Shown: piece by piece, positions 1 through 62,155 of the stretch
Numbering within the stretch: the first letter of the stretch is position 1
Layout of the letters: the number at the start of each line of letters is the position of its first letter
IMG/VR virus record: IMGVR_UViG_3300017448_000004
Location: 1-62,155 of that record
Reading direction: 5' to 3' (one strand)
Source of the DNA: a virus
Taxonomy: Duplodnaviria > Caudoviricetes
Length of the DNA: 62,155 bases
Position numbers and translations under genes: made by a program
Notes under the pieces: generated by a model
Told to the model about the DNA's origin: nothing
The model's input: only the letters and a program-made list of their open reading frames with translations
Database searches by the model: none

Positions 1-194
1 GCAGTGTTCGGCGCAATCTTCAAATCAGTTGCGACCTTTTCAATCGCAGCCATGTATGCCTTTTCGGCATTGGTAACTGCGGCTTGAGCAGATTCCCGTG
101 TGCTGGTCAATTGAAACTGAGCTTCCCTTATTGCTAACTTCTGCTCAGATGATAGGGTTGGGTACTCTCTCGGTGATTTCACTTCATTTTCCAT
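1..194 (-). CDS. hypothetical protein, partial (runs off window start)
   Basis: ATG at 194 after AGGAGGAG SD; open frame MENEVKSPREYPTLSSEQKL... to the window edge. Confidence 0.6.
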   Translation of the reverse strand, partial: MENEVKSPREYPTLSSEQKLAIREAQFQLTSTRESAQAAVTNAEKAYMAAIEKVATDLKIAPNT

Positions 195-597
195 TTGACT
201 CCTCCTGTTTATTCAGATAATCTACTAACCCTAGCAGACATTCACAACTGTCGGCTAGTAAACCTAAAGCCATATTACACTGGGGACATAAAATTCCACG
301 ATTCTTCTTTGTCTTGTGGTCGTGGTCAAAGTGACCGCCCTCTGGGATGGATCGGAGACACTGTAGATTCGCGCATTTATACCCTTGGCTTTCTAAAATT
401 CGATCTCGTTCTCGGATCGTTATGCCATACAGACGAAGGAATTTTTTCTCCTTCATTCGGGCCAACATCTTGACCCTATAGTGGCCGACGCACTGACAAG
501 CGAACTTATTTGATGAGAAATTTGTCCCAATGTCTGATGCTTTTGTCGTTATGGGCCTGTAAATGTTCGTATCCAGCAGCCCGCTGACGGGGATCAA
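184..597 (-). CDS. endonuclease VII-family (HNH-like) nuclease; true start probably downstream of 597
   Basis: YGIT...Q..KCA..C...DHDHKT..NRGILCPQCNMALG motif. Confidence 0.85.
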   Translation of the reverse strand: MIPVSGLLDTNIYRPITTKASDIGTNFSSNKFACQCVGHYRVKMLARMKEKKFLRLYGITIRERDRILESQGYKCANLQCLRSIPEGGHFDHDHKTKKNRGILCPQCNMALGLLADSCECLLGLVDYLNKQEESNGK

Positions 598-1540
598 ATA
601 ATAGACGCTTCATTACAATAAGGACTTCGTTAACGTCGTCCGGGTCAGCTTTCCATGAAGGCGGTGCCCAATAAATCGCGGGCGAGACTACCGAAGGCAC
701 ACCGACTGAGATACCATCAGCCGTAATCATGTTGAATGACTCGGTATAGCTTACCTGAATCAGAATGTCCATTTGACTTACTAGCTTTACGAATTCGTCC
801 CAATATACCCAAGAATGCCTTATGACTTTGATTTTTCCTGCGCACATTTGGTCAATTGCGGGGGCTGTAGAACCGCATTCACCCTCACCACCTTCAGACA
901 TATGGAGTTCTACTTCAACCCCTTCAGACGCAAGAGCGACAGCCGCTGCGGCAGCGGTCATAAAATTCTTCTCTGGTCGAATTGCGCCGAACGCGCCGAT
1001 CTTTACTAGCCCGACACCCTCCCATTCTTTTTTGATTTGTGGACCAAGGGGATATAGGTTCGGCAGAAGAACGACACCTTCGTCGTATGCCTTTCGCATC
1101 CAACGGACAAACTTTTCCGAGTTACCACCAACTCTGATATTTCCGAATTCTTCCGATAATTCATGGTACTTCCGCAGGAGTTCTATGCCGCAGGGGTCTG
1201 CTTGTAAGAAGCCTACGTTTGAATGTGACAGAATTACGAATTGAATGTCAGAAAATTCCGTAAGCAGATTCCTCATGTCAAACAGAGACAGCCAAGGTGC
1301 CGAAATAACGACATGCGTCAGTTGCTCTTTATGGCTCAGATTGTAGTGTTCGATTTCGCGAACCAAATCTACGTTATGCCGAACAGGAAATACTGAGACA
1401 TGATATCCGTCTTGTTCAAGAACCTTTTTGGTGGCAAAACCTGCAACATTTAGTCCAACACAACTGCTACGAACCCAGCAGGCAAAATCCTTAAACACTA
1501 GTGCGAGTCGTGCGTCTTTCTTTTTCATGTCACCTTTCAA
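506..1540 (-). CDS. glycosyltransferase, GT-B/GT4-like
   Basis: FGAIRPEKN and SYTESFNMITADGISVGVPSVVS, the GT4-type E-x7-(D/E) motif region. Confidence 0.75.
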   Translation of the reverse strand: MKGDMKKKDARLALVFKDFACWVRSSCVGLNVAGFATKKVLEQDGYHVSVFPVRHNVDLVREIEHYNLSHKEQLTHVVISAPWLSLFDMRNLLTEFSDIQFVILSHSNVGFLQADPCGIELLRKYHELSEEFGNIRVGGNSEKFVRWMRKAYDEGVVLLPNLYPLGPQIKKEWEGVGLVKIGAFGAIRPEKNFMTAAAAAVALASEGVEVELHMSEGGEGECGSTAPAIDQMCAGKIKVIRHSWVYWDEFVKLVSQMDILIQVSYTESFNMITADGISVGVPSVVSPAIYWAPPSWKADPDDVNEVLIVMKRLLFDPRQRAAGYEHLQAHNDKSIRHWDKFLIK

Positions 1541-1552
1541 TCTCGGCCAGAA

Positions 1553-1744
1553 TCATTTCTTTTCATGCCATGCATCCTCTTCAACCTTGAGATCGTGCAC
1601 TTCCTTACTGATTGCGATTTCACGGTATAGTACGTACAAAGATACAGCCAAGCCCAGAATCGAAGCGATACTGCCTATGATAGAAATCATGCTAGATTCC
1701 CGCAGCATGCCCCGTAAAGATTCCCGCGAGGAAGCCCAACCCAA
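1553..1744 (-). CDS. small single-TM membrane protein
   Basis: hydrophobic IIGSIASILGLAVSLYVLY; likely start at MISII. Confidence 0.5.
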   Translation of the reverse strand: MGWASSRESLRGMLRESSMISIIGSIASILGLAVSLYVLYREIAISKEVHDLKVEEDAWHEKK

Positions 1745-2429
1745 AACCCCTTTCGAACCATTTTACGCTATTACGATGGCCTTCCGCTTTGACGGCGGCA
1801 ACTTGAGCCGTGCATGCCCTATTTTGGTCTGTCAATTGGGTGTTCAGTCCCGTAATCTGGGAATTCAAGTCTGTCGTAAGCAAGTCTGACTTCTGAACTT
1901 CCGCCAGATAATTTCCAGCAATCTTGGTTTCGTCGGCCAAGTTTTGTACGAGTACAGGAACCTGCTCAATCATGTCTAGAGTCTTGTGGGCGTCTGTATT
2001 AGATACAACGATGATATCCCCGGAGGCCGAGACCAATGTGCCCGCAACTTCATTCCATCGAACTGCCACGCCTACCGTCGGCAGATTGGCGTCTGTCGCT
2101 CGCTGCGCCGTACCAGATGCCGTTCTTTGGGCAATAGAGGCGTTTAGGCTGGCATTCTGGGCAGCAAGGACTTGAACCAGTGCCTGATACTGCTGCGTCA
2201 CCTGGGCTGTCTGGAGGGCTAAGGCGGCATTATTCTTCTGGTCATTGACTGCGATCTGCTCAGCGGCGGCGTACTTAGCATCTTTTCTCGCCGCTTCGAC
2301 ATCGTAGAACTTGCCCAACCCGAAGGTTCCGACTGCGAGAACTAGCGCGAGCATGATCAAACGCTCATGTGCTTTTAACCACATCCATCCGAATTGGGTG
2401 ACTGTGGGTATAATTACGGGGGTAGACAT
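1692..2429 (-). CDS. spanin-like / lysis-associated membrane coiled-coil protein
   Basis: N-terminal TM, long Ala/Gln coiled coil, C-terminal GFGLGFLAGIF hydrophobic tail; located near holin-like genes. Confidence 0.5.
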   Translation of the reverse strand: MSTPVIIPTVTQFGWMWLKAHERLIMLALVLAVGTFGLGKFYDVEAARKDAKYAAAEQIAVNDQKNNAALALQTAQVTQQYQALVQVLAAQNASLNASIAQRTASGTAQRATDANLPTVGVAVRWNEVAGTLVSASGDIIVVSNTDAHKTLDMIEQVPVLVQNLADETKIAGNYLAEVQKSDLLTTDLNSQITGLNTQLTDQNRACTAQVAAVKAEGHRNSVKWFERGFGLGFLAGIFTGHAAGI

Positions 2430-2437
2430 GTTTCCTC

Positions 2438-2737
2438 CTACTTCTTTACATGCTGGGGGACGTGTTGGCCTTTTGAAGCCTTATCCCACTCTTTAAGTGC
2501 AGTCTTTCCGAGAACTTCAGGATGCGCGTGTAGGTATCCCCTTTGGGCCATGCTGGCAAAAGGGTTAGCTGAAACCAGCCCACCGAAGTCACCTTCTTTT
2601 TGGCTGGCACCATGCGGTCCAACGCCAATTTCCATTTTCACTCCCCGCGTACGAGAGACAATTTGAGAATGCTCGGGTGTATCAAGACCATGCAATGTGC
2701 TACGGTCCGCCTTACCACAACCTGTTAGATGTGCCAT
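2438..2737 (-). CDS. hypothetical phage protein
   Basis: ORF coupled to upstream stop; C-terminal PFASMAQRGYLHAH...KEWD..K motif seen in small phage late proteins. Confidence 0.5.
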   Translation of the reverse strand: MAHLTGCGKADRSTLHGLDTPEHSQIVSRTRGVKMEIGVGPHGASQKEGDFGGLVSANPFASMAQRGYLHAHPEVLGKTALKEWDKASKGQHVPQHVKK

Positions 2738-3102
2738 TATCGTTTCCTTTTCGGTGTCGCTCTACGAGACGATTTCGTTCGATCCTCAAGAATTGCTAGA
2801 GTTTTTACCACTCCATCCCAAACCTGTAACTGTTTCATATGTTGCTCGGTCAGTGTAGATTGGACCATATCAAGTTTTCCTGAATGATCGCGGAGAAGCA
2901 CGTTCGTTTCTTTGGTTTCTGTCACAGTACTGACCGTTGCTTTTTCGATGCCGCTCAAATGGTTGTTGAGCAGAGTGTCCGCCCATCCAGAAACCGCCGT
3001 CTTCGCTTTATAGAATACGGTGATTATTGTGATCAGGGGCAACCAGAACTTAATTTCCGAATATGCCGTACCAAAATGCTGGAGTTGTTGGGATTCAAAC
3101 AT
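2737..3102 (-). CDS. holin-like membrane protein
   Basis: one TM (FWLPLITIITVFY), coiled coil, basic C-terminus. Confidence 0.45.
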   Translation of the reverse strand: MFESQQLQHFGTAYSEIKFWLPLITIITVFYKAKTAVSGWADTLLNNHLSGIEKATVSTVTETKETNVLLRDHSGKLDMVQSTLTEQHMKQLQVWDGVVKTLAILEDRTKSSRRATPKRKR

Positions 3103-3103
3103 G

Positions 3104-3364
3104 TCAATTCTCCGATACTTGAATTGCAGGATGATTCAAAGGAACGGAATGACCCGGCTGATGGCGGAATTCTGGTTTTGTAAATAGCCCATGCACGGGA
3201 GCATTCTTGGTACTCATTGACGCTCCATTAAGTGGAGCGTTGCTTACGTCGCCCGTCCATGCATGGGCCTGCACGGGAGGCTTGACTGGGTCGGTATCGA
3301 GTTGGGGACGAAGCCCTTTCGGATTTGGAATCTGTTTTCCTCCGATGATAATATCTTCTGGCAT
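3104..3364 (-). CDS. hypothetical protein
   Basis: ORF in operon register with SD. Confidence 0.5.
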   Translation of the reverse strand: MPEDIIIGGKQIPNPKGLRPQLDTDPVKPPVQAHAWTGDVSNAPLNGASMSTKNAPVHGLFTKPEFRHQPGHSVPLNHPAIQVSEN

Positions 3365-3622
3365 ACTTTATCCTTCCCTGCGCGACTTTGACCACAACCG
3401 GCCATGCGCGACAGCTAGCGTAAAAGCTAACGCGATTAGAATGATTTCTAGTTCACTCATATGTATCCTAGGTGCTAGTGGAGTCCCGGCCTGTCCACTT
3501 GCTCGAACGGATGAATGACGATGGGCTTTCGCCAGCACCGACCGGACGTTCATGTTCGCCCGTTAGGACGAAACTTTTGTATTCCAAGAACTGTACGCCT
3601 ACCAATTTTTTGTCCAGTTAGA

Positions 3623-3943
3623 TCATCCATTAAAATTTTCTAATTCCTTCTCAAGTAGGGCCATAGCTCTCCAAGCCAATTTTGCAGAGTGACGCACCCC
3701 ATCTGAATCAACCGTCCCTCTCTGTAAGAAGTGCCGAATGAGCGCATCCGCCTCATCCGTACTCTTTGTTCTGTCCCAATGAAGAGGGGCGTTCGGCCCA
3801 TTATGTTGTATATTCCCTACATAAGATACATGGGAAACTTCCGCCGCCGCAAGCGGGAAATAATCAAGAAACCCAGTCCCGATAGGATAAGTTTTTCGTT
3901 CCTTCGGGTCGGTTACCAGCACCACGTCTTTCTTATCGGTCAC
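3623..3943 (-). CDS. dATP/dGTP diphosphohydrolase-domain protein (DUF5664-like)
   Basis: RK..P...G.LDYFP.A..EV..VS..GN.QH, LHWDR.KS.D..DAL.RH, HSAKLAWRAMA.LE. Confidence 0.8.
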   Translation of the reverse strand: MTDKKDVVLVTDPKERKTYPIGTGFLDYFPLAAAEVSHVSYVGNIQHNGPNAPLHWDRTKSTDEADALIRHFLQRGTVDSDGVRHSAKLAWRAMALLEKELENFNG

Positions 3944-4302
3944 AGTTCTTCCTCCAAGAGTCTACCTGTGTCTCGTTCTACTCCCCGCGCTATATCGTCA
4001 TAAATGGCAATACAGTGATGGGTTTTTTGATTGGTTATTGGAAGTACAACTCCGAGATGTGATTTGCACCACGCTTCTATTGGTGCCTTTACCATATCCT
4101 CTTTAAGCACCGTCGTAGGGTGATAACAATCCATTCGTGCGGTAAAGATACGAACGTCAATTCCTGCGGCAAGCCAAATCTTTACCCGTTCTACCATGCG
4201 AGGAATTGGAGCGCCTGTTGCACAGTAATCTTCAGGCCAATTGCATCCATGTTCGGCCAGCGTGCCGTCGAAATCAACCGCGATGTATTTGCCCTCAATC
4301 AC
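3940..4302 (-). CDS. HAD-family phosphatase (polynucleotide kinase phosphatase-like)
   Basis: IAVDFDGTL, IFTAR, K and YDD HAD motifs. Confidence 0.85.
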   Translation of the reverse strand: MIEGKYIAVDFDGTLAEHGCNWPEDYCATGAPIPRMVERVKIWLAAGIDVRIFTARMDCYHPTTVLKEDMVKAPIEAWCKSHLGVVLPITNQKTHHCIAIYDDIARGVERDTGRLLEEEL

Positions 4303-4565
4303 TGACCCTCCACCGACTTCGGCAAACGCTTGAGCGTATAACCATTTATCTGTTTGAGGCTGACATACATTTGAAGAAGGTTGAAATTGATCATGTTATA
4401 AGGGAACACGAAAGATTCTTCGACTTCCCCTTGAATATCATCCGTTCGCAGGACAGTTAGACGAGCGAGGTCGCCCACACCGCCCGAACCGTCCATCTTG
4501 ATTGCCCCACCACAATTACAGTTACCGTCTTCGCATGCCATATTCTCCTCCTCAAGAGAACTCAA
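4299..4565 (-). CDS. hypothetical protein
   Basis: ORF overlapping neighbours by ATGA. Confidence 0.5.
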   Translation of the reverse strand: MSSLEEENMACEDGNCNCGGAIKMDGSGGVGDLARLTVLRTDDIQGEVEESFVFPYNMINFNLLQMYVSLKQINGYTLKRLPKSVEGQ

Positions 4566-4972
4566 ACTTTTCCGTGCCGACGTAGGTATTCGATTGCTCT
4601 CTCCAAGGATATGATATTGTCTTGGAAATTACCGAGTGCTTTATTACACCAATCACAAAGTAGTTCTCGGTTCCGACCAGTCTCATGATCGTGGTCAATA
4701 TGCGGAGTGGTGTTCTTGTCTAGGAGGGTAAAATCTCTCCTACATATGGCACACTTATTATCTTGCATTACTAGCTGGGATCGAAACTCCGATTCAGTCA
4801 CCCCGTGTTTATTTAATCGAATCGTAGAAGCCCGGACTTTCTTTGCTTCCGGGCTTCGATTCTTTTCGTATCTTTGATGGTATGCTTTTGTACATATACG
4901 GCATGCTCTCTTCGCATTCAAGTTATCAGGCGTACGAGCGTGGCCATTCTTGCAATGCGTCTTTAGGATCAT
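4562..4972 (-). CDS. endonuclease VII-family nuclease with N-terminal THCKxGH zinc module
   Basis: THCKNGH...CRIC; KCAIC...HIDHDHETG.NRELLCDWCNKALG. Confidence 0.85.
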   Translation of the reverse strand: MILKTHCKNGHARTPDNLNAKRACRICTKAYHQRYEKNRSPEAKKVRASTIRLNKHGVTESEFRSQLVMQDNKCAICRRDFTLLDKNTTPHIDHDHETGRNRELLCDWCNKALGNFQDNIISLERAIEYLRRHGKV

Positions 4973-6228
4973 TTCAATTCTCGTTTGGTCTTAATTGTAT
5001 CAAATGCCGCGTCGTTATAAATCACCGTTGCAATCAAACCTTGATCCTTATTCCATATAAAGGCTTCTGCTTGACGCTGGTTTGATACATAGCCGTTGGT
5101 CGCATGCCAATCGTCAGCCGGGCATAATGCCGGGAGTATGCGTACCTTCACTCCATGGTCTTCCGTAACCTTATCGCAATGACGATGTCCTGTATGCACT
5201 TCTCGGAATTTTGTTCGCGCCCACATTTCTGGTTGCTCGGTCGCCATCAACATCGGATAATTAGACCCCTTATCCCCGTGGGTGAAGGCCAGCATGACTT
5301 TACCAAACTCGTGATACTTACGATAACGAGGATCGTTTTCGACAGTGACATTCTTGTCGCTGCGATACCAAGATTCGAGAGAGTCGCCCATGTGCCATGC
5401 TGCGAGTTGGTCATGGTTGCCTGGTACGACCAGAACTTTTACCGGGGCGATTAACTTCAACTTCTCAATCGCTTCAATGAGCGTATAGCGCACTGTTCGA
5501 AATGTCTTATGGTAGCGTATATCCGTTGTGACTACTGTGCCTGCAGTCGTAGTATTCTCAGCGTTATCGCTGTTCAGCAAATCGTTTCCGATGACGAATA
5601 GAACGCGATCAAACTTGTACCCACTCGAACGTTCGATGAGGGTATTGAGCGCCCGCATAAATATCGCCTGGGCAATTTGCACGTCATAAGGCTCGTGCCC
5701 TGTTTCCTTGGGCCACGCCAGCTTTCCGAAATGATGATCGGAGATATTGATCTCCAACATATTTCCGGAAACACTCTCTGGTCTTTCGATCTTCAGAATC
5801 TTACGCTTCAGTCCGTTGCAGGCTAACGATTTCAAGTCTGCAATTTCATCCAAAATCTCGATGATGTGCTTGCGCTTACGGAAGAATGCGCTGATCTGGA
5901 ATTCGCCGTCCGCCAAATCCTTTGCGCGGAAACGGTACAGTTCCCAAACTCGCGTGTCGATCTTCAACTGCTTGATTACTGCGTCCGGGCTACAAACGGT
6001 AGTATTCGGAATAAACACATTCCAATCATCCCCGTCGATCTTGCTGGTCATGCCTTCTTTGTTGATTCCTGCTTCATCGCAAAAGTCTTCCCACTTCGGC
6101 CAATAATGCGACCACGACTTTTCAGAGTACTCGCCTTGCTCGCGGTAAAAATTCCGCGTCACTTGTCCATCGTTCTGGTCTGCGACTCTCTTCAAGTCAG
6201 CGGTCAGGATTGCTTTGGAAACTCCCAT
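4969..6228 (-). CDS. calcineurin-like metallophosphoesterase
   Basis: ISDHHFG, GNDLL, PGNHD, FTHGD, TGHRH motifs; start placed at MGVSK (6228), downstream of the promoter. Confidence 0.85.
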   Translation of the reverse strand: MGVSKAILTADLKRVADQNDGQVTRNFYREQGEYSEKSWSHYWPKWEDFCDEAGINKEGMTSKIDGDDWNVFIPNTTVCSPDAVIKQLKIDTRVWELYRFRAKDLADGEFQISAFFRKRKHIIEILDEIADLKSLACNGLKRKILKIERPESVSGNMLEINISDHHFGKLAWPKETGHEPYDVQIAQAIFMRALNTLIERSSGYKFDRVLFVIGNDLLNSDNAENTTTAGTVVTTDIRYHKTFRTVRYTLIEAIEKLKLIAPVKVLVVPGNHDQLAAWHMGDSLESWYRSDKNVTVENDPRYRKYHEFGKVMLAFTHGDKGSNYPMLMATEQPEMWARTKFREVHTGHRHCDKVTEDHGVKVRILPALCPADDWHATNGYVSNQRQAEAFIWNKDQGLIATVIYNDAAFDTIKTKRELK

Positions 6229-6266
6229 TATGGTTCCTTTCAACGCCCTGCTCCTCACTAAAGTCA

Positions 6267-6295
6267 AGGTTACCAGAGTAACGGTTACCTGTCAA
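6267..6295 (-). promoter_or_regulatory. sigma70-type promoter
   Basis: TTGACA-N17-TAACCT with extended TG. Confidence 0.6.
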
Positions 6296-6296
6296 G

Positions 6297-6611
6297 TTAA
6301 TTCTTTGGCTGGTCGCTTCGCCCCATGCCCGCGACCTTGTTGATCGCGTACCCGGAGAAAGAAGCCGAAACGAACATGGATGCGCCCCCAAGGTCTGGAA
6401 GATGTCCGGTCAGAACCACGATATACGAAACCCAAACGATGGTCGCTAAGACACCGCCGCCCGCGAGTAGCCGGGTTGCGCTGCCGGAACCGTCGGCTTC
6501 AGAGAAGGTACTTTTCAGATATGCGAATAATCTCTCACGCATGGTTGCTCCCTGCTGAACAGGCAAAGGTGTGGGCCGTATGGACTGTTCCCATGGCACC
6601 CAGAACGGCAT
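6297..6611 (-). CDS. two-TM holin-like protein (likely start MRERL)
   Basis: SE.DG.GS.TR motif followed by two hydrophobic helices. Confidence 0.55.
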   Translation of the reverse strand: MPFWVPWEQSIRPTPLPVQQGATMRERLFAYLKSTFSEADGSGSATRLLAGGGVLATIVWVSYIVVLTGHLPDLGGASMFVSASFSGYAINKVAGMGRSDQPKN

Positions 6612-6933
6612 CCTTCGCAGAGCCGTTGTAGACTTGGAAGTCCGATCCTGCCACAGAATTCACGCCCGTCACCGTGTTACATATAATGGTTGATTTATTC
6701 CACGGTATCGGATTGATGAACGGAGGCGTGTATGGAACGTACGGAGTGCTGTCCACTGGCAGCGACGGTACAGGTACAAACACCATCTTCTGCTGGTCAC
6801 CCTTTTCGACGCGGGAATCTTGTAATGCTTGCAATGCAATCTGTAAAGCGAGTGTCGCCTGCTGCAACGCCTGGATCGCACGATCCTGTAGTTCGAGCAA
6901 TTCGTTGACATCTTTCTGAACTTTTATCTGCAT
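6535..6933 (-). CDS. hypothetical protein (coiled coil plus Pro-rich segment)
   Basis: ORF with GGAAGAGG SD. Confidence 0.55.
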   Translation of the reverse strand: MQIKVQKDVNELLELQDRAIQALQQATLALQIALQALQDSRVEKGDQQKMVFVPVPSLPVDSTPYVPYTPPFINPIPWNKSTIICNTVTGVNSVAGSDFQVYNGSAKDAVLGAMGTVHTAHTFACSAGSNHA

Positions 6934-6945
6934 ACCTCTTCCTCT

Positions 6946-7386
6946 CTACTGAAAGAAACTCAATGAATTTTGATTAGCCACAATTGGGTGTTGCCTTTGA
7001 CCCGCCTGTGGACCGTCTTCCTTGATTGGGTCGATTATGTGAGACTTAAACCAAGGTCTCTCCACCTTATTCAAATCGCAAAAATACAGTGCGCCCTTGG
7101 ACATATCTGGCACCGAGCCATCAAATACACCCGTTACGACATGGAGCAACTTCACGAAATTTCCATCCCATGCACCCGGGTAAACAAGTGGCGGAAGTTC
7201 CATCTCTGCCGCGAAGGGGAGCACATTAGTCATCACGTTCAGATGGTTGCCCCAACCACATTTTATGCGATTCATGAATACCGACATCACCATCTGTCCG
7301 GCGATGTACCCGCCTCCATAGGATTGGCCGTATCTCCAGCCAAGAGACACGAGACAACTTTGTTGTACGTCTTCAATTTTTAACAA
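6946..7386 (-). CDS. SleB/Hydrolase_2-like cell wall hydrolase
   Basis: V..V.MNR...GW and D.SKGALYF motifs; expected catalytic Glu not evident. Confidence 0.55.
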   Translation of the reverse strand: MLKIEDVQQSCLVSLGWRYGQSYGGGYIAGQMVMSVFMNRIKCGWGNHLNVMTNVLPFAAEMELPPLVYPGAWDGNFVKLLHVVTGVFDGSVPDMSKGALYFCDLNKVERPWFKSHIIDPIKEDGPQAGQRQHPIVANQNSLSFFQ

Positions 7387-7520
7387 ATCGACCCCCGTTC
7401 TCCCCGTAAAGAGGAGGTCACAGCATCTCGTAAGTACTTGGAAAGACTTGATTTAGAAGTCTTCCCAACGTAATATTTGCCGTTGACAAGATTGGTAATG
7501 ATGTAGACAGAGTGCTTCAT
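7380..7520 (-). pseudogene. truncated GIY-YIG endonuclease N-terminus (46 aa)
   Basis: MKHSVYIITNLVNGKYYVGKT then early stop overlapping the TTG start of the next gene. Confidence 0.7.
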
Positions 7521-7526
7521 GGTCAT

Positions 7527-7555
7527 AGAATAGCACTTTCGTAATATCCTGTCAA
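7527..7555 (-). promoter_or_regulatory. sigma70-type promoter (leaderless start at 7520)
   Basis: TTGACA-N17-TATTCT with extended TG. Confidence 0.7.
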
Positions 7556-7560
7556 GCTAT

Positions 7561-9408
7561 TTATTGTCCTAAAGCTAAACTGCCTAGTTTGTGGGCCACA
7601 TAGCCCCCAACTCCGGTCATCGCCGCTGCTCCCCCCAACCCATACAATCCTATCTTGCGGTTACGCATAATTTTGTCATATGCGCCAGAATGCTCAAGCG
7701 TATGATCAAACAATTTATTCGCGCCATCTTCACCAAGAGCGTCCTGCAATCGCCCTGAATCATATAGTGCGTTGATACGGGAATGTAACATCTTTGGATT
7801 GAGCGTCTCAGGTGATTCCTTCAACAACTCGGGAGTGGAGAAGTCGGGATGTGCGCCGGTCGTACTTTTCTTAATGGCGTTATCCAGATCATACAGAGCC
7901 TGAGACTTTCGGAAATTTGCGTCCGCCCGATCAATCAATTTGGGGTCTATGCCTTTCGCCTTCGCATCATCAAACGCTTCCTGCATAGCGTCTTCAGTTT
8001 CTTTCTGGCCTTTCAGGATAGATGCTTCTTTTTGCACATCCTCTTCACTGCCCGAAAGATTTTGCAACTGGCGTCGGCCATTGGCTAATTTATCTCTAAA
8101 CCGCTGGAATCTTCCATTTGTGGCGTCATCCAACACTTTATAATCGGCCTTAGAGGCCGCATAAACTTTGTCACCCGCCTGTTCGACAGTCTTACGGATC
8201 GACTTTAGCTCTGGTTTCGCTGCTTCAGAAGATGCATTCGCTTTTTCGGCAGCTTCTGAGGCTTCTAGTTCTGGGGTAACTTTAGTGACTTCATCTTCCG
8301 CAAGGGGACGATTGAATTTTGTCCAATTCATTCCGTCAGGATGTTTAGTAGTAGTGTAGTCTTCAGGCTTAAGTCTATTCAAATCAGTACGGATGAGTTC
8401 CTGTTTGGTGCCTGTCGTTTTTCCACGCCATGCGGGGTCATTTTCATCAGCGTAACCTCTCGCTTGAGACAGGCTATCAGTTGCTTGGGCACGCCCTTGT
8501 GTACCTATACCAGCTTCACCCGCATCCCGACTACGATACGCATAATTCGGTTCTGGTGCAGGCTCAACTGGTGCAGTTTTAGTCGCATCTACGATAATAT
8601 CCCGAATACCTGTTTGTAGGGGTTTTTGCAATACTTTAGGACTGAGCAATCCTTTTGTAGTTTTGTACGCAGCCCCTGCACCCTCAGTTATCGCGCCTGT
8701 CCCGGCTCCCATGAGTGTAGCGAGTCCAGCAGTCTTCAAAGCATCTGTCGGAGTCGCTCCATGTACATAAGACTGTGCACCCGCGACTGTGCCCTGTCGC
8801 ATGGCTTGTAGGCCATGGTCTAGAATTGCGGCAAGACGTGGACTTGACTTTGCGTATTCTGCGAGTTTGCCTGCGAGTCCCAAACGCTGAGCCACGCTCA
8901 AACTTTTGAGGGCTTCGTCTCCCGCCAAAAATTCCGAAATTTGCTCGACACCATAGCCGACTTTTTCTGCCGTACCTTCAGGTTTTGATTCTGTTTTCAG
9001 AGCGGTAATGCCTTCGCTTGGTGCGAGGATTTCACCAACCAATGGAATCTTATTAATTATGGAAGAGACATCTCCGACAGTTGAGGCAGCACCTTTACCC
9101 GCACCAAGGGCTGCATGTCCAGCGGCAGCTACTACAGGGTTGTCTTTCTCCCGTTGCTGGATTGCGGTGGCTTGTCCTGCAGGGATTGCTTCTCCTGCGG
9201 TAGACTGATATGAACTTCCACCTGTGGGCTGGCCCGAGAACATTGGCTGCATGTCTATATGCGGTCCTGCGGCGGCTGGAGGGTTCGCTGCGAGATCAGG
9301 ACGTGCCTTCGTCTGTGGTATGCCAAACGTTGCCCCCTCTGGGAGATTTGTTGAATCTCCCACTACGGGATTACCAAATGTCGCTCCCTCTGGAAGTTTG
9401 TCAGCCAT
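7561..9408 (-). CDS. putative DNA ejection / internal virion protein with inserted globular domain
   Basis: Ala/Gly-rich helical protein, LPEGATFG N-terminal repeats, last of three ejection-like genes; start MADKLP with AAGGAG SD. Confidence 0.6.
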   Translation of the reverse strand: MADKLPEGATFGNPVVGDSTNLPEGATFGIPQTKARPDLAANPPAAAGPHIDMQPMFSGQPTGGSSYQSTAGEAIPAGQATAIQQREKDNPVVAAAGHAALGAGKGAASTVGDVSSIINKIPLVGEILAPSEGITALKTESKPEGTAEKVGYGVEQISEFLAGDEALKSLSVAQRLGLAGKLAEYAKSSPRLAAILDHGLQAMRQGTVAGAQSYVHGATPTDALKTAGLATLMGAGTGAITEGAGAAYKTTKGLLSPKVLQKPLQTGIRDIIVDATKTAPVEPAPEPNYAYRSRDAGEAGIGTQGRAQATDSLSQARGYADENDPAWRGKTTGTKQELIRTDLNRLKPEDYTTTKHPDGMNWTKFNRPLAEDEVTKVTPELEASEAAEKANASSEAAKPELKSIRKTVEQAGDKVYAASKADYKVLDDATNGRFQRFRDKLANGRRQLQNLSGSEEDVQKEASILKGQKETEDAMQEAFDDAKAKGIDPKLIDRADANFRKSQALYDLDNAIKKSTTGAHPDFSTPELLKESPETLNPKMLHSRINALYDSGRLQDALGEDGANKLFDHTLEHSGAYDKIMRNRKIGLYGLGGAAAMTGVGGYVAHKLGSLALGQ

Positions 9409-9418
9409 GATTTGCTCC

Positions 9419-11719
9419 TTATTTGGTCGGGAATGCAGTATAATTAGTACCCTTCGCGTCATCGGCGTATCCTACTGGGATACCTTTTACTAATACAGGC
9501 GTCTTCCCTGTTGGAACAGTATTCGTAGGTCCGCCCGCATTTGCACCCGCGAGAGAAGTCTGCGTCATCATTCGCTTGCGTTCATCGGGGGTCATTTCTG
9601 ACCATTCTTTTACAGAAATGCGACCGCCCTTATCTTTGTAATGCTGCATGACATCGGTAATCTCGTTCATTGCACCCATGAACTGTGAATCGTTCATGTT
9701 GAGACCAACCAACTTGTTCATCTTCTCCATGACAGGCACAGAGAAACGTCCACCGACGTGTGCACCAGTCGCAGCAGTCTGCATGAAACTAATTGCGGCG
9801 AGAGCCTTGCCAGCATCTCCCGTAGACATGCCAGCTTTCGCCAGCATCTGTGTGGTTACGCCTGTCAACGGACCGTTCGGTAGAACGCCCGCTTGATGCA
9901 TCTTCTGCAACGTATCTGCGGTCTTCAATACGGCATCCGCAAAGTCAGCACGATTCGATTCCTGCATCGTCGGTGCCATCTTGCTCAATGCACGCCATGG
10001 GATCGGCTGGCCGGTGTGCTGATCAACTAGCATCTCGTCACTGGCGTTATCCAATGTCAACTTAGTATCGCCTACTCTACCATTGTTGAACAACTGCGTC
10101 TGCTCTTGGTCAGTCAATTTATTGCGAGCGAGTGTCTGATTTGTTACGCGATCCGATGCTTTGCCCGCTTCTTCCATAACACGGTTGTATTCCGCATATG
10201 TTGGTTTAGGGCCGAGTTGACGAGTATAACTATCGACCGCTGCGGCAGATAGATTGGGGTTGCGAACGGCAATATCATGTCGCGCACCCGAGACAATCGT
10301 AGACGGGACGGGCTGTGATTCTTGGCCCTTTTCGCCCTGCTTGAGGTCGGCGGCTCGCTTGTTAGTCATGGCCTGTAACCCTTCACGGGTCACGCCCAGT
10401 GATTGGTAATACGCATCAAACGCCACCTTTTTGTCTTTCAGTGACGGGTCGCTACCCATCTTGTCTAAAGCGATGTCCAGAGGATAGTGGGCATATTTGC
10501 CAATCTCAGGAAGAATCTGGCGGATGACGGCTTTGTCTTTAATCGCTTTGCCTAAATCATACTTCGCGTCATTTCCTGATGCGGCGTTATACTCGCTCAT
10601 CTGGTCGTTGGTGCCTGCTGTCGCACTGCCAAGCACATTCTGCTCAGTCGCATATTTTGCGAGAATACTTACAGGAACGGCCTGTCCGTTCGGAACATGC
10701 TGCAATTTGTCCTTGAACGCAGAGTCTTCCCGTAGTTTATCGGTCATCTTGATCATGCCTTTTGGATCATAAATAGTGTAGGTGTACACGTATTTCTGAT
10801 TGCCGTCGGCATCGGTTACGAGTTGCTTCGCGTCAGGGAATACCATATCTCGGGTGACATGCAAAGTATTGTCTTTCAACATGTTTTGCATGTCTTCTTC
10901 AGACACGTTCTGTTTCTTGATTAGATCAATAGGATTGCCGTCTTTATCGACAGCTTCGCCTGAATCTTGCTCGTTCTGCATTCCTTGGATGACATTGCTC
11001 GCGGTGTCCAGCGTGTCGTCCATGACTTCCCCTTGCATTTTCAGGTTGGTCAGGATTGCAGCATGCTGTTTCAGATTGTGATCAGTAATTGCGAATGCAC
11101 GAGCCTTATCTTCATCAGCTTGGGTCTGAGCAGTCGCCTGCGTTCCCGCTTGCGTAAATTTTGATGTTGCTGCTGCGCCTGCTGCTGCTGAGGGTCCGAA
11201 ATCCTGAACACTGCGACTACCACCCGTCTCTGTTCGAGAAGTGGGTGCCGCGTATCCTGCGACCATCGCAGACAATGCACCCGCGAGAATCGAAGCACCG
11301 AGAGTCTTCACACCCGCTTGCTTCATGATTACTTTGCCATTCGCGTCAACTGCCGGGCGTCCCGTAACGGGGTCAATTTGTAGCCGCTGGCTTCCGCCTG
11401 CGAGCATGCCAAGCACATTCTTAAATACTGATTGGTGAATTTCTGCGGGGTCGGTCGGCACATTCGATGCAGGAGCTTTCGCTGCTACGCGTGATGCGTC
11501 CGCTGTCTGATTAGCCGTCGGCGGGGTCGCGGTAGTCGCCATGGCAGAAGATGCTGTCTGCGATTGCTGGACTGTGCTAGGTTTATTGGCCTCAGTGTTA
11601 TTGATCGGAGTATCCTGCGGAGACGGAATCTGATTGTCCGTTACCGTACTAGTAGTCGTCTGCAACGGATTCTGGGCAGCGATGTCACTATTAGATGGTG
11701 TGTTTGCGTTGTCTGCCAT
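9419..11719 (-). CDS. putative DNA ejection / internal virion protein
   Basis: 766 aa, low-complexity N-terminus, Ala/Gln-rich helices, position after tail genes. Confidence 0.6.
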   Translation of the reverse strand: MADNANTPSNSDIAAQNPLQTTTSTVTDNQIPSPQDTPINNTEANKPSTVQQSQTASSAMATTATPPTANQTADASRVAAKAPASNVPTDPAEIHQSVFKNVLGMLAGGSQRLQIDPVTGRPAVDANGKVIMKQAGVKTLGASILAGALSAMVAGYAAPTSRTETGGSRSVQDFGPSAAAGAAATSKFTQAGTQATAQTQADEDKARAFAITDHNLKQHAAILTNLKMQGEVMDDTLDTASNVIQGMQNEQDSGEAVDKDGNPIDLIKKQNVSEEDMQNMLKDNTLHVTRDMVFPDAKQLVTDADGNQKYVYTYTIYDPKGMIKMTDKLREDSAFKDKLQHVPNGQAVPVSILAKYATEQNVLGSATAGTNDQMSEYNAASGNDAKYDLGKAIKDKAVIRQILPEIGKYAHYPLDIALDKMGSDPSLKDKKVAFDAYYQSLGVTREGLQAMTNKRAADLKQGEKGQESQPVPSTIVSGARHDIAVRNPNLSAAAVDSYTRQLGPKPTYAEYNRVMEEAGKASDRVTNQTLARNKLTDQEQTQLFNNGRVGDTKLTLDNASDEMLVDQHTGQPIPWRALSKMAPTMQESNRADFADAVLKTADTLQKMHQAGVLPNGPLTGVTTQMLAKAGMSTGDAGKALAAISFMQTAATGAHVGGRFSVPVMEKMNKLVGLNMNDSQFMGAMNEITDVMQHYKDKGGRISVKEWSEMTPDERKRMMTQTSLAGANAGGPTNTVPTGKTPVLVKGIPVGYADDAKGTNYTAFPTK

Positions 11720-11728
11720 ATTTTCTCC

Positions 11729-12625
11729 TTACCAGCCCGTGTTGCCAGTATCGACTGGAACGCTACTTGGTGCACTACCGCCCGTCGTTCCGCCGCCTCT
11801 TCCATTCCAGAAATTTCCTACGTTTTCAAGAAAACTGGAATCTTTTGAAGTATTTGCCATACCGTTTGAGAACCAATTCCCGCCAGAGTCTCCCGAAGCC
11901 TTCGGAGTTCCCGCACCACCCATTGCCATTGCCATCCCTAATCCCGGTGCGAGCATGTTTACACCCCCCGCCACTACTCCTGTCACCGGCTTGACCCACC
12001 AGTTAGACGCGGCGTCTGCGGCTTGAGCATTTGACATGTTCTTGTCAAGCCCTGTTTGTGCAGCCCTGTCAAACTCTCCCATGTTATTGAATACGCCCGG
12101 AGCGGCTGCAAGTCCACGACCGGCAGTCTGCCAATTCTGATTGCCTTGTGCCCAATTTTCTTGCTGAATTTTGTTAAGTTCGCTTGCCGTCTGGCCTGCG
12201 ACATCTGCCGCGAGCCTTTCACGTGATCCGGCCCCAATACCAGATGCATTCGGTGCGTTCCCGCCGCCTGCGCCCGCCTGTTGCCCACCGAGTCTCGCTT
12301 CTGCGAATCGTGCTTGGTTGGCTCCATTAGTAATCGCGGCGGCATTCATAGCATTCTGTTGGGCCGCACTAAACCCTTGCTGGCTAGGTCCGGCTGCGAG
12401 CAATGCGCTATACGCATTTTTCATAGTGTTGAACACGCCACTATCTGCGCCAAATACTGAGGAGGCTTGAGATAGAAGTGATGCAGTAAATGAACTTTGC
12501 TGGGCTGCTGCGGCCCGCTCGCTTCCATGTGTTCCGCAGGCACCCGAGACTCCCCGGCCTTCAATAAACTTCAAAAATTGTAAATCAGTCATCGTTGAAG
12601 TCTTATACGTGTAGAACATACTCAC
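11729..12625 (-). CDS. putative DNA ejection (pilot) protein
   Basis: Gly/Ala/Gln/Asn-rich; follows a GNAT-like gene as in P22-type morphogenesis clusters. Confidence 0.6.
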   Translation of the reverse strand: MSMFYTYKTSTMTDLQFLKFIEGRGVSGACGTHGSERAAAAQQSSFTASLLSQASSVFGADSGVFNTMKNAYSALLAAGPSQQGFSAAQQNAMNAAAITNGANQARFAEARLGGQQAGAGGGNAPNASGIGAGSRERLAADVAGQTASELNKIQQENWAQGNQNWQTAGRGLAAAPGVFNNMGEFDRAAQTGLDKNMSNAQAADAASNWWVKPVTGVVAGGVNMLAPGLGMAMAMGGAGTPKASGDSGGNWFSNGMANTSKDSSFLENVGNFWNGRGGGTTGGSAPSSVPVDTGNTGW

Positions 12626-12980
12626 CTTTGCTTTCAGAGAACCCTAGCTTGTATACACAGAATTCTGCGAGTGTAGGAGATTCCGTGTGAAAAATAATTT
12701 CTGTGAATCCGTTCGCTTTTGCTTTTCCTACTGCATCTGAAATTGCTCGCGCGGTACTCGCCGCATTTCGTTTCTTATCATTATTATCACACCAAGCCGT
12801 GACAAGCCGTAACGTTTTGGTATATCTCAAAACACCAATGGGTCCGTTCTCATCCTCATAAACTTCAGAATAGGCCCCGTCCATCGTGTAATGCTTCGTT
12901 TCTAAATGCTCGTATTCGTCCTGATCCAACGCCCGCTGTAGCATAGGTAGATCAGCGACTCCTAACGGTCTGTTGATCAT
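12603..12980 (-). CDS. GNAT-like virion assembly protein
   Basis: RPL...DL..L start, GPIGVL, AKANGFTEI.F, KLGF GNAT-like pattern; syntenic position. Confidence 0.5.
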   Translation of the reverse strand: MINRPLGVADLPMLQRALDQDEYEHLETKHYTMDGAYSEVYEDENGPIGVLRYTKTLRLVTAWCDNNDKKRNAASTARAISDAVGKAKANGFTEIIFHTESPTLAEFCVYKLGFSESKGEYVLHV

Positions 12981-12992
12981 GGATTCTCCTGT

Positions 12993-13391
12993 CTAATGCG
13001 TCACTGCGACAAGGTCTGGATCGCCGCCTGTGCGATAAAGATTGCCTGCGACTAGCCCGCCCAAGATAGCCGCTGCATTGTTTGCGAAGACTGGGAGATA
13101 TAGACTCTCAACTGCTGGAAGTCCCGCGTTCACCCATTGAAAGCCATTCCACACGATCACATCGCCCGGTATAAGACTGGCAAAGTTTACATTACCTTCA
13201 TTGAAAATTGGCAATAGCCATTCCAAATCACCATTTGACGGGCGATCTGTAAGTACGGCCCATTCAGTCAGTGGATTCGGAGCGATAGGAATATGTTGTA
13301 GACCAATTACTTCAACAATTACATCCCCTGCTTCTGCGGACAAATCCCCCCGCAGAGGAAATTCGGCTGAAGGATAACTTTCCCTATTCAT
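12993..13391 (-). CDS. tail-associated protein
   Basis: [12 protein letters not shown] and FANNAAA..GGL..G.LYR motifs typical of fibre/tail proteins; ATGA-coupled start. Confidence 0.55.
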
Positions 13392-13489
13392 TTCACACCC
13401 CATCGAGCATATGCTCGTCGTCCGTGTCCTTTACCTACATAGTAGGGAGTACCGTCTTCCCGCAACCACAGATAAGTATAAAAAATCAT
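13388..13489 (-). pseudogene. truncated GIY-YIG-like endonuclease N-terminus (33 aa)
   Basis: [21 protein letters not shown], nearly identical at DNA level to the start of 47171..47614. Confidence 0.75.
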
Positions 13490-13490
13490 G

Positions 13491-14240
13491 CTAGACACTT
13501 GCGCCTTCAAGGGGCAAAAATTGGACGGTCACTGTAACGGGCGCTCCCGATAACGAATTGGTCCCAACTACCGTCACGTAGATAGTCGCCGTTTGGGGGT
13601 TATCACCGTTCGTAAACATTCTACTTTGCCAAGTCCAAGAAAAGGGTGAAGTATCAAAGATCACACACGTGATTACGTTTTGGGAAATCTCTGGCGGTAT
13701 TGGATTCCCTGAAGGACGCGATGCGTCAAATGCCTGCGCAGTCTGCGTCCCATATAATCGAACTTCACAAGGCCCGTTAGAAAACATGTTGATAAGTTGC
13801 CCCGACTGCGCCATCTGGGTAGAAGTCTGTACTACCGTTCCTAACGACAGAACTCCCGTCGTAATTGGTGCAGTCTGAGTAAGTAGGATATTATCAACAA
13901 AACTCCCGCCTGACCCACCCGAACCACTACCACTTGAACCTGAACCACTATTTGAACCGCCCGAAGTAGATGTAGAGACTGCCGTTCCCCCCGTAGTCTT
14001 GGCAGTCGTCAGTCCCCTAGGTTGCGGACGAGGGAGAATCCTGATCTTTGTACTAGTAGACATGTTATCAAATTGCCTGAGCGTGTCTGGATCGCTGTTG
14101 AATGCGGGCAAAATAAATCGCAAATTGGTAGACGGTCCTTGAGCTTGCGGCACTGTAGACTGTACGGGTGGTGCCGCAATAATGGGAGTATGGGAGGAGA
14201 GATTCTTGCTACTAGCAATCGTTTCTGAAAGTGATGGCAT
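13491..14240 (-). CDS. putative virion structural protein
   Basis: Ser/Gly linker plus beta-rich C-terminal domain; strong SD. Confidence 0.55.
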
Positions 14241-14270
14241 GAAACTCTCCTTTCCTACTATTTATCAATC

Positions 14271-17200
14271 TTAGCCCTCTTGCACGTAGAAGCCGTACAG
14301 AGTGAAAGTTTGCAATTCATTGATCACATCCTCTGCGGGCCACTGTACCATTACCTGACAGTCTGTGATCGCCGCTGATTCTTCTGGCATGTCTGACAAA
14401 TAGAACCGTTGCGAATACCATGTACGGCTAGGCTTCAATTCGGGTGGATCGTTTACCCAATGCTTTAATATCTCAAATGACCCTTTATAATAAGGGAGTG
14501 CATCATCAAGAAGTAATCCCAGAACTGCGGGAGACCCTGTAAGGACAGACTTCAGTGTGACAAACTGGAGATTTGCTATCTGACCCGGTTGCACGAGTAC
14601 ATACGAACCAAAGACAGCAAAAGCGGGATAAGGCGTCCCGACGACTCCTGTTCCGGGTGTCAATGACAGAGTAGGAAAAGTAATCGTCTCGGTCGTAGTC
14701 AGAGTGACAAACCCTGCGGTTGTCGCCAGTGCACGGCCATTAAGATTTCCACCACCAAGAGTGATACCCGAATATGCCATGATCGTTCCGACCATGTTGG
14801 ATTGGATACCGTTCCAAATAGAAGTAAATGCAGAACCGCATACCCAATAGACGTTGCCCGCTTGCGCACCGTTTGCGAGTATTACGGATGCTCCGCTTTC
14901 GAGAGTGATCGTAGACCCTGCGACGAATACAAAGATTGCCCCCGTGTTTCCTTGAGCATCGAGAGTTATACTCGTAGGAATGTCGAGACTACTTCCACCT
15001 TTATAAACGCCCGCAGTGTAAGTATGGTTGTTGGCACCATTACCCGAAGTGCTCAGATCGCTTAGACCGCTTAGCGTAGCTGGCAAACCGCTGTAATAAA
15101 TAATAGCTGCGGTAAGATCAGTTTGGGCTTGGAGGGCTATGGCGTCGGCATAATTAAACACGCCGGGGGGCGTCAGGGTACTGGGTGGAAAATTCGTGAC
15201 ACTAGATGCATTGTTCGGATAGATGCCGATGTTCCCGCCCGAGATTACAGAACCTGCTCCTGCACTGCCTGTAATGGCCGAACCTGCTAGAATATCAAAC
15301 CCAAAAGCAGTCCCCAAATGGTTTGCTGGAGGAGTCGCAGGAGTGGACACTAACGTCCCACCATCTGTCGAGGATGTAGTGTCTCTGTACAGAATGTAGT
15401 GAGGCGCACCATTGTTCGGAGCACCAAGCAACAGGTGATGAACGCCGGGGGAAGTCTCGACTGCCTTAATAGCTCTGACGCCACCTTGAGCAGCGATAGT
15501 CGCGAACGGACTCCATGATTGACCTAGGTCAGGAGCCGGATTGTTGATGAATCTATACCAGCCGTTCATACCATCCGCCACAAACCAACCCACATCTTGG
15601 CCGCTGGTATAGCTGGCGACATAGACGTTAGCTGGAAACCAATTCTGGCCGGGTTGCCTATTTCGTAGAGTAAATTGATCCGCGATAGGGACGCTTTCGA
15701 TTACCCCGCCCGCTGATGGGCTGAAGGTAAGGAATTGGCTATCAGTAGTAAAAAATCCGATAGTAGGACCATTCCAGTCCAGAGCGTTGTAGCTGCTGAT
15801 TCCCACGCCCGCTGCGTACACGTACGACGGTTCTAGGTTACCTTGTCCATCATCCGGTATCATATAAATATCTGACACCGTGAGAACCATAAGACCTAAT
15901 GCCGTTGGCACGAGTCTCTTTACAAGCGAAGGCATCTTATCAAAGTTGTCCGGGGAAAAGCCGTTAATCCCATTGCCAATTGGGGCAAGAGGGCCATTCG
16001 TCCAGAACACCGTGTTGCCGATGCTGTAAAAAATACGGTTGAGATGATAGGTGAGATTCACTGCACCGGGTAGCGGTGGAGTGTTCTCAAATATGGCAGC
16101 GGTCGCTTGTGTGTCCAAGCCTAGGTCCGGTGTCATATCCACAAATCCATTCTGCAAATACTGTACGAGTGGAACAGTGTAAATAGTATTGCCAAACCCC
16201 GGAATAAGCAATTCGGTCGTAAGCCCATCCGCCGTTCGGAAGATCGCAACATAATCAGCTTGTGGGTCAATTGACGCAGTAGCTAACCCTGCACCGGGGG
16301 CAAACGTAACTTGTCCATTTACGATTGGTCCTGTCGCCGCACTCAACGGTCCAATATTGGAGACCGTGTTGTCAAGGGTGTTTACAAGAGCAATTGCATA
16401 TATAAATCCCTGCGTACTGGTCGCCGTGATCGTACCCGCAATTATCGTACGAATTACGACATTCCCTTCATTGATCCACTTGAGCGTCCCGTTATCCGTG
16501 GTAATACTATTCAATCCGGCCTTGTTCCAAGTAGGGGGAGTCGTTCCTGTTACTCCTGTTTCGATAGCTCCTTCTTGAAAACCGTTGGAATCTACGATGT
16601 TCGTTCCGGGTAACGTGTAGTTTACGTTTGGGTACCGCGCAAAATCCGAGACAGGGCCGATGTTTACCCACGTATACGCCGCACCGTCATGAACGATGTC
16701 AGCAGTACCAAATATGATTTCTTGCGCGGCGGCATTGTATGTCGCTCCAGCAAGCGTAAAAGCGGGCCAAGCGGGGGCAGACGTTCCGCTAATTGAAGGT
16801 AGGGTAGCGATGGTCAAACCATTCGCCTGAAAAAGCATTTCACCGGGGTCGCCGTTTCCGTTATTATCCCAGTTTACATAGTCTATTTCTACCTGATACA
16901 CTCCGGGCACGGTGAATGTCCAAGTCGCGGTATCCGTAACAATGGAGAGGGGTGGAGCATTTCGGGTGTTCGTGCCGCAAAGATTCTGGCCTGTTCCTAC
17001 TTGTGTAGGCCCAGAACCGAACCCCATTTTGACAGTTATAGTATGTACGGGTGAATGTGAATCCGTAAAACCGCTTCCTTGATTCAGGGAAGCGTTGTTA
17101 TTAGTTACATCATCGAATGAGAAAAATGCTCCTCCGCTTTGATGTACAAGGTTAAAAGTATACGATCCTGCGACGGGAATATATATACCGGCTACAATGG

Positions 17201-19244
17201 CCCACCCACCGTCATTGTGTCCAAAACTAAAATCACTACCTATGACGCGGTTACCCGCCCCGTCAAGGGTATAAACCAACATAGGGGCAGTTCCGCCAGC
17301 CGTTGGCCAATTTTGCGTCCGCCAAAACAAAGAGGGTACGGTATTCGTAGATACTGGAGCGGGAGCGGGAAAGGTTTCGTTAAAATACCCCGTAGTCCCA
17401 TCACCATGGGTATTTTCGTAATCATACGCAGTGATCGTTCCAGACAAATTTGGATTAGGTGTCGGAAAGTTGTTATTACTGCCGGTAGCCAACTGGAAGA
17501 AACTCAATACACCACCCGCAAGGGCAGCAATAAAATCTCCCGCAAAATAGTGCGTACTCGCATGCCAAGTAGTCTGGAATGGGGTCTGGATCAACGTCCA
17601 AACCGCCGCACCATCCTGTACAGTAGTAGTCGGATTTACAGAAGGGAATCCTCCTAATGCGGCCACACCATTCTCTGTAGTTGCGGATTGCGAGGAAAAC
17701 GAAGTCACTGTACTTGTAATGGTCGTGACTGCGCCTACTGTCGTTGAAGTAGCGATAGTAATCGTTTGTCCGTTTAGGGCGGTGGCAGTAGTAAGGAATC
17801 CTAGCGTCAACACTTCACTCGGTGTGAATGCAACTGAAGGATTAGTCGTTTTCAGGGTTACAACTCCTCCAACAGAAACTGCAACACTGTTGACGTTTAC
17901 TTTCACTTGCGGAACATATGGACCCGTATAAGCATTCAGCGGGTTAGGTGTACCTGTCAACCCCGGAGTCGAAATCTGCCATAGATATCCATTGACATCC
18001 TGAAAGATGCTGGCAATAGAATAATACGTGTTTGCTGCCCAACCTACTTCGCTCCCCGTTGCTACAAGACTCGGTACGAGTGACGGGGGTAAAATACCCC
18101 AATTTTCCGTAGGGTCTCCACGATTGATCCAGATAGCGTTACCGTCTACAGTAATACTGCCTTCGAAATTGTTCGCAGCAGAGGGTGCGGTCGTACCCCA
18201 AACAGGTACGGTTGATCCCGTTGTGACACCGGGATTTGACGCGGAACCGGCAATAATGGTTACATCCGGGGGAGTGAGTGTATCTGCGACACCACTAAGT
18301 ACGCCATTCTCGATTTGCAGTATTCCATTAAGTCCCGTGACAGTGACATTTGGGTGTACGTATGCTGCGGTAAGAGTTGTACTCCCGCCGCCAGTAGACA
18401 CGTATTGTGCATTCAACTTGATCGTCGCACCTTCTAAGAAGGACGCGGCTCCCATCCTCCACGTCATAAACATCGTGCCCTTAGCTTGATTGAACGTTCC
18501 GGGCGTTGTAGACGTAAACGGTGCTCCATTAATGCTAGTGCCGAGAGGGCTAGCAATCGTGACAGTAAGAACGTTGTTGGTTACTTGGATTCCAGTAATG
18601 ACTGCGAGTTGTGCACCGATCAACTGCTGAATTTGATATTGAACCGGACTTGTAGAAGGCACCGGAACAACTATGTACGTATTCATGAACGGGTATGCAG
18701 CATTGTTGATGAGAGTACTATTATTGCTCGCCTGTCGAACGAATAGAGATTGATTCCATTTCTTCTGGTCGATCCCGTTTCCAAAATACAACTGTGATCC
18801 GACTTCCTGCATGAACGATTGACCCGCCTTAGGGGTCTTTGTCCATACGAGGGTATCAAAACCATTAGTATTAGCATGCAAGGCTGTGACTGTATCTACC
18901 ATCGTGTCAATTTGTTCGATCTGGGTTCCCCAAGCATCAGACAACGCCTTGCTATATCGAAATTCGTCGAACGAAAGAATATCCGTGTACTGGTTTACTG
19001 CGTCATAAATCGGATTGCCCGGACGACGAGCGAGCGTCAAACGGGTTGTGACTTCGACGTTGGACCCAGCGATCATCGCATCGCCAGATGGCCCGTAATA
19101 TTTCTCTTGAATACGGCTAGTATTAGCGTCACGCAATGGAGAACGATTCGTCCAAAGACCGCTAAAAATTCGGCCCACGTATAAAGGGGTGGACTTAGTA
19201 GGCTTTTCAGGTTGCGCCCCGTTGATCGCCAAGGAATTTGGAAT
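14271..19244 (-). CDS. large tail stabilisation/nozzle-like protein with inserted PA14-like, carbohydrate-binding-like and DUF3494 ice-binding domains
   Basis: beta-propeller-like segments (YHLNRIFYS.GN.VFW), W-containing repeats, DUF3494 signature ITLDAQGN.GAIFVFVAGSTIT...AQAGNVYW; start TTG 19232 or ATT 19244. Confidence 0.7.
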   Translation of the reverse strand: MPNSLAINGAQPEKPTKSTPLYVGRIFSGLWTNRSPLRDANTSRIQEKYYGPSGDAMIAGSNVEVTTRLTLARRPGNPIYDAVNQYTDILSFDEFRYSKALSDAWGTQIEQIDTMVDTVTALHANTNGFDTLVWTKTPKAGQSFMQEVGSQLYFGNGIDQKKWNQSLFVRQASNNSTLINNAAYPFMNTYIVVPVPSTSPVQYQIQQLIGAQLAVITGIQVTNNVLTVTIASPLGTSINGAPFTSTTPGTFNQAKGTMFMTWRMGAASFLEGATIKLNAQYVSTGGGSTTLTAAYVHPNVTVTGLNGILQIENGVLSGVADTLTPPDVTIIAGSASNPGVTTGSTVPVWGTTAPSAANNFEGSITVDGNAIWINRGDPTENWGILPPSLVPSLVATGSEVGWAANTYYSIASIFQDVNGYLWQISTPGLTGTPNPLNAYTGPYVPQVKVNVNSVAVSVGGVVTLKTTNPSVAFTPSEVLTLGFLTTATALNGQTITIATSTTVGAVTTITSTVTSFSSQSATTENGVAALGGFPSVNPTTTVQDGAAVWTLIQTPFQTTWHASTHYFAGDFIAALAGGVLSFFQLATGSNNNFPTPNPNLSGTITAYDYENTHGDGTTGYFNETFPAPAPVSTNTVPSLFWRTQNWPTAGGTAPMLVYTLDGAGNRVIGSDFSFGHNDGGWAIVAGIYIPVAGSYTFNLVHQSGGAFFSFDDVTNNNASLNQGSGFTDSHSPVHTITVKMGFGSGPTQVGTGQNLCGTNTRNAPPLSIVTDTATWTFTVPGVYQVEIDYVNWDNNGNGDPGEMLFQANGLTIATLPSISGTSAPAWPAFTLAGATYNAAAQEIIFGTADIVHDGAAYTWVNIGPVSDFARYPNVNYTLPGTNIVDSNGFQEGAIETGVTGTTPPTWNKAGLNSITTDNGTLKWINEGNVVIRTIIAGTITATSTQGFIYAIALVNTLDNTVSNIGPLSAATGPIVNGQVTFAPGAGLATASIDPQADYVAIFRTADGLTTELLIPGFGNTIYTVPLVQYLQNGFVDMTPDLGLDTQATAAIFENTPPLPGAVNLTYHLNRIFYSIGNTVFWTNGPLAPIGNGINGFSPDNFDKMPSLVKRLVPTALGLMVLTVSDIYMIPDDGQGNLEPSYVYAAGVGISSYNALDWNGPTIGFFTTDSQFLTFSPSAGGVIESVPIADQFTLRNRQPGQNWFPANVYVASYTSGQDVGWFVADGMNGWYRFINNPAPDLGQSWSPFATIAAQGGVRAIKAVETSPGVHHLLLGAPNNGAPHYILYRDTTSSTDGGTLVSTPATPPANHLGTAFGFDILAGSAITGSAGAGSVISGGNIGIYPNNASSVTNFPPSTLTPPGVFNYADAIALQAQTDLTAAIIYYSGLPATLSGLSDLSTSGNGANNHTYTAGVYKGGSSLDIPTSITLDAQGNTGAIFVFVAGSTITLESGASVILANGAQAGNVYWVCGSAFTSIWNGIQSNMVGTIMAYSGITLGGGNLNGRALATTAGFVTLTTTETITFPTLSLTPGTGVVGTPYPAFAVFGSYVLVQPGQIANLQFVTLKSVLTGSPAVLGLLLDDALPYYKGSFEILKHWVNDPPELKPSRTWYSQRFYLSDMPEESAAITDCQVMVQWPAEDVINELQTFTLYGFYVQEG

Positions 19245-19266
19245 ATGGTTACCCTACTTTCGTCCT

Positions 19267-20559
19267 TTATGGAGTTGAATTCTCTGCGTATACGTATTCG
19301 AAGTGTGCAAAATTAGACCCGCCCCCTCCTCCAGCACTGCCATGGAAATACCACATGAGTCCTAAAGGTGCGACGGGGAGAGTTGCTGAAGTAGTAGCGA
19401 CTTGTGCTCCATTTATACTAGCTGTAGCTACTCCGGAGTTCACTACAATTTCAAAGGTATAACGCTGATCCAGAACCGCTGGTATTCCTGTGTCAGTGCT
19501 AGTAGATGACCCACTTGCTCCTGTATAAAGAATCCAATTACCGATGGGGTTTCCTGCGGTTTTTTGAAAACCTATAGCTAGCACATCTCCTGATGTGGTA
19601 GGATTTGCACCACCAATATTAGAGCTTAAGCCTACAAAGTATTCAGTAGCGGCTGCAATAGCATCGTATCTATATCGTAAGACACCCCGTACTGTTGTTT
19701 TTCGTCCCGGATATATCCAATATAAACCTTGGTATAATCTAATATTATGTCCAAATCCCCCACCTATTACTTGTATGGTGGTTGATGCCCCATTACTAGC
19801 ATCTGGAGGGTTTACAGAAACTTCTATTGCTCCCCCATCCACCGTAGTCAATTGATCATCTACGGGTATAGGAGCAAATCCTCCAGTGTAGTTGACAGTA
19901 GGGGCTTCGAACATAGAAAATCTGGCCCTATCTGGTGACGGGATATTGTTACCCGTATCGAAAGTAATATTTCCTGATCCCCCATCAGTAATAGTAACAT
20001 TTTTCCCTGATATAAGGTTCAACACCGATTGGGAACTATTAGGGGTGCCATTCACCTTTAGAGCAAGGCTATTCGATGAAGATGCTGAAATCTGGCCATT
20101 ACCCAAATCCGTAAATATCACATTTCCAGTATTCACAAAATCCAAGATTGTTTGTGAACTAAAAGCTGTTCCTACGACTTCTATTGCAAGAGGTTGAGGC
20201 GACGGAACCCAACTGATAACATGATTCGGAACCCATGAGCCAACGTCGAAGGTCCCCCCGCTACCAATGACTTGCTGGTTATTCGGCCCAAATGCGATTT
20301 GACCTTGCACGGTATACCCTGTGACTTTGTAAAAGGAATTTACGGGAGATAGCTGGTCATTCCCCCAAACGGATTGTGCAGGACTAGATACGACATTACC
20401 GTTCGCGTCAAGCTGGATACGAATTTCAATCCCACTACAGACGAGAGAATCGTTTACCTCTTCGTCTGCGGACAACTTCATCGTCAGATAACCATTCGCC
20501 AAAACCGCGCCAGTGCAATCCTGAAAATTTCCACCCGTAAGCATCACTTTAGCACTCAT
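19267..20559 (-). CDS. tail fibre / receptor-binding protein with lectin-like C-terminus
   Basis: N-terminal anchor domain paralogous to 20599..20913; LNLISGKNVTITD fibre motif; ConA-like beta-sandwich end. Confidence 0.65.
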   Translation of the reverse strand: MSAKVMLTGGNFQDCTGAVLANGYLTMKLSADEEVNDSLVCSGIEIRIQLDANGNVVSSPAQSVWGNDQLSPVNSFYKVTGYTVQGQIAFGPNNQQVIGSGGTFDVGSWVPNHVISWVPSPQPLAIEVVGTAFSSQTILDFVNTGNVIFTDLGNGQISASSSNSLALKVNGTPNSSQSVLNLISGKNVTITDGGSGNITFDTGNNIPSPDRARFSMFEAPTVNYTGGFAPIPVDDQLTTVDGGAIEVSVNPPDASNGASTTIQVIGGGFGHNIRLYQGLYWIYPGRKTTVRGVLRYRYDAIAAATEYFVGLSSNIGGANPTTSGDVLAIGFQKTAGNPIGNWILYTGASGSSTSTDTGIPAVLDQRYTFEIVVNSGVATASINGAQVATTSATLPVAPLGLMWYFHGSAGGGGGSNFAHFEYVYAENSTP

Positions 20560-20598
20560 TTATTATCTCCGAAATGCGGGCAGATTCCGCCCCGCGAG

Positions 20599-20913
20599 TT
20601 AATAATTTACAGTTTCATCTTCTTGCCAACTCTGTGAAGTAATATAAAATTCTGACTCCCAGACCCATTGGCCTTGAGCAGTATATGCTTTAGCGATGTA
20701 AACCGTGTTGTTAGGCGTCATCTGATCGTTCGGCCAAATAAAACCATCCAGATTCCCGTTGGCGTCCAAAGAAAAAGTAACTATTCTGCCTGCGGAAATC
20801 TGGGAATTTCCTGCCATAGCATCTGTGTTTAGCCGGAAGGTCACACGCCCAAATGCCAATGGTGCGCCACTAGCGCTCTGGAAATTACCGCCGGTGATGT
20901 GAATCTTAGCCAT
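20599..20913 (-). CDS. stand-alone fibre anchor-domain protein
   Basis: TGGNFQ..SGA.LA.G...LDANGN...W.NDQ..P.N shared with the N-terminus of the adjacent fibre gene. Confidence 0.65.
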   Translation of the reverse strand: MAKIHITGGNFQSASGAPLAFGRVTFRLNTDAMAGNSQISAGRIVTFSLDANGNLDGFIWPNDQMTPNNTVYIAKAYTAQGQWVWESEFYITSQSWQEDETVNY

Positions 20914-21488
20914 TAGGAGCCTGCCGTTGCGAATCTGCTCTTTGGAGTCTCCCCATTAACGCAACGTTTTATCCAATTGCAGTTGGCACATAGAAGTTGA
21001 TATTCTTCCCCCGGTACAGATTTTAGAACTTTACGATACCACACTGTTCCTCGTTCGGAGGAATCGGTTCTTCTGCGTTTGGCTCCATCACCTAGTACAT
21101 GGTCAATTTGCAAACATCGGGAATCAGTACAACCTCTCGTTAGTTGTCCGTAGATATCTACGTTAAGCCAAGCACAGTCGGGGCTGGCACAGCGACCACC
21201 AAGGTGAACAATTACCGCCTCCCTTTTTTGTCGGTACTGTGTAAACGCTTCTTCTTTTATTCTTAGACGAATAGCGGGATTAGTGGCATATTGTTCCCGA
21301 AGTTGAGCGTTGTGCTTGTCGGAGTATTCCTTTTTCTCCTCAGCAGAGAGTGAAGAATACCAATCTTTATATTGGGCATTATCCTTCTGTTTATAAATCT
21401 CTTTCTCTTCGAGAGACATGTTTTCTCTAAAGTTTCGTTGGTATTCAGCCCCTTTGATACGTCGAATTTCTGGGTCTTTATATGGCAT
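20913..21488 (-). CDS. HNH-type homing endonuclease
   Basis: LGGRCA...C...LQIDHV.GDG...YQLLCANCNWIK; start MPYKD by TAATG overlap. Confidence 0.8.
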   Translation of the reverse strand: MPYKDPEIRRIKGAEYQRNFRENMSLEEKEIYKQKDNAQYKDWYSSLSAEEKKEYSDKHNAQLREQYATNPAIRLRIKEEAFTQYRQKREAVIVHLGGRCASPDCAWLNVDIYGQLTRGCTDSRCLQIDHVLGDGAKRRRTDSSERGTVWYRKVLKSVPGEEYQLLCANCNWIKRCVNGETPKSRFATAGS

Positions 21489-22432
21489 TAGGTTTGCCTC
21501 GCGGTCATACCTTGGGCACTTTTTTGTGGACCCATTCCAGTTACTGCGTCCCACTGATTCAAGAAAATGTTGCGTTCCTCCTGAGTCAATCCTTCTGCGC
21601 GGGCGAGCAAACCTGCGGTAAACTTAGAGTTAGCAATAGGGAATCTTACATCATCCGCAAATGCCCAAATTAAAGCTAAAAAGCCCCAACTATAGATGTA
21701 CTGCATAAAGTCAGGCATCGGTCCCCACGTCTGGTTGATGCTGGTGATGAGCGGAGCCGCAAGCTGTACGTGTACCGTGACAGGGTATGCCGCGTTTGGT
21801 GACGGCATGACTCTGAATATCACGTTTCCATTCCCATCTTCTACTTCCGGACCTACAAACATAGGACGAGCATTCCGTGAATCGAGGGCGAGATTGTTCT
21901 GTACTTTCAATTCTACCCAATTCGACGGGGTACGGGTAATATCCAATATCGAAGCATGTTCAATATGGGAGAACGCGGGCGCTGCAATCGTATAATCCTG
22001 TGTTGTAGCATTCGTGAGCGTGCCCGTGTCTGCGGCAGAAGCATATGTCGTAGTAGTGACCGCCGCTGTGATCTGTGTTGGACTAGCCGTCAAGACGATA
22101 AGCAATTGTCCATTCAGAAAAGTAGCTACACCAACGTTTGAAGGAAGTACCAAATTCCCTTTGGCGAAAGTGTTCACTGTATTTATCGTGGCGATCCCTG
22201 CGGTCACCGAAACGTTGGTAAGAGGCGCGGAGTATGCCGTAGGAGAAGTCGTGAACGATAGCTCCTGCGTATTCCACCACCACTGAAACGGCGGGCCTAG
22301 GATCGTCTGCATAATCATGTTGGCAGAAGTCAACGCGGGTTCGAGATTATTTCCTATCGCGGAGAGACGGTTGAAGGATAGTTTCTTCGCCCACTCCATC
22401 GTCTGCGAGATCGTAACAGTTGAAATTGCCAT
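21488..22432 (-). CDS. head-tail adaptor / tail tubular-like protein
   Basis: PAL..AN..MQ..L...PF.W.WN motif shared with 23265..24338. Confidence 0.6.
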   Translation of the reverse strand: MAISTVTISQTMEWAKKLSFNRLSAIGNNLEPALTSANMIMQTILGPPFQWWWNTQELSFTTSPTAYSAPLTNVSVTAGIATINTVNTFAKGNLVLPSNVGVATFLNGQLLIVLTASPTQITAAVTTTTYASAADTGTLTNATTQDYTIAAPAFSHIEHASILDITRTPSNWVELKVQNNLALDSRNARPMFVGPEVEDGNGNVIFRVMPSPNAAYPVTVHVQLAAPLITSINQTWGPMPDFMQYIYSWGFLALIWAFADDVRFPIANSKFTAGLLARAEGLTQEERNIFLNQWDAVTGMGPQKSAQGMTARQT

Positions 22433-22435
22433 GTA

Positions 22436-22630
22436 TTATTTCCGTTCTCGAATCTCGGTAGGACTCACGAGAAAGTCGGTAGTAGTGCCACTGGTATTTG
22501 CAGGATGGATGTAGAAGTGGAAAGTTCCGTCTTCGAGTCGGTCGATTCGCAGTGCGTGGTCAATTACCGGATACGGTTTTCGATTCCAGTTTTCAGTGAA
22601 ATAATCAAGCAGTGCTGTTGAGATTGCCAT
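22436..22630 (-). CDS. hypothetical protein
   Basis: ORF in operon register. Confidence 0.5.
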   Translation of the reverse strand: MAISTALLDYFTENWNRKPYPVIDHALRIDRLEDGTFHFYIHPANTSGTTTDFLVSPTEIRERK

Positions 22631-23171
22631 CGGGGAAATTCCTTTTCAGATACTCAATGAGATTTAACAAAATCCCCACACTATCATTCACGTTGCCAAG
22701 GGCTAGATTACACGCATGGCAAAGGATTCCACGAACTTGTTTCGTGGCATGATCGTGGTCAGTGTGCCAACCCCGCCCGCCATGTTCTTTTGATTTGCAA
22801 ACCGCACAACAACTTCCTTGGGCAACGAACATTGCATCACGCTGCTCCACGGTAATTCCGTAGTATGCGAGTTGATGGGCTGCTTTGGATGATCGACGAG
22901 AACAAATCCGACATGCCCGGTAAGGCTGTCCGTTCTTTATAGCGGTAAAAACGGTCTCCGGGGTATATACATGTCCATTGGAGCACCTATCCCGTGAACC
23001 AAAATGGTGCACGCCCTTGGGCAAGGTGGTTTTTCGTAATTTTGCTAAACGAGCGGTTCTACAAATAAGACAAACAGTACGAAAAATACCATTTTCTTTT
23101 TGAACAGAGGTTAGGTTTTCAGGCACCATTTCGTGCCCACGTTTACAGTGTGTTTGTTTTTTGAATGACAT
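22605..23171 (-). CDS. endonuclease VII-family nuclease with two zinc modules
   Basis: THCKRGH, CSNGH...CRIC, HTDHDHATKQVRGILCHACNLALG. Confidence 0.85.
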   Translation of the reverse strand: MSFKKQTHCKRGHEMVPENLTSVQKENGIFRTVCLICRTARLAKLRKTTLPKGVHHFGSRDRCSNGHVYTPETVFTAIKNGQPYRACRICSRRSSKAAHQLAYYGITVEQRDAMFVAQGSCCAVCKSKEHGGRGWHTDHDHATKQVRGILCHACNLALGNVNDSVGILLNLIEYLKRNFPDGNLNSTA

Positions 23172-23264
23172 AATACAATCATATAGGTATTATGCCCCTA
23201 ATGTCAAGAGAAATCGTATTCGCCTTTTGTTTATCCTCATCGCTTGTAAGTCGTTGATTCTAAA

Positions 23265-24338
23265 TCAGTAATTCCAGGGACCATACGGCTGACTGGGTGA
23301 GATAGGGTTATATGAATAGCCAGTATCCATGCAGTTTTGGGCTGGCACAAAGCCCCAATCGTCTTCTTGATTGGCTCCGAACATCACGGCGTTCGTGAGT
23401 GCCTTCTGCCAGAGATTATATTCCATCTCAAACTTCGCTCGTACTTCCTTGAGCGGTGAGCGGCGGTAGCACTGCGCGAAGAAACCTTGCTTGAAAAAAG
23501 TGTAAAAATCATCTGGAATCGGGTCGAGCATGGTGCTGAGTGACTTGATGAAAGGCACTCTCATCTGTCCAACGGGCTGGATAAGCCACACAGGTCCTGT
23601 CTGCGCGGGCAGAGGGCTGATTCTATATCCCTGGCCTTTCGGATTTATGGCCGTCCACTTTACCGTTCCGTCCGTGACCACTGTAGACACGATGGTGGAA
23701 TTTTGTACGGTAGGAAAAATCGGATTCAGATTCGTAATAAAGGGGTTTGTAGACCCGCATGTTCCATACTGCGTAAGCACCCACAGATTCCCGAAGGCGT
23801 CTTTAACGCAGGTAGTCGGATTGAGTGGCATCGCAATGGCAGTGGCAGGATTCGTGTACACTACGCCGGGGCCGGGTTGCTGTTGGCCTGTGGCAGTTGT
23901 CTGCTGGGTCGCTCCCCATGTGCCAGCTTCCATGGTATCGTTTTGCATCCAGCAAATCTTGGCGTCGTTATTCGTCGAAAGGTTGAAGGTAATCAATAAG
24001 TCTCGCTTGACGATGACCGGATACACTGGCTTTGGAAATTGTGTACAGCTATAATTTACAGCCGTGCAGCTTTCCAACCATCCTACAGCCACTTGATTCG
24101 GGATGAAATAATCCTGTTGCCAACTGTTGATGAAGAACGGCGATTCTACAGCACGGTTCCACTTCCAGTTGAAGGGCTGGCCGTTTGGCCCGCCTGCCAG
24201 CATGTTCTGCATGACATCGTTCGCGATAGATAATGCGGGAGCGTCAGAAAATCCGCCAGCGGGAATCGCAGGTGCAAGTTCACCATTGCTACGTGCGTCG
24301 TCAACAAGGTCTTGAAGCTGTATACTAGAATTTCCCAC
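23265..24338 (-). CDS. head-tail adaptor-like protein
   Basis: paralogue of 21488..22432; LDPIPDDF...F..G C-terminal adaptor pattern. Confidence 0.6.
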   Translation of the reverse strand: MGNSSIQLQDLVDDARSNGELAPAIPAGGFSDAPALSIANDVMQNMLAGGPNGQPFNWKWNRAVESPFFINSWQQDYFIPNQVAVGWLESCTAVNYSCTQFPKPVYPVIVKRDLLITFNLSTNNDAKICWMQNDTMEAGTWGATQQTTATGQQQPGPGVVYTNPATAIAMPLNPTTCVKDAFGNLWVLTQYGTCGSTNPFITNLNPIFPTVQNSTIVSTVVTDGTVKWTAINPKGQGYRISPLPAQTGPVWLIQPVGQMRVPFIKSLSTMLDPIPDDFYTFFKQGFFAQCYRRSPLKEVRAKFEMEYNLWQKALTNAVMFGANQEDDWGFVPAQNCMDTGYSYNPISPSQPYGPWNY

Positions 24339-24502
24339 GGTTACCCTTTCTGATTACTAAAGTAATGCGATTTCTTTCTTGACAACTATCGGTTCGTCTA
24401 CTATAGTCGTCTCATGACAACCGAACGGAGCATGTCCGAAGAGAAGCACAGCAACGGGAATGGATATTATCCACCCCGTGGGCTGCGATTCTAAAGAGAG
24501 TG

Positions 24503-24700
24503 CTAGGATGACACGGCGGTATGATTCTCTATAAGCTGTCGCAAGGATTCCTTACTAACGTCTGCTGCCAGAGACACGGCTAATTCAATCTCTCTTTGGG
24601 TAAAGCATTCATCGCTCGGTTGTGTTCGACGTGCCGCTATCGACGGCAACAAAGAACATGCCGATAAAGTTATATATTGCTGATAACACAATTCACTCAT
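24503..24700 (-). CDS. hypothetical protein
   Basis: ORF with GAGGAAG SD. Confidence 0.45.
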   Translation of the reverse strand: MSELCYQQYITLSACSLLPSIAARRTQPSDECFTQREIELAVSLAADVSKESLRQLIENHTAVSS

Positions 24701-24829
24701 ACTTCCTCCTTGTACGACTTTACGAGATGAGCATTGGCGGGTTGTACGAATACAATTCCGCCCACAAACCGTGCTCTGCGGCAGAGTGTTCCCTTTCGGG
24801 CGCTTGTCCGCACTCAGCGGTGAACCAAG

Positions 24830-25069
24830 TTATCTGGGCTTACGTGTTTTAAGGGCTTCGAGTTCATTCACCCTTGCGACGAAAGCGGGGTTGGTAGTCA
24901 GATGCACCTTGTAGACTTCGGCGGGCATCTGGTCGATGTCGCGGTCTGTCAAAAGTGCCACAGAGTCCGCATTGATGGGTTGCTTTGCAGCGACCAAACG
25001 TGCCTGCGTATCTTGCTGGCTACGGCGATATTGTTCTTGCGAATTTAGCTGCTGGGGTGATTGTTTCAT
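24830..25069 (-). CDS. small protein carrying a copy of the scaffold C-terminal motif
   Basis: IDQMPAEVYK..L.TNPAFVARVNELEA vs scaffold IDDMPSEDYR..I.TNPAFVKRVNELEA. Confidence 0.75.
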   Translation of the reverse strand: MKQSPQQLNSQEQYRRSQQDTQARLVAAKQPINADSVALLTDRDIDQMPAEVYKVHLTTNPAFVARVNELEALKTRKPR

Positions 25070-25749
25070 CGCAGGTTGCTCGATTTCACGTGTTCCCTAT
25101 ACTCATTAGTAGCATCCACCCACTGCTCAGACTTCTCGTCCCACTTGCTGAACTTACAGATTACAGAGCCAGACGAAGTGTTGTTAGTTTCAAAAGCGAC
25201 TGCGGTGCGATAATCTGCTGCTGCCTTTTCGAACTTCTCGACAGAGAACACACCATCCACAGGAGCCACTTGCTTACCCTTTGCATTGAAGTAGAAATTG
25301 TCTTTGACAGGGGGAAGCCACGTCTTACCGCAACGGAGACAACGAACCCATAAGTCACCGTTAATCATCTGGTGCTTAATTACTGCGAACTGCGGACTGT
25401 TACCACCCGTGCTAAGCACTTGCAGGTTGCGTTGCGAGACCACCCCGCCCTTTTTATGGGTACAGGCACTCTGCTTCGCTTCGTCTTCACGCTTCTGGGC
25501 AGCGAATACCTTACCTTGCTGTTCGCGATCCATAACTTTCTGTTTCTGCTTTGTGACACGGTCTGCGATAGTTCCGCGTTTCTCTTCAATACTCAACTCA
25601 CGTTCTTGTTTTTGAAGTTCAAGATCGGCCAACTGTGCCCGCTTGATACTCAATTCAATCGCTGCAATTTCATCCGCAGCGTTGGAATAAACCTTCTGCT
25701 TTACTTCATCACTCATACGTCCTCCTAGTATTATTTCTGATTGCGCCAC
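25066..25749 (-). CDS. coiled-coil plus Cys/His (zinc-binding) phage protein
   Basis: CTHKKGG...CLRCGK. Confidence 0.6.
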   Translation of the reverse strand: MAQSEIILGGRMSDEVKQKVYSNAADEIAAIELSIKRAQLADLELQKQERELSIEEKRGTIADRVTKQKQKVMDREQQGKVFAAQKREDEAKQSACTHKKGGVVSQRNLQVLSTGGNSPQFAVIKHQMINGDLWVRCLRCGKTWLPPVKDNFYFNAKGKQVAPVDGVFSVEKFEKAAADYRTAVAFETNNTSSGSVICKFSKWDEKSEQWVDATNEYREHVKSSNLR

Positions 25750-26375
25750 GAATGTACCGTGGTATTATACCTTTCCCACGCGGGTGTCATCTTCGCGGGG
25801 CCAAAATACTTTGTGATCTGTGTTTCAGTAATCATTCCTTTAAGCAACATCTGTAGCAAACAGGTTCGATATCCACGATGACTCTCATTCAAAGGGACGC
25901 CATGCTCATCGAATCGCATGATGCTAAGTTCGGGCATGAACCCTAATTGTACCCAGCAAGCGATCTCCGCTTCTTGGGTACCCAATGCCTTTTGTACGAG
26001 TAGAGTAATCTTATCAGCATGTGGATGTGCCCGATACCAACACTTCAGCCCAACCTTATCTCGCAGTATGTTGATGAATTCAGACGAATGTAATATTCGT
26101 CCCATACGTTCATCAGCGTCGTTATACTCATCAGGCGCTACAAACTGGTATTCTTTCGCTACTTCCTCATTGCCTTCCTTCCACCGATGAAGTTCTTCCT
26201 TCGTCTGGTTGCTGCTGTTGTCCTCATACCTATTTTCGGAATATTCAGCTACTGCTGCCTCCATCTCGGGAGAAAGATGGAGATCAAGGCTATCATCATA
26301 GGTTTCCCAAGGCGCTTTTGTTTGAAGACGCGTACCCTGCGAGGCTTGTATTTCTTGTGGCGACGGCTGCTTCAT
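25731..26375 (-). CDS. hypothetical late-region protein
   Basis: GGAGGG SD; MPELSI...DEHG.P....RG.RT.LL.L pattern. Confidence 0.6.
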   Translation of the reverse strand: MKQPSPQEIQASQGTRLQTKAPWETYDDSLDLHLSPEMEAAVAEYSENRYEDNSSNQTKEELHRWKEGNEEVAKEYQFVAPDEYNDADERMGRILHSSEFINILRDKVGLKCWYRAHPHADKITLLVQKALGTQEAEIACWVQLGFMPELSIMRFDEHGVPLNESHRGYRTCLLQMLLKGMITETQITKYFGPAKMTPAWERYNTTVHSWRNQK

Positions 26376-26796
26376 AAACCCCTCCGCAACAATAATCCTG
26401 ATAAATCCTTAATCTTGTGAACAGTAGTTTTTAATCGCGGTGCACTCATGGGCCTTCCTCCTTTGGCTGGGCTTCCATCAGAGGAAAGCCCGTCGTGCAA
26501 TGAACAGAATCAGTGTCCGCCGCGAGGATCAGTCGCGGTAACTACTAACGTCTCGCCCGCCTTTCGAACGGTGGGGTTGACTAGAATCCCCCAGGTACCC
26601 AATAACGGGCCGAATGGATTCACGTCCATTACAAACTATTTGATGTCAAGTCTGAAACACCAGTAGGCTAATACCAACGCAAAGGTGTAACGACGGGGGT
26701 CTATGGCTGCTGGGTCGTTAACAGTTGGCCCAAATCCGGGATTGATTGCTACATAGAACCCGAATCCAAAAGTTTGCATTTTGCTCTTGGAAAATT

Positions 26797-26994
26797 TCAT
26801 AACTCCTCCTGACACATATCTATAAACGCTTGATCGTTTTCGATCTGGATATTCTTGAGTCTACGTAGGTCGCTAACGGTTTTCCGCATTCTCCCTATCA
26901 ACTTACGTTGTCTCGAATTTTCTGTTCGCAATAGCTCGATTGACTCCCGCAAAGCACGCACGATTCCAAGTTCTTCTGGCATATCCTCCTCCAA
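26797..26994 (-). CDS. small coiled-coil protein
   Basis: GGAGGAGG SD before MPEELG. Confidence 0.5.
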   Translation of the reverse strand: MEEDMPEELGIVRALRESIELLRTENSRQRKLIGRMRKTVSDLRRLKNIQIENDQAFIDMCQEEL

Positions 26995-27108
26995 GGAAAT
27001 GAAAGGGCTGTATTGCTCTCATCCAGTTATGCATTGTCTGCGTTGTATGAGTACAGCCCGTCTCAACTTTCACGCTGCGGGGATTTCACCCACATTCTTT
27101 TACTCTTT

Positions 27109-27681
27109 TTACGGTATAACGGTCACCTCTATGGGGACGTATATCATTTCCTGCGGATTACCAGTATTGCCAGAAGCCGCAATAGTGTTATCAAACACTG
27201 GGAATTGCACTCCCAAAGTGCACTGTCCGATATGTAGCGCAGTAACGAGACCGCTTCCTGATACGGAAGCAATCAATGCAGAGTACGCAACCTGATTCGC
27301 AAGGAATCCATTACCGCTGATCGCATTGCTTGGGTTATACCCAGTAAACGACGGATTACCGTATGATTTGTAAACTACTGAGCCGACTGGGGTGTACGTG
27401 GTATTAGCCACGTCTTTTAGTACGGCTGTTAATTGACAAGTATTGGAATACGCCACACCATTGACTGTCTTGCTTCCAAGACTCAATGTCAACTCATACT
27501 GTGCCTGCGGGTGCTTGGAGGAGGGTACTGCGCCGATACCTTGGCCTGTCGGATATCCGGTCGTACCCTGTGCTGCTCCTACACCACCGCTGTTATTTAC
27601 AACGTTGGTGCCTGTAACTTGGACGTATGCTGCAACTGCTAGCCCGTCCGTAGGATTGTGTTGCGGATTAGGATTTGCCAT
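27109..27681 (-). CDS. Ig-like capsid decoration protein (putative)
   Basis: beta-rich, ASVSGSGLVTA...G Big_2-like motif, downstream of capsid gene; paralogous to the flanks of 27715..28920. Confidence 0.6.
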   Translation of the reverse strand: MANPNPQHNPTDGLAVAAYVQVTGTNVVNNSGGVGAAQGTTGYPTGQGIGAVPSSKHPQAQYELTLSLGSKTVNGVAYSNTCQLTAVLKDVANTTYTPVGSVVYKSYGNPSFTGYNPSNAISGNGFLANQVAYSALIASVSGSGLVTALHIGQCTLGVQFPVFDNTIAASGNTGNPQEMIYVPIEVTVIP

Positions 27682-27714
27682 AATCTTATTTCCTTTTCTT
27701 CGGACTAGCCGAAA

Positions 27715-28920
27715 CTACGAGGTTCCGCCGGTGACCGTACATATCAACTCGGCACTGATACTGTCGATGGGCGTTTCGTCCATGACCGTATTGACATCCG
27801 TGAGAAGCGTTCCTTCCGTATTCAGGAAAGTCGGAATCTGGAATTCAACTACGCACTGTCCCGCGACTCGACCGCGAACCGTCCACGGATTGCCGTCTGT
27901 GTCATCGACGGAGACGGGGGCGAAGTAAGTGTTACTGTACTTGCCCGCGTTGGATGGTCGATACCAAGTCGGATTGCTGCTCTGGGGGACGTTGTTAAGC
28001 ACGATTGCGTTCCACCCTGATCCCGATTGACCGGAACCCGCTGCAGGTGCCGTGATGTTGTCAGTAGTACTCAAGGTGACTGCTCCCGTGTTGGCAAGCG
28101 CCCTTCCTGCGAGGGTTCCGCCGCCGAGCGTGATTGTGGTGTGGGCCAGAATCGAACCGACCATATTGGAAGTACCGCCAAAGACGCTAGTGAAAGAACT
28201 TCCGTTCACCCAATAAACGTTCTTTGCCTGTGCGCCATTCGCCAGAAGAACGCTCGCGCCAGACTCCAACGTGATGGTGGAACCCGCAACGAACACAAAC
28301 ACCGCGTTCGGATTCCCCTGTGCATCCAGAGTGATGGATGTCGGGATGTCGAGACTGGAAGCTGGAGCAGAGAAATAGTTTCCAGCCGTGTACGTGTGGT
28401 TATTGGCACCGTTGCCGCCCGTTGAAAGATTGGATAGACCTGATAGCGTTGGAGGCAGTGCTTGGAATAACACGATAGCTGCGGCCAAATCAACCTGAGC
28501 CTGTGTTGCGGTTGCGTCTGCGTAATGGAATACACCGGGAGGCGTCAGGGTGCTTGGCGGAAAATTTGTGACAGACGTTTGGTTATTCGGAGAGATTCCG
28601 ATATTCCCACCCGAAACAGTAGACCCCGCTCCGGTACTTCCCGTAACTGCGGATGCACCAAGAATCGCGAAGTTAGCTGCCGTTTTAAGAAAAATATCCA
28701 ACCCACCCCCACTACTTCCGACCGTTGCACCCGCGTCGTCAATGGCCGAAGATGTTACAACAACGGACCCACCAATAGGGATGTTGACGGTGTACTGGGC
28801 GACACCCCGCGTGTTGGCAACGGGGGTATAGGTTTGCACTACGCCCGTTCCAGTCAATTTTACTGCTGCTGCAACGCCGAGACCGCTCGTAGGAACGCCC
28901 CCGACACTTGAGTTACTCAT
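27715..28920 (-). CDS. putative decoration protein with inserted DUF3494 ice-binding domain
   Basis: FAILGASAVT, AQVDLAAA, ITLDAQGNPNAVFVF, GAQAKNVYW, G.ILA.T.ITL, GRALA..GAVTL. Confidence 0.8.
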   Translation of the reverse strand: MSNSSVGGVPTSGLGVAAAVKLTGTGVVQTYTPVANTRGVAQYTVNIPIGGSVVVTSSAIDDAGATVGSSGGGLDIFLKTAANFAILGASAVTGSTGAGSTVSGGNIGISPNNQTSVTNFPPSTLTPPGVFHYADATATQAQVDLAAAIVLFQALPPTLSGLSNLSTGGNGANNHTYTAGNYFSAPASSLDIPTSITLDAQGNPNAVFVFVAGSTITLESGASVLLANGAQAKNVYWVNGSSFTSVFGGTSNMVGSILAHTTITLGGGTLAGRALANTGAVTLSTTDNITAPAAGSGQSGSGWNAIVLNNVPQSSNPTWYRPSNAGKYSNTYFAPVSVDDTDGNPWTVRGRVAGQCVVEFQIPTFLNTEGTLLTDVNTVMDETPIDSISAELICTVTGGTS

Positions 28921-28961
28921 AGACTTCCTTTTCTGAAAGAGCCGTTGCTCTTGTCAATATT

Positions 28962-29549
28962 TCAGTAAACGTGGTCACAGGCTAACGGCATGCCTGCTTT
29001 GTACTCTACAATTTGTTTGCACTTGTTCAAAAAATCTTCTAAAGAACTGGTTCTCTTCATAAAATTACATATCTTACAGCAAGGTACACAATTAGAAAGC
29101 ACATATCCTATAGAGTTATTCAAACGGTCGATACCATTATAGCGATATGGGGTTTTGCAAGAGGCCCCTTGATATGAATACTCAGGGGCATCTCCACAAT
29201 AAAAACAAACTCTAGAAGTGATCTCCCTAAACTCTTCGGAAGATAGAGAAAATACTAAATCTCGTTTCATCGCTTGCCATTTATAGGTTACCATCATCTG
29301 GTTCATAGAAGCGACCCCGACAGGCAATGTATTATCCCTACTCATCGTACGGGCTTTCTCTTGGGAGGAAAGTCGCCGCAAACAGCCGCAGCTTTTCTTT
29401 TTACCTTCTCTAAGAGTCTTTCCTGTACCGATACAAGTTTTACCGCATTCACACTGGCAAATCCAGCGGGAACGGTTGTGTTTTGATTCCGTAGAAGCTA
29501 TGACCGTTAATAGGCCGAACCTCTCGCCAACTAAGTTGGGCTTATCCAT
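28962..29549 (-). CDS. HNH homing endonuclease
   Basis: GERFGLLTV..W.C.CECG..SCGC; CFYCG...NGIDR.NN..GY...NCVPCC..CN. Confidence 0.85.
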   Translation of the reverse strand: MDKPNLVGERFGLLTVIASTESKHNRSRWICQCECGKTCIGTGKTLREGKKKSCGCLRRLSSQEKARTMSRDNTLPVGVASMNQMMVTYKWQAMKRDLVFSLSSEEFREITSRVCFYCGDAPEYSYQGASCKTPYRYNGIDRLNNSIGYVLSNCVPCCKICNFMKRTSSLEDFLNKCKQIVEYKAGMPLACDHVY

Positions 29550-29600
29550 AATTATCCTCAATCCTCAGTATGGGTGAATGATAAGCACTCACCCATACTA

Positions 29601-29629
29601 AGAATATCACTTTGTCACTGCTTTGTCAA
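29601..29629 (-). promoter_or_regulatory. sigma70-type promoter followed by a long 5' hairpin
   Basis: TTGACA-N17-TATTCT with extended TG; stem AGTATGGGTGA/TCACCCATACT immediately downstream. Confidence 0.7.
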
Positions 29630-31603
29630 CTAGGAGATTGCAGAGGCTGCATCTATCTGTCGCTGGCGTATCGTAGTATCTGGGCCGAGCGACGTTGTGA
29701 AGTGCACACGGTAGCTGGTCCATCCAGGGATCAACCCTTCCGGATCGGCTACAGTTGGCTCAGCATTCTGCACGATCTTGCATTCGCTTTATTGTTACCC
29801 GTGCAAGGGGATCAGTCATTTCTGCTGATCTCTTACGGTTTCATTCCCGTAATGATCGGACTATCGCACCGCCCAGAAGGGCGTCTTTTCATTTAGTCTC
29901 TCACGGTCGCCGTAGCGTTCCGCCTTATTCCCATCTCAGGGTTCAAGTCAATTAGAAAAGATTTTTTAACCTACATAACTTTCATTAAGTAGGACACCGA
30001 ATTGATGTTTCTCCATTCTCCGTCACCGAATCCGGTATCACCCTTTGCTCCGAGGTTGATGGAGAAGATACCATCGCGACCGAAGATGTAGGTGCGGAGT
30101 GCGGTCAGACCTGTAATACCGCTGTAATTCGAGGTCTGAGTGACCAGATTGGTCTGGTAGAAGTCCACGCCCGTAGAAGGCAGCGTGATGACTTCAGTCA
30201 AATCAACCGAGACGAGACTGTCCATCTTCATCTGGCCCACCGGAGTGTGCTTCAGAATGTCGATTGGGGAATCGTTGCTGTTGTCAGCAAGGACATCACC
30301 CAAAGCGAACGGATGGATAACGCCTGCGAAGCTCTTGGAACCTTCGTCGAACGGGCGCACGCTACGACCCGCCAGCGATTGGACGCTGTTACGAATCTGA
30401 GAGAGCGACAGAGCGGTGAAGCTAGAAGTGCTCGAAGCAGCCAGTTCAATTAGAACCGACGCGTCGATGCTCGATGCACCGTCAGCGGTTGCACGCACAA
30501 GTGCGGACAACGATTCGCCAAGACGGTACGACATTTCACGAGCAACGTTCTCAACGGTGTTATCAATCGCGGTAGCCAAACTCAGCGAACTGAAGTTCGC
30601 GTAATCGGCGTACTCACCGATAGTCGCGGTGGTCGTAAGAACACTGACAGACAACGAAGAACCGACCGTACCTTCCGTGGTCTGTGTGGTGTTAGCGGCC
30701 AACGGAACGTACATGAACATTTCATATTGATTACCACTGTTCATCGGAAGATCGAGACGTTCCGAACATGCGACGAACGGTGTTTGTGCCTTACAAATTT
30801 GTTATTGTTATCTCCATCACTGGAGTCACATTCTACATGTCGCCATGTAGTTCAGACTCTATCTTTACGGCATCACTGCCGATGTTCGACGTATTAGTCG
30901 TTGGGGATGCACCTACGCTCAGCATTGCTTCTTCGTATTTCTTCGCCACTTGACTACGTGAGGAAGCCTTACGATTAAATACTGAGCACCGTCTAGCAAG
31001 GTCAAATCGCTTTACATTCATGTCCCATGTTAAAGGAGTTCTAATGTACTCTAAAGCGAGTAGTGCCTGTTCTCTCTTGAGAATTAAATACGGCAATATC
31101 TCAAGAATGAATGGTTCACGAGCCTTGCCCCGAGGGGCTGTCCATTGATAACCCGGACGTGTTGAGTTCTTCATGGTGTGTTCATATTGTGCCCCACCAT
31201 AATGAAACTGCAACCAATCAGTAAGCCGCTTATCGCCTTGATAGGCAGATATTTCCAATACAGGACGATAGACGAATTTATTTTGACGCTTGTCAAAACG
31301 CTTCGAGATGTAAATAGATATACATCCTTCGCCGTCTATTATCCCCGCAGCATACCCATTATTTTTGGATTGCATTGGAGCCTTTCCTCCGTCTCTGCTC
31401 AAAGAGCCTTTGACGGATATAGTCGAATTTTAAGAACCCTAATGTCAAGGTTCTCACGGAACTTTTTGTCATACCTCTATATTACCACACTCGACGGAAC
31501 TTGTCAAACTGCCTATCTACGGTTTTCCGTGTAAGTCCTATGAAAACTTTACCGTGGACTGGGGCAAGTTAGAAAGCTGATTCCCGGCGGGCGAAAATGC
31601 CAT
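29630..31603 (-). CDS. major capsid protein (N4 gp56-like), 343 aa when spliced from exons 31603-31544, 31473-31448, 30793-30005 and 29786-29630
   Basis: joined exons give one frame MAFSPAGNQLSNLPQSTVKF|YDKKFRENL|KAQTPF...LPMNSG...EG...EYADY...IHP...GEWRNI|ECKIV...ADPEG..PGW.SY; directly after the scaffold gene. Confidence 0.88.
29787..30004 (-). ncRNA. group I intron, ORF-less (capsid intron 3, 218 nt)
   Basis: 5' exon ends in U, intron ends in G; P1 ACAU/GUGU; P10 AUUCG/CGAAU; P7 GACUA/UAGUC; removal restores frame. Confidence 0.9.
30794..31447 (-). mobile_element. group I intron carrying a LAGLIDADG homing endonuclease (capsid intron 2, 654 nt)
   Basis: P1 GAACCU/GGGUUC with U.G; P3 UUCGAC/GUCGAA; P7 GACU/AGUC; terminal G; removal restores ENL-KAQ. 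Confidence 0.9.
30833..31375 (-). CDS. intron-encoded single-motif LAGLIDADG homing endonuclease
   Basis: YAAGIIDGEGCISI; ILPYLILKREQA; 3' end runs into the intron core. Confidence 0.92.
   Translation of the reverse strand: MQSKNNGYAAGIIDGEGCISIYISKRFDKRQNKFVYRPVLEISAYQGDKRLTDWLQFHYGGAQYEHTMKNSTRPGYQWTAPRGKAREPFILEILPYLILKREQALLALEYIRTPLTWDMNVKRFDLARRCSVFNRKASSRSQVAKKYEEAMLSVGASPTTNTSNIGSDAVKIESELHGDM
31474..31543 (-). ncRNA. 70-nt group I-like mini-intron lacking a catalytic core (capsid intron 1)
   Basis: contains in-frame TAG, length not a multiple of 3; P1 AAGUUU/GGACUU with U.G at junction, P10 UCAUA/UAUGA, ends in G; no P3-P7 elements. Confidence 0.7.
31479..31507 (-). promoter_or_regulatory. 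sigma70-type promoter inside the mini-intron
   Basis: TTGACA-N17-TAATAT with extended TG, same class as other promoters in this genome. Confidence 0.7.
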
Positions 31604-31624
31604 AAGGGGTTTCCTTTCAACAAC

Positions 31625-32593
31625 TTATCGACGAGGACGTGGGGGACGGGTTGCTTCCAACTCGTTCACACGTTTGACAAACGCTGGGTTTGTCATAATC
31701 TGCTTCCGATAATCTTCGGAAGGCATATCGTCGATCATTTTCAGAGTCAGTGCTTCCGTGTCGCTTGTTGGCATCGCACCACCCACTGGGGCAACACGAT
31801 TGTTCAAGCCTGACGGAACATGACTCTGTCGCTTTTCTTGCGGCACCGGAGCCTCGTTAATTCGAACGGGTTCCACTGCTACAGCCTGCGGTTCCGGCTG
31901 TATTTCCGCCACGGGAGTCACAACTTGCGGTTGTGGTATCACTGGCGGAACCTCACGCACGATAGGAGAGGAAAGAAGCAATCCGGCTTCTTCCATCTTT
32001 GTTTGGGCAAATTCAAAATTTCGAACGGATGGTTGTAGCCCCGTCTTCGTCATCCATTCACAGACCGTGTTAATATTCTCGTTGCACGCATAAAATTCTG
32101 GGTGCCGTTCGAGCCATACTTCAGCATTCTGACGAGCCATAATCTGCTTCGTCTGTTGCTGTTGGGTGTTCAATGTATCGCGCAATTGCGCGGGTGGGAC
32201 GCCGAGCGAAGACTCTAGGAGCCTATCGCGGGCGGACTCAAACTTCTCTGGATCGTTCATATCCTGAGAGATCGCATACCGTTCTTCAGTGGTAAGGGGC
32301 TTCTCCTTGAACTGGATAATATTTGAAGTTAGTTCTAGGTCCGTGGGCAGGGCGTCTACTTCGGGCGTGCCAAGGCGAGCCTTGCGTTTTACATCACGCA
32401 TACCAAGGATAGAATTGCTATGGGCTTTTTGCAACTTCTCAATCAACTCGTCCGGGGTGGTATAACTAAATCGTTGCAAACCGCCAACAGCCCTGTTGTG
32501 TTCGTCTACTGGCTGGTACTCGTGCCACTTCACTTTTGTCGTAGGCGCAACTACTGGCGCGGTCACTTCTGGTACCACAATTGTTGTATCCAT
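31625..32593 (-). CDS. capsid scaffolding protein
   Basis: helical acidic protein immediately upstream of the capsid gene; Pro-rich linker and C-terminal ID.MP...Y motif. Confidence 0.75.
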   Translation of the reverse strand: MDTTIVVPEVTAPVVAPTTKVKWHEYQPVDEHNRAVGGLQRFSYTTPDELIEKLQKAHSNSILGMRDVKRKARLGTPEVDALPTDLELTSNIIQFKEKPLTTEERYAISQDMNDPEKFESARDRLLESSLGVPPAQLRDTLNTQQQQTKQIMARQNAEVWLERHPEFYACNENINTVCEWMTKTGLQPSVRNFEFAQTKMEEAGLLLSSPIVREVPPVIPQPQVVTPVAEIQPEPQAVAVEPVRINEAPVPQEKRQSHVPSGLNNRVAPVGGAMPTSDTEALTLKMIDDMPSEDYRKQIMTNPAFVKRVNELEATRPPRPRR

Positions 32594-32607
32594 ACACTCC
32601 TCCAAGG

Positions 32608-32940
32608 TTACTGCAACTCAGGTATATCTGTCGCGTTCTCAATCCGTGGTTTCCGGTTGGTGTAAGCGACAATCTGGCACTCGCTCTCAATCTTTTCCAT
32701 GAGTGCCGTATAAAATTGAGCCACCCCTTTTGCGATGAAATGGGCGGCGAGAACTTCTTCTTGCTTCGCGGGATTGGTATCAAGCAATTTGAAATTAAAC
32801 TTTCGAACTTGGTCTTCCATAATCCGCTGCATTACTTCAAAACCACGTTGCTTTACGCTTGCGGCTAGAATTCCACGCTCGTCATCCGTCAATTCCAAAT
32901 TAATGTCCAATCCTTTAAGTTCGTTGGTCACTTTCAGCAT
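32608..32940 (-). CDS. small helical head-assembly protein (post-portal gene)
   Basis: position between portal and scaffold; GGAGGAG SD. Confidence 0.55.
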   Translation of the reverse strand: MLKVTNELKGLDINLELTDDERGILAASVKQRGFEVMQRIMEDQVRKFNFKLLDTNPAKQEEVLAAHFIAKGVAQFYTALMEKIESECQIVAYTNRKPRIENATDIPELQ

Positions 32941-32957
32941 GTCTCCTCCAAGAGTTT

Positions 32958-33617
32958 CTAGTGAGTAGCAGTATCCAACTGATCTGGTGTAAAGGCCAAA
33001 GGTACGTCTAAACTATCCGCAGATTTATCACCCATAGAGGTCACTGCAACGATATTTCCATTTTCATCAAATACCCCCGATCCGGAATCTCCCCCAAAAG
33101 TTGGCAGAATGAAGTTTTCAAACTGGACTTTTAATGCGGGGTCCAAATCTTTTTCGGTGTCATATTTAATGAAGTATCCACTTCGATAAACATCGCTATT
33201 GTGTCCGGGTGCTCCCCAGATATGGACCGATTCATTTGGAATCAGGGTACGTTCATTAATACTGGCCCATGTCTTGAACGTACGATCTACGAGATATATT
33301 ACATGGTCATTCCCATCAATTATCGCGGCAGCAATGTGAATCGGGTCTTTCTCGGAATCCAACCTGATTAGATTGCTATCAAAGAAACAATGTTGGGCTG
33401 TTAAAATAGCGTGTGGACCTACGACAGTTCCGGAACAGTGACCCACTTCTTGATCCCACGTATCTCCTTTTTCCAAATCATAAATCGCGATACGATGGGT
33501 AGTTGCGTGCTGTTGCTCGATTGCCGTTTTTGTTACGATGGATGCCATTACTGGTTCGGTTGTCGGGGCAGACAAACCCAAAGCGAGCATGAGTACAAAT
33601 ACAAAAGTTTTCAACAT
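32958..33617 (-). CDS. secreted trypsin-like serine protease
   Basis: signal peptide MLKTFVFVLMLALGLSA; CSG..V...AILTAQHC; GGDSGSGVF. Confidence 0.85.
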   Translation of the reverse strand: MLKTFVFVLMLALGLSAPTTEPVMASIVTKTAIEQQHATTHRIAIYDLEKGDTWDQEVGHCSGTVVGPHAILTAQHCFFDSNLIRLDSEKDPIHIAAAIIDGNDHVIYLVDRTFKTWASINERTLIPNESVHIWGAPGHNSDVYRSGYFIKYDTEKDLDPALKVQFENFILPTFGGDSGSGVFDENGNIVAVTSMGDKSADSLDVPLAFTPDQLDTATH

Positions 33618-33643
33618 AAGGTTCTCCAAACAGAGCATATATT

Positions 33644-33812
33644 AAACTGGTTCCACTATTATCGGAGCCTCTGTTCCAGTTTGTACCCATATAGGGGTTG
33701 ATTAGACGATAAACGGCCCCTATATGGGTACAAACTGGTTCCACTATTATCGGAGCCTCTGTTCCAGTTTGTACCCATATAGGGGCCGTTTATCGTCTAA
33801 TCAACCCCTATA
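33644..33812. repeat. nested inverted/direct repeat with perfect 49-bp arms
   Basis: 33690-33738 is the exact reverse complement of 33764-33812; 54-nt direct repeat at 33644-33697 and 33732-33785. Confidence 0.95.
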
Positions 33813-33815
33813 AGC

Positions 33816-36148
33816 CTATTCAACGGTCGGTTGCATCCCCTCTAATCCCCCCGTAGACGGAACTCCCTCCACAGATTCCGAGAGACCCGAGGCTTTAGCG
33901 GATGCAATCACTAAATCTCGTTTAATACGATTATTAGTAGACTGATCCTCCAACTCCGATTTCTGTTGGAATTTCTGTTCTACGCTTTGCTGCCCAGCTT
34001 GTATCTTCTGGGCGTTGAGCGCGGCTGGGGAATTCGCTTTGTACTCCTGAATTTCTTCAGGAGTCATCGGCACAACAATATCATTACCGTTCTTCCACTC
34101 GCTGGCTTCCATCCACATCTTAAAGACAGAGAGGAAGTCAACCTTCTTCCCTTGTTTAGCGAGCGACTCTATCAACTGAGGATTGTCTAGGAACTGTGTA
34201 AGCATAGTCATGGACTGGGCCATGGTACGCTTCGCGGACATACTCGCGCCCGCGAGAACTTCGAAGTCCATGACTGCATCCCAATAATCTTGCATGCCTA
34301 CGGATTTCGCTAATGGCTTGCCAAGCACGTCACCCAGAATGTGAAGGATGGTCGCGTCTGACATTTTTGTGAATACGAGTTCGTCCATGATGTACAACCA
34401 TGGTTTGAACACTTGCTCGATGAAATTGTCCAACGGACCATCGAGCCGTGTCGCGCTCGCGGATGCTTGAATTGCAGCACCACCAGAAGTACGACCCATG
34501 GAGGACCGTGGCCCTGCTGAACTGCCCTGAACTAACTGTTGATCCGCTCCAGATGAGGACTCAGTCGATTGCTCAGATTCCCGCAATGCCTGCCAAGTAT
34601 CGGAGGGCACTTTCGGAGTTTCCATGAGCGTAAAGGCTTCCTTCGTGGGACCATCGACGGTCATGACTTTTCCGACGCTGGTCTTAATCATCTGGGTGAA
34701 GTTGTTCCCGTCACGCTTCTTCAGATAGATCGGGTTGACACCATACGACAAAATTTTGAGAATCGCGTTGATCGTACCTTGATCAACTCTTTGATTCTGT
34801 CCGACGATGAGACCCAGACCCATTCCATAAAATGACTTCGGTCTGTTCCACCAGTTTGCAGATAGGAACGGTACGCGTTTGAATTCGTTGTCGCCTGCGT
34901 ATAACACTTTCTCGCCCTTTAGGACGATGATCTTTTGTTTACCATCCCAATACTCAAGCACTTCCAGTTTGGTCATCAACGGATTAGGCGTATTACCGAC
35001 GTTGGAATCTTGGGCATGATGGACGGCACCCTTCATGTACAGGGCTTGCTCGACCATTTGGTTTGGCGCGGACGGTGATTGCACTGCCCACATTTCTTTT
35101 AGATTCGTAGGGAACGTCCATCCCTCCATTACTGCTGGATTGATTTTCGCTTCCTTTTCCAATGCAATACGGATAGAATCTACTTCGTAAAAGTCCATCG
35201 AACGAACGTCAATAGCCCACCGCACTTCGCGGATATCTGAGACGTTTAGTTTGGGATCGAGAAGCACTGCGTCCAACGGACGATGTTCAAAGAACGGCAT
35301 CGGGACGACCTTAGTCGTCACAGTGATTTTCGGCGGTTCATCTGTGGGAATTGTAACTGTCGTTTGCTGGCCGTCAGGTCCGACTTTCTCTGCGATAGCG
35401 GCGGCTTTACGCTTAGACGTTGTAATCTCAGTCCAATCGTAACCCCACTTCCAGATTCCCGTACCGAGATGGGCCATCGTTTCGAGGCCCCACTTCGTCT
35501 CTGTCTTGAACTTACTCTTATCAAGTATGTATGAGAACAAAGCGGTCTTCGCGTCCGTGATCTCCTGCTTGACGCCGGGACGCGGGCGAAGAATCATTGG
35601 CGGGTCATCGTAGAACATGCCCTTATACAATTGTGGAACGACTGAGTTGCAAATTTTCGCAACGGTAAACCTTACAACATTGGGTTCGAGAACGTACGTG
35701 TTTTCATAAACCGTCATTGGACGGGGTGCTTGGAATAGAAGGTCGGCATCCACCGTTGTTGCTGCTAGCACCTAGCAGGATAAGTCATTTCTGCTTATCT
35801 CATACGGTTGGATTCCCGTATGGTCGGACTATCGCATCATGGTTTTCACCACGCCATCTCATTTAGTCTCTCACGGTGCTTTCGCTTCCGCCTTATTCCC
35901 GTTTCAGGGTTCAAGTCAATTAGAGTCAGTTTTTATCTGGCGCAATACTCTTAACGCCAGAGGAGATTCCACTGTTTATTAAGTAGAAAATCCCGTGCTG
36001 CTTGTGCAGATTGAACTACAATCCCCAAATGCGTTGAAAGATCGTCGGTTATTTCTTTGATCTCTCCCGATTTATTAAAATTCTCGCCAGTAATAGATGC
36101 ATTCGGATTTCCGTCCACTACTAGTTGGCCATCAACTAATTCTGGCAT
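33816..36148 (-). CDS. portal protein, about 709 aa spliced from exons 36148-35954 and 35750-33816
   Basis: HLGTGIWKWG, LEVLEYWD, FYGMGLG, ESSSGAD P22-like portal motifs; exon join QWNLLWR|DADLLFQ. Confidence 0.88.
35751..35953 (-). ncRNA. group I intron, ORF-less (portal intron, 203 nt)
   Basis: P1 CUGGCGU/GCGCCAG; P10 GUAUU/GAUGC; P7 GACUA/UAGUC; terminal G; core homologous to 29787..30004. Confidence 0.92.
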
Positions 36149-36320
36149 GTAAAACCTCTCGTTCCTTCTTTGTCGCTTGATATTTCCTATTCGCTAATGC
36201 CGCAGGACTTGGATTTTCGTGCCTACGACGAATATTCGATTCCTCTACCGCGTAAATTTCCCGTTTTTCAGATTCGTCACTGCATATACGTTCATGCCCG
36301 AATTTGTCAATAAGCGCCAT
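36132..36320 (-). CDS. hypothetical protein
   Basis: ORF with AAGGA SD. Confidence 0.45.
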   Translation of the reverse strand: MALIDKFGHERICSDESEKREIYAVEESNIRRRHENPSPAALANRKYQATKKEREVLHARIS

Positions 36321-36489
36321 GACTATCCTTCATTCCACGCCAGTAACACTTCCACGCTCGTTCTGTGAATGGAGAAACGTATTCCTCGTTAGCACACTGC
36401 GTGAGATCGTACATCAGCGGACGTATGCCCTCTTTACAATATATCTCAAAAAGTTTCCTAGCCGCAGTCTCATTGATCAATTTCTCCTC

Positions 36490-38505
36490 CTAGTTATACA
36501 GCCCCGCGTCTGCTAGCGGATCACAGTAACTCCCGGAATCTTGTGCGGCTTTCACCGCATCCTGCGTAGACATATCAGGATTTTCCAGAGCCACATTGAG
36601 AGCCTTCTGTTTAAAACAGTTCTCGTAAGTGCCCTTGCCATAAATGTGGTCGTATTGCTGCTTCTGCTGTGAACTGATGACGAAGTCAGGAGAGGCTTCT
36701 TGCTTCTTTCCCTCCATATCCGCATATGATGAGAACTGGTCAACAAGGATCGAGAGCGCACTCACGATATCATCATGTGTACCCGCTGCGGTTCCGAAGT
36801 TGGCAAGTTCCGTATACAGTTCTTCGAGTCCGACCATCTGATTAGCGAACAGCATGCGGTCGTCTCCCAGGTATCGGAGAACAGGTTTTGCCTTCTGATC
36901 TTTCGCAGTAGCCTTACTACCCTTACCTAGCGGCACAAACTCAATCGGTACGCGTACACGCAACTTGTCCATCTCTCGGTAAATTTCTTTGCCGAGCCAT
37001 TTCACGCCAACAGATTCTTCGATGCACATACGTGCGGGTCGCCATTGGTTCGCCACAGATGCGATCTTTACCGGCAGTTCAAATTCGTTCCACTTTCCAC
37101 GAGCCATGTCAACGATGTAAAATCGGCCCCCATAAATCAGAGCCGTAATCATTACAGTGTAGTCCGCCCAACTCTTCGTCGAGTAAGCCGTATCTATACA
37201 GGTAACAATCAATCCTGATTGTGGGAGTAGGTTGGAATGAATCGTCCGACGTTCGAGCAACTCACGTGGGAATTTTACCGTGTGTGCCCGCGTCGGGTCG
37301 TTCAGATACTTAATTGCGAATCCTTCAGCATCATGCATCTTGCTGCGAAGGAATTGATAGGTCAGTTGGCCTGGGACGTTGAACCACAACTCGTAGTCCG
37401 ACTCCTGCATCTCAGATTCTACTTTACCCGCCTTCACTGCGGCGGCGTTCGGCCACCAGCAAGGACGTAGGTAAACTTTCATGTTGATAGGATCACCAGA
37501 CTTCTCGCAAGCCTTGATGTGCTTCATGTCCTGTCCGTACGTATCCTCGGAATCATACCACGTTCCAATTTTATCGTAGAAGCCGTAAGGGTGAAGCATG
37601 GCTTGGTTGATACTGACTTGTTTATTGACGTTGATAATACGATCAACCGTGCGGCTGTTCTCGTTGGTTACAACGTCGTCCAACTTCATGATGCCTGCGT
37701 GCCAACCCGATAAGTTCTGGTCTATAGATGCGGCCCAGACCGTAGAACCTGTACCCTGGACGGAACTGGCGGGTGTGTCGAATTCAGATTCCCGACCATC
37801 ATCCTTATCTAAGCAATGTTCGGAGAACAGAACTTGGAACATGAACGGAGTGTCATCGTCCAATGTCCTGGGCTTAATAGCTTTCTTCGTCTCGAACAGG
37901 TTGACGTTTTCTACTGTGCCTTCTTCAAGTCTGAAGAATCCCTTGATTTCAGTAACGAAATCCTTCGCCAATTGCAGCACGCCTGTGAGAATGATTACGG
38001 TGACTTCGGGATAATTGATAATCCATTGTACCGTATCCGCCATGTCGATAGACGACTTGAAACCTCCACGAGGTACGAGTAGAAGACGTTCCTTCTGATC
38101 TACGTACTCCTGGGCAAACTGCTTGAAAGTTTTTACCGTCGGGTCTTTGTGCACGAAAAAATCGTTACAAATTTCTTCGTGTGTATTGTGGGTCGTCCCG
38201 TCAATCCAAATGTACGTCTTGTCAGTAGTGTCTTTGTACTTCTCAAGCAGATGGCACAGCGCGAATAGATTCGTCTGTGCAAGGAAACGATACCGCAACA
38301 TCCGCGTAGTAGTTTCCGGTTGGTCGTCAATTACGACTTTGTACGCACGGCAAACGTCGAGTACCCGCTGCTGGTGCGCCTGCTTCATCTTTAGGAAACT
38401 GGAGAGGGCTTTCGCGTCGAATTCGTCCAGCGACATGTCCCGATGCTGATAATTAGGATCGGATTTGTGTTTATCAAACCATGTCTGTAACGTTTCGACT
38501 TTCAT
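36490..38505 (-). CDS. terL: terminase large subunit
   Basis: Walker A LLVPRGGFKSS, Walker B IMKLDDVV, IGTWY..ED.Y, nuclease CIDTAYS..ADYT, IEES, HDDIV. Confidence 0.92.
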   Translation of the reverse strand: MKVETLQTWFDKHKSDPNYQHRDMSLDEFDAKALSSFLKMKQAHQQRVLDVCRAYKVVIDDQPETTTRMLRYRFLAQTNLFALCHLLEKYKDTTDKTYIWIDGTTHNTHEEICNDFFVHKDPTVKTFKQFAQEYVDQKERLLLVPRGGFKSSIDMADTVQWIINYPEVTVIILTGVLQLAKDFVTEIKGFFRLEEGTVENVNLFETKKAIKPRTLDDDTPFMFQVLFSEHCLDKDDGRESEFDTPASSVQGTGSTVWAASIDQNLSGWHAGIMKLDDVVTNENSRTVDRIINVNKQVSINQAMLHPYGFYDKIGTWYDSEDTYGQDMKHIKACEKSGDPINMKVYLRPCWWPNAAAVKAGKVESEMQESDYELWFNVPGQLTYQFLRSKMHDAEGFAIKYLNDPTRAHTVKFPRELLERRTIHSNLLPQSGLIVTCIDTAYSTKSWADYTVMITALIYGGRFYIVDMARGKWNEFELPVKIASVANQWRPARMCIEESVGVKWLGKEIYREMDKLRVRVPIEFVPLGKGSKATAKDQKAKPVLRYLGDDRMLFANQMVGLEELYTELANFGTAAGTHDDIVSALSILVDQFSSYADMEGKKQEASPDFVISSQQKQQYDHIYGKGTYENCFKQKALNVALENPDMSTQDAVKAAQDSGSYCDPLADAGLYN

Positions 38506-38520
38506 ACCTCTCCCCCTAAG

Positions 38521-38775
38521 TTAGCAAGTCACCGGGCTTTGTCCCACAGCGCCTGGACGCCCTGTTGCCGCGACATGGTTGTCGCCGCCGCGTTTCGTAC
38601 CTTCCGAAACCTTATTGCTGACCCCGACTGGATTTGTTTCATAGTCAGGATACTTGGTGCTGCCTGCTCGTTTCTGTGATACCTGGTTGAATGCCTTGCT
38701 TGGCCCAGTATGCTTCACAACCGGGGGCACTGCTGTTTTGTACAGTACTGGTTCTGCTGTCTTTACTTTCGCCAT
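38521..38775 (-). CDS. hypothetical basic protein
   Basis: ORF with AGGAG SD. Confidence 0.5.
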   Translation of the reverse strand: MAKVKTAEPVLYKTAVPPVVKHTGPSKAFNQVSQKRAGSTKYPDYETNPVGVSNKVSEGTKRGGDNHVAATGRPGAVGQSPVTC

Positions 38776-38890
38776 AATTCTCCTATTAAATCCAAATACT
38801 TAACACAACGTAAATCACAACACTGATTACCGTCGCCGCGATAATTACGTCAAACCAATTCAAACCCCAGGGTGCTTTCATAGTTTCTCC

Positions 38891-39427
38891 TTAACGATTC
38901 TCCACCGAGTAGCCCAATTTCGATAAAATTATATTCTCGAATTCATAGGACAACACTGCCTGAATTTCGCTGGCCGCCGCATACACACGCGGTCGTGCCC
39001 AACAGAATGTCATGGCATGGCAAGTCTGATATTCCAGGAATCCCTGACCCATCGGAACAGCAATCGCACTTGACGGGTCCGTGCGTTTACTCCATGCCGG
39101 ATCAACCTTGACCAGATCACTAATTTTTGTATCTGGTACAGAAATGACCGCGACGTTACTTGGCTGGGCGGTCAATGCTCTAGGATCGGCAGGATGGTTG
39201 GCGGGACCATACGCGCTGTCAGGGAACGAACTAGCACCCAAACGTGTCTGGGCTTGTTTCCATGCGTCCTGCAATACGGCATCGGGTACGTTGGCGTAAT
39301 TAACAAATTGGGCACTACTTGGAATCAGGCGACTAAGGAATCTGAACCACAATTTCGCCGGAAGTTCAATAAAGAAACTGTGCAGAATCCTAAAAAAAAG
39401 ACTGTGATATTGCCCATTAATGAACAT
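38891..39427 (-). CDS. hypothetical protein
   Basis: 178-aa ORF in operon register. Confidence 0.5.
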   Translation of the reverse strand: MFINGQYHSLFFRILHSFFIELPAKLWFRFLSRLIPSSAQFVNYANVPDAVLQDAWKQAQTRLGASSFPDSAYGPANHPADPRALTAQPSNVAVISVPDTKISDLVKVDPAWSKRTDPSSAIAVPMGQGFLEYQTCHAMTFCWARPRVYAAASEIQAVLSYEFENIILSKLGYSVENR

Positions 39428-39431
39428 ATTC

Positions 39432-39710
39432 TCACTTTATCCAAGTCGCGTTTTTGATGTCAAACTTATCTTCATCTGCCTCAGGCAAACCTACCCTATC
39501 GACAAATTCACAACAACCTTCTGGGTCTACCGAACGCCTACCATCGGAGGTCATCGGTTGCTTGGATTTTTCGATCATTTCCTTGTGGCCACACGAACTA
39601 TTTGAAGAACGATAGAAAGAACAATTGCCGCATTCAAATTCGCCTTTACCATCTTCCTTTTCAAAACCAGTTCCGGGTTCACCTTTTATATCGGAGATGT
39701 TTATGAGCAT
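39432..39710 (-). CDS. small Cys-rich protein (HiPIP-like Cys spacing)
   Basis: CGNCSFY...C...VDPEGCC. Confidence 0.45.
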   Translation of the reverse strand: MLINISDIKGEPGTGFEKEDGKGEFECGNCSFYRSSNSSCGHKEMIEKSKQPMTSDGRRSVDPEGCCEFVDRVGLPEADEDKFDIKNATWIK

Positions 39711-39722
39711 TAGAGTTGTTCC

Positions 39723-39926
39723 TTAGCGACAAGTGCGTCCGATTTTATTTTTGCCGACGCGACTAAAGGCATCCGCAATAAGAAGTGCTCCTGCAAGCGT
39801 GGCGTCGGCTTTAATTTCCGCTCTGATCTTGTTTGGCAAGGCCGATACCCTACGATGGGAAATGATAGTACCTGCGAGTGAAGCCCCGGCTACAATAAGC
39901 GCGACGACGGTTTCAGTAGTCATCAT
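39723..39926 (-). CDS. small membrane protein
   Basis: TETVVALIVAGASLAGTII hydrophobic N-terminus. Confidence 0.45.
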   Translation of the reverse strand: MMTTETVVALIVAGASLAGTIISHRRVSALPNKIRAEIKADATLAGALLIADAFSRVGKNKIGRTCR

Positions 39927-39929
39927 TTG

Positions 39930-40142
39930 TTACTTCTTACCATGATTCCAATGGCTCATGGCCACGGCCATTCTACCCATCGCGGCAGTATGCGGGTTTT
40001 CGCTGTTTGCAGCCTCTTGTTTCTTTTCCATCGGGATAGGTTGATCTTCCGGAATATTAAAATGACGATGTAGTGCCCCACCATGCAATTTGTGCATGCC
40101 TCGGGCGAAATGGGCCTTTTCTGCGGGTGAATGTTCAGCCAT
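39930..40142 (-). CDS. small His/Lys-rich phage protein
   Basis: GALHRHFNIPEDQPIP..K motif; AGGAG SD. Confidence 0.55.
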   Translation of the reverse strand: MAEHSPAEKAHFARGMHKLHGGALHRHFNIPEDQPIPMEKKQEAANSENPHTAAMGRMAVAMSHWNHGKK

Positions 40143-40228
40143 AAATCTCCTATACCTGCTCAGCCGATCCGATAATGATTGCAGTAACGGCGACGATAAC
40201 GATAATTACTAAAATTACGATACCCATG

Positions 40229-40855
40229 TTAAGCTCCTGCCGGGGCTTCTGCGGGCGGTACGCCCTGCGAGGCGGTCATCTGTGCTAGGTCAGCAGCAGG
40301 TGCTGCCTCGCCTTCATTCGGTGTTCCTGCATGATCTTCTATGTGTGAATGAAGCTCGGCCATATCATTCATGTTGTGAGTCTCATCTTCATGTGCGGGG
40401 TGATGAAATACGTGCTTCACAGTGTGCTTGCCGTTGTGAGATTTCGTAATCTCCATCCGCTTGATTTCTTTCCTGGCCGGTTTCTCTTCAGTTCGCCCCG
40501 GCACATGTGCAAATATATCTGCCATATTCTTTTCCTTGGGCACAACAACCTCGCCCTTGTGTAACTCGTAATTGCCCGTCTTCGGAACGTAGTCAGTACC
40601 ATGCTTGAAACTTCCAAGTGGCTTAGTCATCTGGTCTACCGGAATTCGTACTTCACCCTTCCGGTCTCCAAACTTCGCACGCTTGTTGATTTTGTCTGGG
40701 TTGGCTTGGACAGGAGTAGCTTTCGGCAACTCTGGAGGTCCGCTTACAGCTTTGTCGTAATCTTCAGCGTTTTGCTTGCGTGAGCCTAGACCGCCTTCTT
40801 CACGACTACTGGCCCCCATATTCAAAAGCCGTCTACTCAAATCTGGTTCAGGCAT
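40229..40855 (-). CDS. hypothetical His-rich phage protein
   Basis: FKHGTDYVPKTG.Y.LHKGEVVVP motif and His-rich C-terminus; start MPEPD. Confidence 0.55.
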   Translation of the reverse strand: MPEPDLSRRLLNMGASSREEGGLGSRKQNAEDYDKAVSGPPELPKATPVQANPDKINKRAKFGDRKGEVRIPVDQMTKPLGSFKHGTDYVPKTGNYELHKGEVVVPKEKNMADIFAHVPGRTEEKPARKEIKRMEITKSHNGKHTVKHVFHHPAHEDETHNMNDMAELHSHIEDHAGTPNEGEAAPAADLAQMTASQGVPPAEAPAGA

Positions 40856-40856
40856 A

Positions 40857-41345
40857 CTATCCTTTCGGGGCAATATCATTCCACATCTTTCGGGCTGTGA
40901 CCTCCATGCCTTGGCCCGGATCATATTTTGGATAGAGAGTAGAAAATATCTTCTTGGCCCGATTGAACGGCTGAGGTAGCTCGCCAATAGACCGCATGAA
41001 TAACATCGCCGTCGTCGGGCCTCTGCTATGTCCTGCGTTGCAGTGTATTAGTATCTTTTTACCCTCGCGCCACATCTCTTGCGCGAATTCAATACCTTGA
41101 AGAATCATCTTCTCTGGTATGAATGCAGGGTCGTCCACGTCGATCAGATTCATCGCCGCATGGTCACCCTCGCGGGCGAATAGATAATCTTTACCCTTCG
41201 GCGCACCCATGGTCGTATACCCTAGAATCTCTCGGTGACCATCTGGGCCGTCTTTCGCGGCGGTAAGTCTCGCGTATCCACGTTTCTTCGCCTCGGGCAC
41301 GTCCTCGTCGCTGCCCACGTATAGATTCGGGATTACTTGCTCCAT
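40857..41345 (-). CDS. dual-specificity (PTP-like) phosphatase
   Basis: VIPNLYVGS; active-site loop IHCNAGHSRG (CX5R). Confidence 0.9.
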   Translation of the reverse strand: MEQVIPNLYVGSDEDVPEAKKRGYARLTAAKDGPDGHREILGYTTMGAPKGKDYLFAREGDHAAMNLIDVDDPAFIPEKMILQGIEFAQEMWREGKKILIHCNAGHSRGPTTAMLFMRSIGELPQPFNRAKKIFSTLYPKYDPGQGMEVTARKMWNDIAPKG

Positions 41346-41677
41346 ACGTTCTCCTCATACAGTGATAAACCAAGAGATTTGAAAGCATCTCTAATATGCT
41401 GGCGAAAATGGTTTTGATCGCCCTTCGACTTGAATAACCGTGTACGAATCTCCGCTCTTTTAGCGGAATCTTCACCATAGAAACTACGTTCTTCGCAGGG
41501 TCTATTTGGAAAAGCCGCACTTCGAATTATGGTAGTTGTGGCATGTTTGAGTTTTCGATTCCTAGAATCAGGTCCTCTGATGGCGCTGAGCACGTCCCAA
41601 AGGTCTCCGCTATAAGGCTGTTTTGTCAACAACCGTTCGATCTGGTCGAGGGCACCGCGAAGTGTTTTGGGAGTCAC
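41333..41677 (-). CDS. hypothetical protein
   Basis: 114-aa ORF, LWDVLSAIRGPD. Confidence 0.55.
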   Translation of the reverse strand: MTPKTLRGALDQIERLLTKQPYSGDLWDVLSAIRGPDSRNRKLKHATTTIIRSAAFPNRPCEERSFYGEDSAKRAEIRTRLFKSKGDQNHFRQHIRDAFKSLGLSLYEENVWSK

Positions 41678-41825
41678 TTGATTGCGCCCCTCAACTTGTC
41701 GTAGTATATCTCGCCGTACTTCGCAATGAATTCCTTTTTAGACAGGAACGCGTAGTCCCACGTCAACTGGTCAGTGTGCCAACTGGCAGGGGCCGAAAAT
41801 TTCTTTTGAGTGTACTGGGTTCCGT

Positions 41826-42398
41826 TCATATTGCCTCCACAATCTTGGGTGCGTTCATCATACTAATATCGTAGTCTAATCTTGCTGCGGTAACGTATTC
41901 CGCCGCCCTAATCATAAGCAGAGGATTCTCGTTCAACATTCCTAGTGCCACATTACAACGGCGGCAAAGAAGGCCGCGAACCTGCTCAGTAATATGACAA
42001 TGGTCAACGCATTGAATTGGTCTATCACAAAATTGCAATGCACACATGCCGCCCTGTTCATGGTACATTATCTTGTAACGTTCGGGAGTCAAACCATATC
42101 TCAATTGACGATTACGTTCAGAACTGTTACACGGTTGTTTCCTACGACGATCTTTGTTTTCCTTATTCCAAAGGGTCGCCCTTTCAACAAGTAGCGCGTA
42201 TCCTGGTTCAGATTTATAATCTCGTTTCCATCCCGCAGCTTTCCGCTTCGCATTATAATCTTTGATGTATTGCGTATCCCGCTTAGCGGAAGCGGCATTG
42301 TGACAGATTCTACAAAAACGATATCCTGTTTTCTTGTTTCGGAGGGTATTTTCAGGTGTAAATTCGTGCCCATGTTTGCAGTGCGTGATGTTTTTCAT
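41826..42398 (-). CDS. endonuclease VII-family nuclease
   Basis: THCKHGHEFTPENT..CRIC; VDHCHIT.QVRGLLCRRCNVALG. Confidence 0.85.
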   Translation of the reverse strand: MKNITHCKHGHEFTPENTLRNKKTGYRFCRICHNAASAKRDTQYIKDYNAKRKAAGWKRDYKSEPGYALLVERATLWNKENKDRRRKQPCNSSERNRQLRYGLTPERYKIMYHEQGGMCALQFCDRPIQCVDHCHITEQVRGLLCRRCNVALGMLNENPLLMIRAAEYVTAARLDYDISMMNAPKIVEAI

Positions 42399-42452
42399 GT
42401 TTCTCCTTGAAAGAATAGGGGAGTGTTCAAGGCACTCCCCGCCATCAGGTAA

Positions 42453-42665
42453 TTATTCTGATGGGATAATCTGTTTTGCTTTAGCCGCTTCTACCGCCGC
42501 CATCTGTTGTTTCTTGATGTTCTCTATGAATGATATAAGAACTTGTTGACCGAAGTCAATCGCAAATTGAATGTGGGCGTCGTTGAGACATAGTGCCACA
42601 CCCTTGTAAGTCCACACGCGGGCGAAACCTTCAACTTGTTTCCTGTCAATCTTAGGAATTTGCAT
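42453..42665 (-). CDS. hypothetical protein
   Basis: ORF with GGAG SD. Confidence 0.5.
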   Translation of the reverse strand: MQIPKIDRKQVEGFARVWTYKGVALCLNDAHIQFAIDFGQQVLISFIENIKKQQMAAVEAAKAKQIIPSE

Positions 42666-42918
42666 TGGTTTCTCCCGTTGTCGCGGCGTGCCTCGCTTTG
42701 AGAGATTCCAGCAACGGATCGGGGCCGACGATATTTGGAATTAAAGTAGGCTGGCCTGAGTCACCTGTCAGCCGTGGGGCAATTACTTGGTCAATCTCCA
42801 ACATAAGTCGGATCGCTTCCAAGCGAATATCCCCTTTGACTTCGGGATCATAGGCTAGTTTTTTAAGACCACCCATGGCGAAATCCAAACATTGTCCGCG
42901 CCTACGCTTGTTCGGCAT
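42652..42918 (-). CDS. hypothetical protein (possible terminase small subunit)
   Basis: small helical protein, RLEAIRLML; weak positional support only. Confidence 0.35.
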   Translation of the reverse strand: MPNKRRRGQCLDFAMGGLKKLAYDPEVKGDIRLEAIRLMLEIDQVIAPRLTGDSGQPTLIPNIVGPDPLLESLKARHAATTGETNANS

Positions 42919-42937
42919 GATTCCCTCCAGAATCGGA

Positions 42938-43357
42938 CTACTTATATTCTACATCACACGGAAGGCAACTTTCTGCCAACCAAAAGCGCACACGAGTCTT
43001 TCTTCCCTGAGTCGAGCAAATGCCTGAGATACGATACCCTTCTTCAAGATGGATTTGATGGTCGTTAGGACTAAGCACCGCATCCCATTCTGGGTGTGAA
43101 TGAATATGGCCTACAATCCTAAATCCCTCTTTTGCGACGGACTCAGCCACTTTTGCGTACTCGTCCGCATCCCACGAAACGGACGAATATGTCTGTGTCT
43201 CATAACGCTTTGGGTGGACGATTACCTGAACCACAATCACATTCGGAGTAGGAACCTCCCCCACAAGGAGAGCCTGTATTTCCTTCGGAGAGTTTCTAGC
43301 AAGGGTGCGAAAGTAATCCAATTGAGATTTCTTTATACGTACCGTAGGGGATTGCAT
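42938..43357 (-). CDS. JAB/MPN (JAMM) metalloisopeptidase
   Basis: PKE..ALL.G and VGHIHSHP.....LS.ND motif. Confidence 0.88.
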   Translation of the reverse strand: MQSPTVRIKKSQLDYFRTLARNSPKEIQALLVGEVPTPNVIVVQVIVHPKRYETQTYSSVSWDADEYAKVAESVAKEGFRIVGHIHSHPEWDAVLSPNDHQIHLEEGYRISGICSTQGRKTRVRFWLAESCLPCDVEYK

Positions 43358-43379
43358 ACCTCTCCGCTAGAAATCTAAA

Positions 43380-43712
43380 CTACTCGGTCTGGGGACTAAG
43401 ACTGAGACCAGCAGAAGCTACCTGAGCCGGGTTGACTGTTGGAATCAAGCCTACGCCGGTAGTACTCGTCAAAGTATTTCCAAGCGGTTGGTTGTTGCAC
43501 ACCAACTTGGTCGCATGCTGGACTGTGCCATCAACCAACTTGATGCCGGGTTGGCCGGGAGGTACTGTTCCAAGAATCGTCCCTGAATCGTAGGGGTGGA
43601 TATTAGCAGAATTGCCAACTACGCCCGATTTTTGATACTGCGCGGCTTCGCCTGCAACCTGTGCGCCTGCGTTTGCTGTTGTTCGTGAAATCAGCAATGC
43701 TCCGTCATTCAT
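43380..43712 (-). CDS. hypothetical protein
   Basis: ORF with AAGGAG SD. Confidence 0.55.
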   Translation of the reverse strand: MNDGALLISRTTANAGAQVAGEAAQYQKSGVVGNSANIHPYDSGTILGTVPPGQPGIKLVDGTVQHATKLVCNNQPLGNTLTSTTGVGLIPTVNPAQVASAGLSLSPQTE

Positions 43713-43724
43713 ATTATTTCTCCT

Positions 43725-45812
43725 TTATTTTCTGTGACGATCCCACCAGTTTGTCACAAGCCCGCTCTTGTCATACTTGATTACACTGTGTTGTACAGAT
43801 ACGGGTGGGACGGGTTTAGAAAACTGTTCATGGCAGTCGTACATCTTTGCCTTGTCATAATTTCCTGCGGATAGTTCCACTGAGATTATGTCGTTACCCA
43901 CATTCGGGCAGCGTGGCGCGATAGCGTATTTGGATACGTTGATGGGAGAATCGTTGCGAATAATCTCGCCGTTCTTGACTGGTTGAGATAAGGCCATCCC
44001 TATCCACCAATCCTCGCACCAATACGTCACTTGTGAATTTACGATTATCCTTGCGGATTTGGCGCTTAACCAATAACCGCCGCCAAAGATGTAGCTTTCT
44101 GGGATATAGCAATCCGTACCGGACCATCCCAGATTCCCACAATACATTCCATGATAATCATATTTCTGAAAATCACTGCTCAACAATCTTTCCGGTCGAG
44201 CGTAAACATCAATTGAAGCGCAGAAGATATAATCATAACCGTGCTCCAAGGCCCAGCGTAAAGATTCCTTACGCTTGTAAGACATGTAATGGTATCCGTC
44301 AGGACAGGAAACCATAACCTCGTCTTCTTGTGGTTTGTATCCTGCGGGTGGGTAAGAGGCCCCTAGTTGCGTCTGTTGTTTTCCGTGGCCCGTGTTTCCT
44401 TTAGATTTATTGGCCCAAAAATTAAACCCATCGTTGATATTTTTATCTTCTATGGGATCAACAGGCGTTCCGTTTCCGATAAAGAAACGATAATCCATAC
44501 TCGGAAATTTGGAAAGGTCTTTTAACCACGTATCCCGTAATGCCTGATGGTCTCCGCGCTTTGCTCCTCCAACCCAACCAAGGAATGCAATTAAGATTTT
44601 AGGTCCACGAGGCGCGGTTGCGAATTCCTTTTTCACAGATGCATCTAGCGACTTGCTATGGGGTAGGTCCGGTGGAAAATCTGAAGTAAAGAACTGCCCT
44701 TTGTAACTCAAACAAAACTTCTTCGCGATCACGTGGGCATAGTTCCACACAAAGATGTAGGTGTAGTCCGGCTTGGCCTCTAACCATTCTTTAGTTGAGC
44801 GAACCTGAACACCTGTGCCGGGGATATATTTTCCTTGCTTAGCGGGCGTGTCGTCTACGACCGCGTCGATGAGTGTGCTATCAATTCCGGCACAATTCAT
44901 GAACACTGTAGTTTTCGCGGCGGCACCAAACCCCCAAACGGTCTTGCCTTCAGCTTTTAACTGGAGGAGAATTTTCTTCACATCTGTGGCTTTGACAATG
45001 GCACGATCCTGCACCGTACTGAGTTTATCCAAACCGTGCTCTTTCATCTCGCAGTGAGACAAGCCGTGGCCTACCGTGACCCTCAACGAACCGCCGAGAA
45101 CATTTGGCAGATGTTCGACATTCATTATGTTGAGACCGTGGCGATTGAATAACTGCGTCAGAGCCTTGATGGAGAAATAAAACATGTGCTCGTGATAGAT
45201 AGTGTCAAAATGGCATCCGCGCAGCAGGTCGCCGAGGTACGGAACTTCGATGATGGCGATTCCCGTGGCTTTTAGAACCTCTGCGATGCCAGCTACAAAA
45301 TCGTTGAGTGTGGGCACGTGCGCGAGGACATTGTTCGCGTGGACCACGTCCGCTTTTGGAAGGGTCTTCGCCAGCGCGAGCGTAAAGAATGACTGGATGG
45401 TCGGAACCCCTTTCAGGGCCGCAGCGTTCGCAGGACCGACGGCAGGGTCTACCCCAAGAATGTTTATGCCCTTCTGTTTGTAAAAATCGAGCAGGTATCC
45501 GTCATTGCTGGCAATCTCGATCACCAATCCGTCGGTCAGGTCACGCTCGAACATGACCTTCTCGACCAACTGCTTCGCGGACTCGACTACTGGGGCCATG
45601 ACCGATGAGTAAAACAGATACTCTTTGAACATCGCTTCAGGAGGAACCGTGTCCTTCAACTGCGCGAGAGAGCACTCCGAACAAATGACGACATCGAGCG
45701 GGAACCGCTCAAAATTTTCTTGAGGGAAAGATAATAGTTCGTTGACGAGAGGAATCTTGCCAAGAGAAATGACAGGTTTTAGGTTTTCGGAATCGCAACT
45801 CCTGCATCTCAT
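43725..45812 (-). CDS. NDP-sugar C-methyltransferase fused to a glycosyltransferase-like domain
   Basis: CRSC, CSECSLAQL, VIEIASNDG, ANNVLAHV, FDTIYHEH, GFGAAAK, KQGKYIPG; C-terminal LRDTWLKD...GYDYIF...D..IFGGGYWLS GT31-like domain. Confidence 0.85.
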   Translation of the reverse strand: MRCRSCDSENLKPVISLGKIPLVNELLSFPQENFERFPLDVVICSECSLAQLKDTVPPEAMFKEYLFYSSVMAPVVESAKQLVEKVMFERDLTDGLVIEIASNDGYLLDFYKQKGINILGVDPAVGPANAAALKGVPTIQSFFTLALAKTLPKADVVHANNVLAHVPTLNDFVAGIAEVLKATGIAIIEVPYLGDLLRGCHFDTIYHEHMFYFSIKALTQLFNRHGLNIMNVEHLPNVLGGSLRVTVGHGLSHCEMKEHGLDKLSTVQDRAIVKATDVKKILLQLKAEGKTVWGFGAAAKTTVFMNCAGIDSTLIDAVVDDTPAKQGKYIPGTGVQVRSTKEWLEAKPDYTYIFVWNYAHVIAKKFCLSYKGQFFTSDFPPDLPHSKSLDASVKKEFATAPRGPKILIAFLGWVGGAKRGDHQALRDTWLKDLSKFPSMDYRFFIGNGTPVDPIEDKNINDGFNFWANKSKGNTGHGKQQTQLGASYPPAGYKPQEDEVMVSCPDGYHYMSYKRKESLRWALEHGYDYIFCASIDVYARPERLLSSDFQKYDYHGMYCGNLGWSGTDCYIPESYIFGGGYWLSAKSARIIVNSQVTYWCEDWWIGMALSQPVKNGEIIRNDSPINVSKYAIAPRCPNVGNDIISVELSAGNYDKAKMYDCHEQFSKPVPPVSVQHSVIKYDKSGLVTNWWDRHRK

Positions 45813-46477
45813 ACTTTCCTCCAATGTCGGCGCATCTGCTCTGGGGAGAGCGCGTGAATAGAAATATAGTCGTTAGGCAGTGCCAAAGCTTCGTCGCTTA
45901 TATACTGGCAGCGTCGTGTTGGAGGCGCGATGTAATATCGGAAATCGAAATTAGGCTTTATGCCTGCGCGTTGCATGGCCTCGCCCAACCAACGATCCTC
46001 TGCCCAGCTTCCGTTAGGGCTGGAGATAGCAATCTCCATCGCTCTGCGACTCAACCAATAGATTGCACCAGAACAGTACGATCCGAAAGGTTGTCCACCA
46101 AAAGGACCGCCGCCACAATAATCTCCCTCTGGCACATTCGCCATAAGTCTGTCCCAATGGACAAATAGGTCATCGTCGATTTTTAGGAGCCTGTCGTAGC
46201 CGTTGTCCAGCGTGTAACGAATGAGTGCCTGCAACTTGGGAGTTGAATGTAAATAGTCATCCGGAGCATCTAGAAAAACTTCATCTGGTAGTGGTTGTCG
46301 GGAGACAGTTGGCTTTCCGTAAAAGAATTTGTAATCATACGTGACATCTTTCAACCACGTATCTCTAACAGCTTGTACCCGGTTAACCACGGGTCTCTGG
46401 AACCAATCTTTGATAAGACTGTTCGGATCGCAATAGGTGTACTTGTGGCACGTAAAAATGCCCAAAAGCGTTTTCAC
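45809..46477 (-). CDS. GT31/galactosyltransferase-like glycosyltransferase
   Basis: AVRDTW, LLKIDDD, YCSGAIYWLS, AEDRWLG. Confidence 0.8.
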   Translation of the reverse strand: MKTLLGIFTCHKYTYCDPNSLIKDWFQRPVVNRVQAVRDTWLKDVTYDYKFFYGKPTVSRQPLPDEVFLDAPDDYLHSTPKLQALIRYTLDNGYDRLLKIDDDLFVHWDRLMANVPEGDYCGGGPFGGQPFGSYCSGAIYWLSRRAMEIAISSPNGSWAEDRWLGEAMQRAGIKPNFDFRYYIAPPTRRCQYISDEALALPNDYISIHALSPEQMRRHWRKV

Positions 46478-46485
46478 GTCTCCTC

Positions 46486-47208
46486 CTATCGCGGATGTCT
46501 GGCGAACCAGTCTTGCGTCAGTCCGTTGTTAGTATACGGCACGTTCGTAACTGTTCGCCGAGCCGTTCCCCATTTCGCGTCATACAATCTTTTGTTGATT
46601 GAATCGTCTTTTTTAACGCGCTGAAACGAAGATGACCATTTTTCTTTGCCGTGGCCGTGTTTCACTAATGCGTCTGCGGTGACCGCCATCTTGAAACCTG
46701 CATCCGTGGACCGTCGGCAATAGTCATCGTCGTCGTACCCGTAGCCTGTGAATCGCTCGTCCAAAAGACCTATCGCGTCGATGACCGATCTGCGGATGAG
46801 CGAACAGATAAAACAAATTCGTGTACTCGTATAGCGGAGATGTTCCGTCACTCCCGATTGGTCGGCGTTCCCTACGCCGCCAATAATCCTAGGCGACAGT
46901 ATCCCGATATCGGCATGGGTAGCGAAAATCTTTTCCATCGCCTCGACAGTGTCGGGACTCACAAAACGTACGTCATCGTTCACCAACAGGACATCCCCTG
47001 ATGTTTGTTTGATTCCTAGGTTGATGTTCCTGCTGTAGATGAACGGGCCTTCTGGTCCTTGGATGGTTGTCCAATCAGAAGGATCAACGATGTCATGACC
47101 ATCGCGAACTAGCACCTTGTTTTGAGTAGGTGCAAACTTGTTAAGGCTTTCACAACAATCAACGAAGATGTCAGGAAATCGGCTGGGGACTATTATTGAG
47201 GTTGGCAC
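46486..47208 (-). CDS. GT2 glycosyltransferase
   Basis: SIIVP, NLGIK, LLVNDDV, IGLLDERF.GYG.DDDDYC.R. Confidence 0.88.
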   Translation of the reverse strand: MPTSIIVPSRFPDIFVDCCESLNKFAPTQNKVLVRDGHDIVDPSDWTTIQGPEGPFIYSRNINLGIKQTSGDVLLVNDDVRFVSPDTVEAMEKIFATHADIGILSPRIIGGVGNADQSGVTEHLRYTSTRICFICSLIRRSVIDAIGLLDERFTGYGYDDDDYCRRSTDAGFKMAVTADALVKHGHGKEKWSSSFQRVKKDDSINKRLYDAKWGTARRTVTNVPYTNNGLTQDWFARHPR

Positions 47209-47614
47209 GCATTCTCCGAGTGTTGTACTTTCGACCTACGTGAGACAACCGCATCTTCAATTTCGTTTCGGTTGAATGGTGGTTTCCTTTATTCCGAGGG
47301 CTGTTTGCACAGGCCAGCCCAATCTTTCGTTTACACTCTGCGGATTGTTTTCGTCCAGAGGAACCATCGCCTCCAGAAGTTCGATTTTGGAGGCATCCTG
47401 TTTTCAAATCTTTTCTGCCATAGTACAAAATCAAAAATACTTCGGCGGCGAATGCATCTGCTTCCGACGGAAATTCTTGGATCAGTATTCGTGATTTGTC
47501 GGCGGGACGACGGGTAATTTTGCGATTAGCGTTGACAAACGCACGGTCGTCCTTACCCTTCCCCACATAGTAGGGAGTACCGTCTTCCCGCAACCACAGA
47601 TAAGTATAGAACAT
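47171..47614 (-). CDS. GIY-YIG-like homing endonuclease with NUMOD3 repeats
   Basis: [42 protein letters not shown]. Confidence 0.85.
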   Translation of the reverse strand: MFYTYLWLREDGTPYYVGKGKDDRAFVNANRKITRRPADKSRILIQEFPSEADAFAAEVFLILYYGRKDLKTGCLQNRTSGGDGSSGRKQSAECKRKIGLACANSPRNKGNHHSTETKLKMRLSHVGRKYNTRRMRANLNNSPQPIS

Positions 47615-47624
47615 TCTTCCTCCA

Positions 47625-48095
47625 AATGAAGAATCCCGCCATCGGCTGGCACCGTGGCGGGATCGTGTTTGGCACTGAGTGCCGATGTCGGCGCAGTAGG
47701 CTTGTGGCCTAGGAGGAGGTCTGCGCCGTTTTTCAAAGCCGCGTTTCTACGCGGTCAGGGAGACTTACTAATGGCTCCCGCAAATTCTGACCATATCGGG
47801 GCGAGTCGCACTGTGGCGTCTCAGCCCCCTCTGGTTTCTCAATGTCGGGCGACTTATACGAATGCCTTCGAAGCGCCCTACAGTAGTCTTTGCCTCACGG
47901 ACGCGTGACTAATACGCCTCGCCCGTCCATTGGACTCGGGCAGAGATTAAAATATGCCGTTTTAAATTGTTTGAGTCCCTTGGTTAGACCTTGGATGCTC
48001 ATTGGTGAACGGCGAACCAAAAATAAATATTTGTCGCGATTACAAAAATACCGTAATTCTCTTTTTGAGACTACCCGGTAGGTGTCTCTTAACTA
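47625..48095 (-). ncRNA. putative structured RNA / leader of the late arm
   Basis: about 470 nt without a credible ORF, tiled with GC-rich hairpins. Confidence 0.45.
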
Positions 48096-48155
48096 TAAGA
48101 GTATAAAGGCACTTAACAGCGATTTTGCGAGGTCTTCTCCTACCCCGTTGTCCCC

Positions 48156-48380
48156 TTACTCTCTATCGTCGCCAGAACCATCCCCCGTGTGGGGCGCTGC
48201 TCGACCGGTAGAAGTCTCCACCGATCCCCGCAAACGGTCTACCTCAGTCGTTCCACCTACATAAAGCAACTTCTCAGACTTTCCCCGATTTACAGAAAGC
48301 CCGTCTTGGCTCAAAAGGCGATTCCAATATTCTTGGGAGCCATAATCCAACTCCTGTAGTTTCTTACGTTTACGAGCCAT
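48156..48380 (-). CDS. small hypothetical protein at the strand switch
   Basis: AAGGGG SD; EYWNRLLSQDGLS. Confidence 0.5.
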   Translation of the reverse strand: MARKRKKLQELDYGSQEYWNRLLSQDGLSVNRGKSEKLLYVGGTTEVDRLRGSVETSTGRAAPHTGDGSGDDRE

Positions 48381-48528
48381 GGACCCCTTTCAAAGAAGTG
48401 GAGGGAAGGGTCCGAGTTGCACGGACGAAAAGACAGGTTCACAGCCTGCTGAGACATTCTGACAGTCACCACCAACCCATTTATGACTCTATCCTATCTG
48501 TCGGTGGTTGTCAATCAAAATCCCAGGG

Positions 48529-48557
48529 TTGACAAGGTATCCAGATTCTGCTATCAT
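48529..48557 (+). promoter_or_regulatory. sigma70-type promoter
   Basis: TTGACA-N17-TATCAT with extended TG. Confidence 0.7.
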
Positions 48558-48575
48558 AATTATTAGGAGAAAGTT

Positions 48576-49037
48576 ATGAATAGTCATTGTAAACGCGGTC
48601 ATCCCCGTACACCAGAAAACATACACTTGAATGGGCAGTGTAAATCTTGTACAAAAATTAGAAACGACAGTCCCGAAATGAAAGCATATGTGAGGAAGTA
48701 CTGCGCGAGCGACAGAGGAAAAGCTGCCCGCTCTGCCGCGAGTAGAAAATTCAAATACAAGTTTACTCCCGAAGATGAGCAGAAGTTTCAAACGATCCAA
48801 AACTGTGAGTTTTGCGGACTACCTTTCGACGGCGAAACACCACATGTGGACCACGACCATAACTGTTGTTCGGGTGTATCATCTTGCAGTCGATGCCGTA
48901 GAGGTTTTGTACATCGACTGTGTAATCAACATTGGATTCTTGCGCTTGAATGGTATCGGGAGAGAACAGGTGAAATTGATTCTAGGTTAGCCGCGTACAT
49001 CCTAAAATTCCCGCTTGACAAAGTAACCACACTATAG
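48576..49037 (+). CDS. endonuclease VII-family nuclease
   Basis: SHCKRGH; CEFCG...HVDHDHNCC...C..CRRGFVH..CN. Confidence 0.85.
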   Translation: MNSHCKRGHPRTPENIHLNGQCKSCTKIRNDSPEMKAYVRKYCASDRGKAARSAASRKFKYKFTPEDEQKFQTIQNCEFCGLPFDGETPHVDHDHNCCSGVSSCSRCRRGFVHRLCNQHWILALEWYRERTGEIDSRLAAYILKFPLDKVTTL

Positions 49038-49043
49038 TAATCT
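49015..49043 (+). promoter_or_regulatory. sigma70-type promoter
   Basis: TTGACA-N17-TAATCT. Confidence 0.6.
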
Positions 49044-49062
49044 AAAAGATGAGGACAGAACA

Positions 49063-49506
49063 ATGCGTTCCTCATTCCTGAAAGGACGAGATATGATAAT
49101 TGAAGAAAAAATATACGAGTTGCCTAGCGAGGACCAACATCGGTTGGAAGTTGTCGAAATCGGAGAACTGAAGAAGTACGAAACTTCGTACGGCGTCAAA
49201 GAGAAGTTCACCATCAAGATCAAGGTATCGGATGAGAAGTCGAGCAAGGGAGAAGACTTGCATGTATTCCTCACCGTGTCACCCAGCATCGGGGTCAAGG
49301 CCACCCTTGGCAAATTTGCCCGCCGTCTGAAGTTGAACGTCCAGGGGAAGTTCGACGTAGAGGAGTTGGTCGGAATCAAGTTCCGCGCTTCCATCGCTCA
49401 TAACGCTGGAACTGGACAGTCTGAAGGCAAGACGTTTGCCAATCTGGTCATTGACACCGTCGCGCCTTTGACCGCTCCCAAACCACAACCCGTCGAAGAG
49501 TTCTAG
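49063..49506 (+). CDS. putative single-stranded DNA-binding (OB-fold) protein
   Basis: FDVEELVG..F...I.H...GKTFAN pattern, acidic/aromatic C-terminus (EEF), upstream of primase-helicase. Confidence 0.6.
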   Translation: MRSSFLKGRDMIIEEKIYELPSEDQHRLEVVEIGELKKYETSYGVKEKFTIKIKVSDEKSSKGEDLHVFLTVSPSIGVKATLGKFARRLKLNVQGKFDVEELVGIKFRASIAHNAGTGQSEGKTFANLVIDTVAPLTAPKPQPVEEF

Positions 49507-49687
49507 TAACCAGTCAGTAACAAAAAGGTCCTTAGAGGGGGTATGCAAGTAGTAAATACCCCACCAGGCACCCACAGAACCCCTCCATCCCGTCCTTATA
49601 AATCAATAAGTGCCAATTGGCCGCAAGAACGGGATGAGGGGGTATATTCTAGTATTTATTATCTGTAGAAAAATACGAAAGGTGAAA

Positions 49688-51838
49688 ATGACTCTAACAG
49701 AAGAAATCAGAAAAGGCGTCGAAGCTCTCTTCCCTGAGGGCTCCCTTATCGAACTCCGAATCCCGAAGTCGTCAGTAGGAACCATAATTGGATTCTTCCG
49801 TGATAGGGAGAAGTTGATACCGGCGATTGAGGAATACTCTGGTAAGGTTCCCGCCGTATACTATACGCTCAACGCCCCTCCCCCTGAATTGTATGACAAC
49901 GCCCAACTGAAAAACGCGGCTGTAGCGGGGGTACATGGTTGTAAGGACGACGAAGTCATGGTCCGCAACTGGCTTCTGATCGACTGTGATCCTGTACGGG
50001 TAGACTCTGATGGCAAGCCGTTAACTGACCAGAAGGTTTCATCTACAGACGCCGAGAAGGAATCATCTCTTGCGATTGCACAGAAAATCAAAGCGTATCT
50101 CCAGGAAAAGGGATGGCCTCCCCCTGTGACCGCTGATAGTGGGAACGGATATCACCTGCTTTACAATCTCGGAGGTATGCCTTCGACGAAGGAACTGACA
50201 GAGACGGTTCATAAGGCGCTCGAACACCTTGCCCAGAAGTTTAATACAGACATGGTGGGGGTGGATGTCGTAGTCTCCAACCCGTCGCGTATTACGAAGG
50301 CATATGGCTCATTTACAATGAAGGGCACTGCTACGATTGATCGTCCGCACCGTTTCTCCCGTGTCTGCACTGTGGGTGGCCAGGACGCTGTAACGATTAT
50401 GCAGTTGGCCGCGTTAAAGCCGACGCAGGTTGTAGCAAAGAAATCATCCATCGTCATCAAGGCGAAGGCCGCTGAGAAGTATGCTACGACAGATGGCCCC
50501 GAGAAGATGGAAGAATTTCTCGAATGGTATGACATCGCCCACAAGGTAATGGTTCGAGAGAAGAACGGATACAAATGGCAGATCATCCCGTGTCCGTTTA
50601 ACGCAGAGCACAATCTGGGAGAAGTCGCAGTCTTTGTCAATGATGATGGTGGGTACGGATTCAAGTGTTTTCATAATTCTTGCGCTGATAATCACTGGCA
50701 GGAATTCAAGAACCATCTCGAATCTATCTCGGGCAAGAAATTTTTCTGGCAAACGAATGTCGCAACTGCGGCGGCTCCAGATGCGAAGCCCTCTACGAAG
50801 ATAAACGTAAAGAGGGCCAGCAACATCGCGCCCGAGATTTTGAGTTGGCTGTGGCCCAACCGAATCCCGTTTGGCAAATTGACTCTGTTCGCTGGTCACC
50901 CAGGCGTCGGCAAGGGCATGGCAACAATGTACATCGCTGCATGCGCGACTAAGGGTACCGGATGGCATGACTGTACGAATATAAACGCTCCGTCCGAAGT
51001 CATCATCGTGTCTTCAGAAGACGCGGCGGGAGACACCCTCGTTCCCCGTCTCATGGCGGCGGGCGCGGATATGGACAAGGTGATGATCGTATCTGATGTC
51101 ACTACTGACAAGGGAGACAAAGATTTTTCACTACAGACGGATATTCCCGCGCTGCGAGAATTGTTGGAATCAAACCCAGACGTAAAAGTTGTAATCATCG
51201 ACCCGATCATGAACCACATGGGTGGACTGAAAGCGAACTCAGAGCAGGAAGTCCGAGCAGGATTGTCACCGCTTGCAAAACTCGCAGAAAAACACAGTAT
51301 CGCAATCGTACTCGTGACCCATTTTAACAAGAACACGAACTCCGACAGTATCCAGCGCGTCGGTGGCGCGATGGGTATGGTAGGTTCTGTCCGAGTAGCC
51401 TGGACATTCGGGGAAGACAAAGAAGACGGCAAGATGAAGATGTTGCCACTTAAGGCGAATATCGCTCCGAACACGGGTGGGCTGGAGTATCAGATTATGC
51501 CACACGAAGTTTTTATCAACGGGCAGTATGCTTCGGAAGGCCGCATTGTATGGGGCGCAAAGACATGCTCGTCTGTAGATGCCGCGATCAAGTTCAAAGC
51601 TAAAGATGAAAATCCACCGCTGTACCAACTGGCGATGACCTGGCTAACGGAACATCTGTCTGATGGTCAGCCCCACTCTGTCGCAGAGATTATGGTCTCT
51701 GCGGAGTATGCGGGGTTCAAAGAAGACACGCTGGAGATGGCGGTAAAGAAAATAGGCATCGTAAAGAAGACGCATCCCGAGATTCCCGGGCCTTGGTATT
51801 GGCAGATTCCGAAACTGGAGAAAGTTGAAACGGAATGA
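49688..51838 (+). CDS. primase-helicase (AEP-like primase, zinc finger, RepA/AAA_25 helicase)
   Basis: LIDCD, DSGNGYHL, CPF..EH..KCFHNSC, AGHPGVGKG, VIIDP, VTHFNK. Confidence 0.88.
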   Translation: MTLTEEIRKGVEALFPEGSLIELRIPKSSVGTIIGFFRDREKLIPAIEEYSGKVPAVYYTLNAPPPELYDNAQLKNAAVAGVHGCKDDEVMVRNWLLIDCDPVRVDSDGKPLTDQKVSSTDAEKESSLAIAQKIKAYLQEKGWPPPVTADSGNGYHLLYNLGGMPSTKELTETVHKALEHLAQKFNTDMVGVDVVVSNPSRITKAYGSFTMKGTATIDRPHRFSRVCTVGGQDAVTIMQLAALKPTQVVAKKSSIVIKAKAAEKYATTDGPEKMEEFLEWYDIAHKVMVREKNGYKWQIIPCPFNAEHNLGEVAVFVNDDGGYGFKCFHNSCADNHWQEFKNHLESISGKKFFWQTNVATAAAPDAKPSTKINVKRASNIAPEILSWLWPNRIPFGKLTLFAGHPGVGKGMATMYIAACATKGTGWHDCTNINAPSEVIIVSSEDAAGDTLVPRLMAAGADMDKVMIVSDVTTDKGDKDFSLQTDIPALRELLESNPDVKVVIIDPIMNHMGGLKANSEQEVRAGLSPLAKLAEKHSIAIVLVTHFNKNTNSDSIQRVGGAMGMVGSVRVAWTFGEDKEDGKMKMLPLKANIAPNTGGLEYQIMPHEVFINGQYASEGRIVWGAKTCSSVDAAIKFKAKDENPPLYQLAMTWLTEHLSDGQPHSVAEIMVSAEYAGFKEDTLEMAVKKIGIVKKTHPEIPGPWYWQIPKLEKVETE

Positions 51839-52362
51839 AAAACGAATTAGGAAAACGTTACGGGCGGCTGGTTGTCAAAACTATTACCCCTAAACGAAAA
51901 TTCGGACAGATCATTTGGAAATGCGTCTGCGATTGCGGAAATAAAAAATCCGTTCTTAGTTCCTATCTTCGTTTCGGGGTTACCCGTAGTTGCGGATGTT
52001 TGCGGAACGAGGATAAACGTTTGGAACTCGGGGAATCATCGCGTCGTCTCCTATTTCGTTCATATAAAAATTCTGCGCGTAAACGTGGCCATTCGTGGGG
52101 ATTATCTAAACGGGAATTCTTTAGGTTGGTTGCGAAGAACTGTCATTACTGCGGGGCTATCCCTAGGCAGATTTATCGACCTAATAGACAATCATTTGGT
52201 TCGTTCACTTATAATGGAATCGACAGGGTAGAGAACCTTCGAGGATATTGTAGCGGAAATGTGGTAACGTGTTGCACCACATGCAACGTCGCAAAAGGAA
52301 TCATGCGAGGCTCTGATTTTCTCGCATGGGTACGGAGGGTCTATGAAACGTCTGTGGCTTGA
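51835..52362 (+). CDS. HNH homing endonuclease
   Basis: GKRYGRL.V..WKC.CDCG..SCGC; CHYCG..NGIDRV...GY...NVVTCC..CN; paralogue of 28962..29549. Confidence 0.85.
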   Translation: MKNELGKRYGRLVVKTITPKRKFGQIIWKCVCDCGNKKSVLSSYLRFGVTRSCGCLRNEDKRLELGESSRRLLFRSYKNSARKRGHSWGLSKREFFRLVAKNCHYCGAIPRQIYRPNRQSFGSFTYNGIDRVENLRGYCSGNVVTCCTTCNVAKGIMRGSDFLAWVRRVYETSVA

Positions 52363-54325
52363 TTTTGAGAGTCGGTCCCTCGTAAATTTAAAAGCAGTTG
52401 GTCTGGATAATTACGCGCACGACCCTAGCACGGAAGTTCTGATGCTCGCATGGGCTGTAGATTTGGGCGAAGTATCTCTGTGGCAACCGCATCTAGGACC
52501 GATGCCTGCGGAGTTGCGTGCGATGTTATTGGACCCGACTGTCCAGCTTTGTGCTTGGAACTACCGTTTTGAACAGTCTATATTTGAGCACGTACTTCAC
52601 ATGTCAACATTGCAATTCCGCTGGTACGACCCATCGATACTTTGTGCTTATATGAGTCTGCCGACTGGCTTGGCACGAGCGGGCGATGCGCTGTCGATCC
52701 AGGGTAAGAAGATTATCATGGGAGATGACGCAGGAGTAAAACTATTCTCCATTCCGAAGAAGGCTACGAAGAAAATGCTTGCGGCGGGGAAACCTGCGCT
52801 TTACTTCAAGGATTGGGACTCTAATCCCGAGCAGTGGGCTGCATTCTGTGGTTATTGTAAGCAAGACGTGATTGCTGAGAGAGAAGTTCACTATGCGGCG
52901 GTCGCAATCAATTCGCCTATGACCCCGGGTGAGTACGAGGCATGGCAGCTAGATCAACGCATGAATCAGACAGGCGTGTGTGTTGATCTAGACTTTGTAA
53001 ACAAAGCCCATAAACTGGCGAAAGATGAATCCGACCAATTGCTCGTACAGATGAAGAATATTACAGGCTGCGAGAATCCAAATAGCGGGACTCAATTGAA
53101 AGAGTGGTTGAAACCACGCCAGTATCCATTTGAATCTCTAGATGTCGAACATATTGAAGAAGCGTTGAAACTAGACTTCCTTTTACCTGAAGTACGAGAA
53201 CTGCTCGAACTGAAACAGAAACTAGGTGGCTCTGCGTATAAAAAGTTCCAGAGCATTCTTGACCGCATCAGCAATGACGGTAGGTTGAGAGACCAGTTCG
53301 TATATCATGGGGCGCACACGGGGCGGTGGTCTGGGCGTGGTGTACAGCTACAAAATCTTTACAAGCCAGACAAAGCTGCGTCGTTAGTCGCAGAAGCAAT
53401 CATCGCCGCGATTCGCGCAGAGACGCTCGTGTCGGGCATGTTCCCCAACTTAGATGTAATGACGTGCATCGCGTCAACGATTAGGACTTCGTTCTGTGCA
53501 GCACCCGGCAATAAACTTGTCGCAGGTGACCTCGCGCAAATCGAATCACGCGTGTTAGCAGCACTCGCGGACTGCCAGACGATGATCGACGCTTATGTGA
53601 GCGGGTTAGACCTTTACAAAGATTTCATGTCTGATATTTTAGAGAAGCCAATAGATCAGATTGACAGTGACGAGCGAGCGCACGGTAAGATCGTAATTCT
53701 TGGCAGTGGCTTTGGAATGGGCGTAGACAAGTTCATTGATTATGCAGCGACGTTTGGGATCACACTTTCGATGGAAGATTCCCAGAAATATATTTATGGC
53801 TTCCGCGATAAGTACAAAGAAATTCCGCTATACTGGAAGGCGCTAGAGAACGCAGTAAAAGAAGCAGTTCGGTATCACAAATGCATTTATGTCAAGGGTG
53901 TTGTCGTAGACGGTCGTAACCCAAGAGTACTCAAAATCAAGTTACCTTCGGGCAGGTACATCCATTACTTCAATGCTCGATTGGTGAAGAAACAGAAGTT
54001 TGGCAAGCTGATGGAATGCGTCTGCTATACCGCTTATGACTCGAAGGGCGCTCAAGAGAAAGACCTTTACGGTGGGCTGATCTGTGAGAATATCGTTCAA
54101 GCTGTGGCTCGCGATTTGATGCTGGAAGGGATGCTGGAAGCTGAACGGAAAGGAGCAACCATCGTTGCAACAGTTCACGATGAAATTGTTTGTGAAGTTC
54201 CTGTTGACAGCACGTTTGATCTTAAGGTACTATTGAAGTGTATGATAACAATTCCTGAGTGGGCAATGGGAATGGGGTTTGTGTTGGCGGCAGAAGGTTA
54301 CCAAAGTTCGCATTACAAGAAGTGA
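52343..54325 (+). CDS. DNA polymerase, family A (phage type)
   Basis: exo I LDFESRS, YCKQDV, HGAHTGRWSG..VQLQNL, DLAQIESR, R..GK...LG.GFGMG, ENIVQAVARD, VHDEIV. Confidence 0.95.
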   Translation: MKRLWLDFESRSLVNLKAVGLDNYAHDPSTEVLMLAWAVDLGEVSLWQPHLGPMPAELRAMLLDPTVQLCAWNYRFEQSIFEHVLHMSTLQFRWYDPSILCAYMSLPTGLARAGDALSIQGKKIIMGDDAGVKLFSIPKKATKKMLAAGKPALYFKDWDSNPEQWAAFCGYCKQDVIAEREVHYAAVAINSPMTPGEYEAWQLDQRMNQTGVCVDLDFVNKAHKLAKDESDQLLVQMKNITGCENPNSGTQLKEWLKPRQYPFESLDVEHIEEALKLDFLLPEVRELLELKQKLGGSAYKKFQSILDRISNDGRLRDQFVYHGAHTGRWSGRGVQLQNLYKPDKAASLVAEAIIAAIRAETLVSGMFPNLDVMTCIASTIRTSFCAAPGNKLVAGDLAQIESRVLAALADCQTMIDAYVSGLDLYKDFMSDILEKPIDQIDSDERAHGKIVILGSGFGMGVDKFIDYAATFGITLSMEDSQKYIYGFRDKYKEIPLYWKALENAVKEAVRYHKCIYVKGVVVDGRNPRVLKIKLPSGRYIHYFNARLVKKQKFGKLMECVCYTAYDSKGAQEKDLYGGLICENIVQAVARDLMLEGMLEAERKGATIVATVHDEIVCEVPVDSTFDLKVLLKCMITIPEWAMGMGFVLAAEGYQSSHYKK

Positions 54326-54331
54326 GGGCGA

Positions 54332-54565
54332 ATGAAATCCGAACAAGTGGAGAAGGTTTACAAAGCTGGATGGCATGCTTGTATAGCAATGGCGGGCCTG
54401 TACGAATACAAGACCCACAAATCGTTGATTTCAAAGATTCTGGCAGTCGGCCTAATAATTTTCCATACTGACGCAGCAATCTGTGACTGGCGGGGCATCC
54501 CTACCACGCCGCAAAGATTTATAAAAGAATGCTTGACAAGCGGGCGTAAGCCTGCTAATCTGTGA
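54332..54565 (+). CDS. hypothetical protein
   Basis: ORF with GAGGG SD. Confidence 0.45.
   Translation: MKSEQVEKVYKAGWHACIAMAGLYEYKTHKSLISKILAVGLIIFHTDAAICDWRGIPTTPQRFIKECLTSGRKPANL
54533..54561 (+). promoter_or_regulatory. sigma70-type promoter for the RNA cluster
   Basis: TTGACA-N17-TAATCT with extended TG; predicted +1 coincides with the start of a 19-bp stem. Confidence 0.75.
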
Positions 54566-54567
54566 AT

Positions 54568-54717
54568 GTGTAATCAGAGCGATGCAACAAGTAGGCGGGC
54601 GTAAAGCCCGTGAGTCATGGATGACGGTGATGTCGTTCAACCGACGGTTCACCACGGTAAGCCACACCAAATAAGGGGCGTCTCGCTTGACTGGCTCGTG
54701 CATCGCTCTGATTACGC
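54568..54717 (+). ncRNA. 150-nt rod-shaped RNA, 6S-like
   Basis: terminal stem GTAATCAGAGCGATGCA/TGCATCGCTCTGATTAC, internal helices, central unpaired region, apical hairpin. Confidence 0.6.
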
Positions 54718-54734
54718 CGTAACATAGGAGGAAC

Positions 54735-55031
54735 ATGACACTGTTTACCGTTCTACTCGCGGCAATCACTCGCAAGGTGCGAGCCGTGATCGCAGAGTAC
54801 CAAATACTTGTCGCGGAAGTGCGGGCCACTGAATCAAAGCTTGTCCAGTCGGCCCAGATCGAAGCGGCGAAAATTCTGGCAGAGGCCAAGGCTGACGAAG
54901 CGCATCTGTTGGATTTGGCGCGTAGCATCGTAGTAAAGGCAAGGGCAGAAGAGAAGGCTGTTATCCAGGCCGTCGAAACCCAGACCAAGAACCTTTACGA
55001 AGACGTGATTAACAAGATCGCAAAGTTGTAA
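54735..55031 (+). CDS. helical Ala/Glu/Lys-rich protein
   Basis: AGGAGG SD. Confidence 0.55.
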   Translation: MTLFTVLLAAITRKVRAVIAEYQILVAEVRATESKLVQSAQIEAAKILAEAKADEAHLLDLARSIVVKARAEEKAVIQAVETQTKNLYEDVINKIAKL

Positions 55032-55110
55032 TTGGGGAGACGTGCACGCTGTCGGTTATTGCATACGTACATGCAATTGGTGGAGGGCGTGAAGCTGCGC
55101 CCCTAATTTT

Positions 55111-55551
55111 ATGGAAGACATGGACAAAGTCCGAAAACGACAACGTGAATGGGTCGCAAAGCGTAGGCAGGAGTGGTTTGCTTCAAATGGGCCTTGTAAA
55201 AGTTGTGGGGCCGTTGAAAATTTGGAACTCCATCACGTTGATCGTTCGACGAAAGAAGAACACAGAATTTTCTCTTGGGCGGTAGGCCGTAGAGATGCGG
55301 AACTGGCTAAATGCATCGTACTGTGCCACGATTGCCATGTGATAGAGACGGCGGGACAAATAAAGGAATTTCGTCCCGTCAATCACATACATGGCCGACA
55401 AACAGAATATCGTCGTGGTTGTCGTTGCGAACTTTGTAAAACCGCAAAGCATAAAGCCATAAAAGATGAACGTATGAAGAAACAAGCAGCGGTTGTGGAC
55501 GGCGGTTCGAATCCGCCCATCTCCACTGAGAGCACGGTATGCGTGCTTTGA
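55111..55551 (+). CDS. HNH endonuclease overlapping the tmRNA acceptor piece
   Basis: CKSCG..NLELHH.D...K...ELAKCIVLCHDCH; HG....Y..GCRC..CK. Confidence 0.8.
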   Translation: MEDMDKVRKRQREWVAKRRQEWFASNGPCKSCGAVENLELHHVDRSTKEEHRIFSWAVGRRDAELAKCIVLCHDCHVIETAGQIKEFRPVNHIHGRQTEYRRGCRCELCKTAKHKAIKDERMKKQAAVVDGGSNPPISTESTVCVL

Positions 55552-55728
55552 GTGGGGATGAAAGGCATTCGACATGGCTGATTTGTTTGTTTTGGACGTT
55601 CCGTGCTGACGTGGCACACGTACTCTAGACACGTAACTATCAAATGCTACCAAGCCTTTGACTTTTGCAGCCGCCGCAGGGCGCTAACTGCTAACGGGTC
55701 TGACCCACCTAGGAACAGAACGGGTCTT
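55478..55728 (+). ncRNA. ssrA: circularly permuted two-piece tmRNA
   Basis: acceptor piece T-arm GGCGGTTCGAATCCGCC-CATCTCCA (to 55525), intervening hairpin, coding piece GGGGATGAAAGGCATTCGAC from 55554, G3.U70 pair, tag frame 55646-55687. Confidence 0.88.
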
Positions 55729-55742
55729 CCTTTGGAGGAACT

Positions 55743-56066
55743 ATGAAAAAGATGTGTACAGCACTTCTTTTGGCACTGGCGCTAATTACTGCTCCCATTG
55801 CCTTCGCAGATGAACCGCCCGCTGGCGTACAGTCCAATCAGGTTGGCAACGTCGTTCACTTCTCAGTATACAACAATTCGGGTTCGACGATTTGTATGTT
55901 TCCCTACGTACAGGAACAGACTAATGTCTATGGTTCCGTCGTCTCAATGATCCAACTGGAACCGGGCGAATCAGGAGTAAACATTGGCGCGTTCGCGCAG
56001 GCCAACCCGACATATGCTTGGTCAATTCGTGTCGGTTCAAAGTATCAGACAGGGACATGTGCATAA
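55743..56066 (+). CDS. secreted beta-rich protein
   Basis: signal peptide MKKMCTALLLALALITAPIAFA; GGAGG SD. Confidence 0.7.
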   Translation: MKKMCTALLLALALITAPIAFADEPPAGVQSNQVGNVVHFSVYNNSGSTICMFPYVQEQTNVYGSVVSMIQLEPGESGVNIGAFAQANPTYAWSIRVGSKYQTGTCA

Positions 56067-56210
56067 CTGGGGCCGTACTCTTTCTTTAGTAATGGCGAGC
56101 GAAGACCTAGTTATCGCCCTTGTGTACATGTACCAAGGTAACTTGCGAATGTGCATTTACTGGGGAGCGGCGGCTGTAATTTGTGCCGCAGTCGCGAGGT
56201 AGGAGGAATC

Positions 56211-56471
56211 ATGAAAGTTACCGTTGTTCCAGCATACGTAGGTCAAAAACACACTGTGAAATTGACACAGGGCGTGCAATCTTTTCATCTCGATTATCAA
56301 GGAACGAAGACCGATTGTCTTTGGTACGCAAAAATGTTTCGCACGGCTTTACGAAATCACGATGCCGCTGTAGCTCAGTCGGTAGAGCGCCTGCCCTGTA
56401 AGCAGGATGTCGGGAGTTCGAATCTCTCCAGCGGCTCCAACCCCTTACAACTTCACGGAGCCAGTCTGTGA
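56211..56471 (+). CDS. hypothetical protein whose frame runs through tRNA-Thr
   Basis: AGGAGG SD before MKVTVVP. Confidence 0.45.
   Translation: MKVTVVPAYVGQKHTVKLTQGVQSFHLDYQGTKTDCLWYAKMFRTALRNHDAAVAQSVERLPCKQDVGSSNLSSGSNPLQLHGASL
56364..56439 (+). tRNA. tRNA-Thr(TGT) with encoded CCA and atypical C33
   Basis: acceptor GCCGCTG/CAGCGGC, D-arm GCTC/GAGC, anticodon arm CCTGC-CCTGTAA-GCAGG, TTCGAAT T-loop. Confidence 0.88.
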
Positions 56472-56517
56472 CTGCTTTATACAGCGACCATGACCATCTC
56501 CCTGAAGGAAGCAGCTA

Positions 56518-56712
56518 ATGCCCAAACTTAAGGGTGTGCAATTTCTGTATGGGATACTTGGAGTCGTCAGCACTCTTCTTGCTGCGGTAGGTTTTATCGG
56601 GTTTGCCTTTAGCGTTGGTGCGTGGGATATCGAAAGCGCGGTAGTATGCGGAGTCGTCTTTGCGTTCTTCGCCTTTCTCGCAGGCGTATTTGGCTATCTC
56701 ATGGAGAAGTAA
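56518..56712 (+). CDS. two-TM membrane protein
   Basis: two long hydrophobic segments. Confidence 0.6.
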   Translation: MPKLKGVQFLYGILGVVSTLLAAVGFIGFAFSVGAWDIESAVVCGVVFAFFAFLAGVFGYLMEK

Positions 56713-57317
56713 TGGCAATCAATCCGCCACTGATCACCAACTCGCTAACCCACTTGAATCAGTGGGTGAAGATCGCGTCAGGCGACCGTGTGAAACTGAC
56801 TGGTGGAATCTCGCTATCCGTGAATCCTCTCGCGACCAACACCGGGTACTTCGTCTTCAGGTGTACAGAGTGCGCGGACAACTGGCACGTCGGCCACGAG
56901 AATTTTCAGGGGAACGTGCAAGACCCTGCCGCGATAACAGTGCCGTCTGTCCTTTCTGATTGGGTCAAGAAGCATCGGCACGTTTGCAAGAAGTTCAACA
57001 ACCCGCCCGCGACGAGCACCGGGGTATGTCAATCCTGCAAATGGCCGTACGATGCTCACGAAGAATCGTGGTACATTGGCGGCGAGGTCAAAGGGATGCC
57101 TGTGGCCTCTGGTAAACAAATTCAGATGTACACGTACAGCACTGAGGGAACGGTGGGTACGGCGTCTTTCCTAAAACAGTTAGACAAAAAGAATTTCTCG
57201 CCGAAGCCTGCGGATGCATCAATGACACTGCGACAGTTTACGGGACGAAAATTCAGGGACATCGAGGATATATGCGAATCACCGGATACAAACACCGAGA
57301 AGACTTCGAACGTGTGA
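56712..57317 (+). CDS. zinc-finger-containing hypothetical protein
   Basis: CTEC...H.H and CQSC....H; TAATG-coupled start. Confidence 0.55.
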   Translation: MAINPPLITNSLTHLNQWVKIASGDRVKLTGGISLSVNPLATNTGYFVFRCTECADNWHVGHENFQGNVQDPAAITVPSVLSDWVKKHRHVCKKFNNPPATSTGVCQSCKWPYDAHEESWYIGGEVKGMPVASGKQIQMYTYSTEGTVGTASFLKQLDKKNFSPKPADASMTLRQFTGRKFRDIEDICESPDTNTEKTSNV

Positions 57318-57745
57318 TGGAAATCAATGACGCCTGTTATTCGGGTGTTTACCGTCCGCCACGTGAAACTATGACAGACATGATTAGCGTGTCAAATGTT
57401 TTCGTTGCCAGGGTAAACGAAAAGGATTTTTCGCACTCGTTCCCTGAGGATTTACCAGACGAGGATTATATCATCGGTTTCGCAATCGTGCGGAACGCGT
57501 TCCAACCGTACATCTGGAATATCGCCGTAGACCCAGCGTATAAAAATCGTGGCGTAGCAGGCAATCTTCTCCGCGAGATCATCAAGAGATATACGCTGGA
57601 GAAGTCTACACATATTACGCTGCACGTAAATGTGGAAAATCCCGCCCAGCGACTTTATTTTGATTACGGATTCCGGGTAGTCTTTGTCGAGGAAGATTAC
57701 TTCGCACCAGATGACGGGCTACTGATGAAGAGGAGGCTCCCGTGA
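57272..57745 (+). CDS. GNAT acetyltransferase (RimI-like)
   Basis: IAVDPAYKNRGVA..LL, LHVNVENPAQRLY..YGF, YF..DDGLLM. Confidence 0.9.
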   Translation: MRITGYKHREDFERVMEINDACYSGVYRPPRETMTDMISVSNVFVARVNEKDFSHSFPEDLPDEDYIIGFAIVRNAFQPYIWNIAVDPAYKNRGVAGNLLREIIKRYTLEKSTHITLHVNVENPAQRLYFDYGFRVVFVEEDYFAPDDGLLMKRRLP

Positions 57746-58029
57746 AGATACAAGACGGGAACCCTGTTGAGAATGCCCGCCAGGAGAAGATGTCCTTCGT
57801 AGATACAGACCCCCATTACCAAGATGGTGTGCCGTACAAAGTTACCTATGAATCGAGCGGGTTAGTTACGGCAGAGGCACCCGTCAAGCCTAAAGTGGTA
57901 GACGTGACCATAGGAGAATATGTCGATTGGTCCGTACAAGACGTTCTCAGTGGCGTCGTCTCCTGCACTGAAAAGCATCAAGATTTCGCCGCATTCGAAG
58001 GCGGGAAAGGCACTGGTGAACGAAGGTAA
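57742..58029 (+). CDS. hypothetical protein
   Basis: GAGGAGG SD, GTGA overlap. Confidence 0.5.
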   Translation: MKIQDGNPVENARQEKMSFVDTDPHYQDGVPYKVTYESSGLVTAEAPVKPKVVDVTIGEYVDWSVQDVLSGVVSCTEKHQDFAAFEGGKGTGERR

Positions 58030-58133
58030 CGTAAACGGGGTTACCGAAGTCACAAAAGAACCCTTGGCAGAGGGACTGTATTTAGGTAAACTAGAATCAG
58101 TAAAACCACTTGCAAATTCGGGAGGAGACAACT

Positions 58134-58616
58134 ATGACAAAGTACTTGCCACGATTGATTCTGTTTCTGATTTTGAGCCTGACGAGTCTTGGATCGACGC
58201 AGACAGTGTATGCTGCGACTGTACCTGTGGGAACGGTTAAACTGGCGGAAGCGATAGCGCGGGCAGAAGGGTTCTACGTAAAGGGTTCGATCCCGAATCG
58301 CCTATGCAATCCGGGCGACATTCGCTCACATTCATCACATGCTTACCCCGGCCAGATAGGTCTGAGGCATGGGTATGTCGTCTTCAAGAATAATCGCGCA
58401 GGATGGGCGGCTTTGGAGCATCAGATAACAAAAATGGTCGAGGGTCGTTCTAGACTATATGACGTCAACATGACGCTAGCCCAGTTCGGCAAAAAGTATG
58501 CCGAAAGTCCGATGTGGGTCAAAAACGTGTCAAGTATTCTTGCGGTAAAACTTGAGACCCGAATGTGGGAAATTCTGGATGTTACCTCGTACGACGCATT
58601 GGAAGGAATTGTATGA
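58134..58616 (+). CDS. secreted lysozyme-like protein
   Basis: signal peptide; AIARAEG...NPGDIR..F.....GW.AL...TL.QF..KYA. Confidence 0.65.
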   Translation: MTKYLPRLILFLILSLTSLGSTQTVYAATVPVGTVKLAEAIARAEGFYVKGSIPNRLCNPGDIRSHSSHAYPGQIGLRHGYVVFKNNRAGWAALEHQITKMVEGRSRLYDVNMTLAQFGKKYAESPMWVKNVSSILAVKLETRMWEILDVTSYDALEGIV

Positions 58617-59395
58617 CTGAATCGGCAAGAATGGACGTATTTCGAGAAAAATGGTTCGCTTCTGATTATCTCGATAATGGGAAGAGTTGGGGAGTAATTT
58701 CCGCGACAAACGTGATCGTCATCGGTCACTCTATAGGACTAACGCAGGAAATCTGCCTAACAATCGTTAGATACCACAACGATCAGTTTGGCCTGTAGGT
58801 ACGCCGACGTATCTTCGTTCAGCGGCATCGCGAAAATTGAGGCTGAGCGTCCACGGAGCCTACGTCGGAATGGGGTGTTTATGAAACAAACTCACGTGAT
58901 CCGGCCTTGGCAGGAAAACGGCGAACAAATGCACATGTTCCAAATTAAAGTCTTCTGTTATGTCTGTAAATATTGGAATACTGTCCCCGAGGTAAATATA
59001 GGTGACCCCGTACAATGCGAGACGTGTAAAGTAATAGGCAACCTTAGGAAACGCAGTTTTGGACTCTTCATCGGCCCCCAGTCTACCACCTAGGGTCCTA
59101 GACCTTCCTATCATCCTATCATCCGGAGGCTCATATAAAAAATATACCCGCGCCCGAAGTCCCAAGCATGTGGTTGACCTGAAGGCAGAAGTCGCGGCTG
59201 GACGCATCTCCTATGTACGACGTACCCTCGGTACCTACAGGCCAAACTGATCGCGAAGGATGGGAACCGATGCCGACGCGAAGTCACTTCATGAATTTCA
59301 ACGATATGAAAGACGGGTCCTGAAGATGGACGACCGTCCAACTCGCGGATAGCGACGAACTTCGCGGCATCCATTGACGCGAAAAGCTCACGGCA

Positions 59396-59462
59396 CTCAT
59401 CCCCTGTCTCATCCCCTGTCTCATCCCCTGTCTCATCCCCTGTCTCATCCCCTGTCTCATCC
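59396..59462. repeat. 12-bp tandem repeat (CTCATCCCCTGT) x5.6
   Basis: five perfect units plus a partial unit. Confidence 0.97.
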
Positions 59463-59972
59463 TGATACGGGAATCTTCCAAAAAATTATACCCCTATGGA
59501 GCGAATAGGAAAAGAAGGTACTTAAGTCGTTTGTCTACAATAGGTTAGATTCCCAGATTCCTTAAGACCGCCGTGGCCACGGCATGCTCCGCAATACCGC
59601 GCAGGGGTGGGGGGACTCCCTGGACCCGCCTTGGAAACTAAAGTACTGACCCCCTGTAAGTCATTGATTCCAAACAATTTATCTGCTATATAATAGATTC
59701 CTAATTGTTACTACGTAATCTGGGAATCTCTGAATCTGGCAATCGAATCGCTAATGATCCGTTCCCGACCCGTACCCGTGCTAAGTCTTTTGTTTGCACT
59801 ATGCAACAATATAACATACGGTTGCGATTCCCAATATCCCCAACAGTTGTCGTTTATCTCACAATGAGACAAAGAGCGGATGAGCCGGCCAGATTCAGAG
59901 ATTCCCAGATGAGCCGGGGAATCCGGGGAATCAGGGAATCGATGCTAGTGTACTAGTCGAGTACGATTTTCA

Positions 59973-60000
59973 TTGACATCTTCTATCGTATGTGTACACT
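59973..60000 (+). promoter_or_regulatory. sigma70-type promoter, leaderless to the recombinase
   Basis: TTGACA-N16-TACACT, ATG 7 nt downstream. Confidence 0.6.
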
Positions 60001-60006
60001 GTCACT

Positions 60007-60513
60007 ATGAAATATCTCTCGAAAGATGAATTGCAAAAGATGCTAGACGCAAGTGGCCCGCTTGACCGGCTATTCATTCGGATTACATTCAACCACGGTC
60101 TCAGGGTTAGCGAAGTACTCGCGTTGACTGCTTCCAATTTTATAGACGGTCATATTACCGTTCAACGTCTAAAAGGCTCATGCAAGACTACACAAAAGCT
60201 ATTGCCCGATGAAGTGTATGGCATACAAGAGTTAATCGCTTTGCGTGGCCCGGATTGTAAGCTATTTCCGTTTGACAGGACTACGGCGTGGCGGCATGTC
60301 AAGCGTATCGGGTTAGCTGCAGGAATTGAGTCATTCAAGTGCTTTCCGCACGCACTAAAGCATACTACGGCGAAACGAGGGTTAGCTGGCGGCATGACGT
60401 TGCCCGAATTGCAGACTTATCTAGGCCACAAGTCTGGCAGTAGCACCATGGCGTATCTGCGCGAAGATGACGAAACAGCGAGTACGGCTTTTGCATTTGC
60501 AGTGGGTAAGTGA
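60007..60513 (+). CDS. FimB/FimE-like tyrosine recombinase (catalytic domain only)
   Basis: KYLS.DE, HGLRVSE, RLKGS, PHALKH, YLGHKS..STMAY. Confidence 0.85.
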   Translation: MKYLSKDELQKMLDASGPLDRLFIRITFNHGLRVSEVLALTASNFIDGHITVQRLKGSCKTTQKLLPDEVYGIQELIALRGPDCKLFPFDRTTAWRHVKRIGLAAGIESFKCFPHALKHTTAKRGLAGGMTLPELQTYLGHKSGSSTMAYLREDDETASTAFAFAVGK

Positions 60514-60765
60514 CTAAAGTAACAGACATAATTTGTTGCCCGAATTTGTCACTTGCCGATTTTTGACTGTACATATACACTGTAAATGCATGAAATTTTC
60601 CGTAAGTTATTGATATTCAGGATGGCAACCGGGATGCATAGTAAACAGTATGACAAACGAAGATATTGACAATTTCGCGTTCGGCTTTATAATCGGCCTA
60701 TTGCTAATCATAGCTACAGTTGCCCGATTTTAGCTACTGTACGCAGTACAAAGGGAGAATGAACC

Positions 60766-60966
60766 ATGGCGATATCAAAGCGTAACAAGGGCACGGGACA
60801 GATTGAATTTCGGTACCGTGAGCAAGCGATGAAAGCGGAACATATTGTCCGAAAATCTAGCGCTGTACATACGGGCGACCTAATTGACAGGCTTACCGCA
60901 TTGACCGATTACCTAGACAAAGCGGACAGGGAAGCAAATGAGACTATTGACCAGTTGGAGCGATAG
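60766..60966 (+). CDS. small early hypothetical protein
   Basis: GGGAG SD. Confidence 0.5.
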   Translation: MAISKRNKGTGQIEFRYREQAMKAEHIVRKSSAVHTGDLIDRLTALTDYLDKADREANETIDQLER

Positions 60967-61052
60967 CACCTTAGTGCTCTTGCCCGATTTAATTTGTACG
61001 TGTACACTGAAATAGTCAATTAGATTCCCGCCCTATAGGGCTAGAGAGCAAT

Positions 61053-61256
61053 ATGACAAAAAAGCATTTCATCGCACTAGCAGACGCCATCAAAGGCGAA
61101 AATCAATCTGACCAGCTAACGGGTACATCGCTCGCATTCAAGGAACGAACTCTTCTTGCACTCGCAGACTTCTGCGAATCCCAGAATCCAAACTTCAATC
61201 GTGAGCGATGGTTATCCTATATCGCGGGCGAATGTGGCCCGAATGGTGGCCGCTAA
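61053..61256 (+). CDS. small early phage protein
   Basis: MTKKHFIALAD.I...LADFC...NPNFNRERW motif. Confidence 0.65.
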   Translation: MTKKHFIALADAIKGENQSDQLTGTSLAFKERTLLALADFCESQNPNFNRERWLSYIAGECGPNGGR

Positions 61257-61764
61257 TGTGGCATATCGAAGGTCGCCGCTGGTTTCAAAAACGTACGGAA
61301 ATACCTATCATTCCGTGCGAATCTTCGAGGGTAATTATTTACTAGTCACACTGCCGTATCAATACGGCTATGGTGATCAATTTCTACAGACCGCGCTTGA
61401 TTGGCTCAAGGCTAAGGGCCATGTGTCCAAAGATGCAAAGTAAAGTAGCTTTCAGATTCACCCGGATTCGGGCAGGAGCACAGCATGTCAACACGTTCGC
61501 AAGTGAGTTGGTTTGACCGACACCGACAGGCAGCGCGGGACACGATACGCGAGAGCGACGGGTGTGCTATCGGCCTGGTATTTTTGCTGTTAACAATTGC
61601 TTTGGTACTTGCTATTTTTGTACAGGTATAGGAGTCGGGATGACGCTCAAGCAGTTTGCCAAAGCGAATTTTCGGGATGCACTAGAAGCGTACCGAACAG
61701 CCTTGCGGTCGAAAGATTCGCAGGCCATCATCGCAGCCAGCGTCATCCGCCAAAGGGAGGTACT

Positions 61765-62064
61765 ATGATTAGCAATCTGCGCGAAGACGAACAGCACAAG
61801 CACGCGAATGGCGGCGGCTGGGTCGCCAATACCGCACGGGTGGCCGCTACGGTCTTCGTAGGTCCGCACGCGCTTGTGTACGGATACGCTGAATTGCGGG
61901 ACAGGGTCGCGGTCGTAGACGCTGCGCAGGTAAGCGGGCACGCTGTGCTCACGGGCGATGTAATCGTATCGGGCAACGCTTGGGTAGCAGGGACGACGAA
62001 GGCTTGCACTGGCCGCATCTATAAGAACGAACGCAAGATTGAAAAGGCCGAGAGGATCAGGTGA
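61765..62064 (+). CDS. left-handed beta-helix (hexapeptide repeat) protein
   Basis: NGGGWVA.TA.V, A.V.G.A repeats; GGGAGG SD. Confidence 0.75.
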   Translation: MISNLREDEQHKHANGGGWVANTARVAATVFVGPHALVYGYAELRDRVAVVDAAQVSGHAVLTGDVIVSGNAWVAGTTKACTGRIYKNERKIEKAERIR

Positions 62065-62155
62065 AAATCGTACCGCTGTCGCAGTCCAAGTTCGCGTTGG
62101 TCGATGACGCTGATTATGACGCGGTAATGGCCGCAGGCCCGTGGTACGCGCTACA
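62061..62155 (+). CDS. HNH/AP2-type endonuclease N-terminus, partial
   Basis: MKIVPLSQSKFALVDDADY...W. Confidence 0.6.
   Translation, partial: MKIVPLSQSKFALVDDADYDAVMAAGPWYAL

Follow-up and report, generated by a model that had tools for sequence, protein, structure and literature searches.

The window, that is, the whole 62,155-nt stretch of phage DNA analysed here, carries on its minus strand an intron-interrupted capsid gene (Table 1). Three full introns occur in the window, namely intron 2 and intron 3 of the capsid gene and an intron in the portal gene. Upstream of intron 2, the capsid codons ..TVKF|YDKK.. are interrupted by a further 70 nt, which open with TCA TAG (an in-frame stop) and, being 3 × 23 + 1 nt long, also shift the frame. 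The initial annotation of this DNA had described such an insert with an in-frame UAG and a frameshift, and its reading proved exact when the coordinates were read from the minus strand. Both junctions of the insert are fixed by gp6 of the isolated phage Tunturi_3, an uninterrupted homologue that reads ..STVKFYDKKFRENLKAQTPF.., with TVKF and YDKK contiguous (the word 'intron' has 0 occurrences in the main text of the Tunturi paper, PMC11924767). Exon 1 joined directly to exon 3 would read TTT-TAA, given the first nucleotides of exon 3, and the earlier statement that skipping of exon 2 yields UUU-UAA is therefore correct.

Table 1. Features of the capsid gene in the window, in order along the minus strand.
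Feature	Position	Strand	Remarks
Capsid exon 1	31603..31544	-	20 codons, MAFSPAGNQLSNLPQSTVKF; read directly from the minus strand
Last 9 nt of exon 1	31552..31544	-	5' strand of mini-intron P1
Core-less mini-intron	31543..31474	-	70 nt; without Rfam match
Mini-intron L1/P10 guide	31543..31539	-	TCATA
Mini-intron P1 3' strand	31538..31531	-	GGACTTAC
Mini-intron bridge segment	31531..31525	-	CACGGAA
Mini-intron terminal G	31474	-	
Capsid exon 2	31473..31448	-	26 nt, YDKKFREN + CT
Exon 2 P10 target	31473..31469	-	TATGA
Exon 2 bridge target	31461..31455	-	TTCCGTG
5' strand of intron 2 (helper) P1, in exon 2	31454..31448	-	AGAACCT
Intron 2, proposed helper	31447..30794	-	654 nt
Intron 2 IGS	31439..31433	-	GGGTTCT
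Intron 2 LAGLIDADG-type ORF	31402..30833	-	
Intron 2 J8/7-P7-P9 region and tail	within 31447..30794	-	..AACAAATTTG
Capsid exon 3	30793..30005	-	first nt TAAGGC
Intron 3	30004..29787	-	218 nt, ORF-less group I, conserved ~200-nt family (P3, P4-P6, P7 pseudoknot, P9, P9.1)
Capsid exon 4	29786..29630	-	through stop codon, inclusive

The end of exon 1 (GTAAAGTTT) pairs with GGACTTAC in the insert as a P1 helix (AAGTTT/GGACTT), with six contiguous pairs counted from the U.G and two more past one bulged A, while the TCATA guide and its TATGA target form P10 with 5/5 pairs, for a summed P1 and P10 score of 11. The P1 with U.G, the 5-bp P10 and the terminal G noted earlier are thus all present as claimed. 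About 57 nt of the insert are left after the guide, and a scan of 28500..32000 against Rfam at E ≤ 10 gave no match to a P3-P9 core in the insert, in agreement with the claim that it holds no trace of P3-P7 (the shortest relatives of the insert have 33 nt). No match to hammerhead, twister or other small self-cleaving ribozymes was obtained in that interval at the same threshold either, and a core motif scan of the window matched at 29854, at 35822 and weakly at 16234, with none in the insert. The interior segment AAGTTCCGTCGAG is weak as an exon-2-like repeat (p ~0.015 vs 2000 shuffles); such inserts do not generally resemble their own coding sequence in the sense direction (1/15 others at p ≤ 0.01), and the idea was dropped.

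Related capsid genes were collected from 161 loci, corresponding to 117 distinct alleles, and 15 of these alleles carry core-less mini-introns: 16 different ones of 33–94 nt, at seven sites. Each has a P1 of 6–10 bp starting from U.G, a directly adjacent P10 of 4–7 bp and a terminal G, with P10 directly 5' of the P1 3' strand (16/16). The architecture expected to be conserved among relatives hence recurs in 15 further minis at other places in the gene. Summed P1 and P10 scores range from 11 to 15, compared with a mean of 2.6 for cross-site pairings (n = 649), and a sum of at least 11 was reached by 1 of these 649 pairings and by 0.5% of 3200 sequences obtained by shuffling the 16 minis. When inserts are excised at U|..G|, the peptide seen in uninterrupted relatives is regained in 68 of 71 insert rows, including all mini rows, and a full-length open capsid ORF is left in 14/14 carriers examined, with no frameshifts or stops in carrier ORFs. 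At the site of the window's mini, most relatives are uninterrupted and two (L062/L132) have a 687-nt intron, so that both the intact KFYDKK alleles and the full-length introns predicted for this site exist; another pair (L148/L151) has a 40-nt mini there, which keeps the TCATA loop and has a compensatory change in P1. At two other sites (r940 and r911) the minis split a conserved codon, e.g., T|GG for Trp. Some minis can still be aligned with the 5' portion of full introns that occupy their own site, and full/full pairs, full/mini pairs and shrinking minis coexist in one gene family. A third scan of viral contigs largely recovered contigs already in the set; the 60 new loci it yielded, which are left out of the 161/117 counts, contained no new carrier. 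Among the 161 loci, no uninterrupted contig is >96.2% exon-identical to any carrier, and no candidate spliced transcript was therefore recognised.

Because an internal deletion keeps both ends of an intron by construction, P1, P10 and the terminal G alone are not evidence of function, and the case for function rests on covariation and selection. Compensatory changes in P1 were found in three sets of alleles: GAAGTAT/GTACTTC (L148) versus CAAGTAT/GTACTTG (L151) versus AAGTTT/GGACTT (window); CGAGCCT/GGGCTCG (L052) versus TGAGCCT/GGGCTCA (L061); and CCTGGAT/GTCCAGG versus CCCGGAT/GTCCGGG versus CCTGGTT/GACCAGG. The guide sequences of the minis follow synonymous exon changes. Moreover, dN/dS between carriers with a common mini was 0.04–0.10 at dS 0.7–1.3. 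Therefore, the carrier capsid genes are under purifying selection and in use.

Judged by their sequences, the full introns beside the minis are genuine members of group I. A set of twelve introns of ~200 nt (family A, set A1) shares P3, P6, P9 and P9.1; in this family 6/7 pairs of P3 covary, as do P6, P9 and P9.1, and the P7 pseudoknot GACTA/TAGTC is invariant (12 sequences). Paired cells amount to 88%, versus 72% in shuffles (0/500 as high). P8 of this family is visible by eye; the columns scored for it were wrongly chosen (17% paired). The core covariation applies to these 12 introns, and intron 2 is known from its Rfam score (Intron_gpI, 24.7 bits, E 0.002, under the gathering threshold of 50) and from J8/7-P7-P9 motifs of the ~200-nt family recognised by eye. 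Its ORF matches PF00961 at 17.7 bits (cut-off 23.1, E 0.0068) and phrog_5046, labelled 'HNH endonuclease', at E 1e-16.

Minis and full introns are closely associated. A full intron lies 26–101 nt downstream of the mini in 18/18 mini events (17 from the aligner, and L152 read directly) and ≤110 nt upstream in 1/18, and these events, each with the mini upstream of its nearest full intron, span 10 distinct site pairs. The two-by-two table of mini versus full intron was computed as 14/11/1/91 (Fisher p = 1.3e-10), where the 1 stems from L152, counted as 'mini without full' because the aligner overlooked its helper; there is no allele with a mini and without a full intron. In the window, intron 2 starts 26 nt downstream of the mini, and the bridge formed by CACGGAA of the mini with TTCCGTG of exon 2 (7 bp) abuts the helper P1. 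Bridges were scored as the best helix that a mini forms with the last 30 exon nt upstream of the helper 5' splice site. A score of at least 6, with the helix ending 5–10 nt from that splice site, was obtained for 12/16 minis, including that of the window, versus 11/186 non-cognate pairings, and a score of at least 7 for 10/16 versus 2/186, whereas the window bridge by itself is not significant (7 bp, p ~0.10 vs shuffles). The bridge covaries between alleles, with exon ACCAGAT / ACCGGA / ACCCGACA facing mini ATCTGGT / TCCGGT / TGTCGGGT. A canonical bridge is absent in 4/16 minis (L148, L151, L012 and L027, at r60/r66), and for the r66 minis the pairing partner is instead the 3' exon of the helper. 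P2 is missing from the helpers, but it is equally missing from family-A introns that have no mini, and the possibility that the bridge stands in for it was therefore dropped. The helper ribozyme proposed in the initial annotation thus gains independent support from the 18/18 downstream introns and the covarying bridge helix.

A homology-free de novo search for minis gave as many reverse-strand as forward matches and was abandoned. A stricter search (P1 and P10, terminal G, bridge, open frame) beside 87 family-A introns in 80 unrelated phage contigs (L224–L303) gave five candidates. Two were known capsid minis and the other three equal the control rate (3 per 261 positions), so that spread of minis beyond this capsid family lacks support.

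We lean towards reading the 70-nt insert as a substrate-only group I mini-intron, spliced by the core of the neighbouring intron to which it is tethered. With similarly modest confidence, we suggest that the minis of phage capsid genes form a naturally occurring class of substrate-only group I introns, down to 33 nt, which would have ceded catalysis to a neighbour, one core serving two introns in turn through exon pairing beside its P1. From the sequences we infer the following chemistry, catalyst and order of events. Having lost the whole P3-P9 core, a mini would keep an internal guide (the P10 loop and P1 3' strand), a short interior and the terminal G. It would leave the capsid pre-mRNA by group I chemistry, in which guanosine would attack at the U.G of the mini's own P1 and P10 would then guide exon ligation with the mini's terminal G in the G-site. 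The core of intron 2, 26 nt downstream, would perform this chemistry, with the bridge placing the P1 hairpin of the mini at the mouth of the helper core; because the bridge abuts the helper's own P1, the same core could dock the two P1 helices in succession. The most likely origin would be decay of the upstream member of a closely spaced pair of full introns, and the decayed mini would persist through complementation by its neighbour.

Use of an adjacent core in cis looks the same as use in trans with tight genetic linkage, and the same group I chemistry might instead rely on a catalyst truly in trans, any group I intron in the infected cell docking the preformed P1 of the mini. Candidate catalysts would be intron 2, intron 3 or the portal-gene intron, excised or unspliced, and proximity to a full intron would then reflect linkage, as recombination parting a mini from its helper would be lethal. 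We consider this unlikely, even though the window holds three full introns, 4/16 minis have no canonical bridge and capsid mRNA is abundant late in infection. Group I ribozymes also excise in trans in vitro and in E. coli, according to two reports (PMC2532722, PMC4094466). However, linkage alone does not predict the direction seen in 18/18 events, the covarying bridge abuts the helper P1, and the 3'-exon pairing of the r66 minis still contacts the flank of the neighbouring intron.

A less probable account still is that the insert stays in, the carriers being dead capsid alleles (decayed introns in defective genomes carried along by co-infecting helpers) or artefacts of assembly. Both the window and every carrier come from metagenome assembly rather than from isolates, deletion derivatives would retain both intron ends in any case, and contigs often end at intron sites, a population polymorphism that may confuse assemblers. 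The exact window mini has one other copy (L003/L083), embedded in 2.2 kb that match the window at 100% identity while the flanks show ~80%; this copy is therefore a mosaic or assembly chimera, not an independent lineage. This account is nevertheless hard to reconcile with the spread of 16 distinct minis over 15 alleles and many assemblies, with the low dN/dS and unbroken ORFs of carriers, with compensatory P1 and bridge changes that follow synonymous exon changes, or with neighbouring genes that are intact across the 62-kb window. Handling outside group I chemistry, whether by ribosomal bypassing of the T4 gene 60 type or by host or phage proteins that cleave and ligate, is the most improbable of the readings. 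The stop codon and hairpin right at the start of the gap do resemble gene 60, but the YDKK frame has a TAG two codons before TAT, and hopping cannot restore the reading at r940 and r911 because those minis split a conserved codon. Bypassing was rejected, as identical take-off and landing codons occur in 0/16 minis. The U.G, the adjacent P10 and the terminal G are peculiar to recognition by group I cores, and the insert matches none of the small self-cleaving ribozyme families.

Autonomous RNA catalysis is classically illustrated by group I introns; those known from nature, to our knowledge, either each have their own core or share in one core reassembled from pieces. A natural intron with only substrate helices, relying on another intron's core, is probably undescribed so far, as is the borrowing of a downstream ribozyme; we know of no natural precedent for core-less group I introns, and a search of the accessible literature returned no description of them. 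If splicing by a neighbouring core is correct, group I lineages, like those of group II, evolve a split of roles between substrate introns and a catalyst RNA, which within group I would parallel the passage from introns that splice themselves to introns handled by a shared machine. The evolution of core loss could be watched here, from full/full pairs to ever smaller minis, and the guide, tether and terminal G would offer a compact natural design for programmable excision of RNA segments. For annotators, phage genes that seem broken by 'frameshifting' inserts of 30–100 nt beside introns may be intact.

Minis share with the self-splicing group I introns of phages (introns 2 and 3; L062 at r60, L066 at r66) a 5' exon U paired to G in P1, a guide that also forms P10, a terminal G and the same insertion sites. 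They differ in that, at 33–94 nt, they have neither the P3-P9 core nor the G-binding site, and thus cannot be autonomous, and in that they carry a segment pairing with the exon beside another intron's P1. Their P10 of 4–7 bp is also longer than in most full introns downstream of minis (0–3 bp at r86, r156, r161, r956 and r992; 5–6 bp at r981). The bypassed region of T4 gene 60 is likewise a short non-coding gap in a structural or essential phage gene, with a stop codon beside a hairpin at its start, but minis lack its matched take-off and landing codons (0/16) and split codons at two sites. Splicing of split (trans-spliced) organellar group I introns needs non-contiguous RNA parts, each piece being part of one core that reassembles, whereas for the minis one complete core would serve two separate introns. 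The closest engineered systems are the Tetrahymena 'spliceozyme', which in E. coli acts in trans to excise introns that have no core (PMC4094466), and trans excision-splicing ribozymes (PMC2532722), in which a group I core likewise removes a core-less segment and joins the flanks. Splicing of a mini by a separate core would therefore be feasible. These systems are artificial and the ribozyme's own guides pair with the substrate, whereas minis are natural, have their own guide and would present a preformed P1/P10. The group III introns of Euglena chloroplasts (PMC4424553) are degenerate group II introns of 90–120 nt, for whose missing core trans-acting RNAs or proteins are believed to substitute, and they resemble minis as self-splicing introns reduced to boundary elements. 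They are organellar and number >150 per genome, with no helper identified there, while minis derive from group I introns, lie in a phage gene and have a candidate helper 26–101 nt away with a covarying tether.

The contig is linear in IMG/VR (62,155 nt; completeness estimate ~65%), with its terminase, portal and head genes all on the minus strand. Its nearest named relative is Tunturiibacter phage Tunturi_3, described as an isolated podovirus with an acidobacterium as host (PMC11924767), in which gp6, the major head protein, is encoded without interruption and starts MGYTPAGNLQGNLPQSTVKFYDKKFRENLKAQTPFVACSERLDLP. The parts of the window's capsid gene were defined by spliced alignment against the gp6 gene. 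The 3' part of intron 2, which encloses a LAGLIDADG-type ORF, gave a weak Rfam Intron_gpI match (24.7 bits, E 0.002), and the 70-nt insert upstream gave no Rfam match at E ≤ 10. Elsewhere in the window lie a tRNA-Thr(TGT) and a two-piece, permuted tmRNA (Rfam 71.4 bits), for which ARAGORN gives the tag peptide ATKPLTFAAAAGR. Either the tmRNA is carried by the phage, or the contig crosses a prophage/host junction here.

Positions of the capsid gene parts and other features in the window
Feature	Position	Strand	Basis
Capsid exon 1	31603..31544	minus	spliced alignment
Mini-insert, 70 nt	31543..31474	minus	spliced alignment
Capsid exon 2, 26 nt	31473..31448	minus	spliced alignment
Intron 2, 654 nt, LAGLIDADG-type ORF inside	31447..30794	minus	spliced alignment
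Capsid exon 3	30793..30005	minus	spliced alignment
Intron 3, 218 nt, ORF-less	30004..29787	minus	spliced alignment
Capsid exon 4	29786..29630	minus	spliced alignment
Terminator-like hairpin of capsid gene	29573..29604
HNH/endonuclease VII-like ORF, 199 aa	28962..29561	minus
Portal gene intron, 203 nt, ORF-less	35751..35953	minus
Permuted two-piece tmRNA	55468..55681	plus
tRNA-Thr(TGT)	56364..56436	plus

The initial annotation had proposed that the 70-nt insert is a core-less group I mini-intron spliced by the ribozyme of another intron. The features on which it relied were all present on reading the sequence, namely an in-frame TAG, a +1 frameshift, a P1 with U.G at the 5' splice site, a 5-bp P10, a terminal G and the short exon before intron 2, the skipping of which yields TTT-TAA.

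Related loci were sampled from IMG/VR (80 of 243) and from metagenome contigs (80 of 225), and each was aligned singly to the Tunturi_3 coding sequence using a dynamic-programming aligner tolerating long insertions, giving 161 aligned rows and 117 distinct alleles. Uninterrupted alleles, which the initial annotation had sought among relatives, accounted for 91 of the 117; 26 carried at least one full intron (≥198 nt; that of locus L152 was found by direct reading), and 15 carried mini-inserts of 33–94 nt (hereafter minis). A U before the insert, a G at its end and a restored local peptide were found in 68 of 71 insert rows, and for 66 of these all junction residues also occur in uninterrupted relatives. 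The other three rows are large introns (loci L081/L145 at site r92 of the Tunturi_3 capsid coding sequence, 1005 nt; L156 at r155, 650 nt) for which no G-ending boundary preserves the conserved peptide, the apparent last base being A. The r92 intron of L081 lies upstream of another full intron, and its guide, GTTTGGGCCTT, also occurs in the 33-nt minis of that site; this intron may be an intermediate stage toward dependence. An in-frame 12-nt insertion at r758 of the capsid coding sequence in one subclade (CCCCGG.AC.GG; L061/L131/L146) looks like an ordinary indel.

The 16 unique minis occupy seven sites (r60, r66, r93, r906, r911, r921 and r940). Consistent with the conservation anticipated by the initial annotation, every one ends in G and has a P1 of 6–10 contiguous pairs with U.G first, together with a P10 of 4–7 pairs whose intron strand directly precedes the P1 3' strand. 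P1 and P10 together sum to 11–15 per mini; mini guides set against exons of other sites had a mean sum of 2.6 and reached at least 11 in 1 of 649 cases, and a sum of 11 was reached by 0.5% of 3200 shuffles. At the window's own site, two loci (L148 and L151) have a 40-nt mini with a TCATA loop identical to the window's, and L062/L132 have the full-length intron (687 nt) that the initial annotation had envisaged there in relatives. Sites r66 and r93 are also occupied by full introns in other alleles. The r66 mini of L012 (72 nt, 3198..3269) is still alignable to the full r66 intron of L066 (3313..3928) in the P3-P4 5' region (TCTTGTCGTA..GATTGA.TT.GGA), which supports a putative origin of minis as decayed full introns.

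All 18 mini events lie 26–101 nt upstream of a full intron, the proposed helper, across ten distinct site pairs; a full intron also lies ≤110 nt upstream in only one of the 18, and no mini without a full intron occurred among the 117 distinct alleles. Twelve ORF-less introns of ~200 nt align as a single family in which P3, P6, P9 and P9.1 covary and the P7 pseudoknot is invariant, with 88% paired cells versus 72% in shuffles (0 of 500 as high). Judged from alignment, the introns downstream of minis are genuine group I ribozymes. The portal gene is split after CTGGCGT at 35954 by an intron of the same family, whose last base is a G at 35751, so the 'GTG start' at 35771 of a 651-aa ORF is an intronic artefact; no mini lies upstream of this intron. 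Directly after the capsid terminator-like hairpin is a free-standing HNH/endonuclease VII-like ORF (phrog_1035 and phrog_374, E ~1e-16), a candidate homing endonuclease whose target would be the intron-rich capsid gene.

We searched the reverse complement of each mini interior against its own whole coding sequence, and the best match repeatedly lay immediately ahead of the 5' splice site of the downstream intron. In a windowed test of the last 30 exon nucleotides before the helper (Watson-Crick pair = 1, G.U = 0.5), a bridge helix scoring at least 6 and ending 5–10 nt from the helper 5' splice site, thereby abutting the 5' strand of helper P1, was found for 12 of 16 minis versus 11 of 186 non-cognate pairings; a score of at least 7 was reached by 10 of 16 versus 2 of 186. 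Before the r992 intron the two strands covary (exons ACCAGAT, ACCGGA and ACCCGACA; minis ATCTGGT, TCCGGT and TGTCGGGT, respectively), and three unrelated minis, at r906, r911 and r921, show the same kind of pairing upstream of the r956 intron, each with exon r940-950 as it reads in its own allele. The window's bridge pairs CACGGAA (31531..31525) with TTCCGTG (31461..31455), followed directly by the helper P1 strand AGAACCT; these 7 bp alone are not significant (p ~0.10), and their position matches the family pattern. The canonical bridge is missing from four of the 16 minis. In the two at r66, the tails pair with the helper 3' exon at +8..+19 (12 bp in L027, p 0.008; 9 bp in L012), and for L148 and L151 the partner is the mini's own 5' exon.

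Internal deletion preserves both intron ends, so architecture alone is little proof, and carriers might be dead alleles or assembly errors. Neither would be expected to show guides that track synonymous exon changes, the P1 covariation suggested by the initial annotation, which was found at r60 (GAAGTAT/GTACTTC, CAAGTAT/GTACTTG, AAGTTT/GGACTT), r906 (CGAGCCT/GGGCTCG, TGAGCCT/GGGCTCA) and r940 (three exon/guide states). Nor would they be expected to give a full-length open capsid frame on removal of minis and introns, as do 14 of 14 carriers examined (in L156, one of the large introns has to be cut at a boundary without G), or to have the dN/dS of 0.04–0.10 (dS 0.7–1.3) of carriers with a shared mini. 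Dead alleles and assembly errors are therefore disfavoured, and on these comparative patterns the minis are under selection. Among sampled loci, the sole other copy of the window's exact mini (L003/L083) lies within 2.2 kb that match the window without a difference and span the capsid gene, all inserts and ~330 nt upstream; compared over 29738..33737, L083 is 100% identical from 29738 to ~31940 and 77–90% identical thereafter. This block is either an assembly chimera or a mosaic, produced by recent passage of a capsid gene laden with introns from one phage to a diverged one, so the copy is not an independent lineage. Several metagenome contigs have one of their ends exactly at an intron insertion site (r86, r981; the start of L084, the end of L088 and others), which suggests that the sampled populations hold alleles both with and without the introns.

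Ribosomal hopping is an unlikely route around the minis, given matched take-off/landing codons in 0 of 16, and is also disfavoured by the r940 and r911 minis, which split conserved codons. A 33-nt RNA is too small to hold a G-binding site. We infer that minis are removed by the helper core with the helper still in the transcript. The mini P1 hairpin, bridge and helper P1 would form a junction along a single continuous exon strand, setting the mini splice sites at the mouth of the helper core. That core would dock the mini P1 for guanosine attack at 31544|31543; the mini terminal G (31474) would then occupy the G-site, with P10 holding exon 2, as exons 1 and 2 are ligated, and self-splicing of the helper would follow. 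If an intron could help its neighbour only before leaving the transcript, this would account for the upstream-only position of the minis. It is also possible that excised free introns act in trans, proximity then being linkage. Removal by a borrowed core, as the initial annotation read it, is supported by the comparative evidence and refined by helper position and the covarying tether.

Next to 87 related introns in other phages, a homology-free scan with stricter criteria gave nothing above the control rate, and minis are thus documented so far only in this capsid family. No description of a natural core-less group I intron was found in the searchable literature, which leaves most subscription journals outside its coverage. 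The minis resemble group I substrates, yet lacking the defining core they are not autonomous group I introns. Their nearest analogues include trans excision-splicing (PMC2532722), the group III introns of Euglena, described as degenerate group II introns for which trans factors are thought necessary (PMC4424553), and an engineered group I spliceozyme, reported to excise core-less introns in E. coli (PMC4094466).

Follow-up and report, generated by a model that had tools for sequence, protein, structure and literature searches.

Private promoters of intron-borne homing endonucleases are a textbook feature of phage T4. As far as the cited account goes, the T4 intron endonucleases combine such promoters with hairpins that sequester the ribosome-binding site (RBS) (PMC2988022). 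Among short insertions, the closest described cases that we found are the small putative degenerate group I introns of fungal SSU rDNA, reported at 56 to 81 nt (Harris & Rogers 2011, PMC3160393), and T4 gene 60, with its 50-nt coding gap and associated mobA cassette (Bonocora et al. 2011, as cited in PMC5009743). In the literature searched, supplementary files aside, we came across no account of phage genes with mini-introns that lack a core or with intron stumps that carry a promoter.

The locus described here lies in the major capsid gene of an uncultured phage (Caudoviricetes). The window, i.e., the whole stretch of DNA analysed, is 62,155 nt long and comprises positions 1 to 62,155 of IMG/VR record IMGVR_UViG_3300017448_000004. 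The capsid gene is interrupted at codons 20|21 by a 70-nt insert, and one short exon further downstream by an intron with a LAGLIDADG gene. The features are as follows.

31544..31603, minus strand: capsid exon 1, codons 1 to 20, C-terminal ...STVKF (from the translation; colinear with the Tunturi_3 major head protein P0001, whose gene has no introns at this place)
31474..31543, minus strand: mini-intron, 70 nt, core-less, with a U before it, G as its last letter, a P1 guide hairpin and P10
31502..31507, minus strand: −35 hexamer TTGACA, 6/6 (motif scan; by alignment, its counterpart in the internal promoter region is TTGACT/TTGCTA in full LAGLIDADG introns)
31479..31487, minus strand: extended −10 element, made up of TG (31487-31486), one base and TAATAT (31484-31479), 4/6 (motif scan)
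31448..31473, minus strand: capsid exon 2, codons 21 to 29, YDKKFRENL, 26 nt
31359..31472, minus strand: 37-codon frame from the AUG at the predicted +1, leaderless in appearance (ORF list)
30794..31447, minus strand: intron 2, group I, 654 nt, carrying the LAGLIDADG gene (frame check; weak RF00028 match)
31388..31417, minus strand: P2-like stem, UCCGUC (31417-31412) with GACGGA (31393-31388), plus an inner hairpin (minimum-energy fold, z −2.84)
30833..31375, minus strand: LAGLIDADG homing-endonuclease gene, 180 aa, single motif, I-MsoI/I-CreI-like

As in the T4 intron endonucleases, to the extent that these are covered by the cited account, an endonuclease gene of a phage group I intron has its own candidate promoter embedded in the transcription unit of the host gene, and a stable RNA structure (here predicted) covers the endonuclease RBS in long transcripts. 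Unlike the middle/late-type promoters of T4, the one in the window is of the host housekeeping type, and it is found outside the endonuclease's intron: a 26-nt exon separates that intron from the 70-nt intron stump upstream, where the promoter lies.

The boundaries of the insert (31543-31474) were obtained from blastn breakpoints against uninterrupted relatives and from a concordant spliced alignment, and a divergent intron-less DNA contig (run X1) jumps from 31472 to 31543, exactly 70 nt. The edges leave a 1-nt T slide possible. As the boundaries are fixed in these three ways, the entire promoter motif lies inside the insert, just as the earlier note had read it (TTGACA-N17-TAATAT plus TG, wholly within the 70 nt). 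The joined form of exons 1 and 2 is seen solely as DNA, in the divergent intron-less relative.

The insert forms a P1 of 6 bp, in which a U.G pair falls at the 5′ splice site, together with a P10 of 5 bp, a combined score reached by 5 of 300 shuffles. The first 5 nt of exon 2 supply this P10, and its last 8 to 9 nt supply the P1 of intron 2. About 57 nt are left after P1, the catalytic core (P3 to P9, with the guanosine-binding site) is absent, and an Rfam search with E up to 10 gave no match within the insert. In a comparison that drew on 80 of 243 capsid relatives, we catalogued 20 core-less mini-inserts of 32 to 98 nt. All 20 have the preceding U, the terminal G, P1 and P10 (the score was matched by 0 to 6 of 300 shuffles), and in 20/20 a full group I intron follows 21 to 215 exon nt downstream. 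Judged by these letters, the 70-nt insert behaves as a group I substrate and not as a self-sufficient member of the group. The fungal small introns, as characterized in the cited source, are likewise very short and keep P1 and P10 with most of the core missing (PMC3160393). They lie, however, in nuclear rRNA genes, with P7 described and self-splicing claimed (PMC3160393), whereas the mini-inserts interrupt a protein-coding gene, always have a full intron downstream, and include one that bears a candidate promoter. Translational bypass of the insert was rejected as the main reading. In T4 gene 60, as summarized in the source cited, bypassing takes place between matched GGA codons (PMC5009743); here, the last exon triplet is TTT and the last insert triplet AGG, and the two triplets are identical in 0 of the 20 mini-inserts. 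The mini-inserts further differ from the gene 60 gap in retaining P1, P10, the preceding U and the terminal G with compensatory changes.

The promoter-like site scores 10/12, with a 17-nt spacer and TG before the −10, against a sigma-70-type consensus that may not be the consensus of this phage's host (a host, Tunturiibacter, is known only for a relative). No other promoter-like site occurs from the capsid start to the LAGLIDADG ORF. Across the whole window, five sites score at least 10/12 and have the TG, against an expectation of 0.52 ± 0.73 from 100 first-order Markov sequences, an enrichment of about tenfold. Four of the five closely precede a nuclease gene or a remnant of one.

Site at 31507: precedes the LAGLIDADG gene
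Site at 29629: precedes an HNH gene (phrog_1035, phrog_374)
Site at 48529: precedes an EndoVII-like gene (PF02945)
Site at 7555: precedes a truncated ORF of 48 aa
Site at 57395: no nuclease gene downstream

The truncated ORF is presumably a remnant of a GIY-YIG gene, whose N-terminus we take it to resemble. An 11/12 site without the TG, at 23207, also precedes an EndoVII gene (23171..22605; PF02945, 1e-21). A chance match in a short, AT-richer insert would agree with the lenient threshold, at which promoter-like sites in the 7.5-kb neighbourhood are at background density (9 versus 9.7 ± 3.7 in shuffles). Arithmetic from the Markov result, however, gives an expectation of only ∼3 × 10−4 sites of this quality per 70 nt. 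The motif also recurs in two further mini-inserts (L076 and L112) and is homologous to the promoter region of the intron family, as described below; we hold a chance origin to be highly improbable. Comparative evidence supports the view that the motif behaves as a genuine promoter of the sigma-70 type that serves a homing-endonuclease gene. The suggestion that it drives the intron nuclease, made earlier as a possibility, gains from the enrichment, from the placement before nuclease genes and from the family comparison.

For this comparison, we looked at the internal promoters of related LAGLIDADG introns. Of 17 introns, 11 have a promoter-like site of their own (at least 8/12) in the segment from the 5′ splice site to the ORF, and 6 do not. 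In the full introns, the −35 adjoins the 5′ strand of a covarying stem, the 3′ strand of which overlaps the Shine-Dalgarno sequence (SD). The −10-like hexamers lie in the inner hairpin, where the sequence is different in every member. That TAnnnT is kept at 16 to 18 nt despite this variability fits selection at the DNA level. The promoter region of the window's insert aligns to the −35/stem region of the full introns, which makes the insert the stump of a second LAGLIDADG intron. The idea that the mini-intron is a device for housing a promoter within the capsid gene does not agree with this homology, which points instead to the relic of a decayed intron.

The same region could be conserved for the sake of RNA, with its letters serving the folding of the mini-intron or its docking onto the neighbouring ribozyme and the likeness to a promoter being accidental. 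Since the −35-like letters abut a conserved covarying stem in the full introns, part of their conservation could be structural, and the minimum-energy fold of the mini-intron region pairs the −35 with the spacer. That fold, however, is no better than those of shuffles (z −0.11). The letters are also absent from the homologous mini-insert L086, which is found in an assembled viral contig, presumably that of a viable phage, and a structural role would leave the retention of TAnnnT within a variable hairpin to be accounted for. We regard an RNA element as improbable.

Promoters borne by mini-inserts and internal promoters have a complementary distribution. The promoter-bearing mini-inserts are those of the window, of L076 (TTGACA-17-TAAACT) and of the L112 type (TTGACA-17-TATACT; nine contigs). 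The introns that follow them lack an internal site in 3/3 cases, whereas introns after promoter-less mini-inserts have one in 8/9 (one-sided Fisher test, P = 0.018, or 0.045 at a cutoff of 9/12; the test overstates independence because the compared loci are related). In L086, the sole homologous mini-insert, which is 50 nt long, the promoter has been broken by deletions, and the L086 intron keeps TTGCTA-17-TACTAT. Two variants of the promoter at q65 differ in the spacer and flanks and share both hexamers. At one locus, L085, promoter-like sites are missing from both the mini-insert and the intron. Intron 2 of the window has no promoter-like site of at least 8/12 ahead of its ORF, and its internal promoter position is degenerate.

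We therefore lean towards the reading that the site is the relic sigma-70-like promoter of a decayed LAGLIDADG intron and now likely transcribes the nuclease gene of the neighbouring intron 2. A complete LAGLIDADG group I intron would once have stood between capsid codons 20 and 21, with the promoter serving its homing-endonuclease gene. This intron would have lost its ORF and ribozyme core, leaving a 70-nt stump with the guide hairpin (P1 with its U.G pair, and P10), the promoter and the terminal G. RNA polymerase would start at about 31472, cross exon 2 with its 26 nt and enter intron 2, whose intact LAGLIDADG gene begins 97 nt downstream. Intron 2 itself has lost the internal promoter, which is retained in most relatives, and the stump promoter would therefore be the likely private promoter of the nuclease, independent of capsid-gene transcription.

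The relic may instead be inert. The late capsid pre-mRNA, which is abundant, or the excised intron RNA would then serve as the message for the nuclease, and the motif may persist merely through the recency of the deletion. The stump is demonstrably a deletion derivative, and stump endpoints are arbitrary elsewhere, some (L104, and L086 at q155) falling right after a remnant of the −35. L085 and five more introns also do without any private promoter-like site, and a transcript from 31472 would retain the SD-sequestering stem (see below). On the other side, the housekeeping holoenzyme should bind a site of 10/12 with TG regardless of how it arose, and the stump's TTGACA is a better match than the TTGACT/TTGCTA of the family. 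The complementary distribution and the preservation of both hexamers in the q65 variants also speak against a leftover that no longer matters. We consider an inert relic rather unlikely. The mutual dependence of the two introns, proposed in the earlier note, appears plausible given the full intron after every mini-insert and the complementary promoter positions.

Intron 2, with the nuclease gene that the relic promoter would serve, weakly matches RF00028 at 30970-30833 with 24.7 bits (E = 8.7 × 10−4), far under the gathering score, and nothing was found by Rfam in intron 3 at E up to 1. The full introns were assigned to group I by splice-site rules, P1/P10 and P7-like letters judged by eye, and the assignment is probable to that degree. 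The gene product matches phrog_5046 (1.2e-16), I-MsoI (E = 9.3e-6) and I-CvuI (0.0024); its match to PF00961 (E = 0.0068, 17.7 bits) is under the curated cutoff of 23.1. Its relatives inside capsid introns are 72 to 76% identical over residues 1 to 180, and another is 76% identical over residues 1 to 167. An intein reading of intron 2 was rejected, as the exon, the ORF and the leader use three different frames and that of exon 2 stops within the intron.

In the predicted fold, the 3′ strand of the P2-like stem overlaps the SD GGAGG (31390-31386) of the nuclease gene. All cells of the stem are paired (100%) in 16 sequences, compensatory changes occur in 2 of the 6 pairs, and the covariation score was reached in 0 of 500 shuffles. 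As outlined for T4, the internal promoters of 11/17 related introns are placed such that their own transcript is without the inhibitory strand. The window departs from this scheme: the predicted start at 31472 is upstream of the 5′ strand (31417-31412), and its transcript would keep the inhibitory strand and begin with AUG. As the SD would then be sequestered in the promoter's own transcript, translation of the nuclease may be poor.

Leaderless mRNAs start at the A of their AUG, e.g., lambda cI transcribed from PRM. The window resembles them in having an AUG at the predicted transcription start and no Shine-Dalgarno sequence. It differs from the lambda cI type in that the start is predicted only and the AUG derives from the Tyr-Asp codons (21 and 22) of the capsid gene, read in another frame. 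The ATG (31472-31470) sits 6 nt after the −10. Among 77 promoter-like sites in the phage, seven have an ATG at exactly this distance, with 1.27 expected (binomial P = 2.9 × 10−4), and three of the seven ATGs open ORFs of 188, 178 and 168 codons. A transcription start at the AUG is credible because the arrangement of −10, 6 nt and ATG recurs, three times before long ORFs, and the earlier placing of +1 at the A of the AUG, near 31472, fits this pattern. The proposed coincidence of the start with the 3′ splice site agrees with the window and fails as a general rule: in L076 and L112, the predicted start is 13 to 14 nt inside the insert. A comparison of the leaderless arrangement among relatives of the EndoVII gene at 23171 was uninformative, the sequences being too diverged.

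From this AUG, the 37-codon frame runs through exon 2, P1, the P2-like stem and the SD to a stop 14 nt past the LAGLIDADG ATG (31375). With intron 2 removed in silico, it stops at the TGA 30743-30741, overlapping the ATG 30744. These coordinates, including the frame's end at 31359 and the AUGA overlap, reproduce those noted before. Alternatively, the promoter could chiefly yield the leaderless ORF, whose product would be a small peptide or whose translation would open the P2-like stem and be coupled to the LAGLIDADG start. The frame spans the stem, SD and start in question, its ATG has the same spacing as those of three long ORFs, and a transcript from the promoter needs some means of freeing the SD. 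By our estimate, however, an open frame of this length has a probability of ∼0.2 by chance and is not significant alone. No such frame accompanies the mini-promoters of L076 and L112, and in L086, by hand reading, the leader frame is closed after 14 codons and the promoter is missing too. With an ATG that is merely a pair of capsid codons read out of frame, we find this alternative quite improbable.

A relic promoter that transcribes the intron 2 nuclease could also be one half of a two-part selfish unit. The core of intron 2 would excise the stump by means of the stump's P1 and P10, the stump would give the nuclease its only promoter, and leaderless translation of the 37 codons would melt the SD stem and couple to the LAGLIDADG start. 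Such pairs would then be a general, undescribed route by which decayed group I introns persist in phage structural genes. As a whole, this extension of our reading seems unlikely; its first part, in which the core of the adjacent intron removes the stump, is also a presumed element of our main reading.

The locus appears to present a promoter that has come apart from its gene, survives in a 70-nt stump and faces an adjacent intron with a decayed promoter. If the stump's promoter is active, selfish elements that accumulate in the same phage gene can make use of each other's parts, with one giving transcription and the other presumably catalysis, and this would explain why a fragment that does not splice itself is tolerated in an essential capsid gene. 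With a full intron always next to these core-less group I mini-introns, the possibility of one core serving two introns is testable in vitro.

Two more specific interactions were considered and rejected. A P2 strand swap, in which the stump's UUCCGUC pairs with GACGGAG of intron 2 and so borrows its core, is compatible, judged by eye, with the window, L084 and L085; the stumps of L104 and L086 (q155) are without the UUCCGUC strand, and the swap is thus not a general mechanism. An I-CreI-like enzyme contacts the central 22 bp of its target. An operator, with autorepression by the nuclease, was suggested by a 9-nt exact match between the promoter spacer and exon 2, but the match falls outside those 22 bp and the aligned core agrees at 3/11 positions by eye. 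In a pattern scan of the viral collection, variants of the window's mini-insert appeared only in the window's twin contig and in the L086 contig, and a scan of metagenomes gave the same contig again, along with three unrelated matches due to chance.

The window, an uncultured-virus record of 62,155 bases with a completeness of about 65%, encodes a major capsid protein with 80% identity to its counterpart in Tunturiibacter phage Tunturi_3, a podovirus infecting an acidobacterium, in the accessible part of whose description introns are unmentioned (PMC11924767). The Tunturi_3 capsid gene is a single uninterrupted ORF of 343 codons, and that of the window comprises four exons split by three interruptions, all on the minus strand.

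Capsid gene of the window
31603-31544, minus strand, exon 1 (comparison with Tunturi_3 and relatives)
31543-31474, minus strand, 70-nt insert (breakpoints against relatives)
31473-31448, minus strand, exon 2, nine codons (comparison with relatives)
31447-30794, minus strand, intron 2, 654 nt, containing a LAGLIDADG ORF
31375-30833, minus strand, LAGLIDADG ORF in intron 2
30793-30005, minus strand, exon 3
30004-29787, minus strand, intron 3, 218 nt, without an ORF
29786-29630, minus strand, exon 4

Joining the exons at the two upstream junctions gives a reading frame that is colinear with the Tunturi_3 capsid protein. Independent comparisons fix the limits of the insert. One colinear match was obtained for 69 of 80 related capsid loci, and blastn breakpoints against relatives place the insert at 31543/31473, with a one-base T ambiguity. 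In sequencing run X1, exactly these 70 nt plus intron 2 are absent from a second, divergent contig; this contig represents the DNA of a relative without introns and not an RNA splice product. Rfam searches gave no match for the insert and none for intron 3, the latter even at E values up to 1. At the site of intron 3, locus L048 has an ORF-bearing intron of 775 nt (682-1456), and the start of its ORF resembles, by eye, the free-standing HNH gene of the window (29547-28962). The HNH gene follows closely on the capsid stop and is preceded by a promoter-like site of its own at 29629, and a long perfect hairpin (29600-29565, minus strand) lies right after the predicted start of that site, upstream of the ribosome site of the gene.

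The capsid genes of Tunturi_3-like relatives carry many interruptions, comprising full introns of about 200-750 nt and short inserts of 32-98 nt. We catalogued 20 such mini-inserts, distributed over about ten sites and 14 locus types (the window, 31543-31474, and loci L031, L044, L076, L078, L084-L086, L093, L101-L104 and L112). All 20 are preceded by U and end in G. In all of them a P1 of 6-10 bp forms between the end of the exon and the insert, with a U.G pair at the 5′ junction, and loop bases beside the guide strand pair with the first bases of the next exon to form a P10 of 4-10 bp. This P1/P10 score was reached by 0 of 300 shuffled inserts for 16 mini-inserts and by 1-6 of 300 for the other four (5 of 300 for the insert of the window). 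In the series at insertion site q940, the guide strand changes together with the exon between phages, as judged by eye. All 20 are too short to accommodate a catalytic core. In 20 of 20 cases the interruption that follows downstream is a full intron, at a distance of 21-215 exon nt (for L086 at q940, which reaches the locus end, and for L112, this refers to the 5′ part of the intron), and no mini-insert without a full intron in the same capsid gene was found among the loci compared. Furthermore, mini-inserts occupy sites that hold full introns in other phages, between codons 20 and 21 (L101), between codons 22 and 23 (L057/L077/L079) and around codons 53-54 (several loci). We read the mini-inserts as deletion stumps of full introns that keep P1, P10 and the terminal G and are presumably excised by the core of the neighboring intron. 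Bypassing of the gene 60 type, which uses take-off and landing codons (PMC5009743), is not indicated, as matched triplets were present in 0 of 20 mini-inserts.

The earlier note placed a promoter inside the mini-intron of the window, with its +1 at the 3′ splice site, and suggested that it may drive the LAGLIDADG nuclease of intron 2. All of its sequence statements hold. TTGACA (31507-31502), a 17-nt spacer, TG and TAATAT (31484-31479) lie entirely inside the insert, and an ATG at 31472, 6 nt past the −10, opens a frame of 37 codons that runs to 31359, ending 14 nt beyond the LAGLIDADG ATG at 31375. With intron 2 removed in silico, the frame from 31472 ends at a TGA overlapping the ATG at 30744. 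Between the promoter spacer (31501-31489) and exon 2 (31465-31453, minus strand), the left-hand flank of the homing site of intron 2, 9 nt match exactly, with further flanking matches. Gene conversion, an operator or chance could account for this match (rough chance estimate, 0.004 before multiple looks).

At a lenient threshold, promoter-like sites are not in excess in the neighborhood (9, compared to 9.7 in shuffles). At a threshold of at least 10/12 matches plus TG, the window has 5 sites, compared to 0.52 ± 0.73 in 100 Markov sequences, and four of the five lie directly upstream of a nuclease gene or remnant.

Strong promoter-like sites of the window
31507, with TG, upstream of the LAGLIDADG gene
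29629, with TG, just past the capsid stop codon, upstream of the HNH gene
48529, with TG, in a divergent intergenic region, upstream of an EndoVII-like gene
7555, TTGACA-17-TATTCT with TG, upstream of a 48-codon ORF (7526-7380, minus strand)
57395, with TG, followed by no nuclease gene
23207, 11/12 without TG, upstream of an EndoVII gene (PF02945, 1e-21)

The 48-codon ORF has no family match; its N terminus resembles that of a GIY-YIG endonuclease, and the ORF appears to be a truncated remnant. The 62 kb contain at least nine nuclease-like genes, including further EndoVII-like and HNH-like paralogues at 184-597, 4562-4972, 41826-42398 (minus strand) and 51835-52362 (plus strand). The remaining four nuclease-like genes have no such strong site upstream, although one of these is preceded, at a distance of about 130 nt, by a 10/12 site at 42559.

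An ATG exactly 6 nt past the −10 is found at 7 of 77 promoter-like sites (at least 9/12), compared to 1.27 expected (binomial P = 2.9e-4), and at 6 of the 14 sites with exact TTGACA and at least 10/12 matches. Besides 31507, sites with this leaderless look include 23207, 39463 and 7555 (minus strand) and 24379 and 59973 (plus strand), with three long ORFs (188, 178 and 168 codons) and two short frames. A start at the A of the AUG, seven bases past the −10, thus seems to be a recurring gene-start design in this phage, and because the insert site shares it, the predicted transcription start at 31472 is credible.

The origin of the promoter is suggested by a 5′ region common to the LAGLIDADG introns of this capsid family. 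There, P1 is followed by a TTGACT/TTGCTA box and then by a stem whose 5′ strand is UCCGUC or UCGGUG and which encloses an inner hairpin that varies in sequence; the stem's 3′ strand (GACGGA or UACCGA) runs directly into the Shine-Dalgarno sequence (SD) GGAGGAAAG and then the ORF. Across 16 sequences, the stem is paired in 100% of cells, 2 of 6 pairs show compensatory changes, and the covariation score is reached by 0 of 500 shuffles. A TAnnnT hexamer, often with TG, occurs in the inner hairpin of 11 of 17 introns, 16-18 nt past the box. The sequence of this hairpin is different in each case, a pattern that fits DNA-level rather than RNA-level selection, and a transcript from the internal site would begin past the 5′ strand, leaving its ribosome site free. 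The same logic has been described for T4 I-TevI, T4 intron endonucleases having private promoters and ribosome-binding-site hairpins (PMC2988022). In intron 2 of the window, the box is spoiled, the −10 is missing and no site reaches 8/12. The insert promoter aligns to the family region (box, then TCCGTC, then −10), which identifies the insert, on this alignment, as a stump in which a terminal G follows roughly the first 69 bases of what was once a LAGLIDADG intron. In L086, a homologous insert at the same site is reduced to 50 nt with its promoter destroyed, and the full intron retains TTGCTA-17-TACTAT.

Three mini-inserts have an intact promoter-like site: those of the window, L076 (TTGACA-17-TAAACT, TG) and the L112 type (TTGACA-17-TATACT, TG; nine contigs). 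The LAGLIDADG intron that follows has no internal site in all three cases, while 8 of 9 promoter-less mini-inserts before LAGLIDADG introns precede one with an internal site (the exception is L085). This complementary distribution (one-sided Fisher P = 0.018, or 0.045 without counting the 8/12 site of L086) is only suggestive, as the loci are related. The two variants at insertion site q65 show differences at two positions in the spacer and at several in the flanks; by eye, the −35 is the same and the −10 change goes toward consensus.

Host polymerase would start at about 31472, independently of capsid transcription, and the transcript would run through exon 2 and the whole of intron 2 with the nuclease gene; a terminator-like site was not found between 31472 and that gene. 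Unlike transcripts from the internal promoters of the family, this one retains the 5′ strand of the stem, and its minimum-energy fold buries the SD (z = −2.84). The predicted burial is the remaining difficulty for a nuclease promoter. Translation of the leaderless 37-codon frame, stopping 14 nt beyond the nuclease ATG, might open the stem; this would solve the difficulty and is compatible with the −10/ATG geometry. Comparison gives the leader frame no support: it is closed in L086, and the L076 and L112 promoters have predicted starts 13-14 nt inside the insert and no equivalent frame. The interpretation in the earlier note is partly supported: its promoter part gains from the excess of strong sites, the family homology and the complementary distribution, and the leader part lacks an equivalent in relatives. 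On these sequence comparisons, we lean modestly toward the insert promoter serving the nuclease gene and regard the full reciprocal dependence of mini-intron and intron 2 as rather unlikely.

Group I introns that are degenerate and very small have been reported in fungal rDNA (PMC3160393), and the gene 60 gap has been suggested to derive from a degenerate intron (PMC5009743). In the literature searched, at the level of main texts, we found no description of phage genes that pair a core-less mini-intron with a full intron, or of a promoter that persists in such a stump. The class appears to be undescribed so far; the private promoter of an intron endonuclease is a known kind of regulation, and its setting in a stump appears to be new.

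The capsid and HNH genes are followed downstream by a gene for a 401-aa protein (27715-28920, minus strand) that has an ice-binding-like domain (PF11999, 2.2e-38); at the corresponding place, Tunturi_3 has an annotated tail fiber. Rfam also detected a tRNA (56364-56436, plus strand) and a permuted, two-piece-type tmRNA (55468-55681, plus strand; 71.4 bits; E = 9.4e-12), which seems unusual for a phage of a probable acidobacterial host.
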